A stretch of DNA of 32,000 nt, from positions 990,001 through 1,022,000 of the forward strand of contig FP565575.1 in NCBI GenBank assembly GCA_000091165.1, in the 5' to 3' direction. The position numbers and the translations under genes were made by a program. Origin of the DNA: Candidatus Methylomirabilis oxygeniifera (GTDB lineage: Bacteria > Methylomirabilota > Methylomirabilia > Methylomirabilales > Methylomirabilaceae). The notes beneath the pieces are model-generated. The model did not search any database. It saw only the letters and a program-made list of their open reading frames with translations, and was not told the origin of the DNA. Positions 1 through 32,000 of this stretch are shown in pieces. Numbering within the stretch: position 1 is the first letter of the stretch; each line of letters opens with the position of its first letter.

Positions 1-444
1 ATCCGGATGAACGAGTATCGTTGAAAAAAGGTCGATCGACTTCACCTCGCCCTCCTCCCCTAGCACATCGATATACTCGCCGACACGGTACGGCTTTGTA
101 AAAATAATCGTCAGTCCGGCAATGACGTTGCTTAAGACGCCTTGAAGTGCCAGTCCAAGGCCAATCCCCGCCACACCCAGGCCGGCGAGGAACGGGGAGA
201 TCTGAATCCCCAGGTTATCGACGGCTACCACAAATGTCAGGAGAATCACGACCACACGGATCGTGCGGACGATCAGGATACGAACTGGAGGCTCAATCTG
301 CTGGCGTGACACCCATGAGTGAACGACATTCCCGATCCATCGGGCCACGAGCAGACCGGCCGCCAGGATGATCATGGCCCCGAGAACCTTGAATCCGTAA
401 CGGATGGTGAGGTCGATTACGAGGTCTGTCGGCGACATGGTCAT
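1..444 (-). CDS. MscS-family small-conductance mechanosensitive channel, N-terminal 148 codons (3' end runs off the window)
   Basis: My own minus-strand translation from the ATG at 444; the ORF is absent from the track because it is open at the window edge. Sequence: MTMSPTDLVIDLTIRYGFKVLGAMIILAAGLLVARWIGNVV...FLAGLGVAGIGLGLALQGVLSNVIAGLTIIFTKPYRVGEYIDV... Hydrophobic helices are followed by the Gly/Ala-rich pore helix and the start of the beta domain typical of MscS proteins. Confidence 0.7.
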   Translation of the reverse strand, partial: MTMSPTDLVIDLTIRYGFKVLGAMIILAAGLLVARWIGNVVHSWVSRQQIEPPVRILIVRTIRVVVILLTFVVAVDNLGIQISPFLAGLGVAGIGLGLALQGVLSNVIAGLTIIFTKPYRVGEYIDVLGEEGEVKSIDLFSTILVHPD

Positions 445-509
445 AGCGTAGGTCTCTCCTGCCTGTTGTGGTTCATCGGTAGTACCCCTCTTCCAGACCG
501 CTACTCCGG

Positions 510-1280
510 TTATCTGGAGAAGACCTCTTTGAGAAGATCGGTCACGCGAGCCGTCGGATCGGTCCTGATCTTGCGTTCCTCTTCACCCAATACATGGAAC
601 AGTCCGCCGAGACCCTGAGAGACGACATACTGATCGATGTCAAATGCCGTACTCTTTACGAAAGGGATGGATTGATACAGCGCGATCAGGTCCTTGTATT
701 GCCGAACGACGCCGACCTCATTCATCGTCTGCTCGACGACCGGCCGAAAGGCGGCGATCAACTGGTTCGAGGTCTTGACCTTAAAGTAGTCTGTGGCTGC
801 CGTCTCGCCTCCGGCGAGGATCGTACGGGCATCATCGAACGTCATCGCAGAGAGGGCATCGGTGAAGATCTGCGCAGCGGCTGGAGCCGCCCGCTCAGCA
901 GCCTGATTCATGCTTTGTATCAACGCATCTACCTGATAGCCGTACCCGGCCATCCGCATCGTGGTCTCCAGCATTTGAAGTTGTTGCGGCATCAGAATCC
1001 TGATCGCCGGGTTGCCGAAGTATCCATTCGACCTCCCGGTCAACGCAACGGCATTCTGCGTGCCGATCCGTAACGCCTCTTTCAGGCCTGAGCCGATCGT
1101 TCCAGCATCGAGCCCGTCCTGCGGGCCTGACCCGAAGCCCGTGAAAGGCTGAGTGAAGGGCCACCATCGGGGAGCCGGAACATTCTGCCCTTGCGCGGCT
1201 GCCTGTTGTCGATCGGCGAGGATAAGCGTCAGGAGGCACAGGACGAGTGTAGCACATCGTGTTCTAAATTTCTTTTGCAT
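510..1280 (-). CDS. DUF4197-family secreted protein (signal peptide)
   Basis: The track ORF is 510..1286. The AGGAGG box (reverse complement of 1287-1292) abuts the TTG at 1286 but lies 6 nt before the ATG at 1280, so 1280 is preferred. There is an N-terminal signal-like segment (LVLCLLTLILA..AAAQG). The body (GLKEALRIGTQNAV...GYFGNPAIRILMP...DYF..T...L...F.P) matches my memory of DUF4197. Confidence 0.7.
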   Translation of the reverse strand: MQKKFRTRCATLVLCLLTLILADRQQAAAQGQNVPAPRWWPFTQPFTGFGSGPQDGLDAGTIGSGLKEALRIGTQNAVALTGRSNGYFGNPAIRILMPQQLQMLETTMRMAGYGYQVDALIQSMNQAAERAAPAAAQIFTDALSAMTFDDARTILAGGETAATDYFKVKTSNQLIAAFRPVVEQTMNEVGVVRQYKDLIALYQSIPFVKSTAFDIDQYVVSQGLGGLFHVLGEEERKIRTDPTARVTDLLKEVFSR

Positions 1281-1355
1281 CGCCAACCTCCTGTGTGGAC
1301 GCGAATGATCGGCCTTGCGACGCGCCGATCAGGCGAAGACTGCGCCATGGTCCCT

Positions 1356-1790
1356 TTAGATTGCAGATGTGCAGTAAGCGCAGCGCGTGGCCTCCAGGTG
1401 AATACTAGACAGACAGTGAGGGCACGACTTTGTCGTCGGTGCGACCGGCGCTGCTTCAGGCTTCCTTTTCATGCGGTTGATTTGCCTGATCAGCAGGAAG
1501 ATCGCAAAGGCCACGATCAGGAAATCCGACACGGTGTTCAGGAACACTCCGTAATTGATGGTGGCCGCACCCGCAGCCTTGGCTGCGGCGAGCGTTGGAT
1601 GGTTATTGCCGGAGAGATCGACGAACAGGCCGGAAAAATCGGCCTTGCCGACCAAGAGGCCGACGGGGGGCATAAGAATATCGGCTACAAAAGAACTGAC
1701 GATCTTGCCGAAGGCGGCGCCGATAACGATCCCGATGGCCATGTCGAGGACATTTCCGCGCATCACGAATTCTTTGAACTCCTTAAGCAT
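1356..1790 (-). CDS. mscL: Large-conductance mechanosensitive channel MscL with a C-terminal CxxC..CxxC zinc-ribbon tail
   Basis: [46 protein letters not shown]... is nearly collinear with E. coli MscL. A GGAGGG RBS precedes the ATG at 1790; the track ORF extends to 1871 with no RBS. The tail reads [24 protein letters not shown]. Confidence 0.9.
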
Positions 1791-2055
1791 CTTCGTCCCT
1801 CCTTTTGTATAGTAGCGCGTTATTGTGTCTGCCTCTACGGCGACAGAGGGCGTCGTGGTCGCGCTTTTCACAAACGGCTTTCAACGGCCCCAATTTATGA
1901 ACAAGGGTGAGGCGGCGGCGTATGCAGATCCCCCCAGGTGTCGTTGACCTGTGCGATACGCGATCAGTGAATTGTGCCAACACCCGGTTATGAAGCAATC
2001 GGCGCTTGCGCCCGCTTTCCGGCGTTGCTATGATTCGCAGCGACCTCGATTCGGT

Positions 2056-2556
2056 TCATACTATAGAGATCCTATGCTCCCGCAGAAGCTGTCGAAGACG
2101 CTGGCCATTGATACGCTCGATAGGCGGCCCCTCGGCAAGTTTCGGAACCTCTTCGGAAAAGAAGCCGGTTGTGATGAAGATGCCCTTCAATGCGCCTTCA
2201 GCGCGCACCGCATCGCTCAGAGCAATAATCCGGATGGAGGAGATCGGCATTTCAGGCGGGGTCAGGACGCAACGGACGATGTAGCTGCCGCCGGTGATCG
2301 GTTGGGGGTTGACCGCGATGACGTCGATCTCCCCGTGTCGGTCGCGATGGCAGCCCGTGATCGACAGGCCCGTCTGCTCCAGAAGGCGGACGCAGAGGCG
2401 CTCAAACTGCTCCGGCGAGAGTCGTTCCAACTGTTGCTGCTCGGCGCCCCTGGGTTGATAGTAGGCCTTTTCAGCAGCCATCGGCGAGGCGGAACGATTG
2501 AGGAAAAAGATCAGGCCCAGACCGAGCAGGATGGCAGCCGTCACCAGAATGAACAT
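2056..2556 (-). CDS. Membrane-anchored Mrr_cat-like (restriction-endonuclease-fold) domain protein
   Basis: An N-terminal TM helix (MFILVTAAILLGLGLIFFL) is followed by LSPEQFERLCVRLLEQTGL...HGEIDVIAV...YIVRCVL...LKGIFITTGFFSEEV...INGQRLRQLL. This follows the Mrr_cat (PF04471) layout as I recall it. Confidence 0.6.
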   Translation of the reverse strand: MFILVTAAILLGLGLIFFLNRSASPMAAEKAYYQPRGAEQQQLERLSPEQFERLCVRLLEQTGLSITGCHRDRHGEIDVIAVNPQPITGGSYIVRCVLTPPEMPISSIRIIALSDAVRAEGALKGIFITTGFFSEEVPKLAEGPPIERINGQRLRQLLREHRISIV

Positions 2557-2767
2557 GCGCCTCGCTCTTCAAGGACCGTAGATACTCAGGCAGATGGACC
2601 ATGGGGCGTTAGACTGTAGGAACGCGCACGGATGAGCCAGGCGTTTGCCGAATGTGATGCGAATGATGATGGAGAACGAAAAGGTTCTGGGCGCCTTGAT
2701 TCGGTCCATGTGCAACGACTAACAGCCTTCAGCCTACAGCCTAAATACCTGAGTAGTTACCAAGGAC

Positions 2768-2935
2768 CTATCGATACATCTCTTCGAAGATTCGATCTCT
2801 TTGACCCTTTTTGATCAAGCGGTCATGGCGAAATGCTTGCTTCATTGCCGATCCAAGACACACCAGCGTCAGTATCAGCATGCCGATGATCGGGATGTTG
2901 TCCGGCTGTGTCGCAATGGCGATAACATTCTCCAT
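2768..2935 (-). CDS. Small (55 aa) single-pass membrane protein, function unknown
   Basis: An internal ATG at 2935 of track ORF 2768..3094 is preceded by AAGGAGG (reverse complement of 2944-2950). MENVIAIATQPDNIPIIGMLILTLVCLGSAMKQAFRHDRLIKKGQRDRIFEEMYR has one hydrophobic helix and a basic tail. Confidence 0.45.
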   Translation of the reverse strand: MENVIAIATQPDNIPIIGMLILTLVCLGSAMKQAFRHDRLIKKGQRDRIFEEMYR

Positions 2936-3074
2936 GTAGAACCTCCTTTTCATCGAGATTCTAGCACCGCTACAGGTGATGGCAAGTCTTTTGTCGGGAT
3001 GGTTCAGTGGACGATCCGATTTATTGTCTGGTGAGTCCTGAGAATAAGAAGCCGATAAGAATAGGGGGCGACTG

Positions 3075-4133
3075 ATGCAATGGTCGATATACATCCTCGT
3101 AATCAGCTTGGTCCTGATCGAGCAGGCCTGGGGGACTCAGCCCGTGCCGATTCGGCCCGGTGAAGCCGACCAGGCGTATCAACGTGGCGTACGGCTGCAG
3201 CAGGAGGGACGGCTGGCGGAGGCGATTGAGGCATTCCGATCCACCCTTCGGCTCGCGCCCACGCGGGCCTTCGTCTATGTGAAGCTGAAGGAGGCCTATG
3301 GTCGCGGACGGACCGGCGATCAGGTCGGTACAGAGCTTAAGGCGAAGGCCGATCAGGACGGCGCCGATTTCGTTTCCTGGAATCTGCTTGGTGTTCTGTA
3401 TGCGAAGCAAGGGCGCTGGGCCGAGGCCATAGCGGCACTTGAACGGACGGTACAGATCCAGCCTGCAGATGTCGATGCATGGACGAATCTCGGATGGCTT
3501 TCATCGGAATTAAAGCAGAGTCAGAAGGCGCGTGAAGCGTTCCGTCGAGCCCTTGCGCTCGATTCTGCCTATGGGCGCGCTCATGCCGGCCTGGCAGGTC
3601 TCTATGCCGAGACGGAAGGCGAGTATGACAAGGCGATAGAGGAGTACCGGCTCGCATTAGCGGCTGAGCCGGGGAATTCGGACTATCTGTACGATATGGG
3701 GTGGGTGTACTACCGGAAGGGGATGACCGACGACGCGCTGAAGATCTTGACAGAGGCGTCAACCTTGAGTCCGGACGATCCGGCGGGACGGACGAAGATC
3801 GGGTGGGCGCGGCTTCGGCGGAAGGAGTATCAGGTTGCAATTGAAGAGTTTGAGCGGGCATTGCGAGCGCAGCCGGAGTACACCTTCGCTCGGTTCGGGT
3901 TGGCGCGGGCGCTGCAGGCCGAAGGAAACGACGACGCGGCCGTTGTGGAGTATAAGCGGGCTTGGCGGGAGGCCAATAACGATGTCTACCTCTTGTATCT
4001 TGTCAGACTCTATCTGCAACGCAACCTCTGGGCTGTATTCCTGGCTGTGATATTCACGGCAGGTCTGACGCTCGTATGGCTCATACGGCGCAGACGCCTT
4101 CCGCAGGATCCTCAGGCTACGTTCGGAAAGTGA
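3075..4133 (+). CDS. TPR-repeat protein with N-terminal signal/anchor and C-terminal TM helix
   Basis: 352-aa ORF with repeated 34-residue A..Y/W..LG..Y...G....A...Y..AL...P units (e.g. WTNLGWLSSELKQSQKAREAFRRALALDSAY). The N-terminus is hydrophobic (IYILVISLVLIEQAWG) and the C-terminus is LWAVFLAVIFTAGLTLVWLIRRRR. Confidence 0.8.
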   Translation: MQWSIYILVISLVLIEQAWGTQPVPIRPGEADQAYQRGVRLQQEGRLAEAIEAFRSTLRLAPTRAFVYVKLKEAYGRGRTGDQVGTELKAKADQDGADFVSWNLLGVLYAKQGRWAEAIAALERTVQIQPADVDAWTNLGWLSSELKQSQKAREAFRRALALDSAYGRAHAGLAGLYAETEGEYDKAIEEYRLALAAEPGNSDYLYDMGWVYYRKGMTDDALKILTEASTLSPDDPAGRTKIGWARLRRKEYQVAIEEFERALRAQPEYTFARFGLARALQAEGNDDAAVVEYKRAWREANNDVYLLYLVRLYLQRNLWAVFLAVIFTAGLTLVWLIRRRRLPQDPQATFGK

Positions 4134-4228
4134 TGATGGCGGACATTTAGGCCTCGCAATCTCCGGTGCCGAACATGCTTACGCTGCGCCCCATCTGCAT
4201 CAATAAGAGATTTCTCGTCGTCGCGCAT

Positions 4229-4236
4229 TTTGTTCT
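4229..4236. repeat. Left copy of the 8-bp target-site duplication TTTGTTCT
   Basis: The identical 8-mer sits immediately outside both inverted repeats (4229-4236 and 6220-6227) in direct orientation. Confidence 0.8.
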
Positions 4237-4260
4237 CGGAATTGTTCACTTGACAAAGCA
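4237..4260 (+). repeat. IS left terminal inverted repeat (cargo side)
   Basis: See the mobile-element entry; it contains a TTGACA hexamer at 4250-4255. Confidence 0.8.
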
Positions 4261-4278
4261 TAAGGTGATCTCTATGAT
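4250..4278 (+). promoter_or_regulatory. Sigma-70-like promoter inside the left IR, reading into the cargo gene
   Basis: TTGACA (4250-4255), a 17-nt spacer, then TATGAT (4273-4278). The cargo ATG at 4287 is only 8 nt past the -10, implying a leaderless or near-leaderless mRNA. Confidence 0.55.
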
Positions 4279-4286
4279 TCCAATCT

Positions 4287-5048
4287 ATGGGCAACTTACA
4301 GGCTTCTATAGGGTCCGCTCGATTGTTATTGTTGGGAATTATCAAGCGAGCTTGGTCTTGGCTACTTCTCGCATTTGTGACCTTTCCAGGCGCGTATGAC
4401 CGATACAAATGGATTTTTCCGCACGATATGCAGGTAGCGTCAATGCCATTGTGGGTGTCTCTCGGATTGTTGGGAATTGGGCTGATTTACGCAATGTTCA
4501 TGACCTACCATGAATTGAATATGCAGGCAAAAACCATGCAACACCAACTTGATCCGACCCTTGATATTCTGTGTGGCAACGATCCTCCGCTTGAGGAGCG
4601 AGAAATCTTAGCGGGCAGTCAAGATGTGCAATGGCGTTATTTTCGTATTGGCATAAAGAATATAGGAAGCACAACAGTCGAGGATGTTGTCGTCCGTTTA
4701 GAGGAGTTATATGACTTAGCATCCGACCCTCCCGCAAAGAGCCCAGTTCCTCCCGTGATATTGAGACAGATGAATGATAATCCATTCAATGGACAATATC
4801 AGCAAAGTTTCAGATTGCACCCCGGACAGATTCAGTACATTGACGTTGCGTGGAAGCCAGAGGCTGCTGTGACGATTGACCCCGATCAAATTAGACTGGG
4901 GTATGCTCAAATGTCACCTTCCTTAATTTCATGCCGACGCCATGAACTCTTAATACAGGCCGCTGGCAGAAACGTTCCAGCAAAAAGTCGGTGGTTTTTT
5001 GTAGATGTGAATCAAGATGGGCAACTTATATTCGGGCCTAAGAATTAG
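4287..5048 (+). CDS. Orphan membrane protein (two predicted TM helices plus a ~170-aa soluble domain of unknown family); IS cargo
   Basis: 253-aa ORF. Hydrophobic segments are ARLLLLGIIKRAWSWLLLAFVTF and MPLWVSLGLLGIGLIYAMFMTY. The C-terminal part looks beta-rich (WRYFRIGIKNIGSTTVEDVVVRLEEL...QIQYIDVAW...RWFFVDVNQDGQLIF). I recognise no motif. Spot counts of 60-nt rows give ~42-47% G+C, against ~60% in the adjacent transposase gene. Confidence 0.6.
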   Translation: MGNLQASIGSARLLLLGIIKRAWSWLLLAFVTFPGAYDRYKWIFPHDMQVASMPLWVSLGLLGIGLIYAMFMTYHELNMQAKTMQHQLDPTLDILCGNDPPLEEREILAGSQDVQWRYFRIGIKNIGSTTVEDVVVRLEELYDLASDPPAKSPVPPVILRQMNDNPFNGQYQQSFRLHPGQIQYIDVAWKPEAAVTIDPDQIRLGYAQMSPSLISCRRHELLIQAAGRNVPAKSRWFFVDVNQDGQLIFGPKN

Positions 5049-5056
5049 GACTGATC

Positions 5057-5209
5057 GTGAAGCAACCACTTAAAGCTGAGCAAGACAAGTCCGTCCGCCT
5101 CAAACCCCTCTCGCTCTACCCGCTCACGCCAGAGCAAGCTCTGTCAGCCTTCATGCAGGTCAAGCCGAAGAAGGGTAGGAAGACAGTGAAGCTAAGGGCA
5201 ACTCAATGA
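5057..5209 (+). CDS. Possible 50-aa basic micro-ORF (GTG start) between cargo gene and transposase gene
   Basis: My own translation: VKQPLKAEQDKSVRLKPLSLYPLTPEQALSAFMQVKPKKGRKTVKLRATQ*. It starts 9 nt after the cargo stop and overlaps the convergent transposase stop by 7 nt. There is no clear RBS and it is below the track's length cutoff. Confidence 0.2.
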   Translation: MKQPLKAEQDKSVRLKPLSLYPLTPEQALSAFMQVKPKKGRKTVKLRATQ

Positions 5210-6141
5210 AACACCAACCGCTTGCCGATGCTGCCGCGAATGGCCTCAACAGTGCGCTCACCGTCCGTGACGGTTCGGTGATCCCATCGGAAGCCGAACT
5301 CGTCGCAGTAGCGGTGCAGATGCGTCTTGGAGAGATGGTGAAACGTCCCATGCACGCCGCGCTTGAACAGGGCGAAGAACGATTCAGCCGTATTGACATG
5401 CACGTCGCCCCGGGCATACTCGCCCTTGGAGTGTGTGACCGTCTGATGTCCACCAGTAAAGCTATGGCCGATCCCATAGTAGACCGAGGATTCATCGGTC
5501 ATCAGTTCGGCATCATGCCGCACCCGCTCTCGGATAGCGGTCTTGACCGTCTTCGCCGTGACCCGTTCGACCTGTCGGGCATGGAGCCGTCCGCCACCGC
5601 CCCGCTCAACCAGTGCGACAACCGGCACTTTGCGCTCAGACGCCTTACCGCGCTTGCCCAATCGCGTCTTGCCGCCGACAAAGGTTTCGTCCACCTCGAC
5701 GATACCCTTCAAGAGCTTTCGCATCGGCATTTCGCGCATAGCAAAGCGAATCCGATGGGCCAAGTGCCACGCCGACTTGTACGATTTCAACCCAAGGGTG
5801 CGCTGCAACTGAAGCGCCGAGACGCCCTTTTTGCTGGCGCACATCATATGGAACGCCTGAACCCACTGCCGAAGTGTAATGTGCGACCGCTCCATGACGG
5901 TCCCGACCGTGACCGTAAACTGCTGACGGCACCCATTGCATTGCAGCAGCCCATCCCTGACCTTCAGGGACTTCGCCGTAATTCGTGTTGCTTTGCGACT
6001 CTCGCAATGCGGGCAGGTCGGGCCATTCGGCCAGCGGACACGCTCCAAAAGCATCCGCGCCTCGTCTTCTGTCAGCCGAGCGACATCAATCGCGGCCATG
6101 TCTTTCAGATCGGTAAATGTTGGTGGCATGTAGCGCATCAT
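5203..6141 (-). CDS. IS1595-family (ISXO2-like) DDE transposase with N-terminal zinc ribbon
   Basis: 312 aa. The zinc ribbon is CPHCES...LQCNGCRQQFTVTVGTVMERSHITLRQW. It is followed by VEVDETFVGGK...VVALVERGG....MTDESSVYYGI...H.TV.HS.GEYARGDVHVNTAESFFALFKRG..GT.HH.S..HL.RY..EF.FR, the layout of ISXO2-like transposases. Confidence 0.9.
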   Translation of the reverse strand: MMRYMPPTFTDLKDMAAIDVARLTEDEARMLLERVRWPNGPTCPHCESRKATRITAKSLKVRDGLLQCNGCRQQFTVTVGTVMERSHITLRQWVQAFHMMCASKKGVSALQLQRTLGLKSYKSAWHLAHRIRFAMREMPMRKLLKGIVEVDETFVGGKTRLGKRGKASERKVPVVALVERGGGGRLHARQVERVTAKTVKTAIRERVRHDAELMTDESSVYYGIGHSFTGGHQTVTHSKGEYARGDVHVNTAESFFALFKRGVHGTFHHLSKTHLHRYCDEFGFRWDHRTVTDGERTVEAIRGSIGKRLVFH

Positions 6142-6177
6142 CAGCCCCCTTGTTTTAGTGTTATGTGATCTACGTAA

Positions 6178-6206
6178 ATATTATAACAAGGAGTGTGCTT
6201 TGTCAA
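6178..6206 (-). promoter_or_regulatory. Sigma-70-like promoter inside the right IR, reading into the transposase gene
   Basis: On the minus strand: TTGACA (reverse complement of 6201-6206), a 17-nt spacer, then TAATAT (reverse complement of 6178-6183). An AAGGGGG RBS follows before the ATG at 6141. Confidence 0.55.
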
Positions 6207-6219
6207 GTACATATTTCCG
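6196..6219 (-). repeat. IS right terminal inverted repeat (transposase side)
   Basis: See the mobile-element entry. Confidence 0.8.
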
Positions 6220-6227
6220 TTTGTTCT
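6220..6227. repeat. Right copy of the 8-bp target-site duplication TTTGTTCT
   Basis: Identical to 4229-4236. Its last T is the first base of a TTGACA hexamer (6227-6232) facing nrdJ. Confidence 0.8.
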
Positions 6228-6233
6228 TGACAA

Positions 6234-6281
6234 GCACTATATATCGTAGTAATTAAAATATCACTATACTACATATAGTAG
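6234..6281 (+). promoter_or_regulatory. Tandem NrdR-box-like palindromes upstream of nrdJ
   Basis: GCACTATATATCGTAG (6234-6249) and ATACTACATATAGTAG (6266-6281) each match about 12/16 of the NrdR-box consensus acaCwAtATaTwGtgt as I recall it. They are separated by 16 bp (32 bp centre to centre), just downstream of TTGACA at 6227-6232. Confidence 0.55.
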
Positions 6282-6407
6282 CTATGTGGTCGCGGAGACC
6301 GATTCGCCGGGTTAGCGATAGACGGCGTATTTACGTATATGGCATCGAATAGTTGGAATCTCAGCAAATCCGAGTTGCGTCAATTGTCCCAGGTAAAGGA
6401 GGACACC

Positions 6408-9400
6408 ATGCTTGGCAAGGCGAGCGGGTCAACGTTCCACGGAATAGAAAAGGGAGTAGAGGCGACCCAGGCGGAAGGATCCAGACCGACGAAGAATGGA
6501 CAGTGGAGTGAATCAGCCATCCGCGTCCTCAAAGAGCGTTACCTGATAAGGGACGCGACAGGTGTCAAGGAGACGCCGGAGGAGATGTGCTGGCGGGTCG
6601 CGGTGGCCATCGCCAAGGCTGAAGGGCAGTGGGGTAGAAGTGAGGCGGAAGCTCTCCAGGTTGCGGAGTCGTTTTACGATGTCATGGTTGACGGGAAGTT
6701 CCTTCCTAACTCTCCCACGATGATGAATGCCGGCAAAGAGAACGGGATGCAGTATTCGGCCTGTTTTGTGCTTCCCGTTGAGGATTCTATGGAGGGGATC
6801 TTTGAGGCGGTCAAAAGGGCGGCGATCATCCATCAGTCCGGCGGCGGGACCGGCTTTGCGTTCTCGCGCCTCAGGCCGAAGGATACCCTGGTGAAGTCAA
6901 CGGGCGGTAAGGCGAGCGGTCCCATCAGCTTCCTTCGGGTCTTTAATGCCGCCACCGAAGCCGTCAAGCAAGGGGGTGCCAGGCGAGGCGCCAACATGGG
7001 GATTCTCAAGGTGGATCACCCTGACATCCTGGAGTTCATCGACTGTAAGCTGGACGGCGGGATCACCAACTTCAATATCTCGGTGGCTACCACCGACACG
7101 TTCATGGACGCGCTGGCGAAGGACGAGACCTACGAATTGATCGATCCGCACACCAAGCTCGTCACCCGCCATCTTCCGGCTCGCGAGGTCTTTCAACGGA
7201 TGGTCCAGGCGGCCTGGCGGACCGGTGATCCGGGAATGATCTTCATCGATCGCATCAACGCGAGCCCGTCCAATCCGATTCCCCAGGATGAGCTGATCGA
7301 GGCCACGAACCCCTGCGTGCCTGGGGATACGTGGATTATGACCGATGTCGGTCCACGCCAAGTCCGGGATCTTCTTGGTAAGCCGTTTCGCGCTATCGTG
7401 GATGGGACCGGACATGCGAGCGGACTCGATGGCTTTTTCAAAACTGGCACACGCCCCTTGGTACGCCTTCGGACCGTTGAGGGCTATTCGTTGCGTCTCA
7501 CGGCGGACCACCGGGTCCGGAGGGTGACTAGGCTGACCCGCTATGCGTCTGTGACGGAGTGGACAGAAGCTGGGCAACTCCGCCCTGGCGATCGAGTGCT
7601 CCTCCATGATCACCGGGAGCTGACCGGATGGGGGGGAGCCTATACAGAAGGCGAGGGGTATCTCGTTGGTCTGTTAGTCGGGGACGGTACTCTGAAGAGC
7701 GACAAGGCGGTCCTCTCGGTGTGGTGTCCGGAAGTCGTCGCTGTCGCAAACGGACCGTCCGAGATTGGTGAGTCAGGAACCTGGGCCGTGATGCAGACTG
7801 CATGGAAGTACGCAGAATCTCTTCCTCATCGGTCGGATTTCAGGGGGTGGCTGCCCGTTCCGGGCCGGACCGAATTTCGTCTGTCGCTGGCCTATCTAAA
7901 GAAACTCGCAGGCGAAATGGGAATGGCGCCTGGACGGAAGGACATTACGCCTATAATGGAGCAGGCCTCTTCAGCATTCTATCAGGGATTCCTTCGAGGT
8001 CTGTTTGATGCCGATGGATCCGTCCAGGGATCGCAGAAAAAGGGAGTCAGTATCCGCTTGTCCCAAAGTGACCGAGAACGGTTGCTGGCCACCCAGCGCA
8101 TGTTGTTGCGCCTGGGCATCGTTTCCACGCTGTATGAGGGCCGCCGTCCGTCACAGGTTCGCCTGCTCCCCGACCAGCGAGGAGGCCAGCGAGGGTACGC
8201 CACGGCCGAACAGCACGAGCTTGTCATCTCGGGAGATAATCTCCTGCGCTTTGCCGAGCGTGTTGGCTTTTCTGACAGTGACAAGGCCCTCAGACTGCGG
8301 GCGTTGTGCTCAGCTTACAGGCGAACGGTGAACCGGGAGCGATTCACAGCCCGAGTGGTTTCTGTTACAGACGCGGGGACAGAAGATGTTTATGATGTGC
8401 AGGTCCCTGGGATTCATGCCTTCGATGCTAATGGCCTTTACGCCCATAATTGCGGTGAACAGCCGCTTGGACCCAATGACGCCTGCAATCTGGGCTCGAT
8501 CAATCTGGCGAGATTTTATCTTCCCTCGATTCCGGCGGATGCCAGGGTGACGGAGCGAATCGATTGGGTTGGCCTGGAGCAGGTGGTGCGGACGGCAGTC
8601 CGCTTCCTGGACGACGTGATCGACGTGAACCCCTATCCGCTCCAGGACATTACCGAGGAGGTTCGAAACAACCGGCGGATCGGCCTCGGGGTTATGGGCT
8701 GGGCCGATCTGCTGCTTGAGCTTGGCGTTCCCTACGACAGCGACGAGGCGGTGACGCTGGGTAATGAGATCATGGGATTCATTCGGCGAATCGGCCATGA
8801 CGCTTCCGAGAAGCTGGCAGAGGCGCGAGGGCCGTTTCCGCGTTGGTCGCGGAGCATTTACAAGGGCGGGAAACCGATTCGTAATTCCACCGTTACGACG
8901 ATTGCGCCCACCGGGACGATCAGCATCATTGTGGGTTGCTCTTCCGGGATCGAGCCGATCTTCGCCGTCGCGTTCAGCCACATCGTAGGAGACCGGCATC
9001 TGACCTTCGTGAATCCGATCTTCGAGGAGGTGGCGAAGCGGCGCGGCTTCTACAGCGAAGAGCTGATGCGGCGGGTGGCCGAGCGGGGGACGGTTCGCGG
9101 GCTTGAAGGCGTGCCGGAAGACGTTCAACGGGTCTTCGTCACGGCCCACGAGATCGAGCCTGCCCGGCACGTTAAAATGCAGGCAGCCTTCCAGAAGCAG
9201 ACCGATAATGGCGTCTCCAAGACGATCAATCTGCCGAACTCGGCGACGCCGGAGGATATCGCGAAGGCCTATATGATGGCATATGAGCTTGGATGTCTCG
9301 GGATCACGGTATTTCGCGATGGCTGTAAGGGCACCCAGGTCTTGCATCTCGGCACCGGCGCCAAGCCTGCCTTGAGCAACGTCGAGGAGCCCGCGCCGAG

Positions 9401-9998
9401 CTTGGCCGAAGAGCCTGCCGTAGGCGATGCCGAAGTGTCGGCAAGGCAGGGGGCGCCGCAAGCGATCCCAATCGTTTTGAAGACAGGCCTGGAGGCCGCG
9501 CTCAAGGTCAAGCCGAGGCCGCGGACCATGAAGGGCGTCACGTATAGGGCGGAGACGCCGCTTGGCACTGCCTTCGTTACCGTCAACCAGAATGGCGAAG
9601 GGGAGCCGTTTGAGGTCTTCGCCAGCGTCGGGAAGGCTGGGAGCGATACCTCTGCGGTGTCCGAGGCGATCGGTCGACTCATCTCGATGGTCCTCAGGCT
9701 GCCGTCACCAATGTCGCCCAGGGAGCGGGTCGGGCAGATCGTGAACCAACTGTCCGGCATCGGCGGCCGGCGACAGATGGGGTTCGGCAAGGATCGGGTC
9801 CGATCGCTGCCGGATGCTATCGCCCAGGTCCTGGCCGAGCATATCGGCCTCACCGAGCCCGGCGTTCAAGAGATGCAGGCAGCTCTTGGCAAGACGACCC
9901 AGAAAGCAGGCGACATGTGCCCCGACTGTGGCTCGGCAACCCTCGTCTACGAAGAGGGCTGTCAAAAGTGCTACTCCTGCGGGTTTAGTGAATGCTAG
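6408..9998 (+). CDS. nrdJ: Class II (adenosylcobalamin-dependent) ribonucleotide reductase NrdJ, intein-containing precursor, with TSCPD-like domain and C-terminal zinc finger
   Basis: Recognisable segments are VLKERYL..., PNSPTMMNAG, ACFVLPVEDSMEGIF, SGGGTGFAFSRLRP, GPISFLRVFN and RRGANMGIL. EATNP|C...HN|CGEQPL is the split catalytic motif. Further on come TTIAPTGTISII, VSKTINLP, a TSCPD-like block (GTAFVTVN..GEPFEVFASVGKAGSDTSAVSEAIGRLISMVLR) and the terminal CPDCGS...CQKCYSCGFSEC. AAGGAGG lies 7 nt before the ATG at 6408; the track start at 6339 has no RBS. Confidence 0.9.
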   Translation: MLGKASGSTFHGIEKGVEATQAEGSRPTKNGQWSESAIRVLKERYLIRDATGVKETPEEMCWRVAVAIAKAEGQWGRSEAEALQVAESFYDVMVDGKFLPNSPTMMNAGKENGMQYSACFVLPVEDSMEGIFEAVKRAAIIHQSGGGTGFAFSRLRPKDTLVKSTGGKASGPISFLRVFNAATEAVKQGGARRGANMGILKVDHPDILEFIDCKLDGGITNFNISVATTDTFMDALAKDETYELIDPHTKLVTRHLPAREVFQRMVQAAWRTGDPGMIFIDRINASPSNPIPQDELIEATNPCVPGDTWIMTDVGPRQVRDLLGKPFRAIVDGTGHASGLDGFFKTGTRPLVRLRTVEGYSLRLTADHRVRRVTRLTRYASVTEWTEAGQLRPGDRVLLHDHRELTGWGGAYTEGEGYLVGLLVGDGTLKSDKAVLSVWCPEVVAVANGPSEIGESGTWAVMQTAWKYAESLPHRSDFRGWLPVPGRTEFRLSLAYLKKLAGEMGMAPGRKDITPIMEQASSAFYQGFLRGLFDADGSVQGSQKKGVSIRLSQSDRERLLATQRMLLRLGIVSTLYEGRRPSQVRLLPDQRGGQRGYATAEQHELVISGDNLLRFAERVGFSDSDKALRLRALCSAYRRTVNRERFTARVVSVTDAGTEDVYDVQVPGIHAFDANGLYAHNCGEQPLGPNDACNLGSINLARFYLPSIPADARVTERIDWVGLEQVVRTAVRFLDDVIDVNPYPLQDITEEVRNNRRIGLGVMGWADLLLELGVPYDSDEAVTLGNEIMGFIRRIGHDASEKLAEARGPFPRWSRSIYKGGKPIRNSTVTTIAPTGTISIIVGCSSGIEPIFAVAFSHIVGDRHLTFVNPIFEEVAKRRGFYSEELMRRVAERGTVRGLEGVPEDVQRVFVTAHEIEPARHVKMQAAFQKQTDNGVSKTINLPNSATPEDIAKAYMMAYELGCLGITVFRDGCKGTQVLHLGTGAKPALSNVEEPAPSLAEEPAVGDAEVSARQGAPQAIPIVLKTGLEAALKVKPRPRTMKGVTYRAETPLGTAFVTVNQNGEGEPFEVFASVGKAGSDTSAVSEAIGRLISMVLRLPSPMSPRERVGQIVNQLSGIGGRRQMGFGKDRVRSLPDAIAQVLAEHIGLTEPGVQEMQAALGKTTQKAGDMCPDCGSATLVYEEGCQKCYSCGFSEC
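7314..8450 (+). mobile_element. 379-aa intein with LAGLIDADG homing-endonuclease domain, inserted before the catalytic Cys of nrdJ
   Basis: The intein starts with Cys (CVPGDTWIMTDVG, block A). Block B TxxH is present (LRLTADHRV). Two LAGLIDADG motifs are present (YLVGLLVGDGTL and FLRGLFDADGSV). Blocks F/G read VYDVQVPGIHAFDANGLYAHN, followed by the +1 Cys of CGEQPL. Removing 7314-8450 restores ATNPCGEQPL in frame. Confidence 0.9.
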
Positions 9999-10117
9999 GC
10001 GGACAGAGACAGAAGGGGGCATTACGCCAAGGTGACCCACTACCGGCTCGAAGTAAACGCTACGACGAGGCCAATGTTGGTCAAGGAGGATAGTGCGTCA
10101 TACGGAAGGGAAACGCG

Positions 10118-11185
10118 ATGATGACCCTGCGACGCTTTTCCCGGAAGTTCGAATCCGTGCCGGCTGCGACATCCTGGTATCTCGCTGACCTCGGTGAGGC
10201 ACGAGGAAAGCAGGAATTGTTCACCCGCCAATCGCCACAGCGTCTCAAGGTTCTCCGGGAGCACGCGCTTATTGAAAGCGCCGTATCATCCAACCGGATC
10301 GAGGGCGTGGAAGTTGATCAATCACGAATCGCCACTATCGTCTTTGGTAAGGCGCTCCTGCGGGATCGTGATGAAGAGGAAGTCCGGGGATACCGGCAAG
10401 CCCTGACATGGATTCATGAGCAGGGCGCGACACTCCCTGTATCGGAAGAGACCGTTGTAACACTCCACCGTCTGACACGCGGGGAGATCTGGGACGCCGG
10501 GAAATATAAGGAGAAAGATGGCGACATTATTGAGAAGTTCCCGGATGGCCGGTCGCGGATCCGCTTCAAAACGGTGTCCGCAACAGATACGCCAGCCTGT
10601 ATGAAGGAGTTGATGGAACTCTACGGCGATGCCGTTGATGAACGTAGGATCCCCCCCCTTGTACTGTTGGTAGCCTTCAATCTGGATTTTCTCTGTATCC
10701 ATCCGTTTCGTGACGGCAACGGCCGTGTATCGCGGCTCCTGCTGCTCCTGCAGTGTTACCACCTGGGATTTGAGGTCGGCCGGTATATCAGTCTGGAACG
10801 CCTCATCGAACAGAACAAGGAACGATATTACGAAACCTTGGCGCAAAGCTCCCAGGGCTGGCACGAGGACAAACACGACCCTTGGCCATATATCAATTAC
10901 ATTCTTTCCATCATCAAGATGGCATATCGGGAATTCGAGCAACGCCTCGGCCAACTTCAGAGTCCTAAGGGTGAGAAAACAGGCCTCGTTCTTCAAGCTA
11001 TCGACAGAACTCTCGGCCCATTCAGCGTGACCGAAATTCAAAACAGGTGCCCGAGTGTCAGTGTGGATATGATCCGGCGGGTGCTGAAAAACTTACGAGC
11101 GAAAAACCACATTGAATGCCTTGGCCGCGGCCAGAACGCCCGATGGCAAAAAACCGCCAAGTGGCAATTGGGTAATGTCGAATGA
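10118..11185 (+). CDS. Fic-family protein (class II, N-terminal inhibitory helix; C-terminal wHTH-like region)
   Basis: The Fic motif is HPFRDGNGRVSRLLL. An N-terminal SNRIEG fits the (S/T)xxxE(G/N) auto-inhibition motif. The C-terminal FSVTEIQNRCPSVSVDMIRRVLKNLRAKNHIECLGRGQNARW resembles a winged helix. Confidence 0.85.
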   Translation: MMTLRRFSRKFESVPAATSWYLADLGEARGKQELFTRQSPQRLKVLREHALIESAVSSNRIEGVEVDQSRIATIVFGKALLRDRDEEEVRGYRQALTWIHEQGATLPVSEETVVTLHRLTRGEIWDAGKYKEKDGDIIEKFPDGRSRIRFKTVSATDTPACMKELMELYGDAVDERRIPPLVLLVAFNLDFLCIHPFRDGNGRVSRLLLLLQCYHLGFEVGRYISLERLIEQNKERYYETLAQSSQGWHEDKHDPWPYINYILSIIKMAYREFEQRLGQLQSPKGEKTGLVLQAIDRTLGPFSVTEIQNRCPSVSVDMIRRVLKNLRAKNHIECLGRGQNARWQKTAKWQLGNVE

Positions 11186-11245
11186 ATTTGGTAACGAAAT
11201 GGGTAATAACAGAAGCAGAAGCCGGTATCTAGATGGTCCGATTGG

Positions 11246-11369
11246 ATTCCGTGTCAAGCACGGAATGACGGGCCAGAACAGAAAACGATGCTCCGCAGCA
11301 AGCTGCGGGGTGATTCACTACATTTTGGGTGTACGAACGTGGTTCGTATAAACGGAGACTAGAGGTCTC
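11246..11369 (+). other. Cluster of four short stem-loops in the fic-dcd spacer
   Basis: The four stem-loops are ATTCCGTG-tcaag-CACGGAAT (11246-11266), CCGCAGC-aa-GCTGCGG (11293-11308), TACGAAC-gtg-GTTCGTA (11332-11348) and GAGAC-tagag-GTCTC (11355-11369). Confidence 0.5.
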
Positions 11370-11384
11370 GCGGGAGGATCTTAT

Positions 11385-11939
11385 ATGTCGATTAAATCAG
11401 ATGCGTGGATCAAGCGGATGGCGGTGGAGCATCAGATGATTGCCCCGTTCGAGGAGGGGCAGGTCAGGAACGGGGTGATCTCTTATGGTCTCTCGTCGTA
11501 TGGGTACGACATCCGGGTGGCAAACGAGTTCAAGATTTTTACCAATGTCAACACGACCATCGTAGATCCCAAGAACTTCGATGAGCGGTCGTTCGTCGAT
11601 TTCAAGGGCGATGTTTGCATCGTCCCGCCTAACTCGTTTGCGCTCGCCAGAACCGTTGAGTATTTCAGAATTCCGCGTAATGTCATGACGGTGTGTCTCG
11701 GAAAATCCTCGTATGCTCGCTGCGGGATCATCCTCAATGTAACTCCCTTCGAGCCGGAGTGGGAGGGGTTTGCGACCCTCGAAATCAGTAATACGACACC
11801 GCTCCCTGCCAGGATTTATGCCAACGAGGGGATCGCGCAAGTGCTCTTTTTTGAGAGCGATGAGCCGTGCCTCGTGTCGTATGCCGACAAGAAAGGAAAA
11901 TACCAAGCTCAGCACGATATCACGTTGCCGAGGATTTAG
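11385..11939 (+). CDS. dcd: dCTP deaminase
   Basis: 184 aa. MSIKSD.WI......MI.PF........[14 protein letters not shown]....FKIF...N..IVDPK.....SFV...[58 protein letters not shown] is collinear with housekeeping Dcd. Confidence 0.9.
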
Positions 11940-12066
11940 AAGGCGTGTATCTGCGTTCTCTCTCTCGCTGCAGTAACCGTTGAGGGCGCACCGATCACCG
12001 TCAACAGTCGTAATCCTTGCCGTTTCAGTTCACACAAAAAATATTTATTTTTTTATACGATTTGTG

Positions 12067-12106
12067 TTGACAAGGAAAGAACGGTTGTTGTAAATATATC
12101 AACAAC
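12067..12106 (+). promoter_or_regulatory. Sigma-70-like promoter with an overlapping palindromic operator candidate
   Basis: TTGACA (12067-12072), an 18-nt spacer, then TAAATA (12091-12096). The inverted repeat GTTGTTG (12084-12090) / CAACAAC (12100-12106) brackets the -10. A third GTTGTTG overlaps the start codon region (12125-12131). An A6/T7-rich tract lies upstream (12046-12064). Confidence 0.5.
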
Positions 12107-12123
12107 GCCAACGATGAGGTGGG

Positions 12124-12696
12124 GTGTTGTTGATCCGGCTATTTTCGTCAGAAGTACGTGTAAGTCTTCTTACCCTTTTTTTTACTAGGTTGGATAAGCG
12201 CTTTTATGTCAGAGAGTTGGCGCGACACCTTGGGCGGGATATTTCCGGGATCAAGCGAGAGTTGGATAACCTGGAGAGAGTCGGTTTGTTGGTGAGTGAA
12301 AAGGTTGGAAATCTTCGGTACTACCGGGCAAATAAGGCGTCACCCCTTTACACTGAGATGAAGGGAGTGATCGCAAAGACGACCGGTATCCATGCCAGTC
12401 TTCGAGAAGGGCTCAGAAAGATCAAAGGAATCCAGAGGGCCATGGTATATGGCACAGAGCAGCAGGAAGGCGACGAGAGCCTCGGCCCTGTTCGGTTAAT
12501 GGTGATCGGCCAGCTCGACCTGAACGAGCTGAACGAAGCAATAAGGGTGTTGGAAAGCCGCTTGAATCGTGAGATTAACTACCTGGTGTTTGATGAAGTC
12601 GAATATCAACGGAGAAAGGCAGAGGATGACCCGTTCCTGGCAGAAGTGCTTAAGGGTCGAAAGTCAATCCTGATCGGAACGGACGATGGCCTATGA
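12124..12696 (+). CDS. Winged-HTH (ArsR-like) fused to a nucleotidyltransferase-like (MNT-type) domain
   Basis: LFSSEVRVSLLTLFF....FYVRELARHLGRDISGIKRELDNLERVGLLVSEKVGNLRYYRANK is a wHTH. It is followed by IQRAMVYGTEQQEGDESLGPVRLMVIG, the position of the GS..(D/E)xD NTase motif in related wHTH-NTase proteins. The exact start is ambiguous (GTG 12124, TTG 12127 or TTG 12130); GAGGTG lies at 12117-12122. Confidence 0.6.
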   Translation: MLLIRLFSSEVRVSLLTLFFTRLDKRFYVRELARHLGRDISGIKRELDNLERVGLLVSEKVGNLRYYRANKASPLYTEMKGVIAKTTGIHASLREGLRKIKGIQRAMVYGTEQQEGDESLGPVRLMVIGQLDLNELNEAIRVLESRLNREINYLVFDEVEYQRRKAEDDPFLAEVLKGRKSILIGTDDGL

Positions 12697-13135
12697 GGAA
12701 CTTCGAGAACGGGGACTGGTTGAGGAAATTCGGCCTGACTTCCGCCAGGTTTCGTTGTTGCTTGCGCGCGCGTCGAAAGATTTAGCGACCGCCGGGGCCA
12801 ACTTAAGTATTGATAAAGCGTGGGCATATATCATCGCCTATCAAGCGATGTTAAGAGCGGCGAAGGCATTGGTGATGGCGGAAGGATGGCGCGTAAAAGG
12901 TCGTGATCAGGCGAGAACATTCGTCATATTGATAGGAGAGATTTTAGGTGAAGAGGGGCGCGCGCTTGTCAACGGCTTCGATCGCATGCGTCGTAAACGG
13001 CAGGACTTAATGGAGGAGCCGCAAACGCCGATCCCTCGGTATGAGGTGGAGGGAGCGCTCAAAGATGCACAAGCCTTAATTGAAAAGCTCGTAGAGCTTG
13101 CGCGTGAGAAAAATCCGCAGTTGGCGTTGTTGTAA
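12686..13135 (+). CDS. HEPN-like four-helix protein, partner of the upstream NTase-like gene
   Basis: 149 aa, overlapping the upstream gene by 11 nt. The pattern LLARASKDLATAGANLSID.AWAYIIAYQAMLRAAKALVMAEGWR......FDRMRRKRQDLME resembles HEPN proteins that pair with MNT genes, whose family motif I recall as FDRMRRKRN...Y. Confidence 0.5.
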   Translation: MAYEELRERGLVEEIRPDFRQVSLLLARASKDLATAGANLSIDKAWAYIIAYQAMLRAAKALVMAEGWRVKGRDQARTFVILIGEILGEEGRALVNGFDRMRRKRQDLMEEPQTPIPRYEVEGALKDAQALIEKLVELAREKNPQLALL

Positions 13136-13182
13136 CGTGACCGACTGGAAAGCCACGACATAGAAAGGGGGTGAGAACCTCA

Positions 13183-13272
13183 ATGGCAGCAGCGAAGAAG
13201 CCGGCAGCGAAGAAGGCGGCGCCAAAGAAGGCGGCGCCGAAAGCGGGAAAGAAGACGGGAAGAGGATGCTAG
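13183..13272 (+). CDS. Micro-ORF 1: 29-aa Lys/Ala-rich peptide MAAAKKPAAKKAAPKKAAPKAGKKTGRGC
   Basis: My own translation. It is preceded by AGAAAGGGGGTGAGAACCTCA, in which GGGGGTGA is one mismatch from the extended SD GGAGGTGA, 7 nt before the ATG. Internally it has a 15-nt (5-codon) periodicity at 13192-13251. Confidence 0.4.
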   Translation: MAAAKKPAAKKAAPKKAAPKAGKKTGRGC

Positions 13273-13324
13273 CCTCGATCAGCGGTGAGAGAGGCCTTCA
13301 CGAAGAAAGGGGGTGAGCACCTCA

Positions 13325-13381
13325 ATGGCAGCGGCAAAGAAAAAGGCGGCAACGAAGAAGACGGCGACCAAGAAGAAGTAG
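13325..13381 (+). CDS. Micro-ORF 2: 18-aa Lys/Ala/Thr-rich peptide MAAAKKKAATKKTATKKK
   Basis: My own translation. The leader AGAAAGGGGGTGAGCACCTCAATGGCAGC is identical to that of micro-ORF 1 except for one base. Both are followed by a similar AGCCTCGAT(C/G)AG segment. Confidence 0.4.
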   Translation: MAAAKKKAATKKTATKKK

Positions 13382-13478
13382 GAACGCTGTATGGCCTTGG
13401 TAACCGAGTGAGCCTCGATGAGTTGAGTATCGGAAAACGTTATTCGGTTACCTTGACGGTGGAAAGAGGCCACCCGCT

Positions 13479-13503
13479 GCTGGGGGGGGTATCCCCCCCC
13501 AGC
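13479..13503. other. Perfect 11-bp G/C hairpin GCTGGGGGGGG-tat-CCCCCCCCAGC
   Basis: Read directly: G8 at 13482-13489 and C8 at 13493-13500. No U-tract follows on either strand, so it is not a canonical intrinsic terminator. Confidence 0.6.
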
Positions 13504-13817
13504 CGGTATCATAATCACTTTATAATCATAATTCTTAACTGTAAGTTGCGGGTAACAGTGTAGTACGACGCCAGCAACCGCTCAAAACGTCGTAATCGAG
13601 TGGGGGTCTGTGTCAAGATACCCGGAGACAGGCATGATGAGTTCATAAAAGAAGGCTTAGAGTTTTCATCAATCGCCGTTCTTTCTTCTGTCCTCAACGC
13701 GAGCTTCGCAGCGCCCCACGCAAAGAAGGCAGACGCTCGCCAATCCCTCCGTGCATGTTGTTTCAGCCATCCGCTTCTCTTTACATCATCTCCGCTTTAT
13801 GCTATAGGAAAGTAGGA

Positions 13818-14435
13818 ATGGGAACGACTAGGTGTATACGGATCGTATGGACTGCAGTGGTCTGGATCGCCACAGCCCTGGCTTTTGGGGTGTTCGGTAA
13901 CGCATTGGCGGCGTCCGGTGAAGAGACACCCGGGTCTACAGCAGACGTTAAGATTACGAAATTCCATCTCGTGGAAACCAAGGATGGGAAGACGCTCTGG
14001 GAGGTGTGGGGCGATCGCGGTGAGATCTTTGAGAAGGGAGAGGTTGCAAAGGTAGTGAAGGTGGCGAATCCGGTGACCGTCGTACTCCATTCTGAGCACG
14101 GCAAGTTGACGGCTCGGTCCGATAGCGCTCGAGTGAATATGCGGACGAAGGATATCCGTCTGGAAGGTAATGTGACGGCGACCTCGGAGCAGGGGAATAG
14201 TCTGCAGACCGAGTCCCTGGACTGGTTGGCGAAGGATCGTCTCGTCTCCACTCGACTACCGGTTACACTGGTCAGAGGCCGGCTGACGAGTTGGGGTGTA
14301 GGGATGGAGGCGGAGACCGATCTTGAACGTGCGACGTTCTTAAGCCGTGTGCGGTCGCATGTGGCGCCAGAGAGTGTCGGGAAGAAGGCGAAAGGTGGTT
14401 CTCGCGCGCGAACGCGAAATGGAGGAACTCAGTGA
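13818..14435 (+). CDS. lptC: LPS export system protein LptC
   Basis: An internal ATG at 13818 starts an N-terminal anchor (IRIVWTAVVWIATALAFGVF), followed by an OstA/LptC-like beta-jellyroll pattern (ITKFHLVETKDGKTLWEVWGDRGEI...ARVNMRTKDIRLEGNV). It sits directly upstream of lptA-lptB, with a 4-nt GTGA overlap with lptA. Confidence 0.75.
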   Translation: MGTTRCIRIVWTAVVWIATALAFGVFGNALAASGEETPGSTADVKITKFHLVETKDGKTLWEVWGDRGEIFEKGEVAKVVKVANPVTVVLHSEHGKLTARSDSARVNMRTKDIRLEGNVTATSEQGNSLQTESLDWLAKDRLVSTRLPVTLVRGRLTSWGVGMEAETDLERATFLSRVRSHVAPESVGKKAKGGSRARTRNGGTQ

Positions 14436-14995
14436 GCTACCGTGGTTGGTTTGCCGCCGTCGTGATGCTGGTGAATCTCGCCGTACCGCTCGGGCTCGGA
14501 TTTGCTCAGGAGCAGCCGAAAGGAAAGTACCCGGTCACGATCACCTCGGATCGTCTGGAGGTCAACCGAAAACTCCACACCGCCATCTATACCGGCAACG
14601 TCATGGCTGACGACAAGGACCGGGATATGGTTGTCCTGGCTGACAAGATGGAGTTCCTCTTTGATGAAAAGATGGAACGGATCCAAAAGGGGATCGCCAC
14701 CGGAAATGTAAGGGCGACTATTAAGGAGAAAAGAGTCACCGCCGATCAACTGGAGTTGTTTCCCGATGAAGATAAGGCCGTCTTGACGGGGAATCCCAGG
14801 GCTTGGCAGGATAATGATCTTGTTACCGGAACAAAGATGACGATCTTCTCAAAGGAGGACAGGGCGATCGTTGAAGGCGAGCCCTCGAAGCGCGTCACAG
14901 CGATCCTGTATCCGAAGTCTGAGGGAGCGGGGCGATCCGAACCGCAAGCGCCAGGCAAGACCGATAAGCCGGCAACAACGCAGGGGGGGTCTTGA
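14432..14995 (+). CDS. lptA: LPS transport periplasmic protein LptA (OstA-like)
   Basis: A signal peptide is followed by ITSDRLEVNRKLHTAIYTGNV.......LADKMEF......I....ATGNV.......RVTADQLELFPDEDKAVLTGNPRAWQDNDLVTG.KMT. It lies between lptC and lptB. Confidence 0.8.
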   Translation: MSYRGWFAAVVMLVNLAVPLGLGFAQEQPKGKYPVTITSDRLEVNRKLHTAIYTGNVMADDKDRDMVVLADKMEFLFDEKMERIQKGIATGNVRATIKEKRVTADQLELFPDEDKAVLTGNPRAWQDNDLVTGTKMTIFSKEDRAIVEGEPSKRVTAILYPKSEGAGRSEPQAPGKTDKPATTQGGS

Positions 14996-15001
14996 GCCGG
15001 G

Positions 15002-15727
15002 ATGGAGCGGACCCTTCGAACAGATAATCTCGTCAAGTCATTTAAGGGTCGAACGGTCGTAGCCGGCGTCAGTATCAGTCTCGAGGCCGGAGAGGTGGTG
15101 GGTCTGCTGGGACCCAATGGCGCTGGAAAGACGACGACCTTCTATATGGTCCTTGGGCTGCTGAAGCCGGATCGTGGCCAAGTCATATTAAATGGGGAAG
15201 ATGTCACTGACCTTCCAGTATATAAACGAGCCCGTAAGGGCTTAGGATTTCTCCCTCAGGAGCCCTCGATCTTTCGTAAGCTGACGGTGGAACAGAACGT
15301 CATGGCGATTCTTGAGATTCTGGACCTGTCAGAAGAAGAGCGACGGCAACGGCTCGAGAGCCTGCTTCAGGAGCTGGATCTTACCCACCTTGCCAAGAGT
15401 AAAGCCTACACGCTATCAGGCGGGGAGCGGCGCCGAGCGGAGATCACCCGAGCGCTGGTCACATCCCCGAATTTCATGTTGCTGGATGAACCGTTTGCGG
15501 GAATTGATCCCATCGCCATAGCGGATATCCAGACCATCATCGCTCGACTCAAACAGAAGGGTGTTGGCGTCTTAATCACCGACCACAACGTGCGTGAAAC
15601 CTTGCAGATTGTTGATCGCGCGTATCTGATCTACGAAGGTCGGGTGTTAGTCTCCGGGACCGCCCAGGAGTTGGCATCGGATGAACGGGCCAGGGAGATC
15701 TACCTGGGCGAGCGGTTTAGTCTCTAG
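15002..15727 (+). CDS. lptB: LPS export ABC transporter ATP-binding protein LptB
   Basis: Walker A is GPNGAGKTT, the signature is [11 protein letters not shown] and Walker B is [13 protein letters not shown]. The length of 241 aa and the position before rpoN fit LptB. Confidence 0.9.
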
Positions 15728-15738
15728 GGGTGATCGTG

Positions 15739-17163
15739 ATGGCGTTTGAAGCGAAACTTAGTCTGCGACAGATGCAGAAGATGGTGATGACGCCGATGCT
15801 GCAGCAGGCGATTCACCTGTTGCAGTTGTCGCGGATGGAGCTGCTTCAAGCGGTGCGGCAGGAGGTTGAGCAGAATCCGGTTCTGGAAGAGTTGATAGAA
15901 GGGGTAGAGGAACCGGATGAGGCGTCGGCATTGAAAACCGTTGCTGAGGAGCCGACAACCGAACGCAACGGGGAAGGGGATACTGCGGAGATCGATTGGG
16001 ACAGTTATCTTCAGGATGCCTCAGACTATCGGCCGACCATCCAATACGAGTCGATCGAACGATTCGACAGCGAAAACCTGTTAACCAGGTCAAACTCCCT
16101 CCAGGACCATCTGCTTTTTCAGCTTCACCTGACCGTCAGGGACGATGAACTCCTCAAGTTGGGCAGCCTCATCATCGGAGAGCTCGACGACAACGGCTAC
16201 CTGCGTAGCAGCCTCGATGAACTCGCGCCACTGGTCAGCGCACCCTTGGAGTCGATGGAATCGGCGCTTCAGCTCATCCAGAGTTTCGATCCTGCCGGGG
16301 TGGGGGCGCGGGATCTTCGAGAATGTCTGCTTATTCAGCTCAGAATAGGGCCGAAGGAGCATGCGCTGGCGGAATCCATTGTCAATAGTTACCTTCCCGA
16401 TCTGGAGCGTCACCGTTTCGCCAAAATTGCGGCTGCGCTCGGCGCATCGCTCAGAGAGGTGCAAGAGGCGATGACGCTTATCGCCTCACTGGAACCAAAG
16501 CCGGGTAAGAACTACAGCAGTGAAGAGCCCCAATATATTACGCCCGATGTCTATATTCTCAAGATCGATGGACGATTGCTGGTGGCGCTGAACGAAGACG
16601 GGCTCCCGCGCCTTCGAGTCAGTCGATATTATCGGCAGATCCTGTCCAAGCAAGCGCTTGCCTCGCGCGAGGCCAAAGGTTATGTTGAAGAGAAGATGCG
16701 CTCCGCCCTATGGTTCATCCGAAGCATTGAACAGCGGAAAAGGACGCTCATCAAGGTGGCCGAAAGTCTGGTCAAATACCAGAGAGAGTTCTTCGAGTAT
16801 GGGCTCTCCCACCTTAAGCCTCTGACGCTTCGCGAAGTGGCTGATGACATCTCGATGCACGAGTCCACCATCAGTCGAGTGACCACCAATAAGTATGTGC
16901 AAACCCCGCAAGGGCTCTTCGGACTGAAATATTTTTTCCATCGTGGTGTTCCATCAACCGTTGGTGAAGTCGTGTCTTCTCGAAGGGTGAGGGACCTGGT
17001 CCGCCGATATCTGACGGAAGAAGATTCCAGTAAGCCGCTGAGTGACCAGAAGATTGTGGAGATTCTGGCGAAGGTGCACGGGGTTGAGATCGCCCGTCGA
17101 ACCGTGGCCAAGTATCGTGGTCAACTCAAGATCCCCTCATCCAATCAACGTCGCTACGTGTAG
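15739..17163 (+). CDS. rpoN: RNA polymerase sigma-54 factor
   Basis: The N-terminal Gln/Leu-rich region is L.LRQMQKMVMTPMLQQAIHLLQLS and the C-terminal RpoN box is ARRTVAKYR. GGGGTGA lies 5 nt before the ATG at 15739; the track start is GTG 15730. Confidence 0.9.
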   Translation: MAFEAKLSLRQMQKMVMTPMLQQAIHLLQLSRMELLQAVRQEVEQNPVLEELIEGVEEPDEASALKTVAEEPTTERNGEGDTAEIDWDSYLQDASDYRPTIQYESIERFDSENLLTRSNSLQDHLLFQLHLTVRDDELLKLGSLIIGELDDNGYLRSSLDELAPLVSAPLESMESALQLIQSFDPAGVGARDLRECLLIQLRIGPKEHALAESIVNSYLPDLERHRFAKIAAALGASLREVQEAMTLIASLEPKPGKNYSSEEPQYITPDVYILKIDGRLLVALNEDGLPRLRVSRYYRQILSKQALASREAKGYVEEKMRSALWFIRSIEQRKRTLIKVAESLVKYQREFFEYGLSHLKPLTLREVADDISMHESTISRVTTNKYVQTPQGLFGLKYFFHRGVPSTVGEVVSSRRVRDLVRRYLTEEDSSKPLSDQKIVEILAKVHGVEIARRTVAKYRGQLKIPSSNQRRYV

Positions 17164-17204
17164 ACGGTACATAGACATCCCATTCTCTGACGAGGAGTCA
17201 ACCG

Positions 17205-17747
17205 ATGCAGATTACGATTACGACTCGCAATCTCGAGATCACCGAACCCCTCAGACATTACGCAGAGGAGAAGATCACTCGCCTGCAGAAGTTCGTCAAT
17301 CAGATTACCTCAGCTCATGTCGTCCTATCGGTCGAGAAGCATCGACAGATCGCTGAGGTGACGCTCCACGTGCGAGAGCATACGATCCGAGGAGAAGAAT
17401 CGAGTACGGACCTGTACTCGGCCATCGATCTTGTCGCCGACAAGATCGAGCGTCAGATTCTTCGCTATAAGGAGAAGATTGTGGAGCACTCCGGTCGAGG
17501 CTCCGGTCGGTCGCTTTCTCCGGAAGAGATAGGGCCTGCAGAGAGCGAGCCCTTTTCGGAAGACGGTCCCCGCATCGTCAAGACGAAGCAGTTTGCCATG
17601 AAGCCGCTCTCCCCGGACGAGGCCGCCATGCAGATGAGCCTGTTGGGCCACAATTTTTTTGTGTTCCGAAATGCTCGCACTCAGGAGGTCAACGTGCTGT
17701 ATCGAAGACGCGATGGGGATTACGGCTTAATTGAACCGGTAGGTTGA
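17205..17747 (+). CDS. hpf: Ribosome hibernation promoting factor (long HPF)
   Basis: MQITITTRNLEITEPLRHYAEEKI.RL.KF... is followed by a C-terminal dimerisation domain (IVKTKQFAMKPLSPDEAAMQMSLLGHNFFVFRNARTQEVNVLYRRRDGDYGLIEP). It is located after rpoN. Confidence 0.9.
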   Translation: MQITITTRNLEITEPLRHYAEEKITRLQKFVNQITSAHVVLSVEKHRQIAEVTLHVREHTIRGEESSTDLYSAIDLVADKIERQILRYKEKIVEHSGRGSGRSLSPEEIGPAESEPFSEDGPRIVKTKQFAMKPLSPDEAAMQMSLLGHNFFVFRNARTQEVNVLYRRRDGDYGLIEPVG

Positions 17748-17802
17748 GCGACCCTACCCGCAACGTACGGCATGAGGGCGACGACGTGAAGGGTACGATA
17801 CA

Positions 17803-18669
17803 GTGAAGACGGCTGAAGTCGTCATTGTCACGGGGGTATCCGGAGCCGGCAAGAGTCAGGCGATCAAGTGCTTGGAAGACATCGGTTTTTTCTGCATCGA
17901 TAACCTGCCGACCACATTGATCCCCACCTTCGTTCGACTCTGCACGCAATCGGAGCATGCGATTGAGCGCGTCGGTCTTGTCATCGATGTTCGGGGTGGC
18001 GAGTTTCTAGCACCGCTGTTCGATATCTTGACGATGCTTCGGACCGATGGGCATACCGTGAAGATCGTGTTTCTGGACGCGTACGATGAGGTCCTTGTGC
18101 GGCGCTTCAGCGAGAGTCGACGCCCGCACCCCCTTGCGGCCGGAAAGTCGGCTCTGGAAGGAATTACGGCAGAGCGGCAGATGCTGGCGCGCCTACGTGA
18201 CGATGCCGATCTCATTATCGATACGAGTGCGTTGAACATTCATGACCTGAAGCGGTTTCTCTCGCAGGCATTCGTGAGAGAGCGGCCGATGGCTAAGATC
18301 GGTCTCTCCCTGGTCTCTTTCGGCTATAAGCACGGACTGCCGTTCGATGCGGATATCGTCTTCGATACCCGATTTTTGCCCAGTCCCCATTTCATCGATG
18401 ATCTGCGGCCGCTGACCGGCCTTGATTCGCAGATCGGCGAGTTTCTCATGCGGACCTCTGTGACCAAGCCTTACCTGGAACGCCTGGTCGATTTACTCGA
18501 CTTTGTCGTCCCTCTCTGTGAGGAGGAGGGTCGCGCCTATCTGACTGTCGCGCTCGGCTGTACCGGCGGGCATCACCGTTCGGTCTTCTTTGCAGAACAG
18601 CTCGCCGGTCATTTTCGGGAGACCGGCTATCAGATCAATGTCCGGCACCGTGACATCGAAAAGGCCTGA
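17803..18669 (+). CDS. rapZ: RNase adapter / nucleotide-binding protein RapZ
   Basis: P-loop VTGVSGAGKS. Other conserved segments are FCIDNLP, FLDA.DEVLVRRFSE.RR.HPL, SFGYKHG.P.DAD.VFD.RFLPSPH and a C-terminal GCTGG.HRSV. Confidence 0.9.
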   Translation: MKTAEVVIVTGVSGAGKSQAIKCLEDIGFFCIDNLPTTLIPTFVRLCTQSEHAIERVGLVIDVRGGEFLAPLFDILTMLRTDGHTVKIVFLDAYDEVLVRRFSESRRPHPLAAGKSALEGITAERQMLARLRDDADLIIDTSALNIHDLKRFLSQAFVRERPMAKIGLSLVSFGYKHGLPFDADIVFDTRFLPSPHFIDDLRPLTGLDSQIGEFLMRTSVTKPYLERLVDLLDFVVPLCEEEGRAYLTVALGCTGGHHRSVFFAEQLAGHFRETGYQINVRHRDIEKA

Positions 18670-18773
18670 CGGTGCAGTCAGCGCAGCCAGGAGACAGGGA
18701 GAGCAGTTAGTCGACACAGAACCTCTCGTCTCCCGAATCTCAAAGGACGGGACAGACCGGTGAGCGCCAAGAG

Positions 18774-19568
18774 ATGCCCTCCGCAGGCCGATTTCTGAGG
18801 ATGGGCGCTTCTGCCGGTTCCATCAATATGGGGATCGATGAAGCGCTTGCCACTCTGTGCCGGGATAGCGCGACGCTGCGATTTTACGCGTGGGAGTCGC
18901 CCACACTTTCTATCGGTTACGCTCAACGGTGCGACGACATCGATTTGACAGCCTGTCGCACAGCCATGGTTGCGTTAGTACGTCGTCCTACGGGCGGTCG
19001 AGCGGTGCTGCACCAGCAGGACCTGACGTACAGTCTGATCCTGCCGCTACGCCCACCCTGGACAACGTATTCGATTGCAGAGAGTTATCGCCTGATTAAT
19101 ATGTGCCTGCTCCGGGGCCTTGAAAGGCTCGGTCTGAAGGTGACGATCGGGCGTCGCCCCAGACAGGCTGCTGGGGCGCCGTCTCCGTTTTGCTTTCCGG
19201 CTATCTCGCAGTATGAACTCCTGGTGGGTGGAAAAAAGATGATCGGTTCGGCCCAACGACGATTTCCAGCGGCACTTCTTCAACAGGGGAGTATTCTATT
19301 GGATTTCGATCCTTCCGGCACCGTTGCTCTTCTCTATCCAGACGAACAGGCTGCAGCGGCCGGTGCCATCGGGGCAGTAGGATCGTTGCGCGAAGTGCTG
19401 GGACGACTTCCCGATCGTCGGGAGGTGGAGACGGCGATTCGGCATGGGTTCGCATCGGAGATGGGGATCGAACTCGTGGAAGGCGAGCTTGAACCGGAGG
19501 AGTGCGAGCTGTCCATGCAGTGTGCCGTCGCCCGCTATGCCTCACCGGATTGGACCTTCCGTCGCTGA
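18774..19568 (+). CDS. Lipoate-protein ligase / octanoyltransferase family protein (BPL_LplA_LipB domain)
   Basis: The matching segments are NMGIDEAL......ATLRFY.W..PTLSIGY.Q.........C......LVRRPTGGRAVLH..DLTYSLI and CF......YELLVGGKK..GSAQRR......QQGSILLD. Confidence 0.75.
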   Translation: MPSAGRFLRMGASAGSINMGIDEALATLCRDSATLRFYAWESPTLSIGYAQRCDDIDLTACRTAMVALVRRPTGGRAVLHQQDLTYSLILPLRPPWTTYSIAESYRLINMCLLRGLERLGLKVTIGRRPRQAAGAPSPFCFPAISQYELLVGGKKMIGSAQRRFPAALLQQGSILLDFDPSGTVALLYPDEQAAAAGAIGAVGSLREVLGRLPDRREVETAIRHGFASEMGIELVEGELEPEECELSMQCAVARYASPDWTFRR

Positions 19569-19821
19569 GAGCGTGCGGGATCGACCTTGACAGCTTCATT
19601 CAGCGTTTGCTACGGTACGTTTGTGATAGTATAGCATTTTTGCGGGGGTATATGACTGCGGGAAAGCGGGCAGCTTGCATTGAAAAGTGGGGGCCATAGA
19701 GAAGATATGATGGCGCTGATCCTGGTAGCTCCACAGGAAGACAAGAGTGGTTGAGCGCGGCGGACGCGATCGAGAAGAGTCGATGGAAGTGGGGCAAGAT
19801 TTCAAGGGGTCGAGAGTCTAC

Positions 19822-20370
19822 ATGAACCTGCCCAACAAGCTCACGCTTGGGAGAATCTTCCTGGTACCCTTTATCATCGTCTTTTTGGTTGTGGGAGAGA
19901 AGGTCCCGAACTATACGGCGGGTGTCATCTTCCTGGCCGCGGTCCTGACCGACTGGCTGGATGGCCGGATCGCTCGTACCACCAAGCAGGTTACGACACT
20001 GGGTAAGCTGCTCGACCCGATTGCCGATAAGCTGCTTATTTCGACGGCGCTCATCGCGCTGGTGCAGATCGGTCGCGCACCCGCCTGGATGGTCGTGCTG
20101 GTTGTCGGTCGTGAGCTGGCTATTACCGGGCTCAGGACGGTCGCTGCCTCGCAGAGTATCATTATCCACGCCAGCGATTTCGGGAAGTACAAGATGCTGG
20201 CTGAAGTAGCGGCGGTGACGTTCCTGATTCTTGACTGGCCCCCGCAATGGGATTTTATGGGCACCCAGTCGCTGGGCTTTTTGTGTCTGTGGGCGGCGAT
20301 TGCATTGAGTATTGCGTCGGGCATCGACTATTTCTTAAAGTTCTGGAAACTGATCGATCTGAGTCGATAA
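19822..20370 (+). CDS. pgsA: CDP-diacylglycerol--glycerol-3-phosphate 3-phosphatidyltransferase
   Basis: An internal ATG at 19822 gives MNLPNKLTLGRIFLVPF... The CDP-alcohol phosphatidyltransferase motif is DWLDGRIARTTKQVTTLGKLLDPIADK. The track ORF begins upstream at 19747 with non-homologous residues. Confidence 0.85.
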   Translation: MNLPNKLTLGRIFLVPFIIVFLVVGEKVPNYTAGVIFLAAVLTDWLDGRIARTTKQVTTLGKLLDPIADKLLISTALIALVQIGRAPAWMVVLVVGRELAITGLRTVAASQSIIIHASDFGKYKMLAEVAAVTFLILDWPPQWDFMGTQSLGFLCLWAAIALSIASGIDYFLKFWKLIDLSR

Positions 20371-20392
20371 ACCGTTTGGTCATCGGAGGATA

Positions 20393-21025
20393 ATGAGCGT
20401 CAGCGTGTGGCTTGTTCCGTTGGGATATCTGGCCGGCTCGATTCCATTCGGTCTTTTGATCGCCAAATTAACGACCGGAGTAGATGTACGGAAAGCCGGG
20501 AGCGGTAACATCGGCGCCACCAATGTCCTTCGTGTCGTAGGTTCCGGAGCCGGCGCACTCACTCTTGCCCTGGACGCGCTGAAGGGATGGGCGCCTGTCG
20601 CGTTGAGCCAACTCCTCGGCGCGCCGGAGCTGCTCGTTGCTGCGATCGGACTGGCTGCATTTCTGGGTCATCTCTATCCGCTCTTTCTCGGCTTTCGCGG
20701 GGGAAAGGGAGTCGCCACCGCCCTGGGGGTGCTGCTCGCGCTGTTTGCGAAGATCGCATTACTGATAGTGGGCGTCTGGTTGTTGACCGCCGCCCTCTTT
20801 CGTTATTCGTCTCTTGCGGCCCTCGTCACTACCGTTGCGGCCCCTTTTCTCGTCTGGATCCTGGACGGCCGACAGCCCTATGTAGGGCTGACGATCATCA
20901 TGTGCAGCTTTATCCTCATCCGGCACCGGGAAAACGTGAGCCGCCTTATTGCAGGACACGAAGGGAAGATCGGAAAAAAGCTGCAGGGAGCGGAACTGTC
21001 ACGGCACGATCGGCTCGCCTCGTAG
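20393..21025 (+). CDS. plsY: Glycerol-3-phosphate acyltransferase PlsY
   Basis: YL.GSIPFGLLI........DVRK.GSGNIGATNVLR..G.......L.D.LKG........FLGH.YP.FL.F.GGKGVAT. Confidence 0.9.
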   Translation: MSVSVWLVPLGYLAGSIPFGLLIAKLTTGVDVRKAGSGNIGATNVLRVVGSGAGALTLALDALKGWAPVALSQLLGAPELLVAAIGLAAFLGHLYPLFLGFRGGKGVATALGVLLALFAKIALLIVGVWLLTAALFRYSSLAALVTTVAAPFLVWILDGRQPYVGLTIIMCSFILIRHRENVSRLIAGHEGKIGKKLQGAELSRHDRLAS

Positions 21026-21034
21026 GAGCAACAG

Positions 21035-22273
21035 ATGTCACTTATAGTTCAGAAATACGGCGGCAGCTCGGTAGCGGATGTAGAGCGGATCACAAATGTG
21101 GCGCACCGTGTGGTGGAGACGAAGGTTCAGGGGAACGACCTGGTCGTCGTCGTGTCAGCCATGGCCGGAGAGACAGACCGTCTGTTGGGCCTTGCCGCAA
21201 AGATCTCCGATAGGCCGGACGAACGAGAACTTGACGTCATTGTGGCGACCGGAGAACAGATTTCTATCGGTCTGTTGTCGCTGGCCATCCAACACTATGG
21301 GCATAAGGCCCGCTCTTTTACCGGAGCCCAGGTCAGGATCCAGACCGACACCGCTCATACCAAGGCCAAGATTGTCAGTGTTGAGGTTGACCGAGTACAA
21401 CAGGCATTACGAGAGGGGGCTATCGTCATCGTCGCCGGGTTCCAAGGGGTTACGGCCGAAGAGGACGTGACGACGCTGGGGCGCGGCGGATCCGACCTGA
21501 CGGCGGTCGCCATGGCGGCAGCCCTGAAGGCCGACCTCTGTGAGATCTATACTGATGTAGAGGGAGTCTACACTGCAGACCCGAATATTGTTCCGGAGGC
21601 GAGGAAGCTCGGGAAGATCTCCTATGATGAGATGCTCGAGTTGGCCAGTTTGGGGGCCAAGGTGCTTCAAGCTCGGTCGGTAGAGTATGCCAAGAATTAT
21701 GCCGTACCGATTCACGTCCGTTCCAGTTTCAATACAAACCAGGGGACACTGGTAGTCCAGGAGGATGCAGAGATGGAGAGAGTGGTGGTCTCAGGGATCG
21801 CCTGCGACAGGAACGAGGCGAAGATCACCGTGCTGCGCGTGGCGGATCGGCCGGGGATCGCAGCGAAGCTGTTCGGTCAGGTTGCAGAGGCCAACATTGT
21901 TGTCGATATGATTGTTCAGAATATCAGTCAGGATGGGACCACCGATATTTCGTTCACGGTCCCAAAGTCTGATTTCTCGAAGGCGATGTCGCTCGTGAAC
22001 GCGGTGGCCAAGGAGATTGGCGCCCAGCAGGTTATGGGTGACGACAGGGTCGCCAAGGTCTCCATTGTGGGGGTGGGGATGCGAACTCACTCCGGGGTGG
22101 CTGCGAAGATGTTTGAGGTCCTGTCATGCGAGAACATTAACATCATGATGATCAGTACCTCCGAGATCAAAGTCTCCTGTGTGATCGATGCCAAATATGG
22201 AGAGCTGGCCGTTCGGGTTCTTCATGAAGCCTTCGGCTTGGCCGAGTATAAGCCGGTAGAGGAGCGTGCGTGA
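21035..22273 (+). CDS. lysC: Aspartate kinase (two C-terminal ACT domains)
   Basis: [23 protein letters not shown].........VVVVSAM.GETDRL. Further segments are GFQG.....[36 protein letters not shown] and tandem ACT regions. Confidence 0.9.
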
Positions 22274-22674
22274 AGGGAGCGTATACCAGACGTGAGACGA
22301 TCGTGGCCAGCCTCTTCGGTATGGCGATAGCCGGTCTTGTCTGGGGTCCTGCGCTCCTCAGGCCATTCAGTCATGGTCAAACTATCGATCTCGAAACACT
22401 CCGTCTCCCCGAAGAGCGGGCTCCTGCGCATACTCGCGTATCGTCGACGGCGGCCAGGGTCGCAAAGCCCAGACCGGGCCGTCGCGTAGATATTAATCAT
22501 GCGGATATTGCAGCGCTTCAGACGCTTCCGGGAATCGGTCCGACGCTGGCTCAGCGAATCATCGCCCATCGAAAGGCTTATGGTGTGTTCGGCGATCCCA
22601 GCGGGCTTCTGGAGGTTGATGGGATCGGTTCGAAACGTTTTGGCAAGGTTGAGCCCTGGATCGAGGCTCGTTGA
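22270..22674 (+). CDS. comEA: ComEA-like helix-hairpin-helix DNA-binding protein
   Basis: An N-terminal anchor is followed by [59 protein letters not shown]. The GTG start overlaps the lysC stop. Confidence 0.7.
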
Positions 22675-22677
22675 GCG

Positions 22678-23415
22678 ATGAGCTATCGCGTTCGTCTAGA
22701 GATGTTCGAGGGGCCGCTGGATCTTCTGTTGTATCTGATCCAGGTCAACGAGATTGATATCTACGATATCCCGATTGCCAAAATTACCCAGGAGTACCTC
22801 GGATGTCTGGCCGAGATGAAAGAGCTGGATTTGGAGGTTGCCGGAGAGTTTCTGGTGCTGGCCGCTACGCTGATCCATATCAAGTCGAAGATGCTCATCC
22901 CGGTCGAAGAAGTGGTAGCGGAGGGGCTGCCGGCAGAGGACCCGCGACAGGAGCTAGTAGAACGCCTACTGGAGTACAAGCGGTTTAAGGATGCGGCCAT
23001 GACGTTTGAGGAGCTGGAAGCGGGCCAGTCGCTCCTCTACGTACGGCCTGCCGATCCCGTAGTTCCGATCGCCGACGGCCCTCTGGAGATCAGTCTCTCC
23101 GCGCTGCTTCGCGCATTTATGACGGTGATGCAGCGAGCGCCGGAGGCCGTAGCGGGCGAAATCACCCCGGAGATGATCAACGTAGGAGAGCGAATGGTGG
23201 CGCTGTTGGATCGGCTGGCGATTCAGAGCCCGGTGTCGTTTATGGCCCTTTTTGAAGGGGTGACGACGCGCCTCCAACTGATCGCCACCTTCCTCGGGCT
23301 GCTCGAACTGTTGCGTCGAGGCCTGGTCCGGGCCAGGCAAACCGATCCGGGGAGCGAGATCACGATCTATCGAACCGTTGAAACGGCAGTGGAGACCGAT
23401 GGACACCCAGGCTGA
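22678..23415 (+). CDS. scpA: Segregation and condensation protein A
   Basis: FEGPLDLLLYLIQVNEIDIYDIPIAKIT.EYL.......L.L..AGEFLV.AATL..IKS.MLIP. It lies upstream of scpB. Confidence 0.9.
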   Translation: MSYRVRLEMFEGPLDLLLYLIQVNEIDIYDIPIAKITQEYLGCLAEMKELDLEVAGEFLVLAATLIHIKSKMLIPVEEVVAEGLPAEDPRQELVERLLEYKRFKDAAMTFEELEAGQSLLYVRPADPVVPIADGPLEISLSALLRAFMTVMQRAPEAVAGEITPEMINVGERMVALLDRLAIQSPVSFMALFEGVTTRLQLIATFLGLLELLRRGLVRARQTDPGSEITIYRTVETAVETDGHPG

Positions 23416-24037
23416 CCTCAGTCCGCTCGGGATCATCGAGGCGTTGTTGTTTGTCTCTGATGCGCCGGTCTCACTGGAGCGCATCGAGGCGGTACTCGAC
23501 GGGTACTCCAAAGCCGAGGTCAACCGCCTGCTCGCCGACTTACTGGAACAATACCGCCAACCGGATCGAGGCATTTCCCTCAGCGAGGTGGCGGGGGGCT
23601 ATCGCCTGACGACTAAACCGGAGGCGGCCCCGTGGATTCAGCGACTTCGCGGATCTAAACCGGCCAGGCTGTCCAGGGCCGCCCTCGAGACGTTGGCACT
23701 CATTGCCTATAAGCAGCCGATTACCAAGCCGGAGATTGTGGCGGTTCGAGGGGTGATGGTTGACGGCGTCTTAAAGACGCTGGTTGAGCGTGATCTGGTC
23801 CGGATTCTCGGGCGAAAGCCCGAGGTGGGCAGACCGATCCTGTATGGGACCAGTCGTTCCTTCTTGGAGTATTTTGGATTCAAGGACCTCTCGGAGTTGC
23901 CGACCTTGAAAGAGATCGAAGCGCTGGCCCCGAATCCTGCCCCCGAGCGTACTAATCAGGGAGCGGCTGGGAAGGAGGCTTCACACGAGGCAGTTGAGCA
24001 CATCGAGGAGGCGGAAGGAATCGTCCGGCCCGACTAA
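23399..24037 (+). CDS. scpB: Segregation and condensation protein B
   Basis: From the ATG at 23399: IIEALLFVSDAPVSLERI...GGYRL.TKPE...W.......KP.RLS.AALETLA.IAYKQPITK.EI..VRGV..DGV...L.ER.L. It overlaps scpA by 17 nt. Confidence 0.85.
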   Translation: MDTQADLSPLGIIEALLFVSDAPVSLERIEAVLDGYSKAEVNRLLADLLEQYRQPDRGISLSEVAGGYRLTTKPEAAPWIQRLRGSKPARLSRAALETLALIAYKQPITKPEIVAVRGVMVDGVLKTLVERDLVRILGRKPEVGRPILYGTSRSFLEYFGFKDLSELPTLKEIEALAPNPAPERTNQGAAGKEASHEAVEHIEEAEGIVRPD

Positions 24038-24842
24038 GCCGGCACGACAGACAGGCGGTGGAGAGGAGCGGCTGCAGCGCTACCTCGCACGGGCCGGGCT
24101 CGGCTCGCGTAGGAGTTGTGAGCAGTTGATCCTTGATGGGAGGGTGCGGGTTAACGGTCGGATCGCGAGTCAGCTTGGGACCAAGGTCTCACCCGGCCTC
24201 GATACGGTTACGTGCGATCACAAACCGGTTACCTCCTCTCAGAGTCTACACTATCTCATTCTTCATAAGCCGGCAGGCGTCCTGACGTCATTGTCCGATC
24301 CGCGGGGGCGACCGGTCATCGGCGACCTCCTGCCGCCGCGTGGGCTGCCCAGACTTTTTCCGGTCGGACGACTTGACTATCAGACCGAGGGACTGGTGCT
24401 TCTGACGAATGATGGGGTGCTGGCCCACGGGCTCATGCATCCCAGCTTCGAGGTGGAGAAGGAGTATCTCGCCAAGGTGCGTGGTTGCCCTACGCCAGAC
24501 GATCTGGCCAGATTGAAGGCGGGGGTAGTATCGGAGGGGGAGAAACTGTGGGCGACTCACGCCGCGATTGTGAAGCCAGGGATCGGTTCCGCGTGGCTGA
24601 AACTCATCGTGCATCAGGGACGATATCACGAGATCCGACGGATGTGCGACGCCATCGGACACCCGGTACTGCGGCTCCAGAGGATTCGCGTCGGCCCGAT
24701 CGTGTTAGGAAAATTGCCGAAAGGCTGTTGGCGACAACTTACCCCCGCTGAGCTCGCCGATATTCGTCGTGCCTGCCTGAACGCGGCACGCAGACAGACG
24801 GTGGGACGGCGGACTGCGCGTAGACCTGAGAGCGAGGGGTAG
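23994..24842 (+). CDS. rluB: 23S rRNA pseudouridine synthase (RluB/RsuA family, S4 domain)
   Basis: S4 domain: RLQRYLARAGLGSRRSCEQLI.DGRV.VNGR. Catalytic region: YL.LHKP.GV..S..DP.GR..I.DLLP......LFPVGRLDY.TEGL.LLTNDG. The start is uncertain (TTG 23994 in the track; no in-frame ATG nearby). Confidence 0.8.
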   Translation: MSTSRRRKESSGPTKPARQTGGGEERLQRYLARAGLGSRRSCEQLILDGRVRVNGRIASQLGTKVSPGLDTVTCDHKPVTSSQSLHYLILHKPAGVLTSLSDPRGRPVIGDLLPPRGLPRLFPVGRLDYQTEGLVLLTNDGVLAHGLMHPSFEVEKEYLAKVRGCPTPDDLARLKAGVVSEGEKLWATHAAIVKPGIGSAWLKLIVHQGRYHEIRRMCDAIGHPVLRLQRIRVGPIVLGKLPKGCWRQLTPAELADIRRACLNAARRQTVGRRTARRPESEG

Positions 24843-24868
24843 CGCCCCGAGAGGACTGGAGAGCCTGG

Positions 24869-25945
24869 ATGAAGATTACGACGTTACGGCGTAAGATCGA
24901 TCGGATCGATTCACAGATCGTATCGCTGCTCGGCGAGCGGGCCGAGCTCGTAGTCTCGATCGGGCAGGAAAAAGCCAGGGCAAATCTCAACGTCCACGTT
25001 CCCCAGCGCGAGGAAGAGATTGTCACCCGTCTGATACGGCAAAATAAAGGCCGCTTTCCAGCCCACGCGATCAGGCCTGTCTTTCGAGAGATCATTTCAG
25101 CCTGTCGAGCCGTACAGGGGCCGCTGAAGCTGGCCTATCTTGGTCCGGAAGGGACGTTCACCAACGTGGCCTGCGCTCGGCGGTTTGGGGGTTCGGCCCA
25201 CTTCGTGCCGGTCCACACCATCAGTGATGTGTTTGCCGAGGTGGAAAAGGGGAACGTCGAGTACGGGATCGTGCCGATTGAAAACTCCAGCGAAGGCGTG
25301 GTCAGCCACACCTTAGATATGTTTGTTGACTCCGACTTGAAGATCTGCGGGGAAATCCTCCTAGGGGTGTCCCACAGCCTCCTGTCTAAATCAGGCGATC
25401 TGAGGAAGGTGAAAAAGGTCTACTCACATCCGCACGCATTCGCTCAGTCACGGAAGTGGCTGGAGGCGAATCTGCCTCACGTTCCGCTCTTTGAGGCGTC
25501 CAGTACGGCTGCGGCGGCAAAGCTCGTCACGAAGGATACGACCGCCGCGGCCATCGCCAGCGAACTGGCGGCAAGCCTGTACAAGCTTCGAGTTATTTCT
25601 AGGAAAATAGAGGATACGCCTTGTAATGTCACAAGATTCCTGATCATAGGCCAGAACGGTCCCGCACCAACCGATCACGATAAAACCTCCTTGATGTTCT
25701 CGATCAAAGATCGGGTCGGGGCGCTATATAGAATTCTGGAGCCGTTCGCGAAGTATCAGATCAATCTGACCAAGGTCGAGTCCCGCCCATCCAAGACGAA
25801 GGCGTGGGAGTATATCTTCTATTTGGATATTGAGGGGCACATTGCCGACGAGCCTGTTAAGGCCGCGCTCGCGCTCTTACAGGAGGAGTGTCTTTTTCTG
25901 AAGGTCCTCGGCTCGTACCCGAGAGAACGTTCAATCGAGAGCTGA
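24869..25945 (+). CDS. pheA: Bifunctional chorismate mutase / prephenate dehydratase (P-protein)
   Basis: The N-terminal CM helix is LR.KID.ID..IV.LL.ERA.... The PDT domain is YLGPEGTF...A.......GIVP.ENS.EG.V..TLD. The ACT domain is TSLMFS.KD.VGALY..L.PFA...INLTK.ESRPS. Confidence 0.9.
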   Translation: MKITTLRRKIDRIDSQIVSLLGERAELVVSIGQEKARANLNVHVPQREEEIVTRLIRQNKGRFPAHAIRPVFREIISACRAVQGPLKLAYLGPEGTFTNVACARRFGGSAHFVPVHTISDVFAEVEKGNVEYGIVPIENSSEGVVSHTLDMFVDSDLKICGEILLGVSHSLLSKSGDLRKVKKVYSHPHAFAQSRKWLEANLPHVPLFEASSTAAAAKLVTKDTTAAAIASELAASLYKLRVISRKIEDTPCNVTRFLIIGQNGPAPTDHDKTSLMFSIKDRVGALYRILEPFAKYQINLTKVESRPSKTKAWEYIFYLDIEGHIADEPVKAALALLQEECLFLKVLGSYPRERSIES

Positions 25946-25961
25946 GAGGGCCGGGAGAATT

Positions 25962-27098
25962 ATGGCCAAGTTGCTGGAAGAGATCGCCTCGCCGTATCTT
26001 CAGGGGCTGGCACCGTATATCCCCGGGAAACCGATCGGTGAAGTAGAGCGGGAACTCGGGATTACGGGGGCCATCAAGCTGGCATCAAACGAGAACCCTC
26101 TGGGTCCTTCGCCGTTGGCACTCCGCGCCCTACGAGATGCACTGTCGGAGAGTCATCGATATCCAGATGGCGGCGGCTATTACCTGAAGCAGGCGCTGGC
26201 GAAGCGCCTTGGGTTGACGCCGGATCATCTGGTGCTGGGGAACGGCTGTAATGAACTCCTTGAGCTGACGGCCCGCTGCTTCCTGCTGCCGGGCGACGAG
26301 GTCGTGATCGCCGATCCGGCGTTTGTCATTTACGGGATGCTGGCGCATCTGCAAGGGTGCACCACGGTCTGCGTGCCGCTGAAGGCGTGGACCCACGACC
26401 TTGAGGCCATGGCGAAGGCGGTGACCTCCAGGACCAAAATGGTCTTTGTCGGCAATCCAAACAATCCTACCGGCACGGCTGTACAGCCGGCAGAGCTGAC
26501 GGCGTTCATGGGCGCCATTCCGGACGATGTCATTGTGGTCGTCGATGAGGCGTATATCGAGTACGTCCCTCCCCGGATGATTCCGGATTCACTCAGATAT
26601 GTCCGGCAGGGACGATCGGTCATTGTACTTCGGACCTTCTCCAAGATCTATGGCTTGGCAGGGCTCCGGGTCGGGTATGGGATGGCGCCGCCGTCGATGG
26701 TGGAACTCCTCGAACGGATTCGCGCGCCGTTCAACGTCAATGCGTTAGCGCAGCGGGCTGCACTGGCTGCCCTCGATGACGAAGCCCACCTGTCAAGCAG
26801 CCGAACGATGAATGAGTTAGGCAGGGCGTACCTTTCCGGCGAGCTTCATCGTCTGGGGCTGGAGTGCCCGCCGTCAGTGGCGAATTTCCTGCTGGTCGAT
26901 CTGAAGCAGGACGGACGGGCAACGGCCGATGCGTTACTCCGAATGGGTGTCATCGTGCGCCCACTGGGAGGAGCCCTTTTGAAGAGCCATGTCCGCGTCA
27001 CTATCGGGACGCCTCCGGAGAACGAACGGTTCATGGAGGCGTTGAAAACAGTACTGCAAAAAGGCAGCGATCAACCAAAGCTGAGGGCTGATAGCTGA
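25962..27098 (+). CDS. hisC: Histidinol-phosphate / aromatic aminotransferase (class II PLP aminotransferase)
   Basis: PY.PGKPI.EVERE.G......KLASNENPLGPSP. Also RYPDG, NPNNPTG, DEAY.EY and RTFSKIYGLAGLRVGY. It lies within the aromatic amino-acid gene block. Confidence 0.85.
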   Translation: MAKLLEEIASPYLQGLAPYIPGKPIGEVERELGITGAIKLASNENPLGPSPLALRALRDALSESHRYPDGGGYYLKQALAKRLGLTPDHLVLGNGCNELLELTARCFLLPGDEVVIADPAFVIYGMLAHLQGCTTVCVPLKAWTHDLEAMAKAVTSRTKMVFVGNPNNPTGTAVQPAELTAFMGAIPDDVIVVVDEAYIEYVPPRMIPDSLRYVRQGRSVIVLRTFSKIYGLAGLRVGYGMAPPSMVELLERIRAPFNVNALAQRAALAALDDEAHLSSSRTMNELGRAYLSGELHRLGLECPPSVANFLLVDLKQDGRATADALLRMGVIVRPLGGALLKSHVRVTIGTPPENERFMEALKTVLQKGSDQPKLRADS

Positions 27099-27107
27099 AG
27101 TCCTAAC

Positions 27108-28121
27108 ATGATTATCATCCTCAAGCCGCATACGACCGAGGCGGAGATTGCCCTGGTCGTCAAGAAGATCGAAAGTTTTGGTCTGGCCGCTCACATCTCG
27201 AAAGGGACCGAGCGGACCATCATCGGGGCTATCGGCGATGAGCGGGCCCTTCAGGAGGGACCATTAGAGGCCTTCCCCTTTGTCGAACAGGTGCTGCCGA
27301 TTCTGAAGCCGTATAAACTGGCCAGTCGCGAATTCAAGCCCGACGGCTCCATCGTGAATGTAGACGGGGTGCTGGTGGGCGGTCGGCGGGTAGTGGTGAT
27401 GGCCGGGCCGTGCGCTGTGGAGAGTCGGGAAGGTCTGTTGCAGATCGCACAGTACGTGAAGACCGGTGGAGGACACATCCTCCGGGGCGGCGCGTATAAA
27501 CCTCGGACGTCCCCATACACCTTTCAAGGTCTGGGTGAGGAGGGGCTGGCCTATCTGGCCGAGGCCAAGCAGGCAACCGGATTGCCGATTGCGACTGAAC
27601 TGATGGACAGCCGTGATGCCGATGCGGTCTATCAATATGCCGACCTGATACAGATCGGCGCGAGGAACATGCAGAACTTCAAGCTCCTCACGGAGGTAGG
27701 GTCGCGTCGAAAGCCCGTTCTCCTGAAGAGAGGATCCAGCAGTACGGTCAAGGAGTTGTTGCTCGCCGCCGAGTATATTCTGTCGGAGGGCAACTACGAC
27801 GTCATCCTGTGCGAGCGCGGGATCAGGACCTTTGAGGACGCCACCCGCAACACATTGGATCTTTCGGCGGTCCCTCTGATCAAGCGGCTCTCCCACCTGC
27901 CGGTGGTCGTCGATCCGAGCCATGGGACAGGCAAGTGGCATCTGGTGTCGCCGATGGCGCTGGCAGCCATAGCGGCAGGCGCCGACGGCATCATGGTGGA
28001 GGTTCACCCTCATCCGGAAGAAGCCCTGTCCGACGGCCCGCAAGCCCTTGTGCCCAGCACATTCGAGACACTGATGAATGACCTGAATAGAGTCGCTCAG
28101 GCCGTAGGAAGGTCGCTGTGA
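27108..28121 (+). CDS. aroF: 3-deoxy-7-phosphoheptulonate (DAHP) synthase, type I-beta, with N-terminal ferredoxin-like regulatory domain
   Basis: MIIILKP..T..EI..V...IE..G........G.ERT.IGAIGD is followed by the catalytic barrel ([11 protein letters not shown]...A..VK..G...[22 protein letters not shown]; [11 protein letters not shown]; LKRG; [19 protein letters not shown]; VDPSH). Confidence 0.9.
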
Positions 28122-29065
28122 CCGGCGAGTTAAGGCCGGAGTCGGTTCATGATGCTGCCGCTTCAACGTCGCTTCCCCTTGTGCAGCGGCTTGCGATCAT
28201 CGGCCTGGGCCTGATCGGTTCAAGCGTGGGATTGGCCTGTCGCGCTCATGGTCTGGCCAAAGAGATCCGGGGAGCCGATATCGAGCCGGATCATCGCGCG
28301 CACGCGGTTGCGCTGGGCATCGTCGATCTCGCCTTCGCGGATATCGCCGCTGCGATTGAGGGAGCCGACATGGTCGTGCTTGCGGTGCCGGTCGGCGCGA
28401 TCGCACCGACGCTGGAGCAGATCGTCCCGCATTTGGCACCGGGCGCAGTAGTGACTGATGTGGGGAGCGTCAAGGGGGTTGTCGCGACAACGATGGACCG
28501 GCTGCTGCCGGCTGGTAACGGGGTACCGGGCCATCCGATCGCCGGCCGCGAGACGTCTGGGCCCGGCGCGGCGGCGGCCGAGCTGTTCGTCGGCGCAAAG
28601 TGCATACTGACCCCCGGCCGGTTGACCGATCCTGCCGCCGTTGCACGGGTTCGCGCCCTGTGGAGGGCAGTAGGGTCTGAGGTGCTGCAGATGCGTCCGG
28701 AGTGCCATGACGAGATCTTCGCGGCCATCAGCCATCTGCCGCACATCGTGGCCTATGCGCTGATGGGTGCTATACTTGATCTGGAAGGCGGCGAACATCT
28801 GCAGGCATTGGCGGGTGGCGGCTTGAGAGATTTCAGCCGAGTGGCCATGAGCCATCCGGTCATGTGGCGCGATATCTGCCTCGCCAACCGTGAGCCGATC
28901 CTGAAGATGATCGCTCGATTTCAGGGCGCCTTGAGCGATCTGGCTGCAATGATCAGCGCTGAAGACGGCGACGGCCTGCATCAGCGGTTTGCGAGGGCGC
29001 GCGCCTGTCGGGAGGGTCTTGGGAACGGGAATGAAGGGAACAATCGCGAGCGCCCTGGTCGGTGA
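28118..29065 (+). CDS. tyrA: Prephenate (or arogenate) dehydrogenase
   Basis: The Rossmann N-terminus is LAIIGLGLIGSSVGLA. Other matching segments are DVGSVKG, GHPIAG.E.SG and SHLPH..A.AL. The GTG start overlaps the aroF stop. Confidence 0.85.
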   Translation: MTGELRPESVHDAAASTSLPLVQRLAIIGLGLIGSSVGLACRAHGLAKEIRGADIEPDHRAHAVALGIVDLAFADIAAAIEGADMVVLAVPVGAIAPTLEQIVPHLAPGAVVTDVGSVKGVVATTMDRLLPAGNGVPGHPIAGRETSGPGAAAAELFVGAKCILTPGRLTDPAAVARVRALWRAVGSEVLQMRPECHDEIFAAISHLPHIVAYALMGAILDLEGGEHLQALAGGGLRDFSRVAMSHPVMWRDICLANREPILKMIARFQGALSDLAAMISAEDGDGLHQRFARARACREGLGNGNEGNNRERPGR

Positions 29066-30200
29066 GCCCCGCGAGCGGGCGCTGCTGGTAGGGATTCATC
29101 GTAAGCGCGACCCGCGCTGGGAGGCGGAGGACTCGTTGGACGAACTTGCGCGTCTCGCGGGCTCGGCAGGCGCTGTGGTAATCGGAACCATCTTGCAGGA
29201 CCGCGATGTGCCGGACCCGCGCTATCTGATCGGGAAGGGCAAGGCGCAGGAGATCAAGGCGCAGTGGGGTGGGAAGGTGGATCTGCTGGTAATCGATGAG
29301 GAGCTGTCCGGATCGCAGCAGCGAAGCCTGGAGGAACTGACCGGATGGAAAACGGTCGATCGCCCGTTGCTGATCCTGGATATCTTCTCCCAGCGGGCCA
29401 GGAGCCGGGAGGGCAAGTTGCAGGTCGAACTGGCTCAGCTTGACTATCGCCTGCCCCGGCTGGTCGGAATGGGAACCCAACTCTCACGTTTGGGTGGCGG
29501 CATCGGAACACGCGGCCCTGGCGAAACCCAGTTGGAGACGGACCGGCGGACGATCCGGCGGCGTATGGCGAAGATTCGGGAGGAACTGGCCAAGGTCCGC
29601 CGTCATCGGGCGCTCTTGAGACGGCCTCGAAAACGCCATGCCATCCCGATCGTGGCTCTGGTCGGCTACACCAATGCCGGTAAGTCGACGCTCTTCAATG
29701 CCCTCACGCATTCGGGTGTTCAGACCGATGACGCCCTGTTTGTGACCCTTGATCCCATCTTGCGTCGAGTGACGATGGCCGACGGGTTCGGGTTTCTGCT
29801 CTCCGATACTGTAGGGTTTATCCGGCGCCTTCCTGAGCAATTGGTGACGGCGTTCAAGGCGACCCTTGAGGAGTTGGACGAGGCCGATCTTCTGCTGCAC
29901 GTAATCGACGCGAGCCATCCCCAGGTGATGGAACAGAAAGAGGCGGTCGACACGATTCTCAGGGAGCTTGGCCTCTCGACGAAGCCGATTGTCGAGGTAT
30001 TCAACAAGATGGATCGCTTGACGGGCGGGATTGGGCAATCTTTCATCGGCGGCAAGACGATAGTGCCGCGAGTGGCGATATCCGCCCTCACAGGGTATGG
30101 CCTCGATCGGCTACTGCAGACGGTGCGTGAGTCGCTTGCCCCTACCGCTTCGCAGGCGAGAGGATACGACCGGTTACCCTATCCCGCCGCTCACGCCTAA
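29031..30200 (+). CDS. hflX: GTPase HflX
   Basis: ERALLVGI......W..EDSL.EL..LA.SAGA.V.........PDP.YLIGKGK..EI. Then LS..Q.R.LE......V.DR..LIL.IF..RA.S.EGKLQVELAQL.Y, followed by G1 VGYTNAGKST and G3 DTVGF. The ATG at 29031 is preferred over the upstream track start at 28989. Confidence 0.85.
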   Translation: MKGTIASALVGEPRERALLVGIHRKRDPRWEAEDSLDELARLAGSAGAVVIGTILQDRDVPDPRYLIGKGKAQEIKAQWGGKVDLLVIDEELSGSQQRSLEELTGWKTVDRPLLILDIFSQRARSREGKLQVELAQLDYRLPRLVGMGTQLSRLGGGIGTRGPGETQLETDRRTIRRRMAKIREELAKVRRHRALLRRPRKRHAIPIVALVGYTNAGKSTLFNALTHSGVQTDDALFVTLDPILRRVTMADGFGFLLSDTVGFIRRLPEQLVTAFKATLEELDEADLLLHVIDASHPQVMEQKEAVDTILRELGLSTKPIVEVFNKMDRLTGGIGQSFIGGKTIVPRVAISALTGYGLDRLLQTVRESLAPTASQARGYDRLPYPAAHA

Positions 30201-30237
30201 GGTTGATCACCCCTTTCCGCCGGTCGGAGCCCTGTTG

Positions 30238-30768
30238 ATGCTGAACCTTGCCAATAGCCTCACAATTCTCAGGATCTTTATGACCCCCGTCATCTCGATC
30301 CTGTTAGTCTATCAGTTTTGGAGGCTTGGCCTGGCAACCTTTCTACTGGCAGGAGTCACCGACGCCCTTGACGGATTCATCGCGCGTTCGAGGGCCCAGC
30401 GAACAGAGCTGGGGATGATCCTGGACCCGCTGGCCGACAAGCTGTTACTCTCTGCGACCTTCGTGACGCTGGTCTACCTGCGTCAGATTCCGCAGTGGCT
30501 GTTCATCATCATCGTCAGCCGCGACCTGATATTGATCGGCGGTTTCTTGATTGTGTATCTGGTGACCGGTCAGACCACGGTGTCTGTCTCACGGATGGGG
30601 AAGCTCACGACAGGCCTGCAGGTTCTGACCGTGCTGGCGACGCTCATCGCGCGCGTCAACGGCGGGATCGGCCCCTATGTGCCGTGGATCATCTATCTTG
30701 CCGCAGCGGTAACGGTTGTTTCAGGGCTCGATTACGTTCGTCAAGGCGTACGGGCGCTGAGCCGGTAA
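30238..30768 (+). CDS. Second CDP-alcohol phosphatidyltransferase (PgsA-like paralogue)
   Basis: From the ATG at 30238: MLNLANSLTILRIFMTPVI... The motif is DALDGFIARSRAQRTELGMILDPLADK. The track ORF starts upstream at 30097 inside hflX. Confidence 0.75.
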   Translation: MLNLANSLTILRIFMTPVISILLVYQFWRLGLATFLLAGVTDALDGFIARSRAQRTELGMILDPLADKLLLSATFVTLVYLRQIPQWLFIIIVSRDLILIGGFLIVYLVTGQTTVSVSRMGKLTTGLQVLTVLATLIARVNGGIGPYVPWIIYLAAAVTVVSGLDYVRQGVRALSR

Positions 30769-30831
30769 AATGTACTGGTGTAGGCGTCGTGATAGTGGCC
30801 CAGGATGTTACACAGGCGTAGGAGTTCCGCA

Positions 30832-32000
30832 ATGACTCACCCATCCCAGGTTGCCTGGAGACCGGACCGGCAGATCATTGCACAGGCCAACATCACCCGA
30901 TTCATGGGGGAGTACGGCATCGCCTCATATGAAGAGCTGATCCGCAAGTCCACCACGGAGACCGAGTGGTTCTGGGATGCGCTACCGCGTGCCCTCGATA
31001 TTGAATGGTTTACCCCCTATACCCGGGTGATGGACACCGCGCCGGGGATTCCGTGGACAGAGTGGTACGTGGGCGGGACGCTCAACATTGCTCACAACTG
31101 CCTCGACCGCCACGCCTCAGGGCCCACGGCCGACAGGCTGGCCCTCATCGCCGAGACCGAGGACGGCGGGCTTACCCATTGGACTTATGGCGACTTAGCG
31201 CAGCGCGTCAATCGGATCGCCTCAGCCATGCGGGGCCTGGGAATCAAGCGGGGGGAGACGGTCGGGATCTATATGCCCATGATCGCCGACGTCGTGACCG
31301 TCCTGCTGGCGTGCCTGAAGATCGGAGCCGTTGCCATTCCCATCTTCTCCGGCTTCGCGCCGCGAGCCGTCGCGGAGAGGCTGCGGGACGGCGGCGCCCG
31401 CCTGCTGTTTACCGCCGACTACGCGTTCCGACGGGGAAGGCGCGTCGAGCTGAAAGCCGCTGCCGATGAGGCCGCTGCCCTGACGCCATCCGTCGAGCGT
31501 CTGGTTGTGTGGCGTCGCTCGGACGAGCCGATCCCGTGGAGAATCGAGCGGGATCTGACCTGGGAGGAGTTTCTGGCCTCGGGTGCGCCAAGTTGTGAGA
31601 CGGAGGCGATGGCATCGATGGAGCCGGCGATGCTTCTGTACACCTCTGGGACAACCGGACATCCGAAAGGGACGGTCCACTCTCACGCCGGCGCCCTCAT
31701 CCAGATTGCCAAGGAGATCAGGTATCACTTTGACCTCAAGACCGCCGACCGCTTCTTCTGGCTTACCGATATCGGCTGGATGATGGGACCCTGGATGATC
31801 ATCGGTTGTCTGTACCATGGCGGAACCGTGGTACTCTATGAGGGAGCACCGGAATACCCGACACCGGACCGCCTGTGGCAGCTCGTGGACCGTCATCAAA
31901 TTACGATTCTCGGCATTTCTCCTACCGTCATCCGTATGCTCATGCGGGAGGGTGTCGACTGGGTCAGGCGCGATGCACTCTCTTCGCTGCGCATTCTTGG
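30832..32000 (+). CDS. Acetyl-CoA synthetase-like AMP-forming acyl-CoA ligase, 5' part (runs off the window)
   Basis: My own translation from the ATG at 30832 (AGGAG lies 8 nt upstream): MTHPSQVAWRPDRQIIAQANITRFM...WYVGGTLNIAHNCLDRH...TYGDL...GIYMPMI......LACLKIGA...IFSGF...MLLYTSGTTGHPKGTVHSH.G...WLTDIGWMMGPW. The ORF is absent from the track because it is open at the edge. Confidence 0.75.
   Translation, partial: MTHPSQVAWRPDRQIIAQANITRFMGEYGIASYEELIRKSTTETEWFWDALPRALDIEWFTPYTRVMDTAPGIPWTEWYVGGTLNIAHNCLDRHASGPTADRLALIAETEDGGLTHWTYGDLAQRVNRIASAMRGLGIKRGETVGIYMPMIADVVTVLLACLKIGAVAIPIFSGFAPRAVAERLRDGGARLLFTADYAFRRGRRVELKAAADEAAALTPSVERLVVWRRSDEPIPWRIERDLTWEEFLASGAPSCETEAMASMEPAMLLYTSGTTGHPKGTVHSHAGALIQIAKEIRYHFDLKTADRFFWLTDIGWMMGPWMIIGCLYHGGTVVLYEGAPEYPTPDRLWQLVDRHQITILGISPTVIRMLMREGVDWVRRDALSSLRIL

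Follow-up and report, generated by a model that had tools for sequence, protein, structure and literature searches.

In insertion sequences such as IS1, IS10, IS30 and IS911, part of the transposase promoter is contained in a terminal repeat, so that the transposase can regulate its own gene by binding there. The IS1595 family includes passenger-carrying subgroups, named ISNha5, ISNwi1+ and ISPna2+ in ISfinder, and ISNha5 elements range from about 3.4 to 7.9 kb in size. According to three articles (PMC3129680, PMC11891212, PMC9330008), passenger-carrying insertion sequences were first defined in this family as “transporter IS” (tIS), with Siguier, Gagnevin & Chandler (2009) as the work cited. 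The passengers described for ISNha5 in one of them are transcription regulators (PMC11891212). Within the family, an N-terminal zinc ribbon is missing only from the IS1016 group, and an 8-bp target duplication is the norm (PMC8101967).

We analysed a window of 32,000 nucleotides from the genome of M. oxyfera, a methane-oxidising member of the NC10 phylum. Positions 4237-6219 very probably represent a structurally intact IS1595-family tIS with a transposase gene and two passenger genes converging on it (Table 1), which is the best explanation overall. Like the described tIS, the element encodes one DDE transposase that has a zinc ribbon at its N-terminus, is bounded by short inverted repeats and 8-bp duplications, and encloses non-transposition passenger genes within the repeats. 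It adds a new member to a known kind, passenger carriage in IS1595 being already known. Compared with ISNha5, it is shorter than the size range given above, and in place of transcription regulators it carries the genes of a two-helix membrane/β-sandwich protein and of a second protein of 50 aa.

Table 1. Features of the element and its insertion site, in window coordinates.
Feature	Position	Strand	Basis or remark
Target-site duplication, left copy, TTTGTTCT	4229..4236	.	Abuts left arm; single in the L018 empty site (657-664)
Terminal inverted repeat, passenger side, CGGAATTGTTCACTTGACAAAGCA	4237..4260	+	L008 homology begins exactly at 4237; terminus common to 46 delimited relatives
Promoter-like site towards 253-aa ORF, TTGACA-17-TATGAT, -35 within repeat	4250..4278	+	11/12 consensus
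Passenger ORF, 253 aa, predicted two-helix membrane hairpin and β-sandwich, unannotated family	4287..5048	+	AlphaFold2 model, homologs
Small passenger ORF, 50 aa, GTG start, core RLKPLSLYPLTPEQALSAFMQVKPKK	5057..5209	+	Conserved in relatives; last 7 nt overlap transposase stop region, convergent
IS1595-family transposase, 312 aa, CxxC...CxxC zinc ribbon and DDE domain (D151, D216, E253, K260)	5203..6141	-	Pfam/NCBIfam
Promoter-like site for transposase, TTGACA-17-TAATAT, -35 within repeat	6178..6206	-	10/12 consensus
Terminal inverted repeat, transposase side, reverse complement CGGAAATATGTACTTGACAAAGCA	6196..6219	-	L008 homology stops exactly at 6219
Target-site duplication, right copy, TTTGTTCT	6220..6227	.	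Abuts right arm; final T is first base of TTGACA before nrdJ

Direct reading delimits a transposable unit of 1,983 bp with 24-bp terminal inverted repeats and an 8-bp duplication, much as an earlier sequence-only reading had described it: the two repeats agree at 20 of 24 positions, with 13/13 in the inner core ACTTGACAAAGCA, and the same 8-mer stands in direct orientation immediately outside both ends. In a repeat search of 3500-7000, the two arms came out as the longest inverted repeat. A degenerate terminus pattern allowing up to three mismatches hit two sites in the 32-kb window, both of them the element ends, and none in 100 shuffles; it revealed no further terminus-like site within the element, nor a second copy or solo end in the window. 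By analytic estimate, an inverted repeat of at least 20/24 bracketing the transposase gene is expected by chance at 7e-4, and one accompanied by identical flanking 8-mers at 1e-8. The duplication is 25% GC and its flanks 58% GC, GC content is markedly lower in the passenger half of the element (44-48%) than in the transposase half (57-64%), and the interval 3800-6700 gave no Rfam match at E<=1.

The reconstructed empty site GCGCATTTTGTTCTTGACAAGCACTATAT, which had been predicted upstream of nrdJ, was found verbatim in a related metagenome contig, L018. Positions 1-664 of this contig align with window 3574-4236 and positions 657-1531 with window 6220-7094, the two alignments overlapping by exactly one TTTGTTCT. 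The 8-mer could conceivably have stood at both positions in relatives without the element; in this IS-free relative it occurs once only. L018 is without the whole 1,983 bp, both passenger ORFs included, and its flanks are 94-96% identical to the window. The whole element went in as a single unit through DDE transposition, which made an 8-bp staggered cut in the AT-rich 8-mer. The insertion had been called recent on account of its perfect duplication; that perfection stands, and the comparison dates the event only as younger than the split from the IS-free lineage.

Related elements have the same boundaries. In L008, at 85.5% DNA identity, the match to the window runs from 4237 to 6219 exactly and the left flank is unrelated, and L009 and L010 (70% identical) carry both passenger ORFs. 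The complete unit recurs in L008 and L009, where similarity breaks off right at the tips of the repeats. The proposal of non-transposase cargo within the element is borne out by these matches, and none of the relatives places its conserved ends so as to exclude 4237-5200. Both passengers stand beside the transposase in other contexts (L008, L009, L010, L017); they are absent from the empty site and, as in other tIS, travel with the element. In total, 46 of 71 genome loci could be delimited with the same terminus, (C/G)GGAATTAT..ACTTGACAAA. These relatives come from many phyla and are 1,611-5,630 bp long, the clade shows two gene layouts, and there is no bare IS among the 46, passengers being present in every one. 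The 8-bp duplication, rightly expected to be the norm, is perfect in 45 of them and has a single mismatch in the other, in agreement with the literature (PMC8101967). The 45 perfect duplications average 17% GC with flanks of 50% GC, indicating a strong preference for AT-rich targets. This picture of the clade (46 elements, strict 8-bp duplication, AT-rich targets and putative repeat-embedded promoters) is useful to IS curators, if unsurprising.

The transposase ORF had been read as ISXO2-like/IS1595 on the minus strand, an assignment confirmed by its DDE domain (PF12762, DDE_Tnp_IS1595; E 2.4e-40, 138.5 bits against a cut-off of 27) and by an N-terminal zinc ribbon at residues 24-74 (PF12760, Zn_ribbon_IS1595; E 3.8e-15). 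It also scores 208 bits against NCBIfam NF033547 (cut-off 75). In a 23-sequence clade alignment, D151, D216, E253 and K260 as well as the zinc-ribbon residues C43, H45, C46, C68 and C71 are invariant. These two domains, together with the 8-bp duplication and the short bounding inverted repeats, place the element in the IS1595 family. At subgroup level, the ends read CGGAATT and CGGAAAT, and the catalytic signature is D..D..E(x6)K. The tip CGGAATT presumably fits the ISNha5-type end CGGnnTT, (G)GGAATTAT is taken here to fit the ISNwi1-type end ggnnatTAT, and E253-x6-K260 would be compatible with what we take to be the ISNha5/ISNwi1 signature, DDE followed by K/R. A plasmid collection held only transposases below 48% identity with generic annotation, which gave no help in the subgroup assignment.

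Exact-protein lookups gave a single locus in M. oxyfera, which is 100% identical in all assemblies and read sets examined. Two contigs of ~1.95 kb (L006, L007) were rejected as extra copies, both reaching into the left flank. Because of the single identical copy, the current mobility of the element is only putative, and it may be complete yet immobile, a fixed copy kept for its passengers or for an effect on nrdJ. We regard this as doubtful without dismissing it. The lack of a second copy or solo end in the window and the four differences between the 24-bp repeats are in its favour, but the transposase is full-length, has lost none of its catalytic or zinc-binding residues and shows strong purifying selection (dN/dS 0.05-0.06), the duplication is perfect at a site that is empty in a close lineage, and relatives occur at 2-4 copies per genome (L029-L032, L063/L064, L044/L045).

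The 253-aa passenger has no match in Pfam, NCBIfam or PADLOC. Its close homologs stand beside an IS1595-type transposase in 5/5 cases and in at least four genomic contexts, and the family extends to at least 150 distant cluster representatives, distant members being found in chromosomal contexts without a transposase. The ORF is under purifying selection (dN/dS 0.225 against L008). An AlphaFold2 model built from 57 sequences reached a pLDDT of 88.6, replacing a poor 6-sequence model (pLDDT 61), and its fold matches all have TM-scores below 0.4. Kir/KirBac chains account for over 40 of the leading Foldseek matches in the PDB, with E-values of 1.5e-5 to 1e-3, TM-scores of 0.21-0.30 and RMSD above 10 Å. 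The likeness consists in a pair of transmembrane helices with a β-sandwich domain after them and is a structural resemblance only: unlike these channels, the passenger has a 22-residue inter-helix loop (residues 33-54, FPGAYDRYKWIFPHDMQVASMP) with neither pore helix nor TxGYG selectivity filter, and direct reading of the loop found no GYG/GFG motif. Its identification as a Kir/KirBac channel was rejected on the missing filter, the low TM-scores and the lack of a Pfam sequence match. The 253-aa passenger defines an unannotated protein family with a confident predicted structure, which could merit membrane or defence testing.

The 50-aa ORF and its core are kept in L008, L009, L015, L017, L035 and L110; nine unnamed homologs were found, and dN/dS is 0.25 against L017, again indicating purifying selection. 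Elsewhere in the clade, the repeat-proximal slot is often taken by small membrane proteins whose N-terminal part has one to three transmembrane helices. Those of Planctomycetota elements may tentatively be linked to the 253-aa cargo family by sequence; their wholesale inclusion in it was rejected, since the alignment reaches the β-domain in L042 alone and is confined to the membrane hairpin in the rest, and the profile-profile comparison is weak (probability 41%). The idea that the family rides several IS families was likewise rejected: P0129 stands beside a non-IS1595 DDE transposase (L099), but no bounding repeats were found there, and the pair adjoins a tRNA gene. The window proteins gave no PADLOC defence-system match, and one homolog gave a marginal match to SduA (E 0.009). 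Our best guess, of low confidence, is that the passengers have a membrane-acting conflict/defence-type or otherwise host-beneficial role that would help the element persist.

We assume that the passengers are unrelated to transposition, and give only a slim chance to a part for these two ORFs, or for the 50-aa one if not for both, in transposition itself, as accessory or regulatory components that might inhibit it, select targets or confer immunity. Such a function would suit the absence of bare IS from the clade, the convergent overlap of the 50-aa ORF with the transposase stop, the retention of its core where the larger passenger differs (L110, L035, L015) and the recurrence of its motif in L072 and L074, there too in the passenger region. 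However, most delimited relatives carry unrelated genes (RM-like methylase fusions, P63C, ImmA/IrrE, NYN, DUF6338) and no detectable copy of either ORF, distant 253-aa members live apart from any transposase, and the small-ORF motif varies in position and orientation between elements. A bare IS of ~1.05 kb beside a resident host gene, with 4237-5200 not mobile and the left repeat and 8-bp repeat coincidental, might be suggested by the differing GC content of the two halves, but has practically no probability left, being already refuted by the L018 empty site, which lacks the passengers too, and by the L008 and L009 boundaries, besides the chance expectation of ~1e-8 and the lack of a third terminus within the element.

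With 4237-6219 taken as a tIS, its two ends can be compared as putative regulatory sites. Inward promoters in both repeats had been proposed from the letters alone, and consensus scoring together with comparative conservation lends them support. The two end sites are the best consensus matches in 4100-6400, where eight sites were found against 1.9 expected, the scoring being a sigma-70-type consensus that may not hold for the NC10 phylum. TATGAT is unchanged in L008 and L009 although the spacer differs, and on the transposase side TTGACA is followed at 16-17 nt by a TAnnnT hexamer in nearly all relatives, the spacer sequence itself being unconserved. Across the clade, a -10 lies 16-18 nt after TTGACA at 38 of 61 ends with an inward ORF versus 5 of 31 without one (Fisher p = 2.4e-5, treating related elements as independent and using mechanical ORF calls). 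These patterns support candidate repeat-embedded promoters that track inward-facing genes. TTGACA-like hexamers are retained even where an end has no gene, which would be expected of a hexamer that serves primarily to bind transposase. The -10 at 4273-4278 is just 8 nt from the ATG at 4287, which means that the mRNA of the 253-aa ORF would have no leader or almost none, unless the start lies further downstream.

The arrangement on the transposase side is like that of IS1, IS10, IS30 and IS911, with a -35 that is part of the terminal repeat, a -10 directly inward of it, and an inward direction into the transposase gene; unlike in these elements, the other repeat is also promoter-like, towards the passengers. 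Both gene sets would thus be under one operator through symmetric promoter use. The conserved inner repeat ACTTGACAAAGCA may be the transposase recognition site, its TTGACA doubling as a -35, so that each end, with a -10 17 nt further in, would drive the first inward-facing gene, and end-bound transposase would repress the passengers along with its own gene. No terminator-like site was predicted in 4100-6400, including at the convergent gene junction, and transcription of the passengers would therefore probably continue across the transposase gene in antisense, damping transposition.

A bolder proposal, which we consider improbable, is that the clade is an obligate cargo shuttle with a transposase-repressible repeat promoter, in which the 253-aa protein would be a channel-like oligomeric effector and the 50-aa protein a regulator or antidote. 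The repeat would supply a ready-made, repressible promoter to whatever gene adjoins it, and the Kir-reminiscent effector would serve phage defence, exclusion or addiction. The presence of passengers in 46/46 delimited members would fit an obligate shuttle rather than occasional gene pick-up. If true, this would make the element a minimal self-mobilising conflict module.

The insertion lies in the regulatory region of an essential gene, in an organism beyond genetic handling, and the presence in public data of IS-plus lineages and of an IS-minus lineage, represented by UBJH01000382.1, makes a direct comparison of its effect on nrdJ expression possible. The site has a TPR gene on one side and, on the other, the promoter region of nrdJ, which encodes a class II ribonucleotide reductase; the element sits 8 bp upstream of the putative nrdJ -35, adjoining NrdR-box-like palindromes.

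Direct reading of 3900-6600 reproduced every string and coordinate of the sequence-only reading, which had claimed an intact IS1595 element with an 8-bp target duplication, promoters in both repeats and non-transposase cargo. The two repeats are identical at 20 of 24 positions with a common 13-nt core, ACTTGACAAAGCA. A repeat search ranked them as the best inverted repeat of their region, and a search with a degenerate terminus pattern, three mismatches allowed, hit just two sites in the 32-kb window, both of them the repeats, and none in 100 shuffles. Such a repeat bracketing a transposase gene, together with identical flanking 8-mers, is expected by chance at about 1e-8.

The insertion has a natural empty counterpart. 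The reconstructed empty site GCGCATTTTGTTCTTGACAAGCACTATAT is present verbatim in UBJH01000382.1, a 50-kb metagenome contig lacking the IS (L018), whose positions 1-664 align with window 3574-4236 at 93.8% identity and 657-1531 with window 6220-7094 at 96.5%. Both alignments overlap by exactly one TTTGTTCT, the hallmark of a target duplication of 8 bp, and accordingly the full 1,983 bp came in as one unit together with the passengers. That the cargo belongs to the element is also borne out by its relatives, since the match to an 85.5%-identical element (L008, with an unrelated left flank) spans precisely 4237-6219, and a 70%-identical one (L009/L010) covers the same span.

Features of the element in window coordinates
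Feature	Position	Strand	Description
Target duplication	4229-4236 and 6220-6227		TTTGTTCT; abuts both repeats
Left repeat	4237-4260	+	CGGAATTGTTCACTTGACAAAGCA; direct reading
Promoter-like site	4250-4278	+	TTGACA-17-TATGAT; 11/12, consensus scan
253-aa passenger ORF	4287-5048	+	
50-aa passenger ORF	5057-5209	+	
Transposase ORF	5203-6141	-	312 aa, IS1595 family
Promoter-like site	6206-6178	-	TTGACA-17-TAATAT; 10/12, consensus scan
Right repeat	6196-6219		reverse complement CGGAAATATGTACTTGACAAAGCA; direct reading

Assignment to IS1595 was confirmed by transposase matches to Pfam DDE_Tnp_IS1595 (E 2.4e-40), Pfam Zn_ribbon_IS1595 (E 3.8e-15) and NCBIfam NF033547 (208 bits, cut-off 75). In an alignment of 23 sequences of the clade, the closest transposase relatives, the zinc ligands C43, H45, C46, C68 and C71 are invariant, as are the catalytic D151, D216 and E253 and the following K260. 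The tip CGGAATT would be compatible with an ISNha5-type end (CGGnnTT), and GGGAATTAT with an ISNwi1-type end. The exact transposase occurs at one locus, with 100% identity, in all assemblies and read sets carrying it, and the element thus appears to be single-copy in the genome of Candidatus Methylomirabilis oxyfera. A 320-aa ORF (5206-6168, + strand), predicted by a gene caller in one public contig (L007), runs antisense to the entire transposase gene; this unsupported ORF most likely arises as a side effect of the GC-rich coding sequence opposite it.

In this family, 8-bp duplications, a single transposase gene and a zinc finger at the N-terminus are usual (PMC8101967), and the window element shows every family-defining feature tested. 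IS with passengers are termed transporter IS, defined in the IS1595-founding paper (Siguier et al. 2009, cited in PMC3129680, PMC11891212 and PMC9330008). The finding as a whole is real and its original interpretation correct; this kind of element is already known and is not a new type, and our literature search found no paper linking IS1595 with Methylomirabilis. The additions are modest, namely a clean occupied/empty site pair upstream of nrdJ, a clade without bare IS, promoter-like sites in repeats that seem linked to inward-facing genes, and a membrane-protein family, unannotated, whose structure is predicted with confidence.

Scanning a genome collection with the clade alignment yielded 79 loci in Planctomycetota, Desulfobacterota, NC10, Acidobacteriota, Spirochaetota and other phyla. 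Ends were sought to the left and right of the transposase gene, anchored on the consensus terminus CGGAATTATGCACTTGACAAAGC, and 46 of 71 usable loci could be delimited, at lengths of 1,611 to 5,630 bp. Their 8-bp duplications, the norm of the family, are indeed perfect in 45 and carry a single mismatch in one. No bare IS (about 1.05 kb) was found among these 46; in 15 of them the passengers are located downstream of the transposase, in 18 they precede it in the same direction, and in 13 both sides are occupied. Those recognized by Pfam vary, comprising a P63C protein, an ImmA/IrrE peptidase, an NYN protein, DUF6338 and three HSDR_N + N6_Mtase + Eco57I fusions. Each of the latter (L041, L048, L051) is the sole passenger, one large Eco57I-type fusion gene of 843-1,028 aa, which places restriction-modification-like genes in IS with perfect 8-bp duplications.

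The duplicated 8-mers of the clade average 17% GC against 50% in the flanks, with an A-rich first and a T-rich second half, and the 8-mer in the window fits this pattern (25% against 58% GC). This preference for AT-rich targets accounts for the landing of the element in a promoter region when the genome is GC-rich. In elements with upstream passengers (L015 1802-3600, L016, L029-L032), a second, tip-degenerate repeat copy directly precedes the transposase gene (e.g., CTTAATTTTTTACTTGACAAAGCA, TTAAATTATCCACTTGACAAACC). This copy has the look of a shorter ancestor's original end and promoter, which would suggest that passengers were captured through recruitment of a new outer end.

The proposed promoters within the repeats are favored by consensus scoring and by comparison with relatives. 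The two candidate sites are the top two in 4100-6400, where eight sites were found against 1.9 expected under a consensus that may not be that of NC10. On the transposase side, TAnnnT follows the repeat TTGACA by 16-17 nt in nearly every relative, across a spacer of non-conserved sequence. Among the 92 ends of the 46 elements, 61 have an inward-reading ORF, and a putative -10 at 16-18 nt accompanies 38 of these versus 5 of the 31 others (odds ratio 8.6, Fisher p = 2.4e-5, for related and hence non-independent elements with mechanical ORF calls). Ends without a gene still keep TTGACA-like hexamers, which fits a model where the hexamer would primarily be part of the transposase recognition site, becoming a promoter once a -10 lies beside it. 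Transposase bound at the repeats could then repress the promoters, and as no terminator is predicted in 4100-6400, the convergent transcription units might interfere via antisense.

The 253-aa passenger had no match in Pfam, NCBIfam or PADLOC. A word-indexed search retrieved only six homologs, and all the non-identical ones adjoin IS1595-type transposases in various contexts. A full profile search (E<=1e-3) widened the family to at least 150 cluster representatives, mostly of 200-280 aa, and none of 57 members tested held a Pfam domain. More distant members have no adjoining transposase, indicating that this is not intrinsically an IS gene family and that one branch was captured by the IS lineage. 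Comparison with L008 shows purifying selection on the gene (dN/dS 0.225). A confident AlphaFold2 model from the profile-search alignment (pLDDT 88.6, pTM 0.77) predicts a membrane hairpin of long helices 2-32 and 55-88 followed by a β-sandwich. Foldseek against the PDB returned almost only Kir/KirBac channel chains (TM-scores 0.21-0.30), which likewise combine two transmembrane helices with a cytoplasmic β-sandwich; the inter-helix loop has no selectivity filter, and the likeness is architectural only. Viral matches were uncharacterized membrane proteins.

Two distant relatives occupy other settings. P0129, a 31%-identical homolog (L099-L102; L099 4001-4708), is convergent to a 273-aa DDE transposase of non-IS1595 type with an N-terminal HTH and a weak IS1 match (PF13610, 30 bits); the pair lies directly downstream of a tRNA gene, and a search for bounding inverted repeats found none. 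P0136 (251 aa; L106-L109) always follows a 147-aa ORF while its downstream neighbors differ between contigs, and the two may form a mobile cassette with no transposase close by.

The 50-aa ORF has nine homologs, all unnamed. It stays open as a reading frame, its core RLKPLSL(Y/H)PLTPEQALSAFMQVKPKK preserved, in L008, L009, L015, L017, L035 and L110. In the last, a Methylomirabilis-like genome (GCA_975303745.1), a 2,402-bp related element (4379-6780, duplication AGGAAAAA) retains the small ORF at 84% nucleotide identity, but an unrelated membrane protein of 190 aa fills its repeat-proximal slot, and the cargo is therefore modular. This genome has the same TPR and Mrr_cat neighbors, yet its element lies at a different site. 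Between the element in the window and that of L008, synonymous divergence is 0.245 in the 253-aa passenger ORF and 0.88 in the transposase gene, with similar dN (0.055 and 0.051); together with the GC contents of the passenger and transposase halves (about 45% versus 60%), this hints at different histories, e.g., module exchange. We consider it improbable that the whole is a self-mobilizing membrane conflict module partnered by the small ORF.

The element is flanked by a TPR gene and, on the other side, by the class II ribonucleotide reductase gene nrdJ. The insertion is followed after 8 bp by a TTGACA hexamer (6227-6232); the final base of the duplication doubles as the first T of this hexamer. 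Shortly after it (within 6227-6285) lie AT-rich palindromes resembling NrdR boxes, with arms ACTATA...TATAGT that read ACCATA...TATGGT in the IS-free contig, a joint change preserving the palindrome. Directly downstream, nrdJ (6339-9998) contains an intein that bears a homing-endonuclease domain of the LAGLIDADG type (Pfam Intein_splicing, LAGLIDADG_3), which is a second selfish element at the locus, unrelated to the IS.

Follow-up and report, generated by a model that had tools for sequence, protein, structure and literature searches.

The window analysed here is a 32,000-nt stretch of the genome of Candidatus Methylomirabilis oxygeniifera (FP565575.1, positions 990,001 to 1,022,000). Between positions 4237 and 6219 it harbours a complete IS1595-family element of 1,983 bp. 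The borders of the element follow from its 24-nt inverted repeats (left, CGGAATTGTTCACTTGACAAAGCA, 4237-4260, plus strand; right, reverse complement CGGAAATATGTACTTGACAAAGCA, 6196-6219, minus strand; 83% complementary) together with a perfect 8-bp direct repeat, TTTGTTCT, that flanks both of them at 4229-4236 and 6220-6227. The chance of finding such a duplication at these fixed positions is about 1.5e-5, and 8 bp is the normal length of a target duplication in the IS1595 family (PMC8101967). Three genes lie within the element, at exactly the positions given in the initial annotation: an ATG-initiated ORF of 253 aa (4287-5048, plus strand), a GTG-initiated ORF of 50 codons (5057-5209, plus strand) and a convergent transposase gene (5203-6141, minus strand). 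A second copy of the element and Rfam RNA families were searched for across the window and not found. The empty site of the insertion is predicted to read GCGCATTTTGTTCTTGACAAGCAC, and a ribonucleotide reductase is encoded downstream.

The element is mobilised as one unit. Contig L001 aligns with the window over exactly 4237-6219, i.e. from end to end of the element (85.5% identity), and contig L002 (1,980 bp) is the element as a contig of its own. The left inverted repeat of L001, L009 and L010 is the same as here, that of L002 and L003 almost so, and other cargo-bearing copies show 8-bp duplications of their own (TTTCATTT in L005/L008, GGGAAAAT in L068/L070 and TTCCGATT in L043). An IS1595 transposase adjoins each of the five close homologues of the 253-aa protein (P0001, P0003, P0004, P0005 and P0006). 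That the 253-aa gene is genuine IS cargo, as had been proposed, is supported by its position inside repeats and duplication, by the linkage of all close homologues and by the end-to-end conservation in L001. We conclude that 4237-6219 is an intact, recently inserted transporter IS of the IS1595 family, the whole unit being kept in L001 and L002. Passenger genes have already been described in members of this family, e.g. regulators in ISNha5.

The transposase combines a Zn ribbon with a DDE domain and matches DDE_Tnp_IS1595 (PF12762, 2.4e-40; 138.5 bits, the cut-off being 27), Zn_ribbon_IS1595 (PF12760, 3.8e-15, residues 24-74) and the NCBIfam model transpos_IS1595 (NF033547, 1.3e-61). An N-terminal Zn ribbon (Zn_Tnp_IS1595) is found in all IS1595 groups except IS1016 (PMC8101967). 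The likely start codon, judging from homologues beginning with MRY, is the second ATG at 6138, which lies 6 nt past a GGGGG that we read as a Shine-Dalgarno sequence. A promoter-like site for the transposase gene occupies 6178-6206 on the minus strand, with a -35 TTGACA in the right repeat, a 17-nt spacer and a -10 TAATAT (10 of 12 consensus positions); an intrinsic terminator was not found between the convergent genes. Transporter IS (tIS) of the IS1595 family were reportedly treated by Siguier, Gagnevin and Chandler in 2009 (cited in PMC11891212, PMC2853133 and PMC8101967). The ISNha5 subgroup (ISfinder/TnPedia) is marked by ends of the form CGGnnTT, by DDE(R/K) and by passenger genes. The present element ends in CGGAATT on the left and CGGAAAT on the right, and the catalytic region of its transposase reads ..NTAESFFALFKR.. 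(E, then K at +7). The left end fits the CGGnnTT of the ISNha5 group, and the element, with its 1,983 bp, falls below the size range of that group. Assignment to this subgroup is a lead only.

The passenger gene is under purifying selection. Its dN/dS is 0.225 between the window and L001, codons 1-52 taken by themselves give 0.20 and 0.19, and lineages as distant as about 52% protein identity still have the ORF intact and at full length (66% if conservation extends to the N-terminal region). These values bear directly on the possibility that the region is a decaying captured fragment whose ORFs are relics or occur by chance. Low G+C and the lack of a library match would fit such a fragment, yet a dN/dS of 0.2, the confident fold of the protein and the codon-position entropy of the micro-ORF (0.64/0.37/1.45 bits) effectively refute it, the intact ORF, repeats and target duplication point the same way, and we regard this scenario as extremely improbable. 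With respect to base composition the element is a mosaic, as first noted: G+C is 46.1% in the cargo gene and 54.2% in the micro-ORF vs 59.1% in the transposase gene (57.3% in the whole window). Recent capture as the cause of the low G+C of the cargo is rejected, because the contrast is kept in all diverged lineages, where GC3 ranges from 0.45 to 0.57 in the cargo vs 0.65 to 0.92 in the transposase gene.

A promoter-like site for the cargo gene, TTGACA, 17 nt, TATGAT, is located at 4250-4278 on the plus strand and matches 11 of 12 consensus positions; promoter-like sites number 8 in this region vs 2.4 +/- 1.4 in shuffles. The motif itself and the -10 ending 8 nt ahead of the ATG are as originally described, and the -35 lies inside the left inverted repeat. 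In all lineages the -35 is invariant and the -10, TATGAT (TAGAAT in L009/L010), keeps its register; across four lineages -35, -10 and the ATG or GTG start are in register with one another. This conserved geometry is consistent with a leaderless passenger mRNA, as had been predicted, with transcription possibly starting at or next to the start codon. In the public gene call (P0002) the passenger begins only at Met53, whereby one of its two hydrophobic helices is probably lost.

These helices appear both in the hydropathy profile and in the structure model, and in this respect the earlier description holds. Kyte-Doolittle peaks fall at residues 13-31 (1.83) and 53-73 (1.83-1.88), and the model places helices at residues 2-32 and 55-88 and, behind them, an Ig-like beta-sandwich. 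Helix 1 (4323-4382, plus strand; about residues 13-32) is the weaker transmembrane candidate and is broken by K20 and R21; because of these two charged residues a genuine two-pass topology is uncertain. Transmembrane helix 2 (residues 53-75) runs on as a polar helix to residue 88 (4443-4550, plus strand). The sandwich domain (residues 90-253; 4554-5045, plus strand) comprises about 12 strands in about 165 aa and is supported by both the model and the family alignment. It is characterised by the motifs PKLEIxFG, RLFRVGVxN, LPxxL(H/R)QM(H/N)DNP, FxLxPG and YIDV and by a strongly conserved polar cluster (R120, N125, H/N163-D164-N165, D186). The AlphaFold2 model rests on a 124-sequence alignment (pLDDT 91.9, pTM 0.81).

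Curated resources have no model for this protein. Neither the 253-aa nor the 50-aa ORF matched Pfam, NCBIfam, PADLOC or PHROGs (for the passenger, none of the PADLOC models even at E<=1), PADLOC-DB v2 gave no match for the window protein, P0007, P0008 or P0013, and a sequence profile search of the PDB with the passenger returned 0 matches at E<=10. A general profile search, by contrast, recovered 234 cluster representatives at E<=1e-3, 56 of them at E<=1e-10, and N-terminal transmembrane segments are present in 112 of the 149 members listed. Judged by profile similarity, the protein thus belongs to an uncurated family of at least 234 clusters, and the label "orphan" is true solely with regard to curated libraries and close homologues. 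A scan for the micro-protein brought to light four further loci with family members, L068, L069, L070 and L087, which encode two divergent proteins (263 and 260 aa); an IS1595 transposase was detected in L068, L070 and L087, and not in the 2-kb contig L069. The P0009 gene neighbours a different DDE transposase (IS240/IS1-like), and its passenger status is unproven because no flanking repeats were found around the locus. No relatives of the passenger were found in PLSDB plasmids and INPHARED phages (tblastn), and none in IMG/VR with the family sub-alignment. Patterns derived from the five closest sequences (alignment A2), which capture close relatives only, found no relative in the 185,579 species genomes of GTDB.

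Structure comparison raises the possibility that the passenger is a membrane protein without a conflict role, such as a subunit of a Kir-like channel, an envelope protein or a scaffold, and is simply carried along by the element; its sandwich would then be a generic oligomerisation domain in the TIR and HNH fusions. The best of the 50 PDB matches listed by Foldseek are Kir6.x, Kir2.2 and KirBac3.1 (E 1.5e-5 to 1e-3), which share with the passenger the plan of two transmembrane helices and a cytoplasmic Ig-like sandwich, and in its first half the sandwich is similar to the DUF11/DUF7507 repeats of surface proteins. The Kir matches, however, reach TM-scores of only 0.25-0.32 at an rmsd of 11-15 A. 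Furthermore, the passenger shows no sequence similarity to these channels, and its inter-helix loop, PGAYDRYKWIFPHDMQVAS, has neither a pore helix nor a TxG(Y/F)G selectivity filter (TxGYG). Kir channel membership is rejected on the low TM-scores and the missing filter, and the resemblance is one of architecture only. Beyond the channels, one would not expect a housekeeping gene to occur solely in IS copies, to be swapped onto TIR or HNH modules or to lack close relatives in a pattern scan of 185,579 species genomes; a non-conflict function is therefore unlikely. The soluble domain had originally been described as free of recognisable family motifs, and its structural matches are weak, TM-scores against the PDB being at most 0.32 among the 50 matches listed. 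Viral models (BFVD) yielded weak hits to uncharacterised transmembrane proteins (TM-score <=0.46). Ig-like sandwiches in general are generic interaction modules, an observation that weighs against a defence role.

The 50-codon ORF at 5057-5209 (plus strand) had been taken for a gap filler between passenger and transposase gene. Our analysis contradicts this: the ORF, which overlaps the transposase stop by 7 nt, is predicted to encode a conserved basic micro-protein (core RLKPLSLYPLTPEQALSAFMQVKPKK) that has about 35 significant homologues and a codon-position signature of protein coding. It is found straight after the transposase gene in copies without cargo (L053, L073, L077, L086, L089, L093 and others) and also after unrelated cargos, namely in L043 a soluble protein of 268 aa and elsewhere restriction-modification enzymes, to which it is even fused in frame in L085, L094 and L132. 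Cargo is inserted in a slot between transposase and micro-protein gene, and where the transposase gene is inverted the slot adjoins the micro-protein gene. In 83 loci this slot contains 35 cargo clusters, most of them unannotated; the annotated ones include N6_Mtase+Methylase_S, Eco57I/MmeI-type, GmrSD_N+HNH, N6_N4_Mtase+Mrr_cat, SfiI-type and HNH genes. On the strength of these comparisons the micro-ORF is best described as a conserved micro-protein gene of the present IS lineage that closes a cargo slot often filled by restriction genes. The restriction cargos derive from sister elements and not from the present copy, which counts against reading a defence role into the latter.

The IS1595 family has been described with a single transposase gene (PMC8101967). 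In the present lineage the micro-protein gene accompanies the transposase gene even in cargo-less copies; this two-gene backbone departs from the usual description and is nevertheless compatible with membership in the family. Zn-ribbon and DDE_Tnp_IS1595 domains, terminal repeats, the 8-bp duplication and a passenger inside the repeats are shared with known IS1595 tIS, whereas the second conserved backbone gene and the recurrent cargo slot adjoining it are not, and the passenger of the present element, a protein of two helices and a beta-sandwich, is uncharacterised.

The proximity of the two plus-strand genes invites another explanation, an addiction module in which the membrane protein is the toxin and the micro-protein its antitoxin or repressor, so that the IS or its replicon would be stabilised by post-segregational killing. 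The two lie side by side on one strand within the IS, both are under purifying selection, and the pairing recurs in L001, L002, L004 and L068. An antitoxin is nevertheless expected to be specific for its toxin, and here the micro-protein exists in cargo-less copies, beside unrelated cargos and in frame with restriction enzymes, while the family members examined outside the present IS lineage lack it. We consider an addiction module quite improbable, and the role of the micro-ORF as antitoxin of a type II pair is rejected because it occurs without the cargo and with unrelated cargos.

Fused relatives provide a different clue to the function of the passenger. In P0028, P0146, P0065, P0137, P0032 and P0115 the C-terminal sandwich is joined to TIR or HNH modules: it follows a CAP12/Pycsar TIR (PF10137) in P0028 (5.4e-26) and P0146 (1.8e-25), TIR_2 in P0065 (8.7e-9) and P0137 (5.2e-9), and a CBASS-type HNH in P0115 (PADLOC PDC-M68A, 4.5e-26; "Effector Endonuclease", 1.9e-17). 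The PADLOC matches of these proteins (PDC-S35, PDC-M68A, CBASS effectors) involve only their N-terminal TIR or HNH portions. No obvious defence island was seen in the six neighbourhoods examined around more distantly related members of the family. Resolvase and DUF932 genes lie next to P0065, SNase and SRAP genes next to P0115, and the two-helix relative P0158 has an RHS toxin gene and a Barstar-family gene beside it. Together with the restriction genes in the same slot, the fusions constitute indirect evidence for the initial idea of a defence or addiction function, and they make the passenger a candidate for a new gene of anti-phage defence or conflict that is disseminated by transposition. 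With a probability of roughly 0.5, we interpret the passenger as a sensor-effector protein of conflict or defence that is carried by an intact transporter IS and expressed leaderless from a repeat-borne promoter.

The backbone of the element consists of the Zn-ribbon/DDE transposase and the conserved basic micro-protein of about 50 aa. Under the sensor-effector scenario, the passenger would be a 253-aa protein of the inner membrane in which a polar helix connects the two N-terminal helices to a cytoplasmic Ig-like sandwich. Transcription would proceed inward from the near-consensus promoter with its -35 in the left terminal repeat, the mRNA would probably be translated leaderless, and the transcript would continue into the micro-protein gene, next on the same strand, and converge on the transposase gene. 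The passenger may act by itself as a sensor-effector in abortive infection or conflict: the sandwich would be the constant sensing or regulatory module and the N-terminal helices one of several interchangeable killing modules, in whose place relatives have a TIR, a Cap12-type TIR or an HNH. A trigger, perhaps a phage component or a small ligand, would cause the protein to oligomerise and the membrane to be damaged. It counts against this scenario that a membrane toxin behind a near-consensus, constitutive promoter would require tight post-translational control, which is assumed here. The IS, in turn, would benefit from a cargo gene that is useful to the host or hard for the host to lose. Of this picture, the layout of the element, its movement as a unit, the purifying selection, the fold, the exchange of modules and the accompanying genes are shown, whereas the transcription start, the topology in the membrane, the trigger, the toxicity and a defence phenotype are deduced.

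The proposed mechanism corresponds to the one known from the S-2TM-beta effectors Cap15 and OptE, in which a two-pass membrane element is combined with a beta-rich sensor and sensor-controlled oligomerisation disrupts the inner membrane (PMC12657218). The passenger likewise has a two-pass-like N-terminal element and behind it a soluble, beta-rich domain whose overall size is similar, a resemblance that holds for a whole-protein model with a weakly hydrophobic helix 1. In contrast to the S-2TM-beta effectors, where the membrane element is obligately fused, the sandwich is here also found on TIR and HNH modules. It moreover reads as a larger Ig-like fold, and PADLOC effector models reveal no sequence similarity between the two groups.

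As a special case of our main explanation, the passenger could be an orphan effector serving an immune pathway that signals by nucleotides and is encoded at another locus. Its sandwich would then recognise a cyclic or linear nucleotide supplied in trans, or be held off by a housekeeping nucleotide, like OptE in Panoptes, and its two helices would perforate the membrane. The set of N-terminal modules (two helices, TIR, Cap12-TIR, HNH) is that of CBASS and Pycsar effectors, S-2TM-beta proteins act in this manner (PMC12657218), and the conserved polar cluster R120, N125, H/N163-D164-N165 and D186 would be in line with it. Against it, no cyclase (SMODS/CD-NTase) or mCpol synthase gene was found beside the passenger, in the window or in any of the neighbourhoods examined, none of the CBASS or Pycsar effector models of PADLOC matches the sandwich, the 50 PDB matches listed (of 52 at E<=0.001) include no Cap15 structure, and a sandwich of about 12 strands and about 165 aa is not described as a barrel. 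This special case appears doubtful. What the passenger family does share with the CBASS and Pycsar effectors (TIR-SAVED, HNH-SAVED/Cap5, Cap12, PycTIR, PycTM) is the use of the same interchangeable killing modules on one constant domain. This domain is not SAVED, STING, CARF or cNMP-binding and has no curated model, and the genes of the passenger family appear to stand alone.

If the passenger is indeed a defence or abortive-infection protein, it would represent a new sensor domain family that has no Pfam, NCBIfam, PADLOC or PHROGs model, and immune genes would be moved as single-gene payloads by the smallest transposable elements, not just by Tn7-like transposons, plasmids and prophages. The micro-protein would add an unreported second component to the backbone of an IS family described with one gene; it marks a cargo slot that could be mined for further orphan defence genes, and the conserved promoter and start geometry is well suited to a clean test of whether an IS end can drive leaderless expression. 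A more far-reaching version, which we put forward tentatively, holds that the sandwich (about residues 88-253) is a new sensor domain of single-gene abortive-infection systems with transmembrane, TIR and HNH modules, and that this previously unrecognised IS1595 lineage with its two-gene backbone is a miniature defence-gene shuttle, whose cargo slot turns over restriction enzymes and novel membrane effectors expressed leaderless from the repeat promoter. A variable cargo rich in restriction and other defence genes is also known from Tn7-like defence-carrying transposons (PMC8649781). In comparison with these the present lineage is far smaller (2-4 kb, with one or two cargo genes), uses a DDE transposase of the IS1595 type and carries its cargo beside a conserved micro-protein gene.

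The passenger gene lies inside an intact IS1595-family transporter IS. A 312-aa ORF on the minus strand (5203-6141) was identified as an IS1595-family transposase (PF12762, 2.4e-40; PF12760, 3.8e-15; NF033547, 1.3e-61). Two plus-strand ORFs converge on it by ORF reading, the 253-aa passenger (4287-5048) and a GTG-initiated micro-ORF of 50 codons (5057-5209), and all three agree with the initial annotation. Inverted repeats of 24 nt (83% complementary; repeat search) at 4237-4260 and 6196-6219 lie between the two copies of a perfect 8-bp direct repeat, TTTGTTCT, read at 4229-4236 and 6220-6227; a target duplication of this type is expected for the IS1595 family (PMC8101967). The element therefore comprises 4237-6219 (1,983 bp), is intact and holds both small ORFs. 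We regard this anatomy as nearly certain. The promoter-like signal reported earlier in the left repeat is the site TTGACA-17-TATGAT (4250-4278, plus strand), which matches 11 of 12 consensus positions, has its -35 within the repeat and ends its -10 8 nt before the ATG. Its mirror image, TTGACA-17-TAATAT (6206-6178, minus strand), is located in the right repeat upstream of the transposase, whose second ATG is preceded at 6 nt by a GGGGG Shine-Dalgarno (sequence reading). Micro-ORF and transposase gene overlap tail to tail by 7 nt (5203-5209); no terminator separating the two was detected, and read-through from the strong passenger promoter would run antisense to the transposase mRNA and could serve as a built-in down-regulation of transposition.

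The passenger had been described as mobilised with the IS, and its homologues do recur beside IS1595 transposases. When 5.8 billion proteins were searched by word index, only five homologues came up beyond the window's own gene call (P0001, P0003, P0004, P0005 and P0006), and an IS1595 transposase adjoins all five. In the related contig L001 the alignment runs exactly from 4237 to 6219 (85.5% identity) with an unrelated left flank, and the 1,980-bp contig L002 is the element itself at ~70% identity. Sister elements are bordered by 8-bp duplications of their own (TTTCATTT in L005/L008, GGGAAAAT in L068/L070, TTCCGATT in L043). The passenger-bearing unit transposes whole; a second copy was not found within the window. 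Passenger-carrying "transporter IS" of this family are not new; Siguier et al. described them in 2009 (as cited in PMC11891212 and PMC2853133).

The passenger gene is under purifying selection (window versus L001, dN/dS 0.225; transposase, 0.058). In the public annotation the gene (P0002, 201 aa) begins at Met53 (4443), which probably truncates the first hydrophobic helix. We favour the long form of 253 aa as the real protein, because codons 1-52 show dN/dS values of 0.20 (L001) and 0.19 (L002), residues upstream of Met53 are conserved in L001, L002/L003 and L009/L010, and the -35, -10 and start codon occupy the same alignment columns in 4/4 lineages, with 8 nt between -10 and start. The -10 is TATGAT and the start ATG, but in L009/L010 they are TAGAAT and GTG, respectively. 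In none of the four lineages is there space for a Shine-Dalgarno between -10 and start, and from this geometry we infer the appearance expected of a leaderless mRNA.

The compositional mosaic seen at first reading holds (G+C of passenger 46%, micro-ORF 54%, transposase 59%, window 57%), but a recent capture does not. GC3 of passenger and transposase is 0.46 and 0.71 in the window, 0.45 and 0.69 in L001, 0.46 and 0.65 in L002, 0.57 and 0.92 in L005, and 0.46 and 0.69 in L009 (L004: passenger 0.54, transposase without value). The contrast thus recurs in every lineage, so we reject recent capture as the cause of the low G+C and regard the mosaic as an old one that has been maintained. Against L001 (157-2132) the passenger half is 92% identical (dS 0.25) and the transposase half 83% (dS 0.88), a gap that suggests module exchange or recombination between IS copies. 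The transposase half is the more diverged despite stronger purifying selection on the transposase.

The protein is not the orphan it had been supposed to be: when 1.84 billion cluster representatives were searched in full with an HMMER profile, 234 proteins scored E<=1e-3 and 56 of these E<=1e-10. They are mostly 210-280 aa long, and one or two N-terminal hydrophobic segments occur in 112 of the 149 members listed. AlphaFold2 gave a confident model from a 124-sequence alignment (pLDDT 91.9, pTM 0.81), in which helices at residues 2-32 and 55-88, the second a transmembrane segment continuing as a polar helix, precede a beta-sandwich of ~12 strands (residues 90-253). Two helices and a C-terminal domain were thus correctly recognised in the initial annotation, and profile, library and PDB sequence searches found no curated-library model for the sandwich; the family motifs it had missed are PKLEIxFG, RLFRVGVxN, LPxxL(H/R)QM(H/N)DNP, FxLxPG and YIDV, with R120, N125, D164 and D186 nearly invariant. 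The top Foldseek matches in the PDB were Kir6.x, Kir2.2 and KirBac3.1, channels which likewise combine two transmembrane helices with an Ig-like C-terminal domain. This likeness is one of architecture alone, since TM-scores reach only 0.25-0.32 and, unlike Kir channels, the passenger protein has neither pore helix nor filter; a Kir identity is rejected. Viral models were matched weakly, and DUF11/DUF7507 repeats resemble the first half of the sandwich.

Seven family members are longer and lack transmembrane helices, and in six of these a recognisable module precedes the family C-terminal domain with all its motifs: a CAP12/Pycsar-type TIR in P0028 and P0146 (5.4e-26 and 1.8e-25), TIR_2 in P0065, P0137 and P0032 (8.7e-9, 5.2e-9 and weak), and a CBASS-type HNH endonuclease in P0115 (PADLOC PDC-M68A, 4.5e-26; "Effector Endonuclease", 1.9e-17). 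The exchange of transmembrane, TIR and HNH modules on a constant domain is characteristic of abortive-infection effectors, in which that domain is the sensor. Among parallels, the S-2TM-beta family (CBASS Cap15, Panoptes OptE) is the one studied best; these two-pass membrane proteins oligomerise and disrupt the membrane under the control of a beta-rich domain (PMC12657218). From the module swapping and this parallel we propose the same sensor-effector logic for the passenger protein, whose beta-sandwich would control a membrane-helix effector. Membership in S-2TM-beta itself finds no support (no profile similarity, no cyclase neighbour, a larger fold), and, unlike in that family, the passenger domain is not obligately fused to a membrane element. 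The reading with the best support is one of defence or conflict, wholly by inference; the sensor-effector function taken by itself falls slightly short of even odds, and to the explanation as a whole we assign a probability of about 0.5.

The more distant members examined appear to be stand-alone genes, with neighbours such as a resolvase and DUF932, an RHS toxin and a Barstar-family protein, SNase and SRAP, or another DDE transposase. For one of them, P0009 (L026 5075-6616, E 7e-30), the neighbour 13 nt away is a different kind of DDE transposase, convergent and 273 aa long (DDE_Tnp_IS240, 5.5e-7; weak IS1 match); inverted repeats flanking this pair were not found.

The micro-ORF, first read as filling a gap, is a conserved component of the IS backbone. 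Its amino acids are conserved in L001, L002 and L004, with weaker conservation in L005/L008; dN/dS is 0.11-0.25, and the codon-position entropies of its core (0.64, 0.37 and 1.45 bits at positions 1, 2 and 3) mark it as protein-coding. Profile search yielded ~35 significant homologues of 42-74 aa, all with the core RLKPLSLYPLTPEQALSAFMRV(D/N/K)PKK and basic tails. A motif scan of metagenomes and IMG/VR (87 loci), followed by ORF and HMM analysis, detected the micro-ORF at 83 loci; 47 of these also have an IS1595 transposase, and many of the remaining contigs are too short to include one. Four arrangements occur: a cargo-less transposase followed by the micro-gene at -18 to +39 nt (10 loci); transposase, cargo of 72-964 aa and micro-gene; cargo and then micro-gene facing a convergent transposase, the order seen in the window; and in-frame fusion of the motif to the C-terminus of ~835-aa restriction-modification proteins of N6-methyltransferase/specificity type directly downstream of the transposase (L085 2107-4614, L094 2123-4630, L132 950-3460). 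The micro-protein thus belongs to the backbone of this IS lineage and marks a cargo slot. Cargos in the slot form 35 clusters (L046-L132) that include N6_Mtase+Methylase_S, Eco57I/MmeI-type, GmrSD_N+HNH, N6_N4_Mtase+Mrr_cat, SfiI-type and HNH proteins. Members of the 253-aa family, two divergent proteins, occupy four more loci (L068, L069, L070 and L087), three with a detected transposase. The remaining cargos are mostly unannotated or orphan, several being small membrane proteins (L110, L064, L047, L104). Occurring cargo-less and with other cargos, the micro-protein is not a specific partner of the membrane protein, and this speaks against a toxin-antitoxin pair; its basic tails lead us to guess at a DNA- or transposase-binding regulator.

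Apart from orphan status, micro-ORF filler and recent capture, the earlier interpretation was largely right. Relative to the libraries and literature searched, which did not include ISfinder, three things appear new: the passenger domain family with its TIR/HNH/transmembrane modularity, the conservation of a micro-protein in what is described as a single-gene family (PMC8101967), and, in this IS lineage, a cargo slot rich in restriction and defence genes.

L009 1803-4152, the same element as L010 1-2350, is sister to the window element and shares its left repeat, its promoter and the two-helix region at the N-terminus, with a differing beta-rich C-terminal domain (P0006), a co-directional transposase and, at L009:2610 just upstream of the latter, a second IR core in direct orientation; the micro-gene lies near the right end (L112 3962-4114). 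In GTDB genomes of several phyla, related IS1595 elements that share the IR core carry further passengers lacking annotation. L017 1-2861 (Acidobacteriaceae) contains three IR copies and 121-aa transmembrane, 201-aa secreted and 200-aa two-helix proteins, and L013 1905-4274 (Pseudomonadota) a 225-aa protein of no annotation.

Directly downstream of the IS, the stretch 6220-6338 holds a TTGACA (6227-6232) and a pair of AT-rich palindromes, ACTATATATCGTAGT and ACTATACTACATATAGTAG, which look like NrdR boxes ahead of a ribonucleotide reductase gene. The right flank TTCTTGACAAGCA is similar to the IR core ACTTGACAAAGCA (pair I23 of the inverted-repeat search). The insertion may affect nrd regulation or else reflect target preference. 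By translation reading, the 1,219-aa ribonucleotide reductase ORF (6339-9998) carries an intein-like insert from ..NPCVPGDTW.. to ..LYAHNCGEQ.., and a MscL-like ORF (1356-1871, minus strand) has an unusual C-terminal CxxC...CxxC tail.

Follow-up and report, generated by a model that had tools for sequence, protein, structure and literature searches.

Probable tandem micro-genes for lysine/alanine peptides at the distal end of a toxin–antitoxin-derived operon in Candidatus Methylomirabilis

Two very short open reading frames, ORF1 and ORF2, lie 142 nt apart in the genome of Candidatus Methylomirabilis (NC10), each behind a strong Shine–Dalgarno sequence (SD) and each encoding a peptide composed largely of Lys and Ala. 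The window, i.e. the whole stretch of DNA that was analysed, comprises 32,000 nucleotides, and the features discussed below are collected in Table 1. On balance we favour the view that the two ORFs are genuine tandem micro-genes, situated distally in an operon that also encodes a winged helix-turn-helix (wHTH)-pseudoMNT protein and a pseudo-HEPN protein, both of toxin–antitoxin (TA) origin, and that they are part of a broad class of genes that has escaped annotation. A first-pass annotation had drawn attention to the locus; its observation is confirmed and its interpretation is partly supported.

Table 1. Features of the micro-ORF locus (coordinates refer to the window)
Feature	Coordinates	Strand	Description
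Operon promoter region	12030..12106	+	A/T-rich UP-like tract; -35 TTGACA 12067-12072; -10-like TAAATA 12091-12096; 18-nt spacer
wHTH-MNT gene, 190 aa	12124..12696	+	ArsR-type winged helix-turn-helix and minimal-nucleotidyltransferase (MNT) fold; degenerate catalytic residues
HEPN gene, 149 aa	12686..13135	+	Pfam PF05168, E = 1.6e-7; 11-nt overlap with the wHTH-MNT gene
SD of micro-ORF 1, GGGGGTGA	13167..13174	+	GGRGGTGA in all relatives
Micro-ORF 1 (ORF1)	13183..13272	+	ATG 13183, TAG 13270-13272; 29 aa MAAAKKPAAKKAAPKKAAPKAGKKTGRGC
Inter-ORF stem-loop GCCUC...GAGGC	13272..13295	+	begins at the final base of the ORF1 stop codon
SD of micro-ORF 2, GGGGGTGA	13309..13316	+	from the sequence and relatives
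Micro-ORF 2 (ORF2)	13325..13381	+	ATG 13325, TAG 13379-13381; 18 aa MAAAKKKAATKKTATKKK
Structured 3′ UTR, two hairpins	13399..13474	+	GGUAACCGA...UCGGUUACC (13399-13452); GGUGG...CCACC (13458-13474)
Terminal G-run/C-run hairpin GCTGGGGGGGG-TAT-CCCCCCCCAGC	13479..13503	+	11-bp stem, UAU loop, then A/T-rich tail

In the mechanism that we infer for co-transcription, translation, wHTH autoregulation and peptide function, transcription of the operon would start from a conserved and strong promoter of the sigma-70 type, whose -10 element is overlaid by a palindrome. The wHTH and pseudo-MNT protein would likely serve as autorepressor with the pseudo-HEPN as its partner, both being descended from a HEPN/MNT toxin–antitoxin pair whose catalytic residues are gone. 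ORF1 and ORF2, at the distal end, would each be translated from their own very strong SD, and the transcript would end at a G/C hairpin. The products would be polycationic Lys/Ala peptides, intrinsically disordered or helix-prone, which as abundant polycations could bind and neutralise nucleic acid in the nucleoid, RNA or ribosome, in the manner of a free histone-H1 tail; binding to nucleic acids or ribosomes is probable on the grounds of composition.

The two units share a duplicated leader, as noted in the first-pass annotation: the 28/29-nt string GAAAGGGGGTGAG(A/C)ACCTCAATGGCAGC is present twice (13163-13190 and 13305-13332) with a spacing of 142 nt, and it was matched in none of 100 dinucleotide-preserving shuffles, even when three mismatches were allowed. 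Both of the short Lys/Ala ORFs are present in the sequence as described, and the pair probably arose by tandem duplication. A spacing of 7 nt between SD and start codon holds if the SD is taken as GGGGGTGAG, but 8 nt separate GGGGGTGA (13167-13174) from the ATG. In the minimum-free-energy fold, the first SD and ACCUC (13177-13181) are able to form a small hairpin. The 15-nt repeat structure ascribed to ORF1 is a genuine periodicity (repeat families D1-D3) that reads as pentapeptide-like AKKPA/AKKAA. A further shared segment, AGCCTCGAT(C/G)AG, does follow both units (13271-13282 and 13411-13422), the first copy overlapping the stop codon of ORF1, but only this first copy is kept in relatives. 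Terminator-like sites are absent between the HEPN stop codon (13135) and ORF1, in line with the proposal that no terminator intervenes. Three other candidates at the locus were rejected for want of conservation in relatives: GTTGTTGTAA at 13121-13130, in the 3′ end of the HEPN gene, which as a half-operator is a coincidence, and two competing genes, namely a 77-aa minus-strand ORF reported by gene callers and a 92-aa ORF in another plus-strand frame.

The whole module, consisting of promoter, wHTH-MNT-fold gene, HEPN gene, micro-ORFs and G/C hairpin, is conserved in 11 distinct NC10-type lineages, ten of which carry two micro-ORFs and the eleventh one. The pairing of the wHTH-MNT and HEPN genes is retained in all NC10 relatives, and wherever the sequence of an NC10-type relative is long enough the micro-ORFs are distal to this pair while the flanks change, as expected if they are the third and fourth genes of the cassette, which had been suggested at the outset. 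Upstream, the neighbour is dcd, TAtT/DctP, DUF554 or an HD-domain gene depending on the lineage; downstream it is lptC, 2 kb of other DNA, Aldedh or acyl-CoA dehydrogenase.

The SD (GGRGGTGA), the frame and the stop codon of both ORFs are kept in relatives whose LptC proteins are only 53-56% identical, which answers the question of conservation raised by the first-pass annotation; the start site is likewise kept, its codon being ATG, GTG or TTG behind a constant SD. Orthologs range from 13-29 aa for ORF1 and from 14-23 aa for ORF2. Whether length changes fall in multiples of 3 or 15 nt had been a further question; indels in orthologs are in-frame (18, 3 and 3 nt in ORF1; an insertion of 15 nt in ORF2 of L009), but slippage within repeats of 3 or 15 nt could produce such indels even if coding selection were absent. 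Both differences that separate ORF2 from its counterpart in L007 are synonymous third-position changes. In a four-species nucleotide alignment the variable sites fall at the three codon positions in the proportions 9/5/4 (ORF1) and 5/3/2 (ORF2), without third-position enrichment, counts that involve few sites and an alignment of repeats that ignores codons. Conservation of the intergenic stretches in this alignment roughly equals that of the ORFs, which argues for some additional constraint at the RNA level. A +1 frameshift was found in ORF1 of one relative, L019; it is likely to be an assembly error, since Aldedh and LptC are also split in that assembly. None of the relatives conserves a longer reading frame.

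The four-species codon-position test was replaced by a comparison of GC1, GC2 and GC3 across a much larger sample, obtained by scanning metagenomes for an SD followed by M-A-[A/T]-K-K-K. Among about 125 matches, 103 are ORFs of 11-60 aa (median 20) that remain K/A-rich up to the stop codon (K 56% and A 26%, with some T, P and G), and in a control the identical pattern in viral contigs led into ordinary proteins in 39 of 46 cases. Over these 103 ORFs, whose loci span 32-71% GC, GC3 follows the GC content of the locus (Spearman 0.84, slope 1.5) and GC1 and GC2 are flat (rho 0.02 and 0.17), which constitutes a coding signature. A conserved ribosome-binding site, start, frame and stop together with drift confined to GC3 are features typical of a protein-coding micro-gene. 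Of 94 class loci, 52 have a hairpin plus T-tract in the 120 nt downstream, compared with eight of 94 in the upstream control, and this terminator begins at a median of 31 nt past the stop codon. The stop codons of the class are exclusively TAA or TAG, which, together with the strong SDs, suggests high expression.

Besides Methylomirabilota and Nitrospirota, the class extends to Patescibacteria, at least one DPANN archaeon and other lineages of high GC content. The co-occurrence with wHTH-NTase/HEPN genes that the first-pass annotation had envisaged holds for NC10-type relatives but does not extend to the class, as a wHTH gene is near only seven of the 103 sampled loci, one of these being a weak match. 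The peptides are accordingly not peculiar to the wHTH-MNT/HEPN cassette but part of a much larger class found in many contexts, and the functional tie of the micro-ORFs to the regulator may amount to co-expression only. Several genes recur next to members of the class (ABC-2 ATPase, PrmC, SecA, SerRS, LpxC and a PPOX-like protein); they were dismissed as a functional theme and look like lineage synteny. No lysine biosynthesis or transport gene, and no link to a ribosomal gene cluster, was seen among these recurrent neighbours. Three of the peptides have no match in Pfam or NCBIfam at E values up to 10; exact-sequence look-ups found none of ten class peptides of 29-60 aa in a collection of 15 billion proteins, and the 33-aa GTG-extended form of ORF1 is likewise absent from the record. 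A limited full-text search of the literature turned up neither an account of poly-Lys micro-ORFs nor any mention of a connection between them and HEPN/MNT genes.

A bolder interpretation, which we put forward tentatively, is that oligo-Lys/Ala micropeptides of 11-60 aa form a widespread, overlooked and highly expressed class in Bacteria and some DPANN Archaea, and that they are genetically encoded polyamine- or protamine-like counter-ions for the nucleoid, RNA or ribosomes. Such peptides would have been missed because they fall below the length cut-offs of gene callers, are masked as low-complexity sequence and are destroyed by trypsin ahead of mass spectrometry. As part of the same interpretation, micropeptide expression in Methylomirabilota and Nitrospirota may have been captured by a regulator derived from a decayed HEPN/MNT pair.

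Pfam and NCBIfam return wHTH matches only for the wHTH-MNT protein, and a sequence search of the PDB yields weak ArsR matches only for this protein and nothing significant for the HEPN protein. The AF2 model of the wHTH-MNT protein (pLDDT 82), searched with Foldseek, matches ArsR/SmtB repressors and, with a probability of 1.0 over approximately 100 residues, the MntA antitoxins 6m6u_F, 7bxo, 7aer_A and 8xeo. The protein is 57-96% identical within the NC10-type clade, L073 included, and the HEPN homologs form a tight clade (nearly all 149-150 aa, 60-91% identical), beyond which identity falls to 45% or less. In the window the MNT motif reads GT...P-V-R as opposed to the canonical GS...DxD (GS...DID in canonical relatives), and other micro-ORF-linked MNT homologs have SIN, NIN or similar at the DxD positions; the catalytic DxD is lost from the micro-ORF-linked MNT domains and is kept in 133 of the best 150 family representatives. 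The HEPN motif of the window (FDRMRRKRQDLMEE, RRKRQDLME) departs from RRKR[N/H]xxxY of canonical relatives in that N/H is replaced by Q and Y by E; in HEPN/MNT systems the HEPN protein is characterised by an RNase motif R-x4-6-H and by a Tyr on which MNT acts. Judged by these motifs, the HEPN protein is predicted to be catalytically inactive and the pair is probably not an active toxin–antitoxin pair. The NTase/HEPN pair of the first-pass annotation is thus present as regards the MNT fold and HEPN, but it has lost the DxD as well as the N/H and Y of HEPN. A role of the two proteins as acidic chaperones was also considered and dismissed, as their pI values of 6.4-9.9 are not acidic.

Upstream of the wHTH gene, a palindrome GTTGTTG (12084-12090)/CAACAAC (12100-12106) sits over the -10 element and is a putative operator of the wHTH protein. 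The promoter layout and the palindrome are kept in all NC10 lineages, and TTGACA plus TATAAAT are also present at the Nitrospirota loci. A consensus promoter scanner omitted the promoter because its rule for the -10 element demands T at position 6.

In Nitrospirota the arrangement is simpler and consists of a wHTH-MNT-like gene, one micro-ORF and a canonical terminator; HEPN is absent. The wHTH-MNT-like protein is 36-39% identical, its gene ends 45-49 nt before the micro-ORF, and the micro-ORF leader is the same GAAAGGGGGTGA. HEPN is therefore dispensable for the micro-ORF association. Five canonical, DxD-bearing pairs have no micro-ORF. In an independent test, three degenerate homologs were chosen on protein similarity alone: a micro-ORF is present at P0393, the start of a micro-ORF lies at the contig end at P0400, and P0421, a degenerate wHTH-MNT homolog, has none.

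This ancestry invites the explanation that the peptides serve a TA-like module as its toxic or effector arm, over which the wHTH-pseudoMNT protein, with or without the pseudo-HEPN, keeps tight autorepression after the decay of the HEPN/MNT enzymes; at high dose the peptides might do harm either as ligands of nucleic acid or ribosomes or because poly-lysine causes stalling while they are being made. A regulator first, a small effector last and, ahead of both, a strong promoter whose -10 element is covered by a palindrome correspond to the classic type II TA layout, the module is descended from the HEPN/MNT TA family, and in Nitrospirota, where nothing occupies the place of HEPN, the micro-ORF follows immediately after the regulator. 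Mobile TA cassettes, however, behave differently from a module that is vertical, single-copy per locus and phylum-wide syntenic and whose proteins are more conserved than LptC. Moreover, most poly-K micro-ORFs elsewhere are solitary, with strong SDs and terminators and no adjacent regulator, which disfavours intrinsic toxicity, and we consider both the effector role and its toxic mode of action unlikely.

The RNA downstream of the ORFs bears on explanations that do without a functional peptide. The arms of the inter-ORF stem-loop are invariant and its loop is variable among four Methylomirabilis species, with zero covariation, so that support for this stem is weak. The arms of the 3′ UTR hairpins are retained in L007 and L008 via G-U and compensatory changes; this element is specific to the genus Methylomirabilis and absent in L016, L019 and L073. 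The transcript from 13136 to 13520 folds with z = -4.7 relative to shuffles. The stable hairpin that the first-pass annotation had placed downstream of the micro-ORFs was found at 13479-13503; every NC10-type lineage carries it behind the final micro-ORF, seven of the nine pairs of its consensus being essentially invariant and the other two covarying, and it is likely the 3′ end of the operon transcript. It was rejected as a generic terminator type, because this G8/C8 structure is the sole G-run/C-run hairpin in the 32-kb window. Rfam 15 gave no match at gathering score in the window, and at the locus it gave chance-level matches only (E >= 0.27), all on the terminal hairpin.

It has to be weighed, first, whether the ORFs act in cis, with translation of the Lys codons or the nascent poly-lysine controlling termination, stability or downstream expression and the free peptide having no role. 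The product would then be a leader, attenuator or arrest peptide, akin to the poly-Cys sORF attenuators. Runs of Lys codons behind very strong SDs, a first SD that can be occluded by a small hairpin, and a structured 3′ region with a sequence-conserved hairpin after the ORFs would all fit, and the GC3 signature is equally expected if the translated sequence alone matters. Yet the ORFs stand at the 3′ end of an operon, after two full-length genes, and not in a 5′ leader; the genes past the hairpin differ by lineage (lptC, Aldedh, acyl-CoA dehydrogenase or a convergent lpxC); genes for lysine biosynthesis or transport are absent from the recurrent neighbours; and in 52 of 94 class members a canonical terminator approximately 31 nt past the stop codon leaves no space for alternative structures. 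Cis action thus seems improbable to us, and the leader-peptide alternative raised in the first-pass annotation is disfavoured by the hairpin or terminator, followed by variable genes, after the ORFs. Second, the conserved entity could be an RNA or DNA element without coding function, for instance a purine-rich repeat or a structured sRNA processed from the 3′ end of the operon, in which the ORFs are incidental; the fold z-score, the retention of several stems and, within the genus, the ORF-like conservation of the intergenic stretches speak for it. We nevertheless judge this very unlikely, given that it matches no Rfam family, that neither the nucleotide sequence nor the 3′ UTR structures persist beyond the genus, yet SD, start, K/A-rich frame and stop do, and that drift in GC3 only, over 32-71% GC, is hard to account for without translation. 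Finally, the view that a once longer histone-H1-like gene is decaying here, or that the ORFs arose by chance within low-complexity repeats, finds some support in a composition like the tails of H1, HupB and AlgP and in the proneness of repeats to slippage, but is scarcely credible in view of the SD, start and stop of each unit, whose conservation across Methylomirabilota and Nitrospirota contradicts the proposed relic of a histone gene, the lack of a conserved longer frame in relatives, and a leader that the shuffles show is not expected by chance.

If the micro-genes that we favour are indeed expressed as peptides, free poly-lysine peptides would represent a new kind of abundant small bacterial gene product, one that escapes annotation pipelines, homology searches and tryptic proteomics alike. 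They would bear on the neutralisation and compaction of nucleic acids in small-genome and uncultivated lineages (CPR, DPANN, NC10 and Nitrospirota), on the incompleteness of small-protein catalogues, and on the fate of TA modules after enzyme decay, in this case seemingly domesticated into a dedicated regulator.

Among known systems, the type VII HEPN/MNT (HepT/MntA) toxin–antitoxin pairs are comparable in having adjacent, co-oriented and overlapping genes, MNT then HEPN (11-nt overlap here), in the MNT fold (6m6u, 7aer, 8xeo) and HEPN PF05168, and in a promoter palindrome as in autoregulated TA operons. The module described here differs in that the DxD of the MNT is lost and the N/H and Y of HEPN are replaced, that an ArsR-type wHTH is fused at the N-terminus, that the pair is vertically conserved and syntenic throughout the phylum rather than mobile, and that it is accompanied by one or two extra poly-Lys micro-genes, which the five canonical relatives lack. 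Histone H1-like Lys/Ala/Pro-repeat domains are known from chlamydial Hc1/Hc2, the mycobacterial HupB tail, Pseudomonas AlgP and the PhaF C-terminus, where they form part of proteins of 100-350 aa, as tails or domains. The micropeptides resemble them in their Lys/Ala/Pro-rich short tandem repeats (the 5-aa period of ORF1; K 56% and A 26% in the class), and by analogy polycationic binding of nucleic acids may be expected of both, but here the entire product is 11-60 aa long (median 20), with no folded domain and no Pfam or NCBIfam model. The tiny basic ribosomal proteins eL41, bTHX, bL37 and bS22 are Arg-rich and contain aromatic residues in specific, conserved sequences. The micropeptides share their size of approximately 20-35 aa and extreme basicity, and the SDs and stops of the class suggest comparably high expression; unlike them, they are almost pure Lys/Ala and conserved in composition only. 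Leader or attenuator sORFs, such as the poly-Cys sORFs of mycobacteria and the classical Trp, His and Leu leaders, are also short, dominated by the codons of one amino acid and equipped with good ribosome-binding sites; in contrast to these, the ORFs described here end the transcript and are followed by terminators, beyond which lie variable genes unrelated to lysine metabolism.

ORF1 and ORF2, the two tandem Lys/Ala-rich micro-ORFs, are very probably real coding genes within a module that comprises a wHTH-MNT gene, a HEPN gene, the micro-ORFs and a G/C hairpin. The peptides, the repeated AGCCTCGATSAG, the hairpin and, in ORF1, a 15-nt periodicity were found as the first-pass annotation had described them, and no terminator-like site lies between the HEPN gene and ORF1. 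The distance from the end of the Shine–Dalgarno (SD) sequence GGGGGTGA to the ATG is 8 nt, correcting the 7 nt given earlier. The leader shared by both units, GAAAGGGGGTGAG(A/C)ACCTCAATGGCAGC, occurs in two copies 142 nt apart; no third copy is present in the window with up to three mismatches, and the chance expectation is none. The C-terminus of ORF1 (13255-13272) reads G(R/K)GC in 4/4 sequences of the Methylomirabilis genus (the window, L007, L008 and L009), with an invariant Cys that might enable dimerisation, metal binding or modification, whereas ORF2 in this genus, and ORF1 in all lineages outside it, end in KKK.

In the window, an intein-containing ribonucleotide reductase gene is followed, in this order, by Fic, dcd, wHTH, HEPN, ORF1, ORF2, the hairpin and lptC-lptA-lptB-rpoN-hpf-rapZ. 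The locus is identical in GCA_009026205.1 and in contigs assembled from run SRR023516, which we take to be a Methylomirabilis oxyfera enrichment, and LptC homologs carry the names Candidatus Methylomirabilis or NC10. The reductase (6339-9998, 1219 aa) has a LAGLIDADG homing-endonuclease domain in its intein (Pfam); ribonucleotide reductase genes are also found ~420 nt upstream of poly-Lys micro-ORFs in an unrelated high-GC lineage (L095, L096, L039, L100), possibly a coincidence.

Coordinates of features of the module and its surroundings (window positions)
Feature	Position	Strand	Remarks
Promoter region	12030-12106		Upstream of wHTH gene; UP-like A/T-rich tract; common to all NC10 lineages
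-35 element	12067-12072		TTGACA, perfect; common to all NC10 lineages
Palindrome over -10	12084-12090 / 12100-12106		GTTGTTG/CAACAAC; common to all NC10 lineages
-10-like element	12091-12096		TAAATA after 18-nt spacer; common to all NC10 lineages
wHTH protein gene	12124-12696		
HEPN gene	12686-13135		
SD1-occluding hairpin	within 13136-13520		Small; able to occlude SD1
Leader, first copy	13163-13190		
ORF1	13183-13272	+	Encodes MAAAKKPAAKKAAPKKAAPKAGKKTGRGC
Inter-ORF stem	13272-13295		
Leader, second copy	13305-13332		
ORF2	13325-13381	+	Encodes MAAAKKKAATKKTATKKK
3′-UTR hairpins	13399-13474		Two; genus-specific
Terminal hairpin	13479-13503		

Ten loci were obtained from a genome scan with LptC alignment, and more via look-ups of HEPN and wHTH homologs. 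In the NC10-type loci (the window, L007, L008, L009, L010/L013, L012, L015, L016/L017, L019, L073 and L197-199), one and the same block is present wherever the sequence extends far enough upstream of the probe: a wHTH protein (186-190 aa), a 149-aa HEPN protein, K/A-rich micro-ORFs and a hairpin, GCUGGGGG...CCCCCAGC, followed by an A/T-rich tail. Ten lineages have two micro-ORFs and L197-199 have one; the peptides range from 13 aa (MAAKKKAKKAKKK) to the 29 aa of ORF1. The first-pass annotation had proposed checking relatives for a conserved SD and for length changes in multiples of 3 or 15: GGRGGTGA precedes each NC10 micro-ORF, including those where the start codon varies between ATG, GTG and TTG, and the within-ORF indels measure 18, 3, 3 and 15 nt. 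The exception is L019, where an extra G after ATGGCTACG (4490-4545) shifts the K-rich frame of ORF1 by +1; this is probably an error of an indel-prone assembly, since the aldehyde dehydrogenase and LptC genes are both split on the same contig. In L073 (oriented, 8240-8481), the two units are exact 122-nt duplicates including ~60 nt of leader, in contrast with the window, where leaders are near-identical and peptides differ, a pattern that points to gene conversion or to the unit having been re-duplicated repeatedly.

The flanks vary upstream (dcd, divergent TAtT/DctP, DUF554 or an HD-domain gene) and downstream (lptC, either directly or with ~2 kb of other sequence in between, aldehyde dehydrogenase or acyl-CoA dehydrogenase). 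Since the block is kept while its flanks are not, the four genes and the hairpin behave as one unit, and the micro-ORFs accompany the pair rather than lptC, in line with the earlier proposal that they belong to an NTase/HEPN cassette. Among the LptC-scan loci compared, identity is 82-89% for HEPN, 75-88% for the wHTH protein and 53-93% for LptC; the pair is more conserved than LptC, with HEPN identity down to 60-65% in more distant clade members.

The pairing of a wHTH-NTase with a HEPN protein proposed earlier holds at the level of folds. The N-terminal half of the 190-aa protein matches ArsR-type wHTH models, and in its AlphaFold model (pLDDT 82) the N-terminal domain resembles ArsR/SmtB repressors and the C-terminal domain the MntA antitoxin of HEPN/MNT systems (6m6u, 7bxo, 7aer, 8xeo); its partner has a Pfam HEPN match. 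Judging by their motifs, however, both partners look catalytically dead: the window has YGT...GPVRL where canonical relatives have YGS...SDIDL in MNT, and RRKRQDLME in place of RRKR[N/H]xxxY in HEPN. The wHTH-MNT fusion family numbers 4,580 50%-identity representatives at E <= 1e-3 (1,751 at E <= 1e-10), and the catalytic DxD is kept in 133 of the best 150 and absent from the three of these closest to the window. A toxic effector of toxin-antitoxin (TA) type is an unlikely alternative for the peptides.

The palindrome of the promoter region shows matching changes in both arms in L010 (GTCGTTG/CAACGAT). A consensus scanner did not list the promoter at 12030-12106, and the HEPN-ORF1 interval contains no promoter-like element. 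From these elements we infer that one strong, autoregulated promoter drives the whole block. In folding, the transcript 13136-13520 is more stable than shuffles (z = -4.7), and the stem of the terminal hairpin displays mostly sequence conservation, with 2/9 pairs covarying. A hairpin over SD1 would suit the ORFs being a cis-acting translated element, a reading that is improbable alongside micro-ORFs that stay with the pair while the downstream genes change.

The link between wHTH gene and micro-ORF also holds in another phylum and in the absence of HEPN. In L050, L060, L120 and L129 (GC 39-45%), which came from the metagenome scan described below, a wHTH homolog of 181-198 aa, 36-39% identical and with a degenerate DxD, is followed after 45-49 nt by a single micro-ORF (e.g. 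MAAKKKAAAKKKTAKKKKK) with the same GAAAGGGGGTGA leader and a textbook intrinsic terminator; TTGACA and TATAAAT are also present. Exact-sequence look-ups assign the wHTH and LpxC proteins to Nitrospirota/Thermodesulfovibrionia. GenBank MAGs contain members of the same protein clusters (at least 90% identity), and there the accessions of the wHTH protein and of the product of the convergent lpxC are numbered consecutively, an indication that annotation places no gene in between and leaves out the micro-ORF. Lipopolysaccharide genes adjoin the module in both phyla (upstream of lptC-lptA-lptB, 13818 onward, in NC10; convergent with lpxC in L050, L120 and L129), which could reflect ancestral synteny or chance; some other NC10 lineages have different neighbours.

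L110 (50% and 42% identity) encodes wHTH, HEPN and two micro-ORFs. Of the homologs selected solely on protein similarity, P0393 carries a HEPN gene, a single micro-ORF (MATKRKAAKKKASKKKAAPKKKK) and the G/C hairpin, P0400 has GGGGGTGA-N6-ATGGCAGCAA at the contig end, and P0421 is without a micro-ORF; the micro-ORF is likewise absent from 5/5 canonical DxD-bearing pairs (L020, L021/22, L143/144, L145, L146/147). A decayed catalytic motif and the micro-ORF thus co-occur with one exception, in a sample of few, phylogenetically clustered lineages, six positives of which were found via the micro-ORF itself.

A scan of JGI metagenome contigs for GGTGA-N4-9-DTG-GCN-RCN-AAR-AAR-AAR-SC (an SD followed by M-A-[A/T]-K-K-K-[A/P]) revealed a wider class, with 103 ORFs of 11-60 aa (median 20) among the ~125 matches listed. 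These remain rich in Lys and Ala up to the stop codon (K 56%, A 26%, T 6%), and 70/103 end in KKK. On viral contigs 39/46 matches to the same pattern are N-termini of ordinary proteins; the short K/A-rich outcome is therefore not imposed by the pattern. The 103 loci span 32-71% GC, and GC3 follows locus GC (rho 0.84, slope 1.5) where the first and second codon positions do not (rho 0.02 and 0.17), which is taken as the strongest evidence for selection on the amino-acid sequence. Next to this pattern a non-coding RNA, to which the folding stability would be congenial, is very unlikely, and gene remnants, with SDs and frames retained, scarcely merit consideration. The stops of the 103 listed ORFs are 74 TAA, 29 TAG and no TGA, at up to 71% GC, a composition at which TGA usually predominates among stops; high expression or the context after Lys codons could account for this.

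A hairpin with T-tract lies within 120 nt downstream in 52/94 loci versus 8/94 in the upstream control. L034, L063, L068 and L078, from other lineages, have two or three such ORFs in tandem and no HEPN. Neighbouring genes are diverse (PrmC, SecA, SerRS, ABC-2 ATPase, LpxC, a PPOX-like protein) and identify Candidatus Falkowbacteria (CPR) as one host; the contexts appear to reflect lineage synteny. A wHTH homolog is nearby in only 7/103 listed loci, one of them (L094) matching weakly and in part (24% identity across 115 aa, ~2 kb away). The class may extend to Archaea: L047 (MAAKKKAKKRR, GC 0.32, SD GAGGTGA) lies ~1.2 kb away from a pelota gene, and an exact match to this pelota sequence is on record from the DPANN archaeon GW2011_AR17. 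The SD of module-linked micro-ORFs is mostly GGGGGTGA within GAAAGGGGGTGA (window 13167-13174 and 13309-13316; L050, L060, L120, L129, L110, L194, L197), and elsewhere in the class the canonical GGAGGTGA is frequent. Conservation of the extended leader across phyla therefore exceeds the needs of anti-SD pairing.

Public gene calls place a 77-aa hypothetical protein on the minus strand (13279-13518), antisense to ORF2 and the 3′-UTR, and a 92-aa ORF is present in another plus-strand frame. In relatives, both lack conservation of frame, extent and sequence; the former is almost certainly a spurious call, and both are by-products of stop-poor AAG/GCG repeats.

We propose that both micro-genes are translated and highly expressed, yielding polycationic peptides. 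In this lineage they would be co-transcribed with a DNA-binding regulator, probably under its control, and this regulator would descend from a HEPN/MNT toxin-antitoxin pair with enzymes that have since decayed. The tandem copy may provide more dosage or a diversified product. Nucleic-acid binding and charge neutralisation would be the most likely biochemical role, a tentative assignment whose basis is composition only. The wider class has a substantial chance of being a novel kind of product, gene-encoded oligolysines that would escape gene callers, low-complexity filters and tryptic proteomics. Comparative evidence is strong and the question lends itself to testing, with peptide function a prediction. 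Ten of ten class peptides tested, including those of 48 and 60 aa, are absent from a collection of 15 billion proteins, three peptides compared with Pfam and NCBIfam match no model at E up to 10, and the literature searched contained no description of poly-Lys micro-ORFs. Compared with known systems, the pair belongs to the HEPN/MNT family by fold but lacks its catalytic hallmarks and is therefore not classed as an active TA system, while the peptides are similar to H1-like repeat tails, and would act like a free H1 tail, but differ from them in being free-standing and outside any matched family.
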